Assembly: GCF_035084215.1 (NCBI RefSeq)
Contig: NC_090333.1
Coordinates: 60,574,001 to 60,638,000 of the forward strand
DNA from: Heptranchias perlo
Lineage: Eukaryota
Reading direction: 5' to 3'
Length of the DNA: 64,000 nucleotides
Numbering within the stretch: the stretch's first letter is position 1; every line of letters begins with the position of its first letter. A program made the translations under genes and the position numbers. The notes beneath the pieces were generated by a model. The model made no database searches. It saw only the letters and a program-made list of their open reading frames with translations, and was not told the DNA's origin. Of the stretch, positions 1 through 64,000 are shown piece after piece.

Positions 1-596
1 CTGAGAATCACTGAACAATAAATTATGCAAACCCTTTCCCCATGCTAAAAAAGAAAGTTGACAGAGGTGCTTCAGGAATAACGCAACTTAAAAATAAAGT
101 GTAAAGTCTGCTACTTTAGTACGTTAACTTCAGACCGTTAGCCTACAGAAAATATTTTTTGCTGATAGATTTATCCAATATAAATGAAGAAAAGGTGCAG
201 GAGATGCACCAAACAACCTGCATTCCTGTATTCTGTGCCATTGTCTGTTGGAACCCCAATATAACATAGATTAGCAGGATCTTATTAATAAATGAACCTT
301 TATTGCTAAAATATAATTTTATATAAATATTATACCATTTGGTAATTAAAGCTCTTACTTACAATAACAGCCAATATTATTGTCAGGGTCACAGGAAACT
401 GCAACAGCCAGGGTAGATCTTTAAGGAGATCTCGCCAAAATTGACTGATGGGTTGTCCAATATGTTTCAATGGTTCAGTGAAAAGTGTTGTTATAGTAAG
501 CATCAGAGCCTAAAAGAAACCAAACAAATTACATCATTGGGTATTTCAAACAAAATTAATACATTTGCATTCTGACCCACTATTATTCATTTTTAC

Positions 597-694
597 CTTG
601 GTTGGAGGAACCTCCAAAACTGGATCCACCAAGAGAGCTTCATAGTATTTTTCACAAGGGTCGTCCTGTAAACTCCATGTTCGCTTGAACCACT
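597..694 (-). CDS. CLCC1: CLCC1 coding exon 7 (gene continues past window start)
   Basis: cag|AG...AAG|gtaaaa; 98 nt, phase 1->0; (E)[32 protein letters not shown] resembles human [32 protein letters not shown]. Confidence 0.93.
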
Positions 695-1189
695 CTGTTT
701 AGAGAAGAATCCAAGAATGTTAAAGAGCTTAGGAATCAAACAAAATCTTCCCTGTTCCTCAAAAATTAGAGTAATGCATAACATTTACAAAATATAAAGA
801 GCCAACATTACATTGATCACCTAGTGCCAAATCTGGCTAACCAATGCTGTTACAGTTTTAATTGGAAAACATCCTTTTTCTCCCCTCAAAAATAGGACAT
901 TTGGGAGGTCTGGAACATCTGTAGCCAACATGACAATACAAAATTAGCTTCTCTATAAATATTTTGCCACAAGGTCTTAAAGAGGTCTGACCCTTTCAGA
1001 TTGGAGCTAAATAGACACTGATAAACAAAGGATCACCAAGATAAAGGATTTTCTTTACAAGGTTTCAACAGTAGTTTTGCAGCCAAATCTATTAATAACA
1101 TTTTTAATCTCCCATGCCTTTGCATCACAGACAAAAGGAACAAATAATATTTCACTTCCTGTCTAAGAAAAAGAGGCAGATGTTCCCTT

Positions 1190-2830
1190 TTAAATATGTC
1201 TATATGTACAAACCTGCCCAGTGAGCCTATAATAATCTACTTTTTACTGTCGGCAGCACTGACATGCTGTGGTCTATCTGATGCTCTCAGCGTGCAACAA
1301 TGCAGTCGTTTTTCTGACAGCCTTGCCACATTTTAGGTTCTCGTGTAAATTTGGTCAAAATAGTTAGGCCATCCCTTATACTCGACTATATTGCTATCAC
1401 TGTCTGTGGCCTTCCCTGACCATACTTCTCCGATTAGCATTAACAGACTGTGCACTTGGTGTCCATATAGCTGTGGATGCTCAGTCATTGAGTATATTCA
1501 AAGACTGAGATCGATAGAATTTTGGACACTAAGGGAATCAAAGGTTATGGGGATAGGATGGGAAAGTGCAGTTGAGTTAGAAGATCAGCCATGATCTTAC
1601 TGAATGACACAGCAGGCTCAAAGGGCCATGTGGCCTACTCCTGCTCCTATTTCCTATGTTCTTATGTTAGTAAATAGCAAATATGGCAACATTTTATCTC
1701 AATCCTTTGGGTTCTGCTCAGTATATGAGCATATCATACTAGTTGGTGCACCATTAAAACTCTCTATAAGCCCATTTGTCTAAGGATGATTTGGAGTGGA
1801 TTGAAATTATTATTTTTTGATAGTGTTACCATAATTGTGTGACTAACAGGCATAAAATCAGCCCCCAAGTGAACAATATCTCTTCTGGGAACCCAACTTG
1901 ATTGAACACATCTAGCAAGGCATCGGCGACAATATCTGTGGTCCATGGACAGGATAGCTTACAGCATCTGGATAATTAGACATGTAGTCTACCATGGCTA
2001 ATATGCACTATTTCCCTAACTGACTTCTGTTAGGCATAGGACCTGCAATATTCATGCCCACTCTTGTGACAGATTCAGTAATAATGGGGAGGGGATGCAA
2101 TGAATCTTTGTTGCAATTTTCCAGTTTACCCATATATTGACTTTGATCATACATTTAACACATTTGGCTGTGTCTTTAAAGTTACTAGGCCAATGAAGGC
2201 TGTTGCACTGATTTTTATACATTTTACTGCCTGATGTCCTGTGAGAAGGATACCATGGGTTACCGATACATCTGTGATACCACTGTCTGTCAGAATTCTT
2301 CCAGTTCCTGATCCACAACAGCTTTGGATTTGTAAAATCGAGCCAAGTCTGACTTCATTACTATACCTTTCCACTGGTTCAGACTTTGTGCCCCTGTCAT
2401 CTTGGGTGGCTTGAGCTTGCACACCCTCTATTGTAAGATCAGTCGACTGAGCCTCTTAATTTTTGGTGCTTTAAACCACCCAAGTTCCCCTGGTTAGTTG
2501 CTTGTTGTGGGATGCTGCATGGGGAAACATCAGCTCCGTCCTGTGCTTTTATTTGACTCAGCATCACTCTGTTAGTAGAAATCTCCTCACCCAGGACCTG
2601 TCTACTGTGTCAGGTGCCATGAGAGCTGAGCTCACTGTTGTGGCTGGTGTTGCTGCTATTTTGGACTGGCTTGGCTTCAGTCTTAGCCTGATTTTGTGTC
2701 ATTATCAAAGCTTTCCCCTCCTCAGCTAAATTAATCTTAACGTTCTGATCATTCAAATCATTCCCCAATAAAACTTTAAACGATACCAGAATAGACGTTC
2801 CTATTTTCTTAACTCCCGACCACAAGTGGA
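1190..2830 (-). mobile_element. Decayed Ty3/Gypsy LTR-retrotransposon integrase region, interrupted by a CR1 3' end
   Basis: Broken minus-strand frames give HGILLTGH...HWPS...KCVKC (HHCC finger), RVGMNIAGP, ILAMVDYMSNYPDAV, VFNQVGFPEEIL, HP*TNGLIESFNG, NPKD*DKMLPYLLF, and beyond the CR1 VLPTVKSRLL*AHWAGLY (GPY/F-like). Confidence 0.75.
1441..1668 (+). mobile_element. CR1 LINE 3' terminal fragment (family A)
   Basis: Matches the 3' ends at 16640-16820 and 34560-34730 (ttcaagactgagatcgatag...ggcctactcctgctcctatttc). Confidence 0.85.
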
Positions 2831-3403
2831 TTTACAGTTGGACCTCAGCCAGTGCTAAAATTGATTGGCCCAGTGAAACTACGAGCTTGGTTTATGTAAG
2901 GCAACTCAAGAGATAACTTTGGCATCATACAAAAAAAAACTCTAGATACAAATCTAAATCCCAATCCAGTTTTTATACTAAACTCACTATTTATATAAAT
3001 ATTATCAAAGAGTAAGTCCATGAATACAAGATTGCTGTCACAGTTTTTCTACTCAAGTATCTGTGTTGCTAGTGGTTTTTCTTTCCTTCAATCCCAACAA
3101 AATTATCTGCCAATTAGTTTGTACTTAGCCCTTTTCTTCAAAACAAAATCTCATTCAGAAACCTCCTTGTACAAACTATAACCAAATAAGTACCAGTATT
3201 GACGATTTTGACATTTTATAGTGTGAAATAATATAATTTAAACAAAATTCTTTGCTGGTGTTGAAGCTGTGTATGTTTGATAAATAATTCTTGCTACTGC
3301 TAACAAGCTGGCATTTTACAGGACCAACCACGAATCAGCAAGAGATATTACATGATAACGGTAATTTCTTTAAATACAAGCTTGCTCAACAAAGCTTACT
3401 CAC

Positions 3404-3503
3404 CAACCAGACTGCCCTTCCAGTCCATGTCCTGTACTCCTGTACACATAGGTTTATCAAGTTGTAACTTGGCAAAATTTGCTTGTCGCTTAGCAAAAGC
3501 TGT
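3404..3503 (-). CDS. CLCC1: CLCC1 coding exon 6
   Basis: ttttttgcag|ACA...GTT G|gtgagt; 100 nt; TAFAKRQANFAKLQLDKPMCTGVQDMDWKGSLV resembles human LAFAQHQAEVAKM...C.KKMDWTGS. Confidence 0.92.
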
Positions 3504-4004
3504 CTGCAAAAAAAAGTTTTTCAACTTCAAGACTTACATTCTAAAAATTAATTGCATGGCTGCACTATTTGCATAGAGTATATTTTATGGAGTCCCCAAA
3601 ACTCAGTGAATTTGAGGCAACCCGATGTGTTGTTATATAGAAGTGCTCTATATCCTATATAGAACAATTCTAAGAAATACATCAGGAATCCTTGTCTTCA
3701 TGGATCTTCACAGAATCCTGGAAAAAAGATGTTTTGTGCAAAAAATGCCTTCTGTGCAAAATATGCAGCCTAATAGGAAAAGAACAGGAATATTGACTCA
3801 TATGCAAGGTTTTTTTATACATTCATTTTTTGTGAATTGTTGTGCCCACATGGGCAACATCTGGCATCGGTACAGGCTTCCTCTGATATTAAAACCAAAA
3901 CCAGGTAACTTTGAGTGCATACCCCACATCTACTTTATGGTACGGCTCGCCAGGGAGGTCAGCAATGGGTAATGAAATGCTGTTTCCACTACTGCATCCA
4001 GTAT

Positions 4005-4345
4005 GAAAATTGAGCATTCCCACATCAGATGCAGCACAGCCATATGCGGCATAAGGCTCTTTCTATTCTCTCTCAAAATATGTCTTAACTATAACCTCAG
4101 ACACAAAACTATGATTTTTCCTCTTGCACACCAATCATCCTTTCTATTAAGCCAGCCTTTTTGAGATTGCCAATTCAGTGCCAAATCATGAACTGTTTTG
4201 TGCTAATGGGCCGGCATCCACCAGAAACTGAGTTTAAACTGTTCAAATTCACATAGGACTCTTACAGCCAGCAAAAAAAGAGAAACTTTCATCCCATCTG
4301 GGCTAGGTTCCAATCTGGGTTCCAAGGATGAGAGAACAGTGAAAA
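4005..4345 (-). mobile_element. tRNA-derived SINE resembling LF-SINE
   Basis: Minus strand has gatgggatgaaagt...cctatgtgaa...cagtttctggtgga...ttggcactgaattggca, shared with the copy at 50133-50345; family name from recalled consensus. Confidence 0.55.
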
Positions 4346-4404
4346 AAGGTATCCTAGAACGGTCATCTACATCTGCAGAGACCTGAAGTAGAAAACAAAT
4401 TAAT

Positions 4405-6630
4405 AGTATCATAGTAGGTACAGTAAAGGAGGAGGCCATTCGGCCCATCGTGCCTGTGCTGGCTCTTTGAAAGTCCCATTTCCCTGCTCTTCCCCCATAG
4501 CCCTGTAAATTTTTCCCTTCAAGTAATTATCCAATTCCCTTTTGAAAGTTACTATTGAATCTGTTTCCATCCCCCTTTCAGGCAGTGCATTCCAGACCAT
4601 TACAACTCGCTGCGTAAAAAAATGTTTCCTCATGTCGCCTCCAGCTCTTTTGCCAATCACCTTAAATCTGTATCCTCTGGTTACCGACCTTTCTGCCACT
4701 GGAAACAGTTTCTCCTTATTTACTCTATCAAAACCGTTCATGATTTTGAACACCTCTATCAAATCTCCCCTTAACCTTCTCTGTTCTAAGGAGAACAACC
4801 CCAGCTTCTCCAGTCTCTCCACATAACTGAAGTCCCTCATCCCTGATACCATTCTAGTAAATCTCTTCTGCATCCTTTCCAAGGCCTTGACATCCTTCCT
4901 AAAGTGTGGTGACCAGAATTGAACACAATACTCAAGCTGAGGCCTAACCAGTGTTTTATAAAAATTAGCATAACTTCCTTGCTTTTGTACTTTATGCCTC
5001 TATTAATAAAGCACAGGATCCCATATGCTTTTTTAACAGCCTTCTCAACTTGTCCTGCCACCTTCAAAGATTTGTGTAAGTGCATCCCCAGATCTCTCTG
5101 TTCCTGCACCCCCTTTAAAATTGTACCATTTAGTTTATATTGCCTCTCCTCATTCCTCCTACCAAAAAGCATCACTTCACACTTCTCTAAGTTAAATTTC
5201 ATCTGCCATGTGTCTGCCCATTTCACCAGTCTGTCTATATCCTCCTGAAGTCTGTTACTATCCTCCACATTGTTTACTACATTTCCGAGTTTCGTGTCAT
5301 TTGCAAACTTTGAAATTATACCCTCTATACTCAAGTCCAGGTCATTAATACGCATCAAAAAAAGCAGTGGTCCTAATTTCTAGTCTTAAATGTGAGTATA
5401 TCCAGTAACAATTGGGGAACACCACTGTATACTTCCATCCAGTCTGAAAAACAACCATTCACCACAACTCTCTGTTTTCTGTCCCCTAGCCAATTTTGTA
5501 TCCACGCTGCCACTGTCCCATTAATCCCATGGGCTTTAATTTTGCTAACAGGTCTATTACATGGTACTTTATCAAATGCCTTTCGAAAGTCCATATACAC
5601 ATCAACTGCACTATCCTCATCAACCCTCTCCATTAACTCATCAAAGAACTCAATCAAGTTAGTCAAACAAGATTTTCCTTTAAGAAATCTGTGCTGACTT
5701 TCATTTAATAGCCCATACTTTTCCAAGTGCCAATTAATTTTGTCCTGGATTATTGTCTCTAAAAGTTTCCCCACCACCTATGTTAGGCTGACTGGCCTGT
5801 AATTGCCGGGTTTATCCTTCTACCCTTTTTTGAAGAGGGGTGTAACATTTCCAATCCTCTAGTCCTCCAGCACCGTCCCCATATCTAAGGAGGATTGGAA
5901 GAATGTGGCCAGAGTCTCCACAATTTCCACCCTTATTTCCCTCAGTAACCTAGGAGGCATCCTATCTGGACCGGGTGACTTTTCTACTTTGAGTACTGCC
6001 AGTCTTTTAAGAATCTCCTCTTTATCTATTTTTATCCTATTCAATATCACTACTACCTCTTCCTTTACTGCTACAATGGCAGCATCCTCTTCTCTAATGA
6101 AGACGGATGTGAAGTATTCATTTAGTACCTCAGCCATGCCCTCTGCCTCCACAAGAAGATCTCCTTTATTGTCCCTAATCGGTCCCACACTTCCTTTGAC
6201 TACCTTTTTACTATTTATATGTTTATAAAAGACTTTTGGGTTCCCTATTATGTTAGCTGTTAAGCTATTCTCATACACTCTCTTTGCCCCTCTTTTTCCC
6301 TTTTTTAGATCTCCTCTGTACTTTCTATATTCAGCCTGGTTTTCTACCATATTATGAACCGTACATTCGTCACAAGCCTCCTTTTTCTGTTTCATTTTAA
6401 TCTCTATATCTTTAGTCATCCAGGGAGCTCCAGCTTTCAATGCCCTTCCTTTCCCCCTCGTGGGGATGTGTCTACTCTGTACCCGAACCAACTCCTCCTT
6501 GAAAGCATCCCTATTGTTCAATGACTGTTTTGCCTACCAATTTTTGATTCCAATCCACCTGGACAAGATCCCTATTTAACTCACTGAATTTTACCCTCTA
6601 CCAGTTAAGCATGTTCCTTGTCCTTTTCCA
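4405..6630 (-). mobile_element. CR1 LINE, 5'-truncated, frameshifted ORF2 (RT)
   Basis: ORFs 5859-6521 (KSPGPD), 5373-5777 (GKSCLTNL, YMDFRKAFDKV, SGVPQ), 4837-5358 (KFANDTKL), 4409-4882 (LEQRRLRGDLIE, FFTQRVV); CR1 tail gatgggccgaatggcctcc. Confidence 0.95.
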
Positions 6631-7281
6631 TAAGATATTCAAGGTTTAGAATAGTTAATAAAACATGTAGCTTTTTAATCCCTATGTAAGTTAAAGATCA
6701 AAGATTTCAAATGAAACAATAATCCTTCCTCAGTGATTACAATGCTGGACTTGTAATTAAAAAGCTGTAGGTTAAAGTCCCTGGACTGCAAGAGGTATGA
6801 AGTTCTCTCCCCTCATTTTGTGGCCAGATACAGAGTGACATAGACAAAGTCCTGGGAGGTCATCTTCTTGGTCAGGGGATAGAGGATTCTAAAGAAAAAG
6901 GACCTGGATAACAATTTACAACTTATTTAAAAAAAAAGAGGGCTCACGGGTCAAACTTCTAGTTGAAATCGAAGCATTAACCACGTGAATTAATGGGCCA
7001 AAGTTACAGAGTTTCTGAACAGATCTGAAAATCTAGCAGTCAAACTGTCTTCTAGTATTAATCAATTATACCAGTACAATGGAGGACGTAGTGACCCAAA
7101 TTGAGGAAAATGGCAATGTTTCACAAAAATTTTGAAAAACAGAGAGCTAAAGCTATTAATATATTGATCTTTGAATTTAAAATTGGTATTCGATGTGCAA
7201 TTATTTGACAGGGCCTAGAAATCAAGCAAAAACATATGACTATATGTTAGATGAGATAAACCAAATCATAGACTTCTGTAC

Positions 7282-7419
7282 CTTGTATAAAAACATCCAG
7301 TTCCAAACAAAACTAATCAGGAAGCAGTACAAGAAGAAGCGAAAAGGCCGTGTAAATGGTGAGGCGACAGTCCATACAGTCCGTATAATTATAACAATAC
7401 AAGTCAGGCTGGCCGACGA
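7282..7419 (-). CDS. CLCC1: CLCC1 coding exon 5 (hydrophobic/TM segments)
   Basis: ttctccccag|TCG...TAC AAG|gtacag; 138 nt, phase 0; ends FLISFVWNWMFLYK (human FLFSLGWNWMYLYK). Confidence 0.9.
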
Positions 7420-7773
7420 CTGGGGAGAAAATGAAAAAAAGTATGTTAAAGGGATACCAAATTACTCGCAATTAAAGCCTATAGACCCAGTTAACATATA
7501 ACATATTTAAATTCACACTGCAATGTATTGTATATTTAACTGGCAGTTTAGTGTGAGACAATTTCCTAGCCTTTGGTGTAGAGGGAGAAATTGAACCACA
7601 AAAGCATAGGAACCAGGGCAAAATGGAACCACAAGCAACTGCCGGAGCATGTTGGTAAAGAGACCAACTACCTTCACTGTTGCGAGGAGCTGAATGTAGT
7701 TTTAAAACTAAGCAGGCCCTTTACTGCTGTCATTATACATTAGCTGGTGCTGTTTTCTATGTGTCCTTATCTT

Positions 7774-8550
7774 TCAACTTGGTTCAGTGTTAGCATTCTT
7801 ACATGAGTCAGAAGGTAATTGGTTCAAACACCACTGCAGGACTTGAGCACATAATCTAGCCTGACACTTCAGTGCAGTATTAAGTGCTGTATTGTCGGGG
7901 GCACGGTGTTTCAGATGAGACATTAAACCTTCTTGTTCAGGTTGATGTGAAAGATCACATGGCACTATTTGAAGACTAGAGTGCCCTTATTATTATTTGT
8001 TACATAGAAATTACACCACAGAAGCAGGCCATTAGGCCCAACTGGTCTATGCCGATGTTTATGTTCCACCCGAGCCTCCTCCCACCCTACTTCATCTGAT
8101 CCCATCAGCATTTCCTTTTATTTCTTTCTCCCTCATGTACTTATCTAGCTTCCCCTTAGATGCATCTATTCTATTCACCTACATGTGGTAACAAGTTCCA
8201 CATTGTAACCGTTCTCTGGGTAAAGAAGGTTCTCCTGAATTCCTTATTGGATTTATTAGTTTTTATTGTCTTTCTCCCAATATTTAACATGTTCATGGCA
8301 CAAGGCAATTTCAATCAGCAGTACCTTTACGTCCTGGTCAACATTTATCCTTCAAGCAGCATCACTAAAACAGATTAACTGGTCAGTTATCTCATTGCTG
8401 TTTGTGGGACCTCACTGTGTGCAAATTGGCTGCCACTTTTCCCTACATAACAGTAATTACACTTCAAAAGTAATTCATTGGCTGTGAAGTACTTTGGGAC
8501 ATTGTGAGGATGTGAAAGGCTTTATGAAAATGCCAGTTCTTTCTCTCTTC
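7774..8550 (+). mobile_element. Deu-domain tRNA-SINE (SacSINE1-like) split by a minus-strand CR1 tail (about 8003-8260)
   Basis: tRNA head plus ttcagatgagacattaaac...gatcacatggcact at 7774-7977; resumes gtcctggtcaacatttatcc at 8330; matches the copy at 47989. Confidence 0.75.
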
Positions 8551-8761
8551 TCTATTTCTGAAAATAAATGTAGGTTGTTAATTCGGAATCAGAGATCAGC
8601 TCAACTCTAATGTATTGATATTAGTGTTTTAGAGTGGCTTGAAAAAAAATTAAAGTACAGTGGACACTAATGACCTAAGATCAAAAGGGTACAAGACTTT
8701 AGTCATGACAGGAGACCATAGGACAGATTAACTGGTCATTTTCAAAAATGTTATTTTTTAA

Positions 8762-9190
8762 AAGAAAGATTTGCATTTATATAGCGACTTTCACGACCTC
8801 AGGACGTCCCAAAGTGATTTACAGCCATTGAAGTACTTTTGAAGTGTAGTCACTGTTGTAATGTAGGAAAACATGGCAGCTAATTTGCGCACAGCAAGGT
8901 CTCACAAACAGTAAGAAAAATGACCAGATAATCTGTTTTAGAGATGTTAGTTGAGGGATAAATATTGGCCAGACACTGGGGAGAACTCCCCTGCTCTTCT
9001 TCAAAATTTTTTATGTTCAACTGAGAGGGCAGATGGGCCTCGGTTTAACCTCTCATCCGAAAGACGGCACCTCCGACAGTGCAGCACTGGAGAGTCAGCC
9101 TAGTTCTGTACTCAAGTCACTGGAGTGAGACTTGAACCTACAATCTTCTGACTCAGAGGCATGAGTGCTACCAACTGAGTCACGGCTGAC
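8762..9190 (-). mobile_element. Deu-domain SINE (SacSINE1-like), near full length
   Basis: Minus strand ggaggtgccgtctttcggatgagagg (Deu core); 3' tail gaaagtcgctatataaatgcaa. Confidence 0.85.
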
Positions 9191-9467
9191 ATTGTTCTAT
9201 GTAAGTATGCTGGCCTGACCAATCTTGATTAACATGCATATGAAAATCCTGGCCAATTTTAAGGTTGAATGAAGATGAATTGGTGAGTAACTTTGGTTCC
9301 CCAATGACTCATTGGAAAACTCAACCACTCCAATCTAATTGATACTAACAGTCAGACGTTAACTGGGACTCATTTTCACAATTTAAACCAATTTCCTATT
9401 TCATAAGCTGGCTTTTAGCCCCTTTATAAATTCACAATGCTACAACTTAAACTAATTTCCTCTATTA

Positions 9468-9608
9468 CAAAAGCAAAATATTGCAGATGTTGGAATTCTG
9501 AAATAAAAACAGAAAATGCTGGAAACACAGCAGGTCAGGCAGCATCTGTGCAGAGAGATAACATTTGAAACATAGATGCTGGGTGTTTCCAGCATTTTTG
9601 TTTTTATT
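9468..9608. repeat. Fold-back non-autonomous element, probably Penelope-derived (relatives at 24678-24793, 34780-34890, 62868-63055)
   Basis: aataaaaacagaaaatgctggaaacac...gtgtttccagcatttttgtttttatt inverted arms. Confidence 0.7.
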
Positions 9609-10110
9609 CCACTTTCCTCTATTGTCTTGTAGGGTTGTAACAAAATTCAGAGAGTGCCTCTTGGAACTGAGGTGGTGTAGTGGAGTCTCCAAGCAGGTTT
9701 AGAAGGAATGGTTCCCAAAATAAAAGCAGTATTTTACTTCATAATTAATAAGTCACTTGATTTGAAGTCTCCCATGTGATATTAGAGACTAAGTTATAAA
9801 ATCAATTATTCCTTCACTGACATGAGGAAAGCGAGGAGAAAATCAAACTTCTGGTTCTGCTGTTTTGGGGCAAGATTTGACATCAGCAGGAATCAATTAT
9901 GGCTGCAATGCAATGAAATACAACAAGATTGCACTTTATCGCTGGACTGTTCATGCAACAATCAGGAACAAAGAACAAAGAAAACTAATGTATATGAAAC
10001 ATGAGCTGATATTTTTCAGCAGCCTCAGATTGTATGAAATTTATGCAGTTATTTTCAACATACAAAATAAATCATGTTTTAATATGAAAACCAAGAATTG
10101 CCACTCTCAC

Positions 10111-10326
10111 CAGAAATGCTGTTGAGGGATCCACGCCAAATGTGTCCTCAAACTTCCATTTCCAAGCTTCGTGATTATGATGTTTAAAATTAATTAGAAG
10201 TTTACTCAGTGCATCATCCAAAGCACCAGCTTTCCATGCTTTAACATTGAGAAACTTCTTAATCTCAATCACATCCTGTTTTGTAATGATAATCTCTGCA
10301 TCATAATGAACTTCATTGTTATCAGG
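10111..10326 (-). CDS. CLCC1: CLCC1 coding exon 4
   Basis: ttcctctag|CCT...CTG|gtgaga; 216 nt; [26 protein letters not shown]...[34 protein letters not shown]. Confidence 0.95.
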
Positions 10327-12121
10327 CTAGAGGAAAAAAGTGGGAAAAAGAGTGTAAGGCTATTTAGTATTTTTATTGCAGCAATAGTACAAAATAGAAC
10401 CTGTATACAAAACCCCTGAAACCGTATGATCTGTTTTTATATAACTGAAATAGTCTAGCATCTTAATAGTTTTGATTTCAAAGCAGCCAAGTAGCACTGA
10501 GAGCCAAAATAATTGGCTCATCCAGAGCAAGAATACTCCTAATTTGTTGATTAAAGGGCAAGACTGACAGTGGTTGCTAAGAGACCCACCATGAGGATCG
10601 ACCTGTGCCTCTGTGGTGAACTAAATGGTACTCGAATGTTTTAAAAATGGGATTCTTGTTTATATTGGTCAACACTGAGAAATCTCTGGAGTCATCCATT
10701 CTTTAAACATTATAAGAACCAAAGGTAAAAAAGTGATAAAGTCCATCAGTCCCATTTCTTACACAAATTGCATGCAGTCTGCCATATTATTAATTTACCC
10801 CACTTACTTAATCTCCAGAGGTAATTGACCATAGTTAAAATTTCTTAAATTTTTAAAAATGAAATTTCTCCCTGATCATCAAAGTAAATCTTATGAAACT
10901 CCAACATTCAGCCTACATTATTGAACCCCCTCCAGTTGCTTCACATATACATTTCCACAGTACTAGCAATCTGGAAACTGCAACATTACAGCAGCATTTA
11001 ATCATCTCTACCTTCTCCCTTGTGGCCTTCATACAGTGTGTTTTTTTAAAAGTTATGCAACACAAGATTAACAGGTTTTACTGGAGTGCTGCCTAGAAAT
11101 TACCATCTGTGATATTAATATTCAAACATTCATGGTATTTGGAGAACAAGTGTTTGAGGCACAGAGTTTTGATAGGTAGGAGCTACATGGCTCTGTTTGA
11201 GCATAAAGTGGAATTTCCATTTGGAAGTGAGTAAGGGAGGAGTGTTTAATCAGAAGTGGAAGAGGCGACTACAGAAAGAGAGTGATGGCTACAGCTGCAC
11301 CTTTACTTGGGCTCAGGGCCTATGCTCTTATTTGGCAGCATTTCCATTACATGGGAGGAAAGACTGAGGGTTTTTGGAAGAATTTTTGAAAAAAATTTTG
11401 TTAAGACTGTCTTTTGCGGTCAAGACTGTTATCCTTTATCTAAAGATTTTTTGTCGTAATACTTGTGGTCAGATGTTTTGAAGACTTAAAAAAAAGTACA
11501 AACAACCAGAGTAGCAGCCTGCAACTAGGGGGAAGTCTTGGTTTACGATGTTGCTGGGATCAAATTAGAGCTGTATGGTGAGAAACTGAGCCACTCAAGT
11601 TATGACCATTCTAAAGTCTACTGAAATGAGAGAAAATATCCAATGCAGTGACTACAGTATGTGTACCTGTAAAGTTTCTTTGGGTGGGAGGTTGAAAGGA
11701 GGTATCATGGTCTCTTTACTTGCTGCAAATATTTTAATTTTCTTTCATAAGTCTCAGTCTTAACAACAATTCACCAGATACCAGTATTACTCCAAATACC
11801 ATTCATAAGCCCAACAAAGAAAAAGCCTAACCCTGCCAAAAATAAAAACAAGGGGACGCTTGACAGGGAAGCATACTCCACCTTCCCAGGTAAGTATTAA
11901 TTGGACCTGACTCTTCCGCGATCAAAGGAGATCAGGCGTTTTTGGAGTAGTTTGGCCATAGGCCTAACCCAAGGTAGTCCTATCTGAAGCAGGCTTAAGG
12001 AGTTAGAAGAACTTATCTCCACTGGAACCTAGCTGTTAGGTAATAGGGCAGGAAACAGACCCAGGTGTAACAGTTGGAAAAATGAATAGTAGGACTAGAA
12101 GTCACGCCTTTAAAATTTTTA

Positions 12122-13447
12122 AAAATTCATTCATGGGATGCGGGCATCGCTGGCGAGGCCAGCATTTATTGCCCATCCCTAATTGCCCTTGAGAAGATGG
12201 TGGTGAGCCGCATTCTTGAACCGCTGCAGTCTGTGTGGCGAAGGTTCTCCCACAGTGCTGTTAGGAAGGGAGTTCCAGGATTTTGACCCAGCGACAATGA
12301 AGGAACGGCGATATATTTCCAAGTCGGGATGGTGTGTGACTTGGAGGGGAACGTGCAGGTGGTGTTGTTCCCATGTTCCTGCTGCTCTTGTCCTTCTAGG
12401 CGGTAGAGGTCGCGGGTTTGGGAGTTGCTGCAGTGCATCCTGAGGATGGTACATACTGCAGCTACGGTGCGCCGGTGGTGAAGGGAGTGAATGACGGTGG
12501 TGGACAGGGTGCCAATCAAGCAGGCTGCTTTGTCCTGGATGGTGTCGAGCTTCTTGAGTGTTGCTGGAGCTGCGCTCATCCAGGCAATTGGAGAGTATTC
12601 CATCACACTCCTGACTTGTGCCTTGTAGATGGTGGAAAGGTTTTGGGGAGTCAGGAGGTGAGTCACTCGTCACAGAATACCCAGCCTCTGACCTGCTCTT
12701 GTAGCCACAGTATTTATATGGCTGGTCCAGTTAAGTTTCTGGTCAATGGTGACTCTCAGGATGTTGATGTTGGGGGATTCAGTGATGGTAATGCCGTTGA
12801 ATGTCATGGGGAGGTGGTTAGACTCTCTCTTGTTGGAGATGGTCATTGCCTGGCACTTGTCTGGCGCGAATGTTACATGCCACTTATGAGCCCAAGCCTT
12901 GATGTTGTCCAGGTCTTGCTGCATGTGGGCATGGACTGCTTCATTATCTGAGGAGTTGTGAATGGAACTGAACACTGTGCAATCATCAGCTAACATCCCC
13001 ATTTCTGATCTTATGATGGAGGGAAGGTCATTGATGAAGCAACTAAAGATGGTTGGGCCTAGGACACTGCCCTGAGGAACTCCTGCAGCAATGTCCTGGG
13101 GCTGAGATGATTGGCCTCCAACAACCACTACCATCTTCCTTTGTGCTAGGTATGACACCAGTCACTGGAGAGTTTTCCCCCTGATTCCCATTGACTTCAA
13201 TTTTACTAGGGCTCCTTGGTGTCACACTCGGTCAAATGCTGCCTTGATGTCAAGGGCAGTCACTCTCACCTCACCTCTGGAATTCAGCTCTTTTGTCCAT
13301 GTTTGGACCAAGGCTGCAATGAGGTCTGGAGCTGAGTGGTCCTGGCAGAACCCAAACTGAGCATCGGTGAGCAGGTTATTGGTGAGTAAGTGCCACTTGA
13401 TAGTACTGTCGACAACACCTTCCATCACTTTGCTGATGATTGAGAGG
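12122..13447 (-). mobile_element. CR1-group LINE, family B, 3' 1.3 kb
   Basis: [41 protein letters not shown]; tail gggatgggcaataaatgctggcctcgccagcg. Confidence 0.93.
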
Positions 13448-14019
13448 CAGAGTTAGGTTACACACTAGGAAGCATTTATTTTTGCAGAGACATCGCCCTC
13501 TTGAACAAACTGCTGAGACATATGGTGAAAGGGAACTTGACAAGTTCCTGAAAGAAGATGACATTTCCAGTTAAAGAGGACAAATTGGTACTTATTTGGC
13601 CTTATGATGAGTCATGGGCAACTGTGATTTTTTTTAGGAATTGGGATGGAATATCCCAACGTTTTTCTGATTTGGCCAGTGTTTTGCCCCTCTCAGGAGA
13701 GGGCATTGCTAGGGTGGATGGTGAGTGAGGTTACGACGTCAACTGATAAGGATTGGTTTAATTAGCTTGATGGTTTTTCCACATCCTTTTTATAATTTCA
13801 TATATTGCAGTCATTTCTAGATATAAATTCTACATTTCTAATATTCTCTCAATACTAATTTCTTATGATCATTAGCTTTTTCTCAAAGCCTGTTGATTTG
13901 TGCAGTCGGATGTAGTTTATCCATGATTTATTAAACCAAACGGCTAGGGATCCGAACAATTTTTGTCCTGATAAAAATTATTTATCTACAGACTATCCCT
14001 TGGTAACATTTTCTGGACG

Positions 14020-14310
14020 CTTTCACCTGTACGTTGATGGCACCCGGCTCTACCTCACTGCCTCCTCCACTAACCCAAAGGTTGCTGCCACGGTCTCAGA
14101 TTGCTTGCCTGATATCAAATCAAAGCCCTGAGGTTTTCAGTGCCCAACAACGTGTCTAACCCTGTGGTCCATAACCTCCTGTATGCCATCTCAATCTGAG
14201 TCAGGGTGTGGATCTTTGGCGTCACTTCATGCCAACTCCAAACTTCCATTATAATTACACTTGTACACTGGCCCTTTCCCCACACTGCCCTATCCTGTAT
14301 GCAGCCCGAT
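14020..14310 (+). mobile_element. Old L2 LINE fragment
   Basis: ttcacctgtacgttgatggcacccggctctacctc reads FHLYVDGTRLYL, similar to the L2 RT motif FHMYADDTQLYL. Confidence 0.5.
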
Positions 14311-14675
14311 ATCAGCAAATGATCAATGGAGTTTTATTACATCCAGTTCCTAACAAGGATAAATCTTACATCCGGGTGCAAGTGTGTGGCTGAGTTTCAG
14401 TACCGACACAAAGATGGCTTCAGATACAAACGGTCCCAGTGTTCACCTTGAACATACCAGCTATATCTCCCATGCTTTCAGAGTGCGGCTTACAGCCATT
14501 ACAAGTACGGTGATCACTGCAGCACAATACTAGCATTGCTAAGGCTTGGGAGAAAAACCCCAGAAACTTGGTGCAGTATTATACTTCATTTCGACCATCA
14601 CTCTTCCGGGTTCTGTCCATTATGATTAAAAAGAGATATTGACCTGTGAGCCAGAGCTGCATATCCCCATCAAGA

Positions 14676-15740
14676 GGCCCAAAGGCAGGGATAAAAGGCC
14701 CGAGAACAGAGCGAGAGGAGACACCCGAGAGCAGGGATAAAAGGCCCGAGAGCGGGGATAAAAGGCCCGAGAGGAGAGGCCCGAGAGCGGGGATAAAAGG
14801 CTCGAGAGGAGAGTACGAGGAGAGACCCGAGAGCAGGGATAAAAGGCCCGAGAGCAGAATGAGAGGAGAGGCCCGAGAGCGGGGATAAAAGGCTCGAGAG
14901 GAGAATGAGAGGAGAGGCCCGAGAGCGGGGATAAAAGGCTCGAGAGGAGAGTACGAGGAGAGACCCGAGAGCGGGGATAAAAGGCCCGAGAGCAGAATGA
15001 GAGGAGAGGCCCGAGAGCGGGGATAAAAGGCTCGAGAGGAGAATGAGAGGAGAGGCCCGAGAGCAGGGATAAAAAGCTCGAGAGCAGAGTAAGAGGAGAG
15101 GTCCAAGAGCAGGGATAAAAGGCTCGAGAGGAGAGTACGAGGAGAGACCCGAGAGCAGGGATAAAAGGCTCGAGAGGAGAATGAGAGGAGAGGCCCGAGA
15201 GCAGGGATAAAAAGCTCGAGAGCAGAGTAAGAGGAGAAGCCCGAGAGCGGGACTAAAAGGCCCGAGAGCTGAATAAGAGGAGAGGCCCAAGAGCAGGGAT
15301 AAAAGGCCCGAGGGAAAGGCCCGAGTGTGGGGATAAAAGGCCCAAGGGAAAGGCCCGAGAGTGGGGATAAAAGTTCCGAGAGCAGAGTAAGAGGAGAGGC
15401 CCGAGAGTGGGGATAAAAGGCCCGAGAGGAGAGGCCAGAGAGTGGGGATAAAAGGCCCGAGAGTGGGGATAAAAGGACTGACAGGCCCGAGAGCGGGGAT
15501 AAAAGGCCCGAGAGGAGAGGCCCGTGAGTGGGGATAAAAGGCCCGAGAGGAGAGGTCCGAGAGTGGGGATAAAAGACCCGAGAGGAGAGGATAAAAGGCC
15601 CGAGAGGAGAGGCCCGAGAGCGGGGATAAAAGGCCCGAGAGGAGAGGCCCAAGAGCGGGGATAAAAGGCCCGAGAGGAGAGGATAAAAGGCCCGAGAGGA
15701 GAGGCCCGAGAGCGGGGATAAAAGGCCCGAGAGAGGGGAT
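14676..15740 (+). repeat. Purine-rich, CpG-rich compound minisatellite
   Basis: About 28 copies of a 21-bp module GGCCCGAGAGCGGGGATAAAA alternating with 25-bp (46-bp unit) or 14-bp (35-bp unit) GA-rich modules. Confidence 0.95.
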
Positions 15741-16821
15741 AGAGGATTGGTTAACGGGCAGAAAACAGAGAGTAGGAATAAATGGGTCATTCTCAGGTAG
15801 GAGATTGTAACTTGTGCGGTGCCGCAAGGATCAGTGCTTGGGCCTCAGCTGTTTACAATATATATTAATGACTTAGATGAAGGGACCGAGTGTAATGTAT
15901 CCTAGTTTGCTGATGATACAAAACTAGGTGGGAATGTAAGCTGTGAGGAGGACGTAATGAGTCTGCAAAGGGATATCGACAGATAAGTGAGTGGGCGAGG
16001 GGGTGGCAGATGGAGAATTAAGTGGGGAAATGTGAGGTTATTCACTTTGGTAGGAAAAATAGAAAAGCTGAATATTTTTTAAATGGTGAGAACCTATTAA
16101 ATGTTGGTGTTCAGAGGGATTTGGGTGCCCTTGTACACGAAACACAGAAAGTTAACATGCAAGCAATGAGGAAGGCAAATGGTATGTTGGCCTTTGTTGC
16201 AAGGGGGATGGAGTACAAGAGTAAGGACGTTTTGCTGCCACTGTACAGGGCTTTGGTGAGATCACACCTGGAGTACTGTGTGCAGTTTTGGTCTCCTTAC
16301 CTAAGGAAGGATATAAGTCTTAGAGGTGGTGCAACGAAGGTTCACTAGATTTATTACTGGGATGAGAGAGTTGTCCTATGAGGAGAGATTGAATAGAATG
16401 GTCCCAAATTCTCTGGAGTTTAGAAGAATGAGAGGTGATCTCATTGAAACATATAAGATTCTAAGAGGTATTGACAGGGTAGATGCTGAGAGGATGTTTC
16501 CCTTGGCTGGAGAGCCTAGAACTAGGGGACATAGTCTCAGGATAAGGGGTCGGACATTTAGGACTGAGATGAGGAGGAATTTCTTCACTCAGAGAGTTGT
16601 GAATGTTTGGAATTCTCTGCGCCAGTGGATTGTGGATGCCCAGTTGTTGAGTATATTCAAGACTGAGATCGATAGATTTTTGGACTCTAAGGGAATCAAG
16701 TGAAATGGGGATCGGGCAGGAAAGTGGAGTTGAGGTCGAAGGTCAGCAACGATCTTATTGAATGGCGGAGCAGGCTCGAGGGGCCGTATGGCCTACTCCT
16801 GTTCCTATTTCTTATGTTCTT
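15735..16821 (+). mobile_element. CR1 LINE family A, 3' 1.1 kb
   Basis: [42 protein letters not shown]; tail ending ttcttatgttctt. Confidence 0.95.
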
Positions 16822-17356
16822 AAGAACTGTTACCAAATAGGAACAGTGAGTTGCTCCAAAGTGGAGCAAAATATCATTATCTCCAGTTTCTTCAACAAGT
16901 TCTTTGATGAATACACAGTGACCACCGATTACTTTCTCTGTAAATCTTACAGCGTCCAAGGAGATATGCATCAGCTTGACACTTTAGGAAACCAGTCCTT
17001 CCTGGCTAGGAGACACCCTTCCATCCTCGAAGTTAAAAATATCCTCACATAACCAGCTAGATAAATACACTGTCATTCGGACATCTTAGCAACTTAACTG
17101 GTAATGCTTTTATTCTGATGGGGACCCAAAAGGAGGAAGCACAGGTGAGGAGAAAAAGGAGTCACAAGAAGCGAGAATTGCATTTGAAAATAAATAGTAA
17201 ATAGCCATCCCGATTTCTACATGTGGTCTAGGATTTGCAATCCCAGGATCAAAGTAGACATCCAGGATAATATATTTAGTCTAGTTTTGAACTATATGTA
17301 GATGCGAAAAATACCAACAAAATTCTTTTCAAATATCCTGTTACTGGACTACTTAC

Positions 17357-17467
17357 CAAACCTAATTTTCCAATCTCCAGCAGCAGTTTATTCAGGTATC
17401 TCTTAAAAACAGGATTGCAACTGCTTTCTGTTGACTCAGCTGATTGTTTCTTTCCACATTCGTCAAA
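17357..17467 (-). CDS. CLCC1: CLCC1 coding exon 3
   Basis: tctttaacag|TTT...TTG|gtaagt; 111 nt; [37 protein letters not shown] (human ...[21 protein letters not shown]). Confidence 0.95.
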
Positions 17468-18039
17468 CTGTTAAAGAAAAATTCACAGCTCATTTATCTA
17501 ATATACTTCATACCATGCTTATATCAATACGATACCTGTGTAAAAATCACATGTTCGCAAACAAAATGGACAAGCCTATTTCACATACTGCAATACAAGT
17601 ACTGAGCATTACCACTGCCAGCATAAATCATCAAGCTGCACACCCCTTAGCTATTATTCTTCAATTCCCCATTTTTAAAATAATATCAGTATTAAAAATA
17701 AATATATGAACTTGCCTGACATCTTAATAAATGCTTTCGTGATGTGAAATTACTCACTGTAGTTGCAGGCTTCTTCATTCTATCAATACATTACAGTGTC
17801 TACATAAAACTAGGTTTTTTTTTCATTCGTATGGTGGGTGGAGGATAAAGAGGGCCGGATATTCTATTTGTGGATGGAGACTTACAAATTAAGAATAGTG
17901 ATAGTTTTCTGATCTTTTTTCTGTAGAATTTATATTTATGAGTACTGAAAGATCTGAACATTTACCCTAAAATCACAGATTAAGGTAGCTTGCCTATGCA
18001 TAAGATTTTACTTACATGAGAAATGTTTGTTTTCCACTC

Positions 18040-18330
18040 CCTTCTCTGAGATCTCTACCACTAAGAAGGACAAGAGCAGCAATGTCATGGAAACACCAAG
18101 TTTCCCTCCAATTCACCCACCATTCTGACTTGGACATATATCATTGTTCCTTCATTGTTGCTGGAGCAATGTCCTGGAATTCCCTACTTAATACCATCGT
18201 AGGAGCACCATCACCACATGGATTGCAGTGGTTCAAGGAGAAGGCTCACCACCACAATCTCAGGGCAACGAAGTATGGGCAACAAATGTAGCTTTGTCAC
18301 CATCACCCACATCCCAACAACAAATAATTT
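18040..18330 (+). mobile_element. CR1-group family B 3' end
   Basis: Similar to 31100-31390. Confidence 0.8.
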
Positions 18331-18454
18331 TTAAAAATATTCTATTCCTGGTAATGCATGTTGGTTGACAAATACCACAACCTGCTTACAGACTAAATGC
18401 GATAATTTGCCAGTGGCATTGCTCATGGTCAGTTGATAAATATAATTAGATTAG

Positions 18455-18460
<6 letters not shown>

Positions 18461-18498
<38 letters not shown>

Positions 18499-18530
18499 AT
18501 ATATATACATACACACACTCATACACACAC
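18461..18530. repeat. (TA)n/(CA)n microsatellite
   Basis: Direct dinucleotide runs. Confidence 0.95.
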
Positions 18531-19389
18531 AAGATGGTGATGGAGTTGGGAGAGACACTTCAGAAACTTACATCGAAACTACAGCACAGAAACAGGCCAT
18601 TCAGCCCACCTGGTCTATGCTCCACACAAGCCTCATCCCTCCTTACTTCATTTAACCCTAACAGGATACCCTTCTATTCCTTTCTCCCTCATGTACTTAT
18701 CTAGCTTCCCCTTAAATGCATGTATGCTATTTGCCTCAAGTACTCTTTGCGGTAACGTGTGGAAACTTGTTCCATACAGCCACCTAGTGAACAGAGGCTA
18801 CAACTACTTGTCAATTGACATAGTAAAATTGAATGGAGAATGTTGACAAAGCAATTTACACTGGTAAATATTGACAGGATATGCAGTACATGCATCATAC
18901 GTACTGAATGGGGTGATAGTATACATTGTAGCTGCGGTGCGCTGGTGGTGGAGGGATTGGATGTTTAAGGTGATGTATGGGCTTCTGATCAAGCGGATTG
19001 CTTTGTTCTGTATGTTGTCAAGCTTCTTGAGTGTTAGAGCAGTTTCACGTATCCAAGCAAGTGGAGAGTATTCCATCACACTCCTGACTTGTGCCTTGTA
19101 GGTGGTGGAGAGGCTTTGGGGAGTAAAGAGACGAGACACTCGCTGCAGAATACCCAGCCTCTGACCTGTTCTAGTAATCACGGCATTTACGTGGCTGGTC
19201 CAGTTGAGTTTCTAGTCAATAGAGACCCCCTAGGATGATGATGGTGGGGGATTCGGCGATGGTAATGTCGTTGACTCTCTCGTTGGAGATGGTCGTTGCC
19301 TGGCACTTGTGTGGCGCGAATGTTACTGGCCACTTATCAACCCAAGCATGGATGCTGCACGAGGGCATGGACTGCTTCATTATCTGAGG

Positions 19390-20988
19390 TGGAGATGACC
19401 TTCGATAACCAGTTCTTTACCCAAACACACGGAACAGCCATGGGGACCAAATTCGCACCCCAATACGCCAACATTTTCATGCACAAGTTCGAGCAGGACT
19501 TCTTCACTGCACAAGATCTCCAACCAACACTATACACCAGATACATCGACGACATTTTCTTTCTATGGACCCACGGCAAGGAATCACTAAAGAGACTACA
19601 CGATAACATCAACAAGTTCCATCCCACCATCAAGCTCACCATGGACTACTCCTCAGAATCAGTTTCTTTCTTGGACACACGAATCTCCATCAAAGACGGG
19701 CACCTCAGCACCTCACTCTACCGCAAGCCCACGGACAACCTCACGATGCTCCACTTTTCCAGCTTCCACCCTAACCACGTCAAAGAGGCCATCCCCTATG
19801 GACAGGCCCTGCGAATACACAGGGTCTGCTCAGACGAGGAGGAACGCGATGGACACCTACAGACGCTGAAAGACGCCCTAGTAAGAACGGGATATGACGC
19901 TCGACTCATCGATCGACAGTTCCGACGGGCCACAGCAAAAAATCGCATAGACCTCCTCAGGAGACTAACACGGGACGCAACCAACAGAGTACCCTTTGTC
20001 GTCCAGTACTTCCCCGGAGCGGAGAAACTACGCCATGTTCTCCGCAGCCTTCAACATGTCATCAATGAGGACAAACACCTCGCTATGGCCATCCCCACAC
20101 CTCCACTACTCGCCTTTAAACAGCCACCCAACCTCAAACAGACCATCGTTCGCAGCAAACTACCTAGCTTTCAAGAGAACAGCGTCCACGACGCCACACA
20201 ACCCTGCCACGGTAACCTCTGCAAGACATGCCAGATCATCGACACAGATACCACCATCACACGAGAGGACACCACCCACCAGGTGCATGGTTCATACTCC
20301 TGTGACTCGGCCAACGTTGTCTACCTCATACGTTGCAGGAAAGGATGCCCCAGAGCATGGTACATTGGCGAGACCATGCAGACGCTGCGACAACGGATGA
20401 ACGGACACCGCGCAACAATCGCCAAACAGGAGGGTTCCCTCCCAGTCGGGGAACACTTCAGCAGTCATGGACATTCATCCACCGACCTTCGGGTAAGCGT
20501 ACTCCAAGGCGGCCTTCGAGACACACGACAACGCAAAATCGTCGAGCAGAAATTGATAGCCAAGTTCCGCACCCATGAGGACGGCCTCAACCGGGATCTT
20601 GGGTTCATGTCACGCTACACGTTACCCCACCAGCGAACAAATGTTATCTGTTTTTAATATAATGGGTCATTTGCTGGCTCTCTCTGCCTTCCGGATGTTT
20701 CTGCCTCTCTCTGTTTTTTTTCTCTGTTTTTTTTCCCTGTTTGTTTTTTTGTTGAATGTGTATTCGGGGGTTCTGCAGGTGACACCTCTCTGTCTGAACA
20801 CGGTGATTGCCTTGGCAACGGGCAGTTGCAGGGGCAGTCTGTAAACACCATGTATTGTTCTATATGTATAAATGCGTAGGCTTCAAGGAGCTCCTGAAAC
20901 ATTTACCTGAGGAAGGAGGAAGTCTCCGAAAGCTTGTGAATTTAAAATAAAATTGCTGGACTATAACTTGGTGTTGTAAAATTGTTTA
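19390..20988 (+). mobile_element. Penelope-like retroelement (Neptune-type), 5'-truncated: RT C-half + Cys linker + GIY-YIG endonuclease + 3' pseudo-LTR
   Basis: Open frame to 20657: GTAMGTKFAPQYANIFM, YTRYIDDIF, FLD, LYRKPT, IPYGQALR; CHGNLCKTC; VVYLIRC...WYIGET...RMNGH; 13-bp TSD TCATTATCTGAGG at 19377-19389 and 20989-21001. Confidence 0.95.
20901..20941 (+). ncRNA. Minimal type I hammerhead ribozyme in the Penelope pseudo-LTR
   Basis: ATTTAC-CTGAGGA-A-GGAG(GAAGT)CTCC-GAAA-GC-TT-GTGAAT: stem I ATTTAC/GTGAAT, stem II GGAG/CTCC, core CUGAnGA and GAAA, palindromic AAGCTT stem III. Confidence 0.8.
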
Positions 20989-22120
20989 TCATTATCTGAG
21001 GAATTGCGAATGGAGCTGAACACTGTGCAATCATCAGTGAACTGCCCCACTTTTGACCTTATTATGGAGGAAAGGTTATTTATGAAGCAGCTGAAGATAG
21101 TTGGGCCTAGGATGTTACTCTAAGGAACTCCTGCAGCAATGTCCTGGGGCTAAGATGATTGGCCTCCAACAACCACAACCATCTTCCTTTCTGCTAGGTA
21201 TGACTCCAGCCACTGAAGAGTTTTCCCCTTGATCCCTGTTGACTTCAGTTTTACTAGGGCTCCTTTCATGCCACACTTGGTCGAATGGTGCCTCGATGTC
21301 AAGCGCAGTCACTCTCACCTCACCTTTGGGATTTGTCCATGTTTGGACCAAGGCTGTAATGAGGTCTGGAGCTAAGTTAAACGGACCGTCGGTGAGCAGG
21401 TTATTGGTGAGTAAGTGCCGCTTGATAGCACCGTTGACAACTCCCTCCATCATTTCGCAGATGATCGAGAGTAGGCTTATAGGACGGTAATTGGCTGGAT
21501 TGGGTTTGTCCTGCTTTTTTGTGGACAGGACATACCGGGGCAATTTTCAACATTGTCAGGTAGATGCCAGTGTTGTAGCTGTGCTGGAACGGCTTGGCTG
21601 GAGGCAAGACTAGTTCTGGAGCACAGGTCTTCAGAACTACAGCTGGGATGTTGTCAGGACCCGTAGCCTTTGCTGTGTCCAGTGCTCTCAGCAGTTTCTT
21701 GATATCACGTGGAGTGCAACTAATTGGTTGAAGGCTAGCAGCTATGATGGTGGAGATCTCGGGAGGAGGCCGAGAAGGATCATCTACTCGGCACTTCTGG
21801 TTTCAGCCTTGCCTTTTGCACTCATGTGCTGGGCTCTGTCATCATTGAGGATGGGGATGTTCATGGAGCCTCATATCATATTAAATGATGATATAATGAT
21901 TTTAAAATAAATGTTCAGAAATAAAAATCTAATACATTTAAGTACAAACTCATTGACTCTAAATTCCATCTTTAATACACGGTAACTATAGCAAATTCAG
22001 TTTCACTTTTCTGTGCAAAAACACATGAGGAATAGGAAAAATTGTCTTTATAAATTGTTTTTGAAAAACAATTTCTTTATTTGGTAAAAAAAAGTTACCA
22101 GTTTCACATAACAAAAAGTT

Positions 22121-22186
22121 TATATAACTCAAAGCTACAATCAGTAGGTTAGGAGACCAAAGCCTTATCCATTAGACCACTGGAGC
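22121..22186 (-). pseudogene. tRNA-Arg(CCT)-derived pseudogene
   Basis: GCTCCAGTGGTCTAATGGATAAGGCTTTGGTCTCCTAACC... compared with vertebrate tRNA-Arg-CCT GCCCCAGTGGCCTAATGGATAAGGCACTGGCCTCCTAAGCC; T arm decayed, 3' acceptor strand absent. Confidence 0.7.
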
Positions 22187-22908
22187 TGTTCCCTCTCAGT
22201 TGGCATAATCTTAGCTCAACATCTCTAATTAATAGTCAGGCTGTGATCAATAACTGAGCTTGTAGAGAATCTGGGCCACATCCTATCATTCCAAGCTTAT
22301 GCTAGATATTTCAGTTTGTATTGTCTCCATTTTATCACCAATTTCTCCTTAATACTGCTGTTAACTGATTTTGCAAACTTGCCAAGGGGTAGAGAAATAC
22401 TGCTTTACAATCAGCAGATAGGCAACGAAAGTTCAAAGTGCAGCGGACCAACCTTTGTAGCTTTCTTTTCGCCATCGAGATGTGGTGTTTGCCTTGGCAG
22501 AATGCTCCGTCCTGCAGCTCTATTGAAAGCCAACAGAATTCACTCAACTTGTGAGTTTGAGTGAATGTGAACAGTAGCAGTTCAATACTTGATCTTTCAG
22601 GAATTCAGTTGCCAATTTTACTTTTCTACAAATTTCATCTTATTTCATCGTATATCAATTAAATAGTAACATATGTTAGAATTGACAAATTGAGTTCTTT
22701 ATTAAATTATTTTATTTGTATAATTCAATTGTCATCCGTAACATACATTGCAACTCCAAATGTAGCTTTTGCAACAATCCAGCAACACAAATCGCACTTA
22801 GTTGTAGAGTTTTTATTCCGTCTCTTTTGCTCTTCTTTAATTTATGTAATTAATTTATGGCACCAGCAATCACAATGAACTGGGGGAAGAAGAAATCACA
22901 TTACTAAC

Positions 22909-23034
22909 CCGTTTTTGTAAATTATCAAGTTGTCTCTCACAACTAGAACAATCAGGACAGAAATCTTTCCCCCGATTATCTTCTGTAAAGTCCTCAGTGG
23001 TCAGAGTTTCAGTATCGTCCTGTCCATCGCTGGT
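22909..23034 (-). CDS. CLCC1: CLCC1 coding exon 2
   Basis: ttttcgtcaaag|ACC...CGG|gttagt; 126 nt, phase 0; ends CPDCSSCERQLDNLQKR, in frame with exon 3. Confidence 0.85.
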
Positions 23035-23271
23035 CTTTGACGAAAAGAACGGAAAAGCACTTAATTCACTGAACACTTAAAATACATTTTAAAATGTAAT
23101 ATGATGAGTAATATAGATATCGGACAGCTGATTACTGGTTACTTTAAGCTGTTCTAAACTGTAACTACTGAATCAGTCGGAGAAAGTGAAGAAATATTTT
23201 AATGCGTTTATTTTGAATTTAAATTTCCTTCAATAGTAGGCATGCATCCAAAACATGTAAAAAAACACAAT

Positions 23272-23600
23272 GGCCCAGATTTTGCTGCCAAAATAACGGC
23301 GAGTTTAATGGCATTCGCCGTTATTAATGTGTAAATCGTAGTGAAAGGATTTGAAATTCAGAATTCTATGACTCAGGTCACGGCAATATTGATCTGTTTA
23401 ATTCATTCACTGTTGCAGATGAGGTAAGCCATTGGCTGTGCTGCTTTTAAGGTCCCTGATTCGCCATATGCTTGCTGCTACATATTCAAATTACTTTCCC
23501 AGGAAATTTTGGTGTAAGCTCGCAACAGGAAGATTGATGGTGAAACAGCGTAATTTATGGTGTATTTTGCTGATCATGCTGTTCCAGAAAATTCTGGGCC
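23272..23600. mobile_element. Harbinger-derived MITE
   Basis: TIRs GGCCCAGATTTTGCTG / CAGAAAATTCTGGGCC; flanks AAT/ATT; first ~65 bp match the Harbinger end at 27178-27240. Confidence 0.7.
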
Positions 23601-24163
23601 ATTAATTTAGGTGGATTCAGAGTTTCAAGATCAGTTTACTTAGAAACAATACTGATGCTGTATTCAAACAAATTTGCATATATGGTACATCGGTTTTGTA
23701 CCACAAGTATTATTAAGCCATTTCCTGTCAGAGGAGGTGACTTATGTCAGACTTCTGTCAATATTCTCTGGAACTGACTGCTCATGGTAGCTTCCATTAG
23801 ATGCTGTCAGGCTAAAAAAAATTATAAATGAATGAGGAAGTTTGATTTATGCTGGTTGCAAGACGCTAAATTAGAAGTGGAGTTTGGGGTCATCATGTGG
23901 CCAATTCTTGTATGGGCAGAATGGAGAAGAGAAACAAGCTGAATTATAATAGATACAAACACATTTGATCAAAGTTGGCTGGGAAACTGGCTGAATTACA
24001 AGGTAAGAAATGCCAAAATTATCATGAATGTAGCAATTTAGACAAAAACAATGATGCCAATATTTTGGAAAGTTTTGTTGCAATACTTTACTTCATATTA
24101 TTTGGAGCTTAAAATGAGGTAATTGAATTCTGCTGCAATAAAACTTGCTGCACATTTAATTAC

Positions 24164-24295
24164 CTGTTGTGGCCTTCTCATTCGACCTGCTGCAGCATCG
24201 TAGTTCAGCATGTCTGTTGGATCAATCCATTCATCATCATCTTGTAAACTATTCACTACCAGCAGCACTTGAAATATCAACCAACGCATGAACAT
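24164..24295 (-). CDS. CLCC1: CLCC1 first coding exon (signal peptide + [16 protein letters not shown]); acceptor at 24304
   Basis: tcctag|atttgaatcATG; [44 protein letters not shown]|gtaatt; hallmark CLCC1/MCLC N-terminus. Confidence 0.95.
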
Positions 24296-25589
24296 GATTC
24301 AAATCTAGGACATGAGATAAACATGGCAAAATTACTGAATGTAACTCTGTGAATGCTGTAGCCTAGTTTAACGAATATGCCGCATAGAATACAAATAATG
24401 AATAGGTGCAAAATTGACTGTCCCATTTCCCTACATTACAACAGTAACTATACTTAATTGGCAATGAAGCATGTAGAGACGTCTTGAGGTCATAAAAGGC
24501 ACTATCTAAATGCAAGTTCTTTCTTTTATTGGTGATGGAGGAGAAAATTATTCAGTGTTTCTTTCCCTGCTGCAACTGTTGCTTTGTGACCTGTTGGAAG
24601 TGCTTCCCTACCCCACTGACTAGCCTACTGCAAGTCCCATTCCAGCTTTTCACAAGCTGCGAAACAAAGTTAACTCCAAAAACAAAAAACTGTAGATGCT
24701 GAAAATTTGAAAAAACAGAAAGTGCTTGAAAATCTCAGATCAGTCAGCATCTGTGGAGCTAATATTTCTGGTGCAGACCCTTCAGCAGAACTCAAAAGCC
24801 TCCAAGTGATAAGTGCGTTTTATCCTTCACCTAACATTCATGGTTTCTTTTTTCCCCCTACTGCTTCTTTTGAAGTTCTTCCCTGTCCCACTGACTAACT
24901 CATCTACATCATAATACTTTTAATAAGTTTTAAAAATTATTTTCAGTGCTAAATACATGCGTTAAAAAGTATACAAGGATTCAACCTGGTACAAAGTTTG
25001 GATATTCTCCATCACTAGACTGTCTTTGAGCAGTGTGCAACTACAGTACAGTGCATTTGAAATACAGAACTCAATTAAACTTTTAAGTATGATATAAAAT
25101 TACCATTAAAAATTCTCATCAAAAGTTGAAACTAAACAAAAATTGTAAGTTAGAAGTCACATTCCGACACAAATAAAATTATTGTAGTCTAGCAATTGTA
25201 GTACAACAAGGAAATTAACAGTGAAAATAACTAACCAGTATTATTGCAACCAATCCTACATTTTACCAGTTTCCAGTCTCCTCCCCACTTCCACAGCACT
25301 GTAGACAAAGCAGCACAATTTTGATTTTGATTTTGCAGCACTCAAAGCCATTTAAAACCAAATCTATACAACTGGTGCACACACTATACATTTGTAGTGT
25401 AATTAATATAATTTTTAGCAGCATGTAAGTGGCAATCATCCCTATTTTTTTCAATCTAAGAATTTACAGTCCACCTAATTCATTTTGATTAACTTTCAAA
25501 ACATTACCACTTAAACAGTAAAATTCCTGAAGGTCCCATGAGAGGATAATCGAACAAAAGCTGAGAAGAATCAACTTGATACGGAGTGA

Positions 25590-25900
25590 CAGCAGACTTC
25601 AGTTGTGAGGGCATCACAGCTGATCCTGACCTGGTTCTCAGCTAATATTCATAAATGAGAACTTTTCAACAGAAGTCACTGGATAGCAATCGGGAGCTGG
25701 AACCCTGGCTGATTTTTCCCTCGCGATAGTAAACCATAGCATCCTGCTACTGCTGAGAGACCAGCTAACTCGGCACAAGACGGACCAGCTAACTCGGCAC
25801 AAGACGGACCAGCTAACTCGGCACAAGACGGACCAGCTAACTCGGCACAAGACGGACCAGCTAACTCAACATAGGTAGACCAGGCGTCAAAGCTGGCAGC
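25590..25900 (-). mobile_element. Old SINE (related to 37995-38290), containing a 24-bp tandem array
   Basis: gagttagctggtctctcagc...cagccagggttccagctcccgattgctatccagtgac shared with the + copy near 38030-38110. Confidence 0.55.
25761..25867. repeat. Perfect 24-bp tandem repeat, about 4.4 copies
   Basis: CCAGCTAACTCGGCACAAGACGGA repeated without spacers. Confidence 0.95.
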
Positions 25901-25914
25901 TTCCTGGTCTGCGC

Positions 25915-27243
25915 AGCTCAGGTATCTACTTTGGTAGGCAAGTACTGCAACATGTCCAGGCACCGGAAGCGTGATTTCAGCACCCCTACTGTCCTCTCCA
26001 CTACTTGGCGCGTGCACATATGTGCACGGTTGTACCTTTCCTGTACTGCACCATTGGTCCTGTGGTAGGATGTCATCAGCCAAGGCTTTAGCGGGTAGGC
26101 CTGGTCACCTAAGATCCATCCAGATCCTTGCCAGGCTCTGGTGAAGGCATCATATAAGTTTGAGTGCCAAAGGACAAAGGCATCATGAGCACTTACCCGG
26201 TGACCTGCACTGACATTCATGATCCGCAGTTGGGCATCGCAAAGGATCATCACATTTAATGACTGGTACCCTTTCCTGTTGATGTATGTCACAGGTGCAC
26301 AATAGGGTGCCTTCAATGGTACGTGGGTTCCGTCGACAGCCCCCCTTCACTTTGGGGAAGCCAGCGATCCTGTGGACTGCAATAGACCTCTCCCTTTGCC
26401 ACGCTGGGGACATGTCAAGGCTGATGAAGTCAGAAGCCCTGCGGAATATGATATCTGTGACCTGCTGAATGCAGACTCTCGCTGTGCTCTGGGTGATGTT
26501 GCACACATCACCGGTGTCTGACTGAAATGATCCACATGCATAAAATTTGAGGGCTGTAGTTACCTTCATGGCCACTGACAAGGCCCTGCGGAAGTTAGAA
26601 TGTGGCTGAAGGTCCTCTTTTAACATTTCAGAGGTGGTCGATTGCCTCCTTACTAAAGAGTAGCCCCCTCACACAGAGCGCCTCTGACATCATCATGAAA
26701 GACAGCCTCTCCCTGTAGACTCTCTGGGGTAGGTAATTGTTCCTCCTGGTGAACCTCCGGGCATGGTGGCCGACTCCTCGTTATTGTTTCCTGTGTCGGC
26801 CTTCCATGCTGTACCGTGCAGGATTGTTGATGTTACATAAATGTGAAAAAAATCTGACACCCTGGGTCTCACAGATACTTCTACAAAGAATCTCACAGCT
26901 AGAAAGCTCCCTCTGTCCGAGTTGAGGCTTATTTAAATATGCGCGGACCATAAATTGCGCCACGACAGGGTACATGAGTCACTTCAGACTTTCTGTGTTG
27001 AGTTTAGTTCGAATCTACCAGAAAATGCAGCAACTTCACGCCATTCAATGCATTTCCAGGGTGAGGCAGGCGGCGAGATGCCGTTTTCGCAAAGTTAAGG
27101 GCAGAGCAGAACAACTCAGACAGCAACTTTTGGATATTAGCGTTTAACCGCACACCTACTCCTCCCCTGAAGTTGCTGTACCATTTACGCATAGATAAGG
27201 GCAAGCGTCATTAGCCTTACTATCATTTTGACAGCATAATTTG
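25915..27243 (-). mobile_element. PIF/Harbinger DNA transposon, frameshifted DDE transposase (HARBI1-like)
   Basis: ALKFYACGSFQ, IAGFPKV / AVDGTHV, YINRKGYQSLNV, SAHDAFV, WILGDQAYPL, YNRAH...RQVVERTVGVLKSRFRCL; at least 2 frameshifts. Confidence 0.92.
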
Positions 27244-30012
27244 GTTTTAACTAGGAACCTATAACTTGCTAATACTTTGTTAAAGTAGTAACTTAAACGA
27301 GATAAATTAGTTTTAAAAAATAACTAAAAATAAACCAAATGAATTAATTACGTAATAACTTTAATAAAGTAAATAATTAAAACAAGGTTAGATAGAGATG
27401 GCAGTGCAGGTGGTGTGCCGTAACTGCAGCATGTGGGAGTTTGTGGAGAGCAGCATGATCCCAGGCAACCACATCTGCAGTAAGTGTCTGCAACTCGAGG
27501 AACTTCGGCTCAGAGTTGTTGAGCTGGAGTCCGAGTTGCAGACATTGCGATGCATCAGGGAGGGGGAGAGTTACCTGGACAATTCGACCCAGGAGGTAGT
27601 CACACCCCTTAGGTTAGGTAGTGGTTTAGCTTTGGTCAGTGATCAGGGACAGGAGGATGTGACTGCGAGTCAGGCAGGTAAGGAGACCCCAGATGCAGTG
27701 GTGGAGGAGCCTCAGCCTTTGCCCTTGCCCTATAGATGCAAAGTACTTGCTACCTGTGTGGATGAGAACAAAGACTGCAGGGAGGATGGGCAAATTGCCT
27801 GTGGCACCGTGGTACAGGAGGCCATTCAAGTGGGGGGAGCGAAAAGGAACGTGGTAGTGAATAGTCAGGGGTATACTGTTCTCCGCAGCCGCGACCGGGA
27901 GTCCCGAAGGCTGTGCTGCCTGCCTGGTACCATGGTTAATGACATCTCCTCGTGGTTGAAGAACTTGGAGCAGGAGGGGGAGGATCTAGATGTCATGGTC
28001 CATGTAGGAACCAATGACATAGGTAGAACTAGGAATGAGGTTCTGCTGAGGGAATTTGAGGAGCTAGAGTTCAAATTAAAAATCAGAACCTCAAAAGGTA
28101 ATAATCTCTGGATTACTATCTGAGCCACATGCAAATTGACATAGGGACAAACAGATTAGATGGTTAAATGCGTGGTTGAAAGAGTGGTGTGTGAAGCAGG
28201 GGTTTGAATTCATGAGGCAATGGCACCTGTACTGGGAAGGGGCTGCACTTAAACCAGGCTGGGACCAGTGTCCTGGCGAATCGAATAACTAGGGAGGTAA
28301 AAGGTGGGGGGGGCAGTGGGAGGGTTTGGGTAAGGGTAAATTTATAAATCTAAAGAGAAAGGTCAAGGCTGCAGAGCAGAGTAGCGATTTGGGTAAAAAC
28401 AAGCAGTGTGTGTCAGGAAGGGACAGTTTAACAATGGTAATATGGCATTACTGACTAAGGTCACATCAGGGAAAAATAGTAAAAAGTTAAAATTAAAGGC
28501 ACTGTATCTGAATGCACAAAGCATTCGTAACAAGATAGATGAATTAATGGCACAAATAGAGATAAATGGGTTTGATCTAGTAGTCAATACCGAGACACGG
28601 ATGCATGGTGACCAAAGTCGGGAACTAAATATTCCAGGGTATTTGACTTTTAGAAAAGATAGGCAAAATGGAAAATGGGGGAGGTGGTTGGCTAACCCTG
28701 ATAATAAAGGATGAGGTAAAGGCAGTGGTGAGAAAGGATCTTAGCTCAGGAAATCAGGATGTAGAATTAGTATGGGTGGAGCTAAGAAATAACATGGGGC
28801 AGAAAACACTGGTGGGAGTATTTATAGGCCCTCTAACAGTAGTTATAGTGTAGGACAGAGTATAAATCAGGAAATTAGAGGAGCAACTAACACAGGTAAT
28901 GTAATAATCGTGGGGGACTTTAATCTTCATATATACTGGGCAAACCAAATTGGCAAAAGTAGTTTGGAAGACGAGTTCATGGAACGCATTCGAGGCAGTT
29001 TTCTGGAATAATATGTCGAGGAATGAACTAGGGAACAGGCTAGTTTAGATCTAGTATTGTGCAATGAGACAGGGTTAATTATTAATCTTATAATAAATCC
29101 TCATAATATGACAGAATTTCATATTGAGCTTGAGAGTGATGTAGTTAAGTCCGAAACCAGGGTCTTAAATTTAAACAAAGCCAATTATGTAGCTATGAGG
29201 GGCAAACTGGCTAAGGTAAATTGGGAAATTAGATTAAAAAATGATGGTAGATAAGTAATGGTGAACATTTAAAGAAATAATTTATAATTCTCAATGAATA
29301 TACATTCCCTTGAGAAATAAAAACTCCATGGGAAAAGTGATTCAACCGTGGCTAATTAGAGAAGGTAAGGATAGTATTAGATTAAAAGTGGCTTACAATG
29401 TTGCCAAAAAGAGCAGTAAGACTGAGGATTGGAGGGTTTTAGAAATCAGCAAAGGATGACCAAGAAATTGATAAAGAGGGAGAAAACAGAATATGAGAAT
29501 AAACTAGTAAGAAATATAAACACAGATTGTAAGCGTTTCTACAAGTATGTAAAAAAAATAACAGAAGTGAACATGGGTCTTAGAGGCATAGGCAAGAGAA
29601 TTTATTTTGGGGAATAGGAAATGGCAGAGACATTAAACAAATATTTTGTATCTGTCTTCACAGTAGAAGACATACAGTGGCAAACCAAGGATCTAATGAG
29701 TGAGAAACTTAAAATAATTAATATTAGTAAAGAAAAAATACTGTAGAAATTAATGGGACTAAAAGCCAACAAAGCCCCTGGACCTGATGGTCTACATCAT
29801 AGGGTTTTAAAAGAGGTGGCTGCAGAGGTAGTGGATATGTTGGTTTTGATCTTCCAGAATTCCCTAGATTCCAGAACAGTTCCCGTGCATTGGAAGAGGC
29901 AAATGTAACCTCGTTATTCAAGAAAGCAGCGAGAAAGAAAACAGAGAACTGTAGGCCAGTTAGCCTGACATCAGTAGTAGGGAAAATCCTAGAATCTATT
30001 AAGGATGGAGTG

Positions 30013-33000
30013 AGAACATAAGAAATAGGAGCAGGAGTAGACCCTATCAGTCTACTCTCAATCATCAGCAAAGAACTGGAAGGTGTCATCAACAGTGCTA
30101 TCAAGCGGCACTTACTCACCAATAACCTGCTCACCGATGCTCAGTTTGGGTTCCGCCAGGACCACTCGGCTCCAGACCTCATTACAGCCTTGGTCCAAAC
30201 ATGGACAAAAGAGCTGAATTCCAGAGGTGAGGTGAGAGTGACTGCCCTTGACATCAAGGCAGCATTTGTGGCACCAAGGAGCCCTAGTAAAATTGAAGTC
30301 AATGGGAATCAGGGGGAAAACTCTCCAGTGACTGGAGTCATACCTAGCACAAAGGAAGATGGTAGTGGTTGTTGGAGGTCAATCCCAGGACATTGCTGCA
30401 GGAGTTCCTCAGGGCAGTGTCCGAGGCCCAACCATCTTCAGCTGCTTCATCAATGACCTTCCCTCCATCATAAGGTCAGAAATGGGGATGTTAGCTGAAG
30501 ATTGCACAGTGTTCCGTTCCATTCACAACTCCTCAGATAATGAAGCAGTCCGAGCCCGCATGCAGCAAGACCTGGACAACATCCAGGCTTGGGCTCATAA
30601 GTGGCAAGTAACATTCGCGCCAGACAAATGCCAGGCAATGACCATCTCCAACAAGAGAGAGTCTAACCACTTCCCCTTGATATTCAATGGCATTACCATT
30701 GCTGAATTCCCCACCTTCAACATCCTGGGGGTCACCATTGATCAGAAACTTAACTGGACCAGCCATATAAATATTGTGGCTACAAGAGCAGGTCAGAGGC
30801 TGGGTATTCTGCGGCGAGTGACTCATCTCCTGACTTCCCAGAGCTTTTCCACCATCTACAAGGCACAAGTCAGGAGTGTGCTGGGATACTCTCCACTTGC
30901 CCAGAAGAGTGCAGCTCCAACAACACTCAAGAAGCTCGACACCATCCAGGAAAAAGCAGCCTGCTTGATTGGCACCCCATCCACCACCCTAAACATTCAC
31001 TCCCTTCACCACCGGTGCACAGTGGCTGCAGTGTGTACCATCCACAGGATGCACTGCAGCAACTCGCCAAGGCTTCTTCGACAGCACCTCCCAAACCCGC
31101 GACCTCTACCACCTAGAAGGACAAGAGCAGCAGGTACATAGGAACAACACCACCTGCACGTTCCCCTCCAAGTCACACACCATCCCGACTTGGAAATATA
31201 TCGCCGTTCCTTCATCGTCACTGGGTCAAAATCCTGGAACTCCCTTCCTAACAGAACTGTGGGAGAACCTTCACCACATGGACTGCAGCGGTTCAAGAAG
31301 GCGGCTCACCACCACCTTCTCAAGGGCAATTAAGGATGGGCAATAAATGCCAGCCTCGCCAGCGACGCCCACATCCCATGAACGAATAAAAAAAATTACA
31401 GCCCCTCGAGCCTGCACCGCCATTCAATAAGATCATGGCTGATCTTCGACCTCAACTCTACTTTCCCGCCCAATCCCCATATCCCTTGATTCCCACAGTG
31501 TCCAAAAATCTATCGTTCTCAGTCTTGAATATACTCAATGATTGAGCATCCAAAGCACTCTGGGGTAGAGGATTCCAAATTTTCACAACCCTCTGAGTGA
31601 AGTAACTTCTCCTCATCCCAGTCCTAAATGTCCGACCCCTTATTCTGAGACTATGTCCCCTAGTTCTAGACTCTCCAGCCAGGGGAAACAGCCTCTCAGC
31701 ATCTACCATGTCAAGCCCTCTTAGAATCTTATATGTTTCAATAAGATCACCTCTCATTCTTCTAAACTCCAGAGAGTATAGGCCTATTCTACTCAATCTC
31801 TCCTCATAGGACAACCCTCTCATCCCAGGAATCAATCCAGTGAACCTTTGTTGCACTGCCTCTAAGGCAGGTATATCCTTTCTCAGCTAAGGAGACCAAA
31901 ACTGTACACAGTTCTCCAGGTGTTGTCTCACCAAAGCCCTGTACAATTACAGCAAGACTTCCTTACTCCTGTACTCCAACTCTCTTGCAATAAAGGCCAA
32001 CATACCATTTGCCTTCCTAATTGCTTGCTGTACCTGCATGCTAACTTCATGTGTTTCCTGTACAAGGACACCCAAATCTCTCTGAACACCAACATTTAAT
32101 AGTTTATCACCATTTAAAAAATATTCAATTTTTCCTACCAAAGTGAATAACCTCACATTTCCCCACATTATGCTCCATCTGCCATTTTATCGCCTACTCA
32201 CGTAACCTGTCCAGATCCCTTTGCAGCCTCTTTGTATCCTCCTCACAGCTTACTTTCCAACCTAGCTTTGTGTCGTCAGCAAACTTGGATATATTACAAA
32301 GGTACCTTCATGTAAGTCATTAATGTAGATAGAGGCTCAAGCTCCGATCCCTGCGGCACCCCACTAGTTATAACCTGCCAACCTGAAAATAACCCGTTTA
32401 TTCCTACTCTCTGTTTTCCGTCCGTTAACCAATCCTCAATCCATGCTAATATATTACACCCAATCCCATGAGCCTTAAACTTGTGTAACAACTCTTGTGT
32501 GTCATCTTATCGAATGCCTTTTGAAAATCCAAACATACTACATCTACTGGTTTCCCCCTTATCTATCCTGCTAGTTACACCCTCAAAAAACTCTAATAGA
32601 TTTGTCAAACATGATATCCCTTCATATGTGTTGACTCTGCCTAATCATATTATGATTTTCTAAGTGCCCTGTTACTATGTCCTTAACAATAGATTCTAGC
32701 ATTTTCCCTATGACTGATGTCAGGCTAACTGGCCTATAGTTCCCTGTTTTCTCTCTCGCTGCTTTCTTGAATAGCGAGGTTACATTTGCCTCTTCCAATC
32801 CACGGGGACTGCTCTAGAATCTAGGGAATTCTGGAAGATCAAAACCAATGTATCTACTATCTTTGCAGCCACCTCTTTTAAAACCCTAGGATGTAGGCCA
32901 TCAGGTCCATGGGAATTGTCAGCTTTTAGTCCCATTCATTTTTCTAATACTTTTTCATTATTAATCTTAATCACTTTAAGTTCCTCCCTCTCATTAGACC

Positions 33001-33442
33001 CTTGGTTCCACACTATTTCCAGTTTGTTTTTTGTGTCTTCTACTGTGAAGACAAATATAAAATATTTGTTTAACATCTCTGCCATTTCCTTATTCCCCAT
33101 TATAATTTCTCCTTTCTCTGCCTCTAAGGGACCCAGGTTTACTTTCGCTAATCTCTTCCTTTTTATATACTTGTAGAAGCTCTTACAATCTGTTTTTATA
33201 TTTCTTGCTAGTTTACTCTCATTCAATTTTCTCCCTCTTTATCAGTATCTTGGTCTTCCTTTGCTAATTTCTAAAACCCTCCCAATCCTCAGGCTTACTA
33301 TTTTTGGCAACATTGTAAGCCCCTTCTTTTAATCTAATACTATCCTTAACTTCTCTAGTTAGCCACGGTTGGACCACTTTTCTTGTGGAGCTTTTATTCC
33401 TCAAGGATATGTATGTTCATTGGGAATTATGAATTATTTCTT
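30013..33442 (-). mobile_element. CR1 family A inserted antisense in the above, itself interrupted at 30043-31395
   Basis: Tail tip gaacataagaaataggagcaggagtag at 30013-30040 continues tacagcccctcgagcc near 31397; ORF2 fragments 31458-33226. Confidence 0.9.
30043..31395 (+). mobile_element. CR1-group family B 3' 1.35 kb with A tail (innermost nest)
   Basis: ORF 30359-31141 GVPQGSVRGPTIF; ends aacgaataaaaaaaa. Confidence 0.93.
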
Positions 33443-35043
33443 TAGTAACAGGGCACTTAGAAAATCATAATATGATTAGGCAAAGTCAACACAGTTTTAT
33501 GGAAGGGAAATAGTGTTTGACAAATCTATTAGAGTTTTTTGAGGGTGTAACTAGCAGGATAGATAAAGGGGAACCACTGGATGTAGCATATTTGGATTTT
33601 CTAAAGGCATTCGATAAGGTGACACAAAAGAGGTTGTTACACAAGATTAGGGCTCATGTGATTGGGGGTAATGTATTAGCACGGTTTAAGGATTGGCTGA
33701 CGGACAGAAAACAGAAGGGTCATTTTCAGGTTGGCAGGTTGTAACTAGTGGAGTGCTGCAAGGATCGGTGCTTGGGCCTCAGCTGTTTACAATATATATC
33801 AACGACTTACATGAGGAGACCGAGTGTCATGTATCCAAGTTTGCTGATGGTACAAAGCTAGGTGGGAAAGTAAGCTGTGAGGAGGATACAAAGAGGCTGC
33901 AAAGAGATCTAGACAGTTTAAGTGAGTGGGCAATAAGGTGGCAGATGGAGCATAATGTGGGGAAATGTTAAATTTTCCACTTTGGTGGGAAGAATAGAAA
34001 AGCAGAATATTTCTTAAAAGATGAGAGACTAGAAATGTTGGTCTTCAGAGGGATTTGGGTGTCATTGTGCACAAATCACAGAAAGTTAACATGCAGGTAC
34101 AGCAAGCAAATGGTATATTAGCCTTTATTGCAAGGGGGTTGGAGTATTAGAGTAAGGGGGTCTTGCTGCAATTATACAGGGCTTTGGTGAGACCTACGCC
34201 TAGAGTACTGTGTGCAGTGTTGGTCTCCTTACCTAAGGAAGGACATACTCCCCTTAGAGGGGGTGCAAAGGTTCACTGGATTGATTCTTGGGATGAGAAG
34301 TTTGCCCTATGAGGAGAGATTGAGTAGAATGGAGCTATATTCTCTGGAGTTTAGAAGAAGAGGTGATCTCATTGTAATGAGTAAAATTCTTAGAGGGCTT
34401 GACAAGGTAGATGCTGAGTTGGTATTTCCCCTGGCTGGAGAGTCTAGAACTAGGGGTCATAGTCTCAAGATAAGGGGTCGGCCATTTAGGACTGAGATGA
34501 GGAAAAATTTCTTCACACAGAGGCTTGTGAATCTTTAGAATTCTCTAGCCCAGATTTTGTGTATATTCAAGACTGAGATCGATAGATTTTTGGACACTGA
34601 GGAAATCAGGAGGATATGGGGATAGGGCGGGAAAGTTGAGTTGAGGTCAAGGATCAGTCATGATCTGATTGAATGGCGGAGCAGGCTCTAGGGGGCAGGT
34701 GGCCTACTCCTGCTCCTATTTCTTACGTTCTGAAAATCTGGCCCAATAACTGAGCTAGTGGAGCAGGTGGATCCACACACCGCACGTTAACCTCTCTGTT
34801 CCCCCCGACAGGCCTGCTGACCGTTTCCAGCGTCTACTCGTTGTTGCTGTTTCGGATTTCCAGGCCTCTGCACTTTATTTTTGTGTTGCCTCTTGTCTAT
34901 CGACGTTAGATGAGAGCCGCCGGCAGCAGAGTGTCGGTCGGTCCATAAATTACACATCGACCCACCAACTATTTAAACATTTCATATGAAGGTGCGCGAG
35001 TATCAACGGTTCAAAACAAAAGCTGCAAGCACTGGTACATCAC

Positions 35044-35140
35044 CTTCCTCTCCTGGGCCGAGCCCGGCTCTACCCACCACCCCTGGACTGGACCGTCTAA
35101 ATCTCCAAGGTAAACAGCCAGGTCACGCCGCCAGCCCCAC
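35044..35140 (-). other. CLCC1: Putative non-coding first exon of CLCC1
   Basis: GC/CpG-rich segment just downstream of promoter motifs; candidate donor AAG|gtgatg at 35044; the 24304 acceptor requires an upstream exon; boundaries uncertain. Confidence 0.45.
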
Positions 35141-35205
35141 TGCTGATGCGTCACTTCCGGGGACAGATGCACATTGGGAGTTGTAGTCCCACTGCAGGCG
35201 CACGC
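35141..35205 (-). promoter_or_regulatory. TATA-less housekeeping promoter of CLCC1 (ZNF143/THAP11 motif + ETS-CRE composite)
   Basis: Minus strand GGGACTACAACTCCCAATGTGCA (35190-35168), then CCGGAAGTGACGCA (35160-35147), in a local CpG-rich patch. Confidence 0.75.
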
Positions 35206-35509
35206 CCAGCTGCTCCAACGCCGTCCTTCCACAAGCCTCACGGTTGACCAATTGAGCTTCCAGCCCCAGTTTTTGATGTTACACAGGCCACTAATGCAAA
35301 ATGTAGCCTAATGTACTGAAACTTAACCATAATATTTAAGAAATTGTCACCAAGCTAAAAACAAACGTGGATATTTCAATCCAGCATGTTTTTTTTCCAC
35401 CTCTTAGCAGATCTTTTGAGCAAAAAAGGGTTAACAGCACAGGTACAATTCTACACTTTCTAGCTTGTGCCTTAAACTGAAAATATGACTGACGATGATG
35501 CAGTAGATA

Positions 35510-35920
35510 ACAACTTGCATTTATATCGTGCCTTTAACATCCCAAGGCCCTTCCCAGCTAGGCGTAAAGAAATCAGTCACCCGGACAGAAAGGGGCAGAT
35601 TAGTGGGCTTGGTGAAGAAATGGGCTTTCAGGAGGTTTTTTTTTAAAAAAGAGTAGAGATTCAGGAAGTTGCAGAGATTAGGATAGAAGTGGCTGAAGGT
35701 AGTATCCGGGGATGGGGCAAAGGGAGGGGGGCAGGGATGTCCAGAAGGTTGGAGTTAGAGGAATACAACATTCTGGAAGGGATAAAGGAATGGAGCAGAT
35801 TGCAGAAATAGGTTGGGGCAAAGCCAAATAACGATTTAAAGACAAGGATGACATTTTGAATTTGTTGTGGAAACCAGTATGTCAGTGAGGATAGGACAGC
35901 AAAGACAACATTAGTGTGTA
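35510..35920 (-). mobile_element. L2 LINE 3' fragment
   Basis: Tail ttaaaggcacgatataaatgcaagttg; similar to 63490-63970. Confidence 0.6.
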
Positions 35921-36599
35921 TTTGAATCTAGATGTGACAAAAGCATGTAAAAGGTTTCTGTTGGTAGAGGTGGGCACTGTTTGTACTGCAAGTCTTGGTG
36001 ATGGAAAGGATGTGAGGTTTAAAGCTCAGCCCAGGATGACAAGTTGCAAATGGCCTGAGATGGTAGTCAGGGGAGGGGGAAGTGTGCGCTGTGCACAGCT
36101 TTGTTAATTTGTTTCGTATTCTAACTCTTTTTAAGACATTGACATTTTCCTAGTCTCCAGGTGGCCCACACTACACCATCTGCCAGAAAGTGACTGTGCC
36201 CTGACCTCAATTCATATGATTCCAGGACAGGGCATCAGGAGGCACAGAATTAAGGTCTAAGAGAATTCAGTTCTATGTTTTCACTTCTTTGTTTTAAAAA
36301 TACAAACTAAATAAATCAGCAAATGAATGTGTATGAGGGGCAAAGAGATGAGAGGAGACAGAGGGAAGCAGAGACTTACCAAAAAGAGCAGGGGAGAGTT
36401 ACGGACAGAGATGCATATGACAAGTGAATGAGAGCCACACAGAAAATGTGAAGAACAAAGATAGGATAGGAGACAAGCAGGCAGTTACAGGGAGAAAATG
36501 TATTATTTTTGTCTGCACAACACCATGGGAGATCAACTAACTGAAGCAAACTGAAATAGCCATCATCTTCCAATCTTGGTATGAAACAAATTTAAGTTC

Positions 36600-36622
36600 T
36601 TTATTAAATAAATGTTTTTATT
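36600..36622 (-). terminator. WDR47: WDR47 polyadenylation signals (two AATAAA)
   Basis: AATAAA at 36622-36617 and 36605-36600, at the end of a ~0.9-kb AU-rich 3'UTR. Confidence 0.7.
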
Positions 36623-37525
36623 GAGAAAACACTGCACAATCACACTTCGTAATTCTCATTACATTTTCAATCATTACAAGGGTTAGAAAAAAAACTACTA
36701 AATGAGGTGCATAGGGTATAATCCTCTGGTTCCTTGTAACCAAAACACAAATACATAAGTTAAATATTAATGAACCCAACATTTCAGTGTTTATATTAAA
36801 CTAAACTGTACAATAGAAAATATAATAAAGCATTACATATACAAACAGAAAAAAATATTTCACAAGTTATTTAAAAGTTTGTAAGTGCAGGAACACAAGC
36901 ATTCATTAGTTTCACGGGCCTGTTTGTGTAAATACTGTACTATTACCCATGCGCGCACACATACACACACAGTGGAAAGCCATGCTACTGGAAGTATAAA
37001 AGCAAAGCAGTTTTGTCCGAAATGTTCAGCATCAACCAACTGTTCCTCACCATGTCATGAAATCAACTGGCTAGCTTTAACACTTCCTACATCAGAACAA
37101 CAAATTCCTGTTTGGGCTGATTAAATATCAGTTCACTTTGACTTATTGTAAAATTAACATACACATCCAATAATTGGCTCTATAATACTCAGCCAGCTTT
37201 CTACATTAGTCACTGGCACAATGAACAAGGAATGCCATAAATACTAATTAAACAATTGCCTCACTTGATTCAGTCATTGTGTACATTTGGCGACAGAGCT
37301 CATCAGTGACAGCGTGATCACATGTGGAAGACTTAAGCACAGCATAATAATACAAACACAGACAGCAGTTCCATTTAGCTTGAACAGTACCACATGTTGA
37401 CCTTCGCTGTCTCATACTTTCTATTGGTCAATTACATGTGCAGTTATCAATCTGTGATTGCCAATAAAATTCAGCACTTGGGATTACAATTACAATTGTG
37501 CTTTATCTGCATTGGCATCAATTAG

Positions 37526-37843
<318 letters not shown>

Positions 37844-37994
37844 TTACATACATCCTTATTCCAAGTTTCATAGCCCATGCAAGTACAATGCATAATCAAT
37901 ATGGGAAGATAACTTGAAAATAAATTAAAATAATTTAAACCCAGAAATGAATTATTAGACTCCAATAATTTATTGGGCAAATGCACCACATAAT

Positions 37995-38290
37995 CCAGGA
38001 AGGTACTATGTCAGTTCCTAGTCGATTCTGTGTTAGCCAATGCCAGCCAGGGTAAGGATATTCCAGATAGTGTCAGCTAAGGTTCCTGTTCCCCATTATT
38101 ATCCAGTTACTCCCACTCGAACTGCACAAACATTAATGCTGAGCAAGTATGAGGGTTCAACTTGGCTGTTATGGCTCCCATAGTCAATAAGCTTGTTGAC
38201 ACCTACTGTCTGGGCTCACAAATCAAGATTGAAATACTGGATGTCCGCTGCCACCAGCCATGCAACTTTACCCAAGTAGCAGTCACTGAC
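37995..38290 (+). mobile_element. Old SINE, same family as 25590-25900
   Basis: tgtgttagccaatgccagccaggg...ggttcctgttccccattattatccagttac. Confidence 0.5.
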
Positions 38291-38397
38291 TTTAGGAGTA
38301 GAGGTGCGAGAGAGAAATTAAAGAAGTGAATAAAATTATAAAAACTTCACCAATGTTTCTAGCACAGTTTAGAATGAAAAGTAACACACCTTTATCA

Positions 38398-38697
<300 letters not shown>

Positions 38698-39635
38698 CTA
38701 TACTGAAAGCATAATCGACTCTCTGGTATTTACTGCAAGAAAACAAAAAGTTAAGATGGCTACTAAAAATAATTAAATGAATGACAACTGGGGATATCAT
38801 GAAAGTAAGGAATCTGCTTATTGCCAATTCACGCTTTTACTTTTTTGGCAGGCAGACTTGATAGTGGCAACGTCAGTAAGTATATTGATCCAGCAATTTG
38901 GTGAGGCATAAAAACTCAAACATAATAGATATTTATATGATCATGAAATAAATGTTTATTCATCAGATGAAAGTTGGCTTTATGGGATTCGCAAAATAAA
39001 TGATTTAATTTGATTCTATGGGTTATACACCTAACATAACCACAGGATTATTGAAACCGCAATACACATGCAAAACAATTTTGTAATATTATATCTAATT
39101 TGGTTATAAGTGACTGGTTCTGGGAACATATTTACAGATATCTGTCCTTCCTATATGGGAGATGCAACATCTTCACAAATTTGAATATTAAATGAGTTTC
39201 TGCATTACTCATGGTTTTCCTTTGAGCAATACAACAAAATCCACAGTTATAGACTCAAGAATTTTTCCACTCTTTGTAAAACCTTTCAATTTTACTAATC
39301 TGCACATACCAGGTTAAAGAAAAATAAATTCCTTTTAAATATTTTCTCCTACTTTATAAGGTTCTCATGCAGCATCCTCCAACCAAATGCAACTGCTAAA
39401 GCAGTGTTGTCCAATACATTAGCCACTAGCCACATGTGGCTAATTGCATTTCTGATTAGTAAATAAAAAATGAGTAATAGACATCTTTGGGCATGGGATC
39501 TCAATACTTATATTCACACAGCACATGTATATGCACTTTATCTTTTTATGTACTTTAACTTTTGTGCATTTGTTGGTGAAATGGTAAGATGAATAGCAGA
39601 ATGTGTGAGTGTTTTTAGATTGTTGTGAGTGCTTT

Positions 39636-40950
39636 ACATAGAATGTGCAGCACACAAACAGGCCATTCAGCCCAACAGGTCCACGCCGGTGTTTATGCTC
39701 CACACGAATCTCCTCCCTTCCTACTTCGTCCAACCCAATCATCATATCCTTCTAGTCCTTTCTCCCTCATGTGTTTATCTAGCTTCCCCTTAAATGCATC
39801 TACGCCAGTTGCCTCAACCGCTCCTTGTGATAGCGAGTTCCACATTCTAACCACGCTCTGGGTAAAGAAGTTTCTCCTGAATTGCTTATTGGATTTATTA
39901 GTGACTATCTTATATTTATGGCCCCCGCAAGTGGAAACATCAAACCTATCAATCCCTTTCATAATCTTAAACACCTCTATCAGGTCACCTCTTGGTCTTC
40001 TCTTTTCTAGAGAAAACAGCCCCAGCCTACTTAATTTTTCCTGATAAGTATAACCTCTCAGTCTTGGTATCATCCTAGTAATTCTTTTTTGCACCTTCTC
40101 CAGTGCTTCTATATCCTTTTCACAACATAAAATCATAGAATGGATACAGCACAGGAGGCCACCATTCGGCCCATTGAGCTCGTTCAGGCTCTCTGCAAGA
40201 GCAATCCAGCTAGTCCCACTTCCCCACCCTTTCCCTGTAACCGTGCAAATCTTTTTCCCTTCAAGTACTTATCCAGAGACCAGAACTGTTCACATTACTC
40301 CAAGATTCTATACAAGTTTAACATAACTTATCTGCTTTTCAATTCTATCCCTGTAGAAATGAACCCCAGTGCTTGGTTTGCTTTTTTTTAAAAAAATGGC
40401 CTTATTAACCTGCGTCGCTACTTTTAGTGATTTGTGTATCTGTACCCCCAGATCCCTCTGCCCCTCTATCCCATTTAGACTATTATCCAAGGAGTATGTG
40501 GCCTCTTTATTCTTCCTACCAAAATGTAATACCTCACACTTATCTATACTGAAATTCATTTGCCAATTCTGCAAGTTTATTAATGTCTTCCTGTATTTTG
40601 TTGCAGTCGTCCACGCTATTAACTACACACCCCAATTTGGTGTTGTCTGCAAATTTTGAAATTATACTTCCAATTCCCGAACCCAAGTCGTTTATGTAAA
40701 TGGTGAACAACAGTGGTCCCAGCACCGATCCTTGTGGAACACCACTTTTTCCAGTCTGAGTAACTACCTTTAACCACTACACTGTTTTCTGTTTTGTAGC
40801 CAGCTTGCTATCCATTCTACTACTTGTCCACTGACTCCACATGCTCTGACCTTAGCCATGAGTCTACTTTGCAGTACCTTTTTGAAGGACTTTTGAAAAT
40901 CCAAATATATTACACATACTGCATTCCCCTTTTCTATCCTTCGTTATTGA
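39636..40950 (-). mobile_element. CR1 fragment(s), with a second CR1 tail inserted at about 40128-40275
   Basis: [35 protein letters not shown]. Confidence 0.88.
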
Positions 40951-41012
40951 ATTCTTTGAAGTAGTACGGTTGAATGGTTCACTGAATGGTGGTACATATG
41001 TTAAGTAAATAT

Positions 41013-42857
41013 AGAAACATAGAAAATAGGAGCAAGAGTAGGCCATTCAGCCCTTCGGGCCTTCTCCACCATTCAAAATGATCATGGCTGATCATCTAAC
41101 TCAGTATCCTGTTCCCGCTTTTTCCCCATATCCCTTGATCCCTTTAGCATTAAGAAATATATCTATCTCCTTCTTGAATACATCGAGTGACTTGGCCTCC
41201 ACTGCCTCCCGTGGTGGAGAATTCCACAGGTTCACCACCCTCTGAGTAAAGAAATGTCTCCTCATCTCGGTTCTAAATGGCATACCCCGTATCCTGAGAC
41301 TGCGACCCCTGGTTCTGGGCTCCCCAGCCATCAGGAACATTCTCCCTGCATCTAGTCTGTCTAGTCCTGTTAGAATTTTATATGTTTCAATGAGATCACC
41401 TCTCATTCTTCTAAACTCTAGTGAATATAGGCCTAGTCGACCCAATCTCTCCTCATACGTCAATCCTGCCATCCCAGGAATCAGTCTGGTAAACCTTCGT
41501 TGCACTCCCTCCATGGCAAGGACATCCTTCCTCAGATAAGGAGACCAAAACTGCACACAATACTCCAGATGTGGTTTCACCAAGGCCCTGTACAACTGCA
41601 GCAAGACATCCCTGTTCCTGTACTCAAATCCTCTTGCAATGAACGCCAACATACCATTCACCTTCCTAACTGCTTGCTGCACCTGAATGCTCGCTTTCAG
41701 TGACTGGTGTACAAGGACACCCAGGTCTTGTTGCACCTCCCCTTTTCCCAATCTATCACCATTCAGATAATAATCTGCCTTTCTGTTTTTACAACCAAAG
41801 TGGATAACCTCACATTTATCCACGTTCTACTGCATCTGCCATGTTCTTGCCCACTCACCCATCTTGTCTAAATCACATTGGAGCCTCTTTGCATCCTCCT
41901 CACAGGTCACGTTCCACCCCAGCTTTGTGTCGTCTGCAAACTTGGAAATGTTACATTCCGTTCCCTCATCCAAATCATTGATATATATTGTGAATAGCTG
42001 GGGCCCAAGCACTGATCCCTGCGGTACCCCACTAGTCACTGCTTGCCACCCGGAAAAAGACCAGTTTATTCCTACTCTCTGTTTCCTGTCTGTCAACCAA
42101 TTCTCAATCCATGCCAGTAATATTCCCCCCAATCCCATGTGCTTTAATTTTGCACCCTAACCTCTTGTGTGGGACCTTATCAAATGCCTTCTGAAAATCC
42201 AAATACACCACATCCACTGATTCTCCCCTATCTATTCTACTAGTTACATCCTCAAAAAACTCCAGTAGATTTGTTAAGCATGATTTCCCTTTCATAAACC
42301 CATGCTGACTTTGTCCAATCCTGTTAATGCCTTCGAAGTGTTCTGTTATCACATCCTTTATAATAGACTCTAGCATTTTCCCCACTACTGATGTTAGGCT
42401 AACTGGTCTGTAATTCCCTGTTTTTTTTCTCTCCCTCCTTTTTTTAAATAGTGGGGTTACATTTGCCACCCTCCAATCTGTAGGAACTGTTCCAGAGTCT
42501 ATAGAATTTTGGAAGATGACCACCAATGCATCCACTATTTCCAGGGCCACTTCCTTTAGTACTCTGGGATGTAGATTATCAGGCCCTGGGGATTTGTCAG
42601 CCTTTAGCCCCATTAATTTCCCTAGCACTATTTTTTTTTACTAATACTGATTTCCTTCAGTTCCTCCCTCTCACTAGACCTTTGGTTCCCGAACATTTCC
42701 GGGAGGTTATTTGTGTCCTCCTTTGTGAAGACAGAACCAAAGTATGTGTTTAATTGTTCTGCCATTTCTTTGTTCCCCATTATAATTTCCCCCATTTCTG
42801 ACTGTAAGGGACCTACATTTGTCTTCACTAATCTTTTTCTCTTGACGTATTTATAGA
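41013..42857 (-). mobile_element. Relatively young CR1 family A, RT region
   Basis: [45 protein letters not shown]; few frameshifts. Confidence 0.95.
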
Positions 42858-43407
42858 CCTGTGAAATACATTTACTTGTATTGTGTATGTGTATGTAGGG
42901 CATTTCCCAATTAAATTAGTGCAGGTGGCTAAAGCGGTGTCACAGTAGCCACACCTGTGCCTAGTCAGTGATTTCTGTTGGACAACACTGTGCTAAAGCC
43001 TATCCTGCCTTGGAACTATGCTAGGGTCACCCATGATGGCTTTTGCTCCAATTTTCCCTCCTTTAGTGAGGATAAGTATTTTCTCTTTGCTCAATGCAAC
43101 ACAGCAATGATCAAGAATTTGCTGCAAAAGGAATTGTGGACACGAACAGGTTTCCTATCATTTTATGGGACAATGACATCACCCTGTCCCAATAACAATT
43201 TTGCACGTTGCAATATTTTTGTATCTACAAAGTAATGGATCATGTACTTAACAGCAAATGGCACACTGATCTTGCTACAATAAATATCTCTAACAGAGTC
43301 TCAGTACAAACTTGTGTTGTGAATAAAGGTCCAATATCCTTATAATGGTTGGAAGGGTACAATCTGTTCAGCTGAAAATTTTATAATGAATATCATTTGT
43401 ACAATCA

Positions 43408-43599
<192 letters not shown>

Positions 43600-44384
43600 T
43601 CACTATGCAGCTTGTAACCACTTATAAGGAACATGCATGCATTATGGATTGTGGAGTGTGAGGGATAATCCAAAGAACGATGAAGATTGTACAAGGTAGA
43701 TAATCTACTGGGCCTCTGAACATTACAAACTAAATGGTATAATGGATAATACAATCCATTAGCCACTTTGTTGCAATTACACCCACAGCGCAAAAAAAAC
43801 TGCCAGGACTTCCTAAAGTTCTGAGTTTGGTGAACATAAAAACTGTCTGCTTTGACATGGTGAAACTTATAATTCTCATGTACTAGATGGGGAGACAGAT
43901 TAAAAAAAAAAGGGTACAACAATCTTTTATCACCAGTGAAACTGAACACTTGGAGAGACACTCTGGGAGGGTCCATTAACTACTCTATCCTCCTGTCCAA
44001 AAAAGGGCCGATTTTCAATCTGAAGCCTACAGCTCATTAATTGTATAAACTGATCCACTGCAAATAATCTGGAATATAACAAACTTCACAAGTGGTAAAA
44101 AATCTAGCCACACGCCATTGCACAAATTTCTACCATTTGACATATTAAACCCGAACAGCAGAGACTTTTCTGCAACGGAGTAGGGTTTCAACCATCAATT
44201 CAGCAACAACTTGATCTAGAAATCAATACCACTTAATAACCATGTTATCAGCCAAAAAGTATTCCTGCTTTCAATGCAGAATCTGACCTCCCACTGCTAA
44301 AAGAGGTCTGATGGTAGAGGAATGCTGACTCTACTTCCTGCCAAGATCACCAAGAACAATGGCAGTGAAGCGATCAAGATGAGT

Positions 44385-44580
44385 GGCTACGATTTGCCAA
44401 CTCCACTACAAGCCTCCTTCCTATTGCTTAATTATACGACTGCATTGGTGTTGTAATAAGCCTGTGGTATGGACTACTTCACTTACTAAGCTGAAGGTGA
44501 ATGCACGTGATTAAGGTAAAACCTCAAAAAAAATAAACTGTTACAAGAAATGTCCAAGTTTCCACATCGATATAATTCTC
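44385..44580. repeat. ~195-bp repeat, copy 1 (copy 2 at 45952-46148)
   Basis: Direct alignment, tggctacgatttgccaa...aagtttccacatcga. Confidence 0.9.
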
Positions 44581-45402
44581 CTCTGCAGTGTGTGAAGGAG
44601 CGTGAATGACAAACAATATATTTTATTTGTCTTAAGACTCATTTTTTCCAGTTGAAATTCAATAGTTCTTGGCAAGTAAAACATTAGTGAATTGAAAAAA
44701 AAACTTGCTCTGATTAATATATTTATTTACATATTTATTTCTTTACCCCTAGAAGTTAGAATTATGCACAAGGAGAATCTTTCACCGTTTTTTCTTCCTC
44801 TCAGAGGCAATAAACCAAAGTGGTGAAATATGGAAAACTCAATTGCAAGAGTTGGTTCAGACAGACAAACTCAGGTCACCTATTCATTCCGATACCTTGG
44901 CTGATGCATTATTTAATACAACACCAAAAGCCACAGATTTGTGAAAAACATTTGGGAGCCATCTACTTTACACGAGGAAGCAGCCAACCAGACCAATTAC
45001 TGAAACCTATTTGCACTTCTACCAGAGCTTTTTATTACAAAAGAAAACTTAAGATTCTAAAATGCAGGTGACAGATCACTACTTCTAAACTTGCTTATTC
45101 TCCTTCACACCCCACTCTGAGCTGGTGTGTATTTGGGGAAAATTAACCACTTTGTTGCAGTACTGTTCTAGATTAATACTAAAATTACATTTTAAGGCTA
45201 AAAAAATGTATTTTTAGGATGAAAAATGAATCTCTCCAACTAATGGCACTCAATTCTGGATAGCAAACTTAACAATCCATATCGATTAAACTGCATGCTT
45301 CATCTGGTTACAAAGAACATGCCACTTCTTCCATAACAATATTGTATTATATTATGTATGTCCTTTGTTTCTACTTATGAATGCTAGAGATTTTTCAATC
45401 TA

Positions 45403-45606
<204 letters not shown>

Positions 45607-45951
45607 TTAGGTTTTTACCCTCTCTCGCAACCAACCACAATAATGTGATTTACTGCTTTTGCAATTTAGTCGTAGCTTTTCAGACAAGTAAATCTCATTA
45701 ATTAGTATAACATTTTGCAATACATGATGTCGTTCAGTACATTTTCAATCATGCATATTGCAGGTTCAATAGTTTTTTTTAAAACCAAATGCAGAAATAC
45801 TACTAGTACTTGCTGCTAGAATAACCTCCCAGTTAGTAACAGAATATTCCATTCAATTAAGTTATACGATCTAGTTCCCAGAAAAGAATTAAGCTGGCAG
45901 CAAGTGAAGTTAATTTTGGGTGGTATATCAGACCTCTGCAGGGCTGAAAAT

Positions 45952-46148
45952 TGGCTACGATTTGCCAATTCCATTACAAGCCTCCTTCCCATTTGTTAAT
46001 TATACAACTGCACTGGTGTTGTAATAAGCCTGTAGTATGGACTACTTCACTTATCAAGCTGAAGGTGAATCCACATGATCAAGGTGAAACCTCAAAAAAC
46101 TGAACTGTTACAAGAAATATTTAAGTTTCCACATCGACTTAATTTTCC
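45952..46148. repeat. ~195-bp repeat, copy 2
   Basis: See 44385-44580. Confidence 0.9.
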
Positions 46149-47988
46149 AAACATCCTCATGGGAATGTGAAAAGTTTGCTGTGCCTTTCTACAATTTTAT
46201 ATTTCTCTAAATGAGTAAACATCGACAGTTCTCTTTCCTCTCTAACGTATCCAAAAGTTACTATTTTATACCATATTTGATTCATTTGATGCCATTAAAA
46301 CTTACTAATTCTCAACCACAAACCAAAACTTAAATTAAAATCAAAACAATGAAATGAAACAAACTGCAGACTTTGGAAAGCACAAGCACAAAACAGAACA
46401 TTATTAATACATTCTCTCTCACATAGCATATGGTATAATTCCCCAGAGAAGAGGAAATCTTCAGGACATGTCCAAGAGCATGCTGGATCATCCAAATAAG
46501 TGACCATTCTTTTTTCCACCTTGTGCTCATTTTGACTGGTGTGGACTACATTAACTCATTAGGGAACACAAAGGTGGATATTCTGGTATTGATTTTTGGA
46601 CTGCAGGACCACTGCATTGCAAACATTGTACTCACTCAAACTAGGAATGGCCAATCCAAGTATTCTTCCAGGGTCAATCCAATTATGTACGAAAAATGAG
46701 ATTCTGGCTTGGTTTATAACTTGCTGGGAACTCACTCAACGGAGAGAGCAGCTGCAGCTCTTAAAGGATTACAGCTGCCGTTTAAAGGGAAGTGACCAAC
46801 ATGAACAGCAAAAAAAAGACGACAAAAGGTGAGGCATAATTCTCATGAGTTCAAGTCCCACTCCGGAGACTTGAGCACATAATTTAGGCTGACATTTCAA
46901 TGCAGTACAGACGAAGTGCTGCATTGTTGGAGGTGCCGTCTTTTGACGGGACATTGAACGGAGGCCCTCTCAGGAGGACATAAAAGAACCCATGGTACTA
47001 TGTTGATTTGTTGTTTACCACCCTAATCATTTTTTCTTATGGAAAACCAGCAGCAGAATGGTGAGTGCTACAATTTTTCCACATCACAGGATTCCCTAAA
47101 ATCCAAGCTGTTATTGCGTTATCTGTGTACTGCAGATTTACTGATTTTGATTATGTCCCCTCTGGTAGATTTGAATGAGCCAGAGGCATAAAACATCAGG
47201 CTGCCAATGGCAGTGCGGTTACTGAGAGCACGCTGGTCTGGTCAGATTCCAAAAGATGGCACAACGCCATCATTGCCTTCCTGATTAAGCGAAGTGTGAA
47301 GATAGTTGTCCTTGATTATGCTCGTGTGGAGCATAAACACCGGCATAGACCTGTTGGGCCAAATGGCCTGTTTCTGTGCTGCACATTCAATGAATATGTC
47401 CTGGCAGGTGCGCTGGGTCATACACATGGTTGCATGGGTAAATGTGGGCAGACCACATCCAGTGCGAGCAAATCCTCCTCACATCTCGCTTTTCACCCTC
47501 TTTTGCAGTCAAAAAACTCGAGAAATGCACATAAGAATTCCCATATTCCGATTTTTGATTTATCAAATCACTTGCAAATAAAAATCCAACAGGGAGCCAG
47601 CTATCAAAAATCCTGCAGTTCAACTCAAAGCCCAGAATAAGTCTGCCTTCCTCACCCATTTTATATGGGTGAGCTGAGCACACCGAGTATTTCCTGCAAG
47701 AAAACTGTGGAAATGCACACTTACTCATTTGAATATAATTTCCATGAATGAAATTCATTTCAGGCCAGCTGGAAGATTAATTGCTGTGTGATTTGGGTGG
47801 GTTCCTTCTAAGTAGATCTGCAGCAGATTTCCTAGTCTTGCTCACCCATTCCACACCAGCATGAACCATCATACCAGCCAGAACATCTACCCTACTTAAG
47901 CTATATAGCTTTTGAAATCAAAATTTGACAATAAACTTACCAAATAAGTCACAAGTGACTGAACTGCTCACGTTTGAGGCCATAGGAT

Positions 47989-48440
47989 GTCAGCCTTGGG
48001 TCAGTGGTAGCACTCTCGCCTAGGAGTCAGAAGGTTGTGGGTTCAAGCACTACTCCAGAGATGCGAGCACATAATCTAGATTGACACTTCAGTGCAGCAA
48101 TGAGGGACGTGCCGTCTTTCAGATGAGACATTAAACAGAGGCCACGTTTTCCCTCTCAGGCGGATGTAAAAGGACCCCTGGCACCATTTGAAGAAAAGCA
48201 GGAGAGTTCTCCCCAGTGTCCTGGCCAATATTTATCCCTCAGCCAATATCACTAAAAAAGATTGTCTGATCATTATCACCTTGCTATTTGTGGGACCTTG
48301 CTGTGCGCAAATTGGCTCCTGCGTTTCCGACATTATAATAGCGACTACACTTCAAAAAAAGTACTTAATTGGCTGAAAAGTGCTTTGGCAGGTCCTGAGG
48401 TGATGAAAGATGCTATATAAATGCAAGTTCTTTCTTTCTG
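47989..48440 (+). mobile_element. Deu-domain SINE (SacSINE1-like), full length; partial copies at 46845-47003 (+), 51845-52206 (-), 24415-24525 (+)
   Basis: tRNA-like A/B boxes (tcagtggtagc; ggttcaagc), gtgccgtctttcagatgagac, L2-like tail tgctatataaatgcaagttc. Confidence 0.88.
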
Positions 48441-49143
48441 TGATAGGATCATAATAAACATTTTTGTATATTTCACACATTTGGTTGTATCAAAGTACAT
48501 TTTGCTTCAATAGGTATTTTTCACAGGTTATTGTTATCAGCATTAATTTGGTCTTTGAGAGAAAGAGAATTTTTTTGGCCTTTAACTCTATGTTCCCTCT
48601 GGAACATTGTCCATGGTATATAAAAAAGCAGAGAGAGAACTCAATGCAATACAAATCACTTTCCTGTTTCGACTTAAAATACACAATACATTTTCTAGCA
48701 TCCTTCGCAATCTCGAAATGTGTCAAAAATAACATTATAAATTGTCAACAATTCTTTTTTTTTTGCAATTTACCCCCATATCTTTTTACCTGAGACTAAT
48801 ATAGGTAAGTCTATGCTGTCGAGAGACTATAGGAAATCTGCTCCAAAACTTCTAACAATGTTTCTTTAGCCAGCCTTCTGGAAGCACAACATACTACCAG
48901 GCAAACCATTCCTGGACAATTTTCCATCCTGCTGTAGAGAGGGATGCCATAGCCTCACAGCATTGCTTAACTTGGGAACCAAGCAGAGTGGGGGGGTAAT
49001 CAAATTCACGACTTTCCTACTCTGTGGTGCTGCAGGCTCATGCACATTCTGTACTACTATCATGCTGTACCACTAAAACATTGGCTGTTAACTTTCAACA
49101 GAGTTATCAATGAACTCTTCAGTATCAAGTTTAAACCTTCTTA

Positions 49144-49458
<315 letters not shown>

Positions 49459-50132
49459 CTACATCAACACTACAATTCCCCCACTAAAGTCAGAAAATAA
49501 TTATTTGTACTGGTGATTTCACATTCGCCAATATAGATTATAGTTATATCACATTAGTTAACACGGTTGAGGCCAGATGCTGGGTCATTTTGTATGAAGT
49601 CAGTCAACAGTGATTGACAGAAATTGTTCAGATTTACATTTAAGATTGAGAAATTAACACACCTAAAACAGCTTTTCTGCACCATAACGATACAAATCAT
49701 GTGGGTTTTCGGTATTGCCAGTTGGAGCCTGAATAAAGTTTTTCCTCACTTAAAACTTTTCAAATAAATACTGGCTTGAACAAAAATCGCAAATGTCTCT
49801 TCTCGTCATCTATATGATGTAATAAACGTTCTCTGAAATTGCTGGATTGCAGAAGATAACTAATCTCTTGTAGGTAGTCATAAGAAAGATGCATTTACTT
49901 ACACGGCTTTATATCAAAAGTACTGCTAGGGGACCAACATTTCCTGGGCTCAGGTGACTCTGAATATAATCTCAGCTGCTTAGTTGCTTCGGGTTGCTTC
50001 CTATAATGGAGCAGCCTCGTGGAGAAGGAGACCATACTCAAGGAGCTCCACACCAGCAAGATTAACATTTCCAAAACAAAAAAAAATTCACATTTCAGGG
50101 TGAGGTTATCCCCTCTCCACAAAAAGGGGTAC

Positions 50133-50345
50133 GAGGGATCGGAGTAGTGCATGGGTTAGACACTAGCATTTCATCGCCTGGACTTGGGTTCAAATTCAGT
50201 CCAAACTGATGAGATGAAAGTCTCCTGTCTCATGAATGTAAAGGTCCTACGTGAAATTATTCTGGGCAGTCTAAATTCAGTTCCTAGTGGGCAAACGCCT
50301 ATTGCAAAAAACTGCCCTTAATTCAGCACTAATCAGCAATGTCAT
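50133..50345 (+). mobile_element. LF-SINE-like element, 5' half
   Basis: tRNA head (gggttcaaattc), cctacgtgaaat...cagttcctagtgg...cagcactaatcagca. Confidence 0.55.
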
Positions 50346-50966
50346 TCCTGAAGCCACAGGATGGCTGGAGTAGGAAATGAAATAAAGGCCACACTGGTGC
50401 AATAGGGCACGCTCTTCTGTGGCAAGGAAGTGTATCTAGCTGTATTATTCCTGATCTGGGAATTCTTGATGCAAACACTGGGTGTCTGGTTAGTTAGGTA
50501 CTGTTTTTTTTTAAATTGAGATACCAAATGAAACATCAGAAAGTAGTAATTAGGTGACTCCAAGCTTGGATTTTAACCACCTGAAGATCCAGTGGAAAGA
50601 GGGTGGGGGGGGGGGAGGCAGAAATTCCACAGTTTCCTTGCAGAGAACAAGCAGGCGGCTTGCTCCCAGACCTCAGCTTGGTCCGTAACTGATCAACTAG
50701 TTGCTAGAAAGTTCATAAGCATGGCTGTAGTTGACTTGGCTATTGATTTCACTTCCCTCGTTATGGGAAAGCACCCATTTTTTGTTCACAAGATTCCCCC
50801 CGCCTCTAAGGCATGGCCAAAACCAGGAACTTGAAGTATGTGAAAATTGCAGATGGAAGTGTCATCAATATAGTCAGGCACCTGGGTGTTTTTTTTTAAA
50901 AAGCATGTAAAACTGGTATTTCAAAGCCTCCAGAGACCAGAAGATATCTGATGAAATAAAGATAAT

Positions 50967-51814
50967 AGGATAGAGTTTTCGCTTTGGGTCCATCGGCAAA
51001 TTGTGCTTGAAATTGAACTGGTTAGCTTTCAGTTCAAGTTTCCGCTAAAAGGTATTTGCATCATCACAAACGTAAAATCTTCCATGAACTAGCGCAATCG
51101 GTCAACTTAATAGAACGTAATCATTTATTTTCTTTTTCTTTGCACTAAAAGTTATTCATTGAAGTATTTAAAGAGTGGTAACCTGGTGCAGTTTTATTAA
51201 TACAGCTGAAAACGAGTTTATCACAAAAAATAAGCATTTTTAATAAGAGTTGCTTGTCTTCCACCTCTGAGTAAACTGACTTTAAATCACTGATGTGGAG
51301 ATGCCGGTGATGGACTGGGGTTGACAAATGTAAAGAATCTTACAACACGAGGTTATAGTCCAACAACTGGTAATTTTCAAATAAAATTGTTGGACTATAA
51401 CCCGGTGTTGTAAGATTCATTAAATCACTGAAAATGACTTAAAGAAAAAACTATACTCAACCATTTACTAGTTTCATTAGTGTACACTAGTCAGATTCTT
51501 AGTAAATTAAATAGTTTTTAATATGTAAAAACATTTAAAATGTGCCTATTAGTGCCTAAGAAAACAAGTTTAATTTGAAGACCCTCCTCGAACGGCCGCA
51601 TACAGGCGCAATCGGTGGAAACTCGCCATCCTGGTTATTTCGATCTGGGGCGTGGCCAGTTTTGTAGGAGGGGCTGGCTTCGGACGCAATGATTTTTGAA
51701 CCAGCATTAAAGATTACGGAAACTCGACTTATGCTTGACTTTCTGCATTCTTTTGTGCTGGTTTGGGCATATTACGCAGATAAAACCATCACAATAGAGC
51801 GGAAACTCTACCCC
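50967..51814. mobile_element. Harbinger-type non-autonomous element
   Basis: TIRs AGGATAGAGTTTTCGCT / AGCGGAAACTCTACCCC; 3-bp TSD AAT (50964-50966, 51815-51817). Confidence 0.65.
51294..51419. mobile_element. 126-bp Penelope pseudo-LTR fragment with inverted 5' segment
   Basis: 3' part ataaaattgttggactataacccggtgttgtaagatt matches 20946-20985; inverted copy upstream; 12-bp TSD TTAAATCACTGA (51282-51293, 51420-51431). Confidence 0.85.
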
Positions 51815-52555
51815 AATATATTTAAAGGAAAAAGCTCAATGATGAAAGCAAAGGACTTGCATTTATATAGTGCTTTATGAAGTCCTCAGAGTGCTTCCCA
51901 TTCACTGAGTTACTCTTTGGAGTGTAGTCACTGTTATGAAGAGAACACACCAGCCAACTTGTAACACAGCAAAGTCCCACAAGCAGCAAATTAAATGACT
52001 GGTTAATCTGTTTTTGATTGCGTTGGTTGAAGGAGGAAAGTTTGACACAGAATCTTCATCATCTACAGTAAAAACACCTGTTTAAGGACTCATCTGAAAG
52101 ACAGAACCATCAAAAATGGACCCTCCTCTGTACTGCACTGGAATATCAGCCTAGATTAGGTAGTCAACCCTGGAGTAGGCTTCAACCCACAACATTCTAA
52201 CTCAGAAGGCTGTGGGTTCTAGCCCCTCTCCAGTTAAAACCACATATTTCACCAGTACAGAGCACTGTTAAACTTCCCAATGGTCACAACCACCCGACCA
52301 ATTCAGATTGGCAGGATTATCTGGGTCCAAGTGGGAAGAATTCCAGTGACAGTTGTACCTTTAGGGTTCCATTAATACGCCAGGCTGCCTAGTCAATCAA
52401 AAGTGCAGACCTCAAAAGAGACATTGCTTGACCCCTCCCCCTAGCAGAATAGCCACCAGTTGATCAGACACTTGACAAAATGTAAGTTGGACCTCAATTA
52501 CTTGTTATTTTGACAGTTATATTTCTCAATAGTTTCACAAATTAGTTTTTTTTTA

Positions 52556-52714
<159 letters not shown>

Positions 52715-54924
52715 CTATTACATGTATAAAAAAAAACAATTAATTAAATGCCGTTGAGCTTCCAAAATATACACGAGTTCTACAAAAATAGTTTTATGCA
52801 CATAGACTCAGAACAGGCTGTAATTAAATCACAAGATTCTCTTTTTAAAAATTGTAGAAATCTTATCAGTTCTCAAAAGGATTTAAATACATCTCAGATT
52901 TATGGGTTTCATTTTTGTGTTTACATAATTCAAATTGTTTTTTTTGGGTCAGCCAGATGTTGGAGATATGTGGAAGCCCACCACCATGCTTAGGAATCTC
53001 CAAACCAAGCTACTGAGAAATCCAGAGAAAGTGTTTGTTTGCGTGACATGGAGTCCACTCTCTCCCCACACAAGGACATACCCTACTTACGCAAGTCCAG
53101 AGCTTAACCAGCTAAACCAACACTGTTTACCAGCATGGAACACTGGTAAACGTCCCATTGCTTGTATAGCCAGGATGACCATTTCAGATAGGGTTTACAG
53201 GGTCACGTGAAGTGGGAAGAATTCCAATTCTCAGTGACAGTTCTACCCCTTAAGAGTCCCATTAGCAAGCTAAGTTGGTTGGTCAATCATCAGAAGTGCA
53301 GCCACACTGCCTGAGCATTTTTTCCACTAGAGAACCTGCAGGCCAGAACATGTACTTCTGCCAAATGTGTTTACTGCCCCTCGAGCCAAAATGGCTAAAA
53401 ACATAAATTGGCATGTAGAGCTGAAGGGAACAGGGGCGATTTGAAAATGGTGCACAAGGCTGAAAAAAATAGGAAGCCCTGAGGTGGAAGGGAGCAAGGC
53501 TCGCACTGCAAACAGGGAGCCCGGTGGTGCATCAATGGCCTGCAAGGCCAAAGAAAAAGTCGTGGAATGGAAGGGAGCTGAGCTATTGGTGCAATAAAAA
53601 AAAAATCTAAAATGGCCTGTAGGGCTGAAGGATGCTGGAATGGTGCAAAAATGGCCCGTAGGGCCAAAAATAGATAGGCTGGACCTGCGGGGAACATGAT
53701 CAGGGCAGGAGGGAAAATATCAGTGGGACTAGAGGAAGCAGGGCACAAGGCCAAAAAGAGGAATTGAAAGTCCGAGGAAGGCACGAAATCTAAAGGAAAG
53801 AAACTTTAAATTTACTTACCTTGGAAGGCTACACTGAGGCAAATTTTTAGTTGCATTAATAAAACCTCAGTTGCTAGATGACAAGATGGTGGTGGTGATG
53901 TACTACAGAACCACACAGTGGTGAGGTCTGCAAGTGCGCTACGACAGGCAACTGCTTACATGGAAATTCCCATTATAAATATTAACAGAGTTTTCATTAT
54001 AGATTTTGAATTAAAAGCATTACTTAAAAATCATGTCAACAGGTGGTGAGGTTTATGCACCAAAAGTGTGTCATATACAAGACTTAATAATAGATAAATA
54101 CATAGCTAGATAGACGACCCACAATATATTAAAATTCTTGAGTCACAAACTCCATTGAAAACTGTTTTGTAAACATTTATAATGGGATTTACAATGTTAA
54201 AATATCCAGTTAGCTGTCACAATTCTCTGTCATGCCTGTAGGTGGCACTCTTAATAGAATTTATTATGTTAATCTGATCAAACAGCTGTCACAGCTCCCT
54301 GTCAGACCATCAAGTCCAGCTGTACAACATGATCACAACTACTTCTCCATTGCTGCTGCTGTTGAGGGTAAATTACTTTTAGATTTTTAACTGCTGAAAT
54401 ATTATTTAAAGGATTTTATTTGCCTCTCGAAGAAACCTTTGTAGCCCTCCAATCTGAACTAGCCATAATGCTCTTTGTCAGAGACCACAAACTCAATCTG
54501 CTACTCCTTGTGCTTTTGCTACAACTTCTCCCATTTGGCTGGCTGCCTTGGCTACTGCCTGTGAGCATGCCAGAAATGTACTGCAATCAACCAACACACA
54601 CAAACCACACAGTGAATAAGTGAGTACCAATTAACAGTAACCAAAATTTTAAAAAATGGAAAAATCTGATATCCTCATCAGAGTACATAAATTTAATGGG
54701 GTCAGATCCAGTGCAACAGGCAGTCAATCTTTCAAGCAGCCAATATAAGAGGAAACGAGAGGCTACAGATTAGAAGATCAAAAAGAAAGGAACAATCTCT
54801 GTTTGGAAGAACAAAAAATAACCATGCAACTGAAAGTAAACTAAGGCTATTGTTAAATTCCTTCTTCGCACAACAAAAAAAAATTGAATTATCAAAAAAA
54901 AACTTCCATGGTTCCCTTCCTCAC

Positions 54925-54951
54925 CACGTTTTGCCATCCATGACCTCCTAA
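54925..54951 (-). CDS. WDR47: Candidate 27-nt WDR47 microexon (LGGHGWQNV)
   Basis: ttcttttcag|TTA...GTG|gtgagg; phase 0-0 as the intron requires; ~130-nt AG-free pyrimidine tract upstream. Confidence 0.5.
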
Positions 54952-55279
54952 CTGAAAAGAAACAGGAAAAGAGAGAGCAGAAGAGGACATGTACAGAAAC
55001 ATAAACACAAAAGGCAGAGACAGGATTCAAAACCCAAAGAGAAACACAATGAGAAACAGCAACACGATGCGAGGGAGGCAGAAGGCTGACCATATTTTCC
55101 AAAGCTATGGGAGATCTATTAGTATATAGGAAACGGGTGGAGGCAGAAAGTTAATACCAAACAAGTATGCCTCCATTAACAATCTGCTTGTGTGACAATC
55201 TTTGTTAGCTCACAACACATAGCACACACCAATAAATTCTGAATCTATCCATTAATAAAGCTTTACAAGTGAACAGTAC

Positions 55280-55373
55280 CTCTTCGTTCTTTGTCCCATT
55301 TCCACTGACCGAAGCATTTTCCACTGTTGGTGAGCTTATTGCAGGGTCTTTTAATGCAGATGAAGAATCTGCA
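55280..55373 (-). CDS. WDR47: WDR47 linker exon
   Basis: ttctgtag|T...GAG|gtactg; 94 nt, phase 2-0; ADSSSALKDPAISSPTVENASVSGNGTKNEE. Confidence 0.85.
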
Positions 55374-55862
55374 CTACAGAAAAATAAAATAAAAAAGGTT
55401 TTGTTACTTACACCAGAGATACTTTTTAAGTAGTTTAGGATAATGTACTGTTTCAAAAAAAAACCAAGCTCAAGGAGCAATTAACTTTAAGTGTAATTGT
55501 CAAGTACTTACAACAGTGAACCTGTTGAGGTAACACGTTAAGTCAGATGGTTTGGGAGTGCAGTTTAGAACTGATTCCAGTAATAATTATTCAGTTTTCA
55601 CAACTATAGCAACATTTTTAAAAGCCAGTTATGTTACAATTTTGCTAGGTTTGACAACATCTCAGCAGAGGTTGGGAGGGAAAAAACACATTAATGTGCT
55701 GCTTTGTAATGGGCTAAAGCCCCTCAGTTTACACCACCTCAGCAGGGCTGGCTCAGCATATGGCAGATTAAATGGAGGAAATATTTGTTCCAGAGGATAT
55801 TGTAAATGAAAATGCTTCACTGCATTTCAATTATTTACACATCATAAATATGTATAAACATA

Positions 55863-56820
55863 AGACCGTAAGAAATAGGAGCAGGATTAGGCAATACGGC
55901 CCCTCGAACCTGCTCCGCCATTCAATAAGAACATGGCTGATCTTCTACCTCAACTGCACTTTCTCGTCCTGATTCCCTTAGTGTCCAAATATCCATCGAT
56001 CTCAGTCTTGAATATACTCAACGACTGAGCATCCACAGTTCTCTGGGGTCAAGAATTCCAAAGATTCACAACCCTCTGAGTGAAGAAATTTTTCCTCATC
56101 TCGGACCTAAATGGCCGACCCCTTTTCCGGGACGACGACCTCAAGTTCTAGACTCTCCAATCAGGGGAAACAGCCTCTCAGCATCTACCCTGTCAAGCCC
56201 TCTAAGAATTTGAAATCACCTCTCATTCTTCTAAACTCCAGAGAATATAGGCCCTTTCTACTCAATCTCTCCTCATAGGACAACACTCTCATCCCAGGAA
56301 TCAATCTAGCGAATCTTCATTTCTAAGGCAAGTATATCCTTCTTTGGGTAAGGAGACTAAAACTACACAGTACGCCAGGTACGGTCTCACCAGAACCCTA
56401 TATAATTGCAGCAAGACCTCCTTACTTTTATACCCTTAACCCCCTTGCAATTAAGGTTAACATACCATTTGCCTTCCTAACTGAATGCCAACTTTGTGTT
56501 TCGTGCACAAGGATACCCAAATCTCTCTGAAAACCAACATTTAATAGTTTCTCAACATTTCAAAAATATTCCGTTTTTCTATTTTTCCTACCGAAGTGAA
56601 TGACCTCACATTTCCCCACATTATACTCCATCTGCCACCTTCTCGCCCACTCTCTTAACCTGTCTATATCCTTTGCAGCCTCTTTGCGTCCTCCTCACAG
56701 CTTATTTTCCCACCTAGCTTTGTATCATCAGCAAACTTGGATACATTACACTCAGTCCCCTCATCTAAGTCATTAATATAGATTGTTAACAGCTGAGGCC
56801 CAAGCACTGATCCTTGCGGC
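55863..56820 (-). mobile_element. CR1 family A 3' fragment
   Basis: [17 protein letters not shown] through to tail. Confidence 0.92.
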
Positions 56821-56914
56821 ATAAAAGGAGACTTGCAGCAAATATTATTAATAAACACACTGCACAATTTCCAGTCATGCGTCGATACTGTTTGCTGAAA
56901 TATACATATCTTAC

Positions 56915-57178
56915 TTTTGCATGGAAAAGAATGAGGACACTTCAGTATAGGGGAATACATTTCCTGTACTGGGTTTACTTGGAGTACTTGAGCACTGGTT
57001 CAAGCTCTCAGACAATCCTGAACACTGCTGATTAACTTCAAGTGGTGTTAAAAACTTTGTGGCTGAAGAGCCATTTTGTATATTTGGTTGGTTTCCATTA
57101 TACGGTTGGTTAGGAGACTGCGTCTCAGTGCTAAGGTTATCCATTCCTAGATTTAATTCTTCTAGCTTCTGCATTGAT
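56915..57178 (-). CDS. WDR47: WDR47 exon
   Basis: 264 nt, phase 2-2; [15 protein letters not shown]... Confidence 0.92.
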
Positions 57179-57315
57179 CTGTAAGAAAATACAAAACCAA
57201 ATCATACTATCAACTTCACCAAATGCAGTGATTAAAAAAAAATTCTAATGCTATAGTATTTTATTTCAAATATGTATGCCCACTGTTTAAATTGCATTTT
57301 CACAGAATATTCTTA

Positions 57316-57594
<279 letters not shown>

Positions 57595-57829
57595 TTACAT
57601 GAATAAATTATTTGCATTTATAAGCCTATTTAAATTGTAATTCAAACTTTGTGTTTTACATTTCAGTCTAATCAAGCAGAATCTTGTGCCGCATGTTCTG
57701 AACTGTATACTGCTGTTCTGTCAAGAAACCCAACTTGTAGCATTGTATTTTATCACAACTAGGGGAATGCCACTTCATCAAATTGCATTCTGGATAACAG
57801 TCCAGCAATAATGCAAGATTAGAAAATAC

Positions 57830-58542
57830 AAGGAATTTCTTCACTTAGAGCGCTGTGAATCTTTGGAATTCTGTACCCTAGAGGGCTGTGGATGCTCAGT
57901 CGTTGAGTATATTCAAGACTGAGTTCGATAGATTTTTGGACTCCAAATGCACTGTATGTTATAGCACTAAACCATGCAACCCTGCAAGGTTCCAGATACA
58001 ATCTCTGATCTGGGGCAGCGATATACTGAAGGATCATAAGAAATAGGAGCAGGAGTAGGCCATACGGCCCCTCGAGCCTGCACCGCCATTCAATGAAATC
58101 ATGGCTGATCTTCGACCTTAACTCCAATTTCCCGCCTAATTCCCATATCCTTTGATTCCCTTAGAGTCCACAAATCTATCGAACTCAGTCTTGAATATAC
58201 TCAACGACTGAACATCCACAGCCCCTCTGGGGTAGAGAATTCCAAAGATTCACACCCTTTGAGTGAAGAAACTTCTCCTCATCTCAGTCCTAAATGGCTA
58301 ACTCCTTATCCTGAGACTATGACCTCTAGTTCTAGATTTACCAGCCAGGGGAAACAGCCCCTCAGCATCTACCTTGTCAAGCCTTCTCAGAATCTTATAT
58401 GTTTCAATGAGATCACCTTTTATTCTTCTAAACTCCAGATAGTATAGGCCCATTCTACTCAATCTCTCCTCATTGGAGAACCCTCTCAACCCAGGAATCA
58501 ATCTAGTGAACCTTCATTGCTCTGCCTCTAAGGCAAGTATAT
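57830..58542. mobile_element. Two CR1 3' fragments in opposite orientation (57830-57942 +, 58033-58542 -)
   Basis: 57830-57942 is the reverse complement of about 58165-58275 and 55980-56095. Confidence 0.85.
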
Positions 58543-58989
58543 CAGTTTTCTTTAGGAGCCAAAAACCTGTGAAAAGTTGCAACCTGTAGTTGTGCTTCAA
58601 GAATAGTCAAAGACTCTAAAGAAAGAAGATAATACTGTGTTTATTAACTCCTTAAAAAAGACTGCTGTTAATCATTATCCACAATGCACCAGATAAAAGA
58701 GAATCAATAGCATTTCTCAGAGCTGAAGCTGGAATTCTCCACAATGCGTAGACCAGAACAAATGAGAAATAACGGAGTTTGCCTAATGCTATAGTCTGAT
58801 GAACTGTAACTGTAACATTATAAGTACTATAACAGGAGAACTTTCCTTATAAACACTTTCAGACGGTTTTGAAAACATTTACACTAATAAGGTTTTTTTC
58901 AAAAAAAACAAAATCAGTTATTTTAAACTGTTTATCTTCAAAATTGAATTACATGCAATTGCTTCTCCCATTTTTGCCAGACTAGCCAA

Positions 58990-60388
58990 CATTTTTAAGT
59001 CAAACAAGTCACTAAATGAGCAACGCAAACAATTCTGAGCATCTTGAGACAGGCTGCTGGAGTCAGAGGATAAGGAGCTATGTCATAATCTTCAAAATTT
59101 TCACTATCCACACTAATTTCATTATTTAATTCCAGCTCAAACCTTTGAGAGAGTTTGGGTGATCAAAAAGTCATCAATGTGATACTGTCAGACTGAGGAA
59201 CATAAGCAGACATCAGTCCTGCTTGCTGAAGTTTCTCCCAAATGCTCTGCAGCTCAGGGCCAGCTTCAATTTCTTCGAGCTCCACCAAATTCTCCTCTTC
59301 TTTACTGATGATATCCGCACAATGAATGCAGTTCGCAATGATGCTCTGAGTCACAAGATCCTAACTTCTAGCAACCAGATTCATGGTTAAGAGTTCAGTC
59401 TTGGCCTCGTAACCAGCTAGTCTTTTTCTAGCCAGAAACCTCCGACAGTTACCTTTGAAAAGTTTGACAACTCCAGCGCCCATTGCCTGAAGCTTAGAAG
59501 CGGTATTTTTTGGAAGATGGACAAGTTCTAAATTCATTAAGCCAGAAATTTCAGGGTGTGTAGGGCAGTTATCCACAATGATGAATGCACTTGAAATTTT
59601 CTGTCCAGGGATCAAATATAATCCTCAGAAATCATACAAGTCAGCCAAGATTGCCAACTGAAACAGAAAATGATACCTATAATGAAGTGTCAAACATTTT
59701 TGAAATACATTGGTTGCTCACTTTTACTGATGAAGGAAGAGGAAGCTTTTCAGATCCGTCCATATTGTCACCCAGAAGAATTATGGCTCCTTGCTGTTTC
59801 CCATCAACATACATCCTGTCGCTAATGGTGTGCATCCTCCCTGGCAGGAGCTTCCAGAAAAGTCCCTCTTCATTGAGGTTGAACACATCACAAGGCCAGC
59901 ACTTTTGAAGTAATGCAGGTAGAGTTGATGAAAGCCATTCTTGTGTCATTTCAGGGGTCACTTCATTGGCTCTCCAACCATTTTTAAAAAAAAATGAGTT
60001 ATGACGTGAACTTTTTCCTATCTCTTGATCCATCCCAAATTGACTTTAGAGAAATTAATAAACCCAATTTGTTCTGCAACTTTGAGAGCTTTTTCCAATA
60101 AAATTGGTTCTGAAATTCCAGGGAGTTTTTAAATGACATGATGCCTTGAACCATTCAAGAAGATCTGCTCCAACATCATTGAGTTTAGAAGTGCACAACC
60201 ATTTCATGTCACATCTGAAATCTCTGCTTCTGACCTGTTTCAAGGCAGAATCCTATTGTTCTTTGTAGATTTTGCTGATGGCTGCCTGAGAGATATCATA
60301 TTCTTTTGGTAATTCAGTCTATGACTTTGACTTTTTGTCCAGAAAGGTGATAATTCTGTATTTGTAGCTCAAATTCAGATCTGTGCGC
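58990..60388 (-). mobile_element. pogo/Tigger (TIGD-like) transposase relic; 5' portion probably at 62381-62570
   Basis: HTH TDLNLSYKYRII...EYDISQAAISKI; LLEWF; DVFNLNEEGLFWKLLP; IIVDNCPTHP; LPKNTASKLQAMGAGVV (DDE_1). Confidence 0.85.
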
Positions 60389-62380
60389 TTCGGTCTTCCC
60401 AATATTTAGTTGGAGGAAACATTTGCTCATGCAGTACTCGGATGTCAGACAAATCAGAAACAGTGGAGGGATTGAGGGAGGTGGTCGTGAGGTAGAGCTG
60501 GGTACTATCAGCATCCATGTGGAACCTGACTTTGTGTTCTCGGATGATGTCGTCGAGGAGCAGCATGTAGATGAGAAATAGGAGGGGACCAAGGATAGAT
60601 CCTTGGGGGGCACCAGAGGTAATGGTGCGGGAGCAGGAAGAGAAGCCATTGCAGGTGATTCTCTGGCTACAACTGGATAGATAAGAATGGAAATAGGCAA
60701 GCGCAGTCCCACCCAGCTGGATGACCAAGGAGAGGTGTTGGAGAAGGATGGCCTGGTCAACCATGTCAAAGGGTGCAGACAGGTGGAGAAGGATGAGGAG
60801 GGATAGTTTACCAAGGCCACAATCACATAAGATATCACTTGTGACTTTGATAAGGGCCGTTTCAGTACTGTGGCGGGGCGGAAACCCAATCAGAAGGATT
60901 CAAACATGGAGTTGCAGGAAAGATGGGCACGGATTTGGAAGGTGACAACTCATTCAAGGACTTGAGAGGAAAGGGAGGTTGGAGATGAGGCTGTAGTGTG
61001 CAAGGTTAGAGGGGTGAAAGGTGGGTGATGATGACAGATTTAAAGGGGAGGGGGACAGTACCCGAGGAGAGGGGACCATTAACAATATCAGCTAACATGG
61101 GGGCCAGAAAGGGAAGTTGGGTGGTCAGCAGTTTGGTGGTAACAGGGCCGAGGGAGCAGGAGGTGGGTCTTGTGGTCAAGATGAGCTTGGAGAGGGCATG
61201 ACGGGAGATAAGAGAGAAAGCTGAGAAAGTTGCGAGTTCAGGGCTAGGGCAGGGGGGAACCGTAGGGGAAGTTTGGCTTGGTAGGCTAGGAGAAGGGAGG
61301 AAAGTGGCAGAGACAGGTGAACGGATGATCTCAATCTTAGTGGCAAAGTAGTCCATGAGCTCCTCGCACCTGTTGTTGGAGGTGAGGGTGGAGGAGGCAG
61401 GGGAGAAGGGTTTAAGAAAACAGTTTGTAGTGACGAGAAGCTGGGGGTTATCTTTGCATGATAATGCACTATGTGGTCCAGCCAGATCTGGCGATGAATG
61501 GCTCAACCAGTTGTCTGCCTTAAGCGTTTAAGGCTGTGTCCCTTGGACTCAAGGGAGAGCCGATGAGGGCCATATCCAGGGGAACGACCAAGGTGAGAGA
61601 GTGTAATGGTTTTAACGGGAACAAGGGCAAAGGTTAAGGTGAAGGTGTGATTGAGCAGATTGGTAGCTGCAGAAATGTTGTGGTGAGGGCCAAAGACTAA
61701 CAGTTAGGAATTTGAAAGTGCTGTTGTAAGTGACTTGGGAGGGGGAAAGAGTTTTTTTCAGGGGCGAACACAGAAGGAAATGGAGTTGGGAGGGGGAAGG
61801 GGAATGCAGTTGGAGAGGGATACAAGGAGATGATCAGAGATGGCCTTATCCGTGATTGACACGTTGAGAGTAGAGAGGCCACCTGAGATGGCAAGTTCGA
61901 GAGGGTGGCTGTGAATATGGGTAGGGGAGTTTATATGAAGGGAGAGATTAAGGGAGGATAGGAGGGCTGTGAACTCAGAGGAGAGAGAACATGATGAGTT
62001 GAGATGGAGGTTGAAATCACCAAGGATGAGAAGTCGCTCGCTCGTGCAGAGGCTGAGGGAGAAAAGCAGTGATGATATCTCGATGAGAAACTTGGGGTGG
62101 TATATGGGTGGGCGGTAGAGAACGAGGATTTTAAAGGAGAGGTGAGAGGGATGGAACAAGGCAAGATACTCAAAGGAGGAGGAGTAGGGGGACTGACCAA
62201 GGTGTGACTTAGTGATAAGATCCACACCGCCACTGTGGTGGTCTGGGCGGGGCAAGTGGTGGAAGATATAGCCAGACAGGGAGGCTTCTTTAAGAGGGAA
62301 GGTGTCATCACCTGTCAGCCAGATTTCCATCAAGGCCATGATGTCGATGCAATCATCCACAATAAGCTCAAAAATACGTG
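60389..62380 (-). mobile_element. L2 LINE (EN + RT), inserted near the start of the Tigger ORF
   Basis: MALMEIWL, GGV, YRPP, ILGDFNLH; QGSILGPLLFLIYM, FHMDADSTQLY, LNIGKTEA. Confidence 0.92.
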
Positions 62381-63489
62381 CAACATTATTTGACCTTTCG
62401 TTATGTGGGACTGCAAATTTGCATAACATTAGATGAATTATAACATTATACAGGAATAACAATACGCAAACTCAAATGTGTACAAAACATACTAAGCACA
62501 GCCGGGGCTGGCCGTCATTATAACATTATGTGGATTATAACAATAGGTGACTTAACATTATGCGACCTTGACTTTAATTTGTAACTAAGCTACTGAAAAG
62601 TACAAAGAAATATAGAGATAAATTATTACTGACTAACATCTTACTTGAGCTGTGCCTTGTGATCATTGAAATGCACAGACATCAGCCATGAATTTAGTAT
62701 CCTATTCTACCCTGAAGGTGGCAATGGAAAAGCAGACAGATATAATCTAATGTAACAAATTAGAGTTATCTCAAGAGGCACTTTTGTAGGTTAATGGCTA
62801 AGCATGTTGATTTTCTGTGAGTTTTGTTGCTTTCTAATATATTAGCAAGGACAGCTTGTGAATTTTAACAAAAAGCAAAATACTGCAGATATTGGATTTC
62901 TGAAATAAAAATGAAATGCTGGAAACAGTCAGCAGGTCAAGCAGCAGTTGTGAAGAGAGAAAGGATCATTGAGCTAAAACATTAACCCTACCCTCCTCTC
63001 TCCACAAATGCTTCCTGATCTGCTGAGTGTTTCCAGCATTTTCTGTTTTCATTTGTGAATTTTAATGACGGACAGCACACTTGTATCACAGCAGAGATCC
63101 TTTTGTATAGTTTACTAATGCTCAATATTGTAAACCACAAAAGCAACAATGTTACATGGCAGCACATGGGATTCAAAGCTCAATGGCAAGGTTGCAAATG
63201 GTCTGGTTCCTTTAACAATTTAAAATTGTAATTTCAGTTTAGAAGAATGTCCAGACTACAACATAGGAGCATTCCAATTACTAGTATGAAAAAGTAAAAT
63301 ACAATGAAACCAAACAGTGCCAATCCTAAAAATATCCCAGATTTTAACCTTAATTAAAAGAGCGTCTGCTTATAAAAGAGATCATGATAACAGAGTTCAA
63401 TGAGATTCTAAACTGAAATTACAATTTAAAGTTGTTGTAAGGAACCAGACCATTCAGACTTTGCTTCGAGCTTTGAATCCCACTTTCTA

Positions 63490-63970
63490 TCCCTTACCGA
63501 GGCCATTGCTCCCACTTCTGCAACTCTGCCTGTCTCTGCCCCTCTGCTGCTGAAATGCTTATACATTCCTTCATTGCCTCAAGACTGGACAACTCAAATG
63601 CTCTCCTTTCTGGCCTCCAACTTATTAAATTCAAAATCTCTGACCTCATCTATAAATCCTTCCTTGGCCTTGTTCTATCCTATCTCTGCCATCTCTTCCA
63701 GCCCTATATGCTCTCCGGAATGCTTAGTTCCTTTAACTCCTACCATCTTTGCATCCTACCTCCCTTCATTCCAGCATTGGTGGCAGAGCTTTTAGCCACC
63801 TTGCTCCAACTCTGGAAGTCCTTCACTGATCCTCAAAACTCATTTTGACCAAGCTTTCTGTCACCCCTCCTAATCTTTCCTCTTCCTGGCTTGGTGTTTG
63901 TTTTGCTTATACCTAGTTGTGAAGCACCTCAGGATGTTTCTTTACATTGCAAGTGTGATATAAATGCAAG
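63490..63970 (+). mobile_element. L2 LINE 3' fragment
   Basis: AEMLIHSFIASRLDNSNALLSGL; tail tgatataaatgcaag. Confidence 0.8.
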
Positions 63971-64000
63971 CTGCAGTATATGTTTAGGAACAGGAGTAGG

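Follow-up and report, generated by a model that had tools for sequence, protein, structure and literature searches.

A decayed RASD1 fragment in a shark CLCC1 intron is probably one copy of a dispersed, hAT-like gene-capturing transposon

Introduction

A decayed RASD-family (Dexras/Rhes-like) GTPase sequence inside an intron of another gene raises the question of how it came to lie there. We asked this of a 64,000-nt stretch of the Heptranchias perlo genome (G000:C9:60574001-60638000, hereafter the window), in which a preliminary description had recognised such a relic, antisense in an intron of CLCC1 and split by a retro-insertion, and had read it as an unprocessed remnant, possibly of a lost RASD paralog once nested in CLCC1. 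Our results favour a different origin, with a probability that we put at roughly 0.88: the relic would be one of at least eight decayed, dispersed copies of a segment comprising the RASD1 promoter, exon 1 and the start of the intron, lying between shared transposon ends, which a non-autonomous hAT element captured once and a related transposase then spread.

The relic and its host intron

MCLC-family exons were found by profile on the minus strand of the window, from 24298 to 333 (7/150 frames scanned). The exon at 17357-17472 is spliced in RNA contigs X5, X6 and X9, and the loose end of the contigs maps to 10297-10326, which joins this exon to the one ending at 10326. Because the RNA contigs splice across the relic and the MCLC exons are on the minus strand, the relic lies antisense within a 7.0-kb CLCC1 intron, as had been proposed. 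In three runs, RNA contigs were found for the CLCC1 exon but none for the relic, which is no evidence that the relic is silent. The parts of the locus, labelled according to the reading that we favour, are as follows.

10075..10326, minus strand: CLCC1 exon downstream of the host intron (MCLC profile 116-191, E = 2.4e-31; open frame, exon edge at 10326)
14256..14339, plus strand: inner 5' arm of the element, common to the other copies
14340..14621, plus strand: captured RASD1 promoter and 5' UTR, about -300 to -1 (promoter-only profile, pairwise alignment, aligned copies)
14622..14675, plus strand: captured start of the RASD1 exon 1 coding sequence, with a 2-nt insertion after codon 4; the left AAGA is its end
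14676..15741, plus strand: GA-rich minisatellite, 5' part of the later insertion (Tandem Repeats Finder; units of 21-46 nt and multiples)
15742..16821, plus strand: 5'-truncated LINE end (RVT_1 piece at 15807-15902, E = 4e-4)
16822..17032, plus strand: remaining part of captured RASD1 exon 1, opening with the right AAGA; its P-loop is broken, and it has one 3-nt and one 9-nt deletion
17033..17100, plus strand: first about 68 nt of RASD1 intron 1, with donor TT
17101..17190, plus strand: inner 3' arm, likely transposon-derived and common to the other copies (includes the GNAFILM reading)
17191..17280, plus strand: 3' sub-terminal repeats and eroded terminal inverted repeat, hAT-like (3'-arm profile; end uncertain, 17268-17280)
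17357..17472, minus strand: CLCC1 exon upstream of the host intron (MCLC profile 76-112)

The RASD ancestry of the relic is well founded. With the intact RASD1 gene of this genome (on C25) as query, tblastn against the window gave a match at 16792-17028 (E = 4e-11), and the genome-wide search returned window positions 16804-17028 (E = 8e-10). The relic peptide alone had no match in Pfam, the PDB sequences or a large protein set, and an Rfam search of the window gave none either. An AAGA repeat at 14672-75 and 16822-25 bounds the inserted 14676-16821, and excising this segment, as had been suggested, restores a colinear RASD exon 1. The join is correct because both halves correspond to consecutive model positions of a profile made from the other copies, free of the window: 14256-14675 matches model positions 126-584 (E = 4.5e-76) and 16822-17268 matches positions 581-1065 (E = 4e-65).

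Between the AAGA repeats lie the minisatellite and the LINE end, which bears out the retro-insertion. The LINE end (~1.08 kb), which we take to be of CR1/L2 type, shares 75-89% of its bases over about 1 kb with other copies, both those in the window and those in the fetched loci, and is younger than the element that it interrupts. By eye, the unit of the minisatellite (14676-15741) resembles the LINE body at about 15768-15790, and the minisatellite may have grown out of the inserted LINE.

Aligned as DNA with RASD1, exon 1 of the relic shows the predicted 2-nt frameshift after MIKK (codon 4), the destroyed P-loop and the eroded DTSG motif, together with one 3-nt and one 9-nt deletion; exon 2 is missing. 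It is equal to the genome's RASD1 at 186/259 aligned bases (72% identity), and to a RASD2-like gene at 151/259. The CpG observed/expected ratio is 0.38 in the relic versus 0.96 in RASD1, and the CpG island is gone.

Extent of the copied RASD1 sequence

The likeness to RASD1 does not start at the ATG. Its start lies about 300 nt before the ATG and about 150 nt before a TATA-like motif, and a promoter-only profile matches RASD1 at -299..-148 (E = 6.5e-13); a UTR-only profile by itself had no match to RASD1. The TATA position is eroded in the window copy (about 14497-14506) and retained in copy C21 (copies are named by contig). Farther upstream, comparison of the inner 5' arm with RASD1 -520..-300 gave nothing significant (159/500 shuffles).

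At the other end, a spliced RASD1 alignment to the window stops at the end of exon 1, where the preliminary description had let the likeness end; the next 70 nt turned out to be RASD1 intron 1. Five copies compared with the RASD1 intron start gave a summed score of 178.5, reached by 0/1000 shuffles (60+/-18), and the donor reads GT in copies C5a, C21 and C9b versus TT in the window copy. The intron of RASD1 itself, spliced in RNA contigs, measures 880 nt with GT..AG borders; it contains a ~480-nt high-copy repeat (L002, about 1980-2470), and about 400 nt are without repeat.

Since the promoter and the intron stub are present, the relic is not an mRNA retrocopy, and no exon-exon junction of a processed pseudogene is seen; calling it unprocessed was right. 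We also considered that LINE machinery had copied a fragment of a RASD1 transcript, unspliced or read-through, or that such a fragment had become part of a SINE-like element, as might be thought from the LINE that interrupts the window copy and from the richness of this genome in LINE relics. However, that LINE is much younger than the element, the cargo begins upstream of the TATA-like motif by about 150 nt and stops at one intron point in five copies, the 3' ends have no A-rich tail, and the inverted repeats at both ends belong to a transposase-bearing family whose flanks match over 8 bp (see below), so that we regard retroposition as highly unlikely.

In the lost-paralog reading, a RASD gene nested in CLCC1 has a 70-nt intron, and GNAFILM is the start of its exon 2. 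The unprocessed structure agrees with this, and in the window copy comparison of the GNAFILM stretch with the exon 2 boundary gives a score of 30.5, which 1/1000 and 2/500 shuffles reach, with a weak likeness in C5a (21/500). This likeness, however, was picked after the fact, and in the four sister copies it is reached by 21, 89, 141 and 293 of 500 shuffles, which leaves three without exon 2 likeness. The stretch scores higher against 4/4 sister copies (32.5-64.5) than against exon 2, and pooled comparison of the inner 3' arm with the RASD1 intron or with exon 2 was negative (137/500 shuffles each). The same arm resembles the inside of transposase relics, 4/6 of which match at 1-4 of 200 shuffles. 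Searched with RASD1 exon 2 DNA, neither window 14001-24000 nor the 10-kb locus of any of the seven other copies gave a match. GNAFILM thus belongs to the putative transposon arm rather than to an exon 2 start, and we would read its likeness to exon 2 as chance. A permissive alignment had also offered an exon 2 start near 17790; it was rejected, with a region score of 29 versus 37+/-6 for shuffles and exon 2 DNA unmatched there.

Because exon 2 is not carried, the element could never have encoded a whole GTPase; as a RASD gene it lacks the second coding exon, and its P-loop and frame are broken. The only genomic match of the exon 2 DNA query was an unrelated RASD1 fragment on C40 (G000:C40:11120003-11120160; L009, L024), which holds the last about 170 nt of exon 2 to the stop, is 77% identical, and is interrupted by a stop and a 17-nt deletion. 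The 30 kb examined around it showed neither element arms nor an inverted repeat.

A dispersed family of copies

A RASD1 5' DNA query found six relics elsewhere in the genome, on C15, C5 (two), C21, C6 and C9, and the 5' part of the window as query found a seventh, on C14. Together with the window this makes eight copies on six contigs, a number that is a lower bound. DNA searches (six copies) and protein searches (five) overlapped in four, which suggests that few further exon-bearing copies remain. Queries made from copies C6, C15 and C14 and from the 3' part of the window recovered only known copies. A match on C37 and the weaker genome-wide tblastn matches were rejected as further copies after about 50 loci had been rescanned.

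The copies align over one extent with equal limits of the RASD1 cargo, three of them having extra deletions or insertions, and the arms, which are not RASD1 sequence, are common to them. In an all-against-all comparison no flank homology was seen beyond the arms except for common repeats. The preliminary description had named an intronless multi-copy family elsewhere in the genome as what would refute its lost-paralog reading only; what we find is a dispersed family of at least eight copies. With at least seven further copies that have equal RASD1 breakpoints and equal transposon arms, a lost nested paralog is very improbable.

Transposon ends and target duplications

The copies end in a terminal inverted repeat of about 15-21 nt on both sides, with internally repeated ATCCYGGGAT-like motifs. 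Both ends score above the 95% background in 5/8 copies; the window copy retains the 3' end only. A 3'-arm profile made without the window matches 17117-17268 (E = 1.1e-13) and leaves the 40-kb RASD1 locus unmatched, and the corresponding 5'-arm profile matches 14256-14310 (E = 0.002) and nothing farther upstream, the outer 5' arm and the 5' inverted repeat being undetectable with it in the window copy.

A 21-nt terminal pattern had five matches in the genome versus none for a reversed control. One of these is copy C21 and the remainder are without RASD cargo. Three matches (L062, L065, L064) had no convincing second end. Behind the cargo-free match on C24 lies a disrupted coding frame, for which a search gave 45 matches, amounting to about two dozen dispersed relatives that are 63-81% identical. 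This C24 transposase relic (G000:C24:35641300-35643500) also has two 100% identical copies, on the small contigs C286 and C493, which are either haplotype duplicates or a recent segmental duplication. The closest non-repetitive protein to the C24 relic is P0141 (E = 1.6e-4), the long repetitive proteins P0139 and P0140 having been left out as transposase relatives. P0141 has a zf-BED domain (E = 5e-12) and a DUF659 match below the cut-off (E = 0.002), and by tblastn it aligns to 6/11 transposase-relic loci (best E = 3e-18). The shark transposase pieces matched hAT families of Pfam in 0/12 and 0/28 cases, and one protein search with them found nothing; by eye, the transposase relic has motifs that we take to be hAT-like.

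The transposase loci share their ends with the RASD copies. Arm profiles of the RASD copies match the 5' ends of 7/11 and the 3' ends of 6/11 transposase loci, over about 110 and 90 nt, respectively; the inner 5' arm alone came near significance in only 1/7 transposase relics. With ends set by eye and loci without two recognisable ends left out, the 8-bp flanks agree at 22/40 bases in five RASD copies and at 24/40 in five transposase relics, giving a pooled 46/80 that was reached by 0/20000 permutations (best single relic, 7/8). Other flank lengths from 2 to 12 were not significant, and length 13 gave p = 0.014. When the ends were set by a score matrix, the five RASD copies gave 18/40 at 8 bp (p = 0.011). 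In each RASD copy the target duplication is imperfect, with 3-6 of the 8 bases in agreement, and the five 8-bp flanks are all different. The window copy's own duplication is unreadable, because its 5' inverted repeat is missing.

Elements of the hAT superfamily are defined by inverted repeats, sub-terminal repeats, a BED-finger transposase and 8-bp duplications (PMC4890040). The shark element has short terminal inverted repeats with sub-terminal repeats and an eroded 8-bp duplication; in place of a BED-finger DDE transposase of 600-800 aa, its partner is represented by broken relics only, homologous to P0141.

Taken as a mechanism, a genomic segment of ancestral RASD1, about 640 bp long, would have been taken up by an internally deleted hAT element, probably through template switching or gap filling during repair or replication, as modelled for Pack-TIRs (PMC8277862). 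Given the shared breakpoints, different flanks and 8-bp duplications, the family transposase would then have moved the 1.0-1.1 kb chimera to at least eight sites, the CLCC1 intron (in antisense) among them. The window copy has lost its outer 5' arm, and was split later by the LINE end and minisatellite. It can give rise to no protein and most likely does nothing today; any residual promoter activity would run antisense to CLCC1.

Donor, decay and age

P0001, which carries the label RASD1 of the hexanchiform shark Heptranchias perlo, has exactly the sequence of the intact RASD1 gene on C25. The genome has one more intact RASD gene, on C43, which by our own reading is RASD2-like; protein-level searches found no third. 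At 223 sites diagnostic between the two, the copies follow RASD1 at 164, the RASD2-like gene at 19 and neither at 40. In a tree of 217 non-CpG exon 1 sites and six copies (C5b and C14 were left out as too short), RASD1 lies 0.0125 from the node of the copies versus 0.21 for the RASD2-like gene. The tree is star-shaped, with copy branches of 0.15-0.28 and low support among the copies (15-66). Judged from these sequences, the donor is the RASD1 lineage itself, and a donor so close to RASD1 again argues against a lost paralog.

In exon 1, the majority state of the copies differs from modern RASD1 at 25 positions (10 CpG, 10 synonymous and 5 non-synonymous). At the 21 CpG sites of RASD1, CG is kept in 8 of 104 scored copy positions and 63 read TG or CA. 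Because the CpGs are mostly TG or CA, the founder was a live CpG island, and each copy has decayed independently, losing its CpGs and reading frame.

A related possibility is that a transposon made the capture but from a short-lived RASD1 duplicate, or that the copies spread partly by segmental duplication. The copies do agree with one another, against modern RASD1, in about 10 synonymous states and in the intron start, and the separate C40 exon 2 fragment indicates that other RASD1 duplications happened. Shared differences of this kind are nevertheless what purifying evolution of RASD1 since the capture leads one to expect, and segmental duplication is at odds with flanks that, apart from common repeats, are unshared beyond the arms and with an 8-bp flank of its own for each copy. 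We consider both variants improbable.

Under capture from RASD1 itself, the age of the element can be approached in two ways. The mean distance between copies is 0.46 (27 pairs, 0.35-0.58), a value likely inflated by misalignment. If the rate is that of the epaulette shark, 7e-10 per base per generation (PMC10587355), 0.2 per lineage corresponds to some 3e8 generations, too many if taken literally and pointing to an age that would be well over 100 million years. The second approach is codon 33 of RASD1, which encodes serine in 17/17 shark and ray proteins and threonine in chimaera and in 4/4 bony fish. Copies C21 and C6 have a clean threonine, and C15 and C9b a threonine with a one-base shift; the window copy is uninformative and the site is missing in three copies. 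This may hint that the capture predates the shark-ray split, and it is a hint only because one founder back-mutation would look alike. At codon 5, where chimaera has threonine, states are mixed across seven copies.

We therefore put forward only tentatively, at slightly less than even odds, that this Pack-hAT is the oldest gene-carrying vertebrate DNA transposon yet seen, having captured the RASD1 promoter and exon 1 before sharks and rays split and been scattered in the ancestral elasmobranch genome. If so, equal insertions are expected at orthologous places across sharks and rays, where their presence or absence would be a marker in deep shark and ray phylogeny, and the copies would be a datable fossil of the ancestral RASD1 promoter.

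Relation to known gene captures

We assign the element to the Pack-TIRs, as a Pack-hAT, because it works like the known cases and has the testable hallmarks of a multicopy Pack-TIR: a RASD1 cargo with its parent on C25, ends of one transposon family on both sides, and dispersed copies with equal breakpoints and distinct, partly kept duplications. A survey of 100 animals that focused on young cases reported 370 young Pack-TIRs, 208 of them hAT and four multicopy; elephant shark, the sole 'shark' entry in its supplements, had none (PMC8277862).

The closest parallel is Pack-hAT-N8_XT of the western clawed frog, which carries 291 bp of the CAPSL 5' UTR and likewise has hAT-type ends around host gene 5' sequence, distinct target duplications and several copies off the parent's chromosome (PMC8277862). 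The shark cargo, in contrast, is larger (about 640 bp, with promoter, whole first coding exon and intron stub), and the element has at least eight copies and is far older (about 0.46 substitutions per site apart). Ssk-FB4 of Drosophila melanogaster is also a multicopy capture by a non-autonomous inverted-repeat element moved in trans, but it is a young element that carries almost the whole gene, codes for protein and has duplications of 9-10 bp (PMC8277862), whereas the shark copies are all dead and exon 2 is missing. As in rice Pack-MULEs and plant Pack-TYPE elements (PMC8277862; see also PMC8903248), a GC-rich 5' fragment of a gene, enclosed by inverted repeats, has been multiplied by transposition; unlike Pack-MULEs, the shark element has hAT rather than Mutator ends and a vertebrate host. 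It is notable among Pack-TIRs for its copy number, cargo and age.

Literature searches on Pack-TIR/Pack-hAT elements, RASD1 and shark hAT transposons turned up no account of the element, although it may be catalogued in Repbase or Dfam, which lay outside this search; 'RASD' is absent from 12 supplementary files of PMC8277862 and from the main text of PMC9004415. Plants commonly show multicopy capture of genes by DNA transposons, whereas the 100-animal survey found four cases and none in a cartilaginous fish (PMC8277862). With its eight copies, its cargo of a complete promoter and coding exon, and an autonomous family that can still be recognised, the shark element would point to repeated transposition of captured genes in early jawed vertebrates, kept readable by slow shark evolution. 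The locus also illustrates how a relic of this kind, when read from a single window, can be mistaken for a lost paralog.

Other features of the window

Several further features lie in or beside the CLCC1 region. On the plus strand, 19275-20657 holds a 460-codon open frame (RVT_1, E = 1.5e-6) with a GIY-YIG-like end by eye, from which we judge it, also by eye, to be a Penelope-like element within a CLCC1 intron. Between CLCC1 and a WD40 gene lies a broken transposase on the minus strand (25921-26668; DDE_Tnp_4, E = 1.9e-29), presumably of PIF/Harbinger type. A 243-codon frame at 27392-28123 (plus strand) looks by eye like a LINE ORF1 relic and has a weak Pfam match only. The WD40 exons themselves span 37529-57594 on the minus strand, and we take this gene to be WDR47, by motif and by its CLCC1 neighbourhood.
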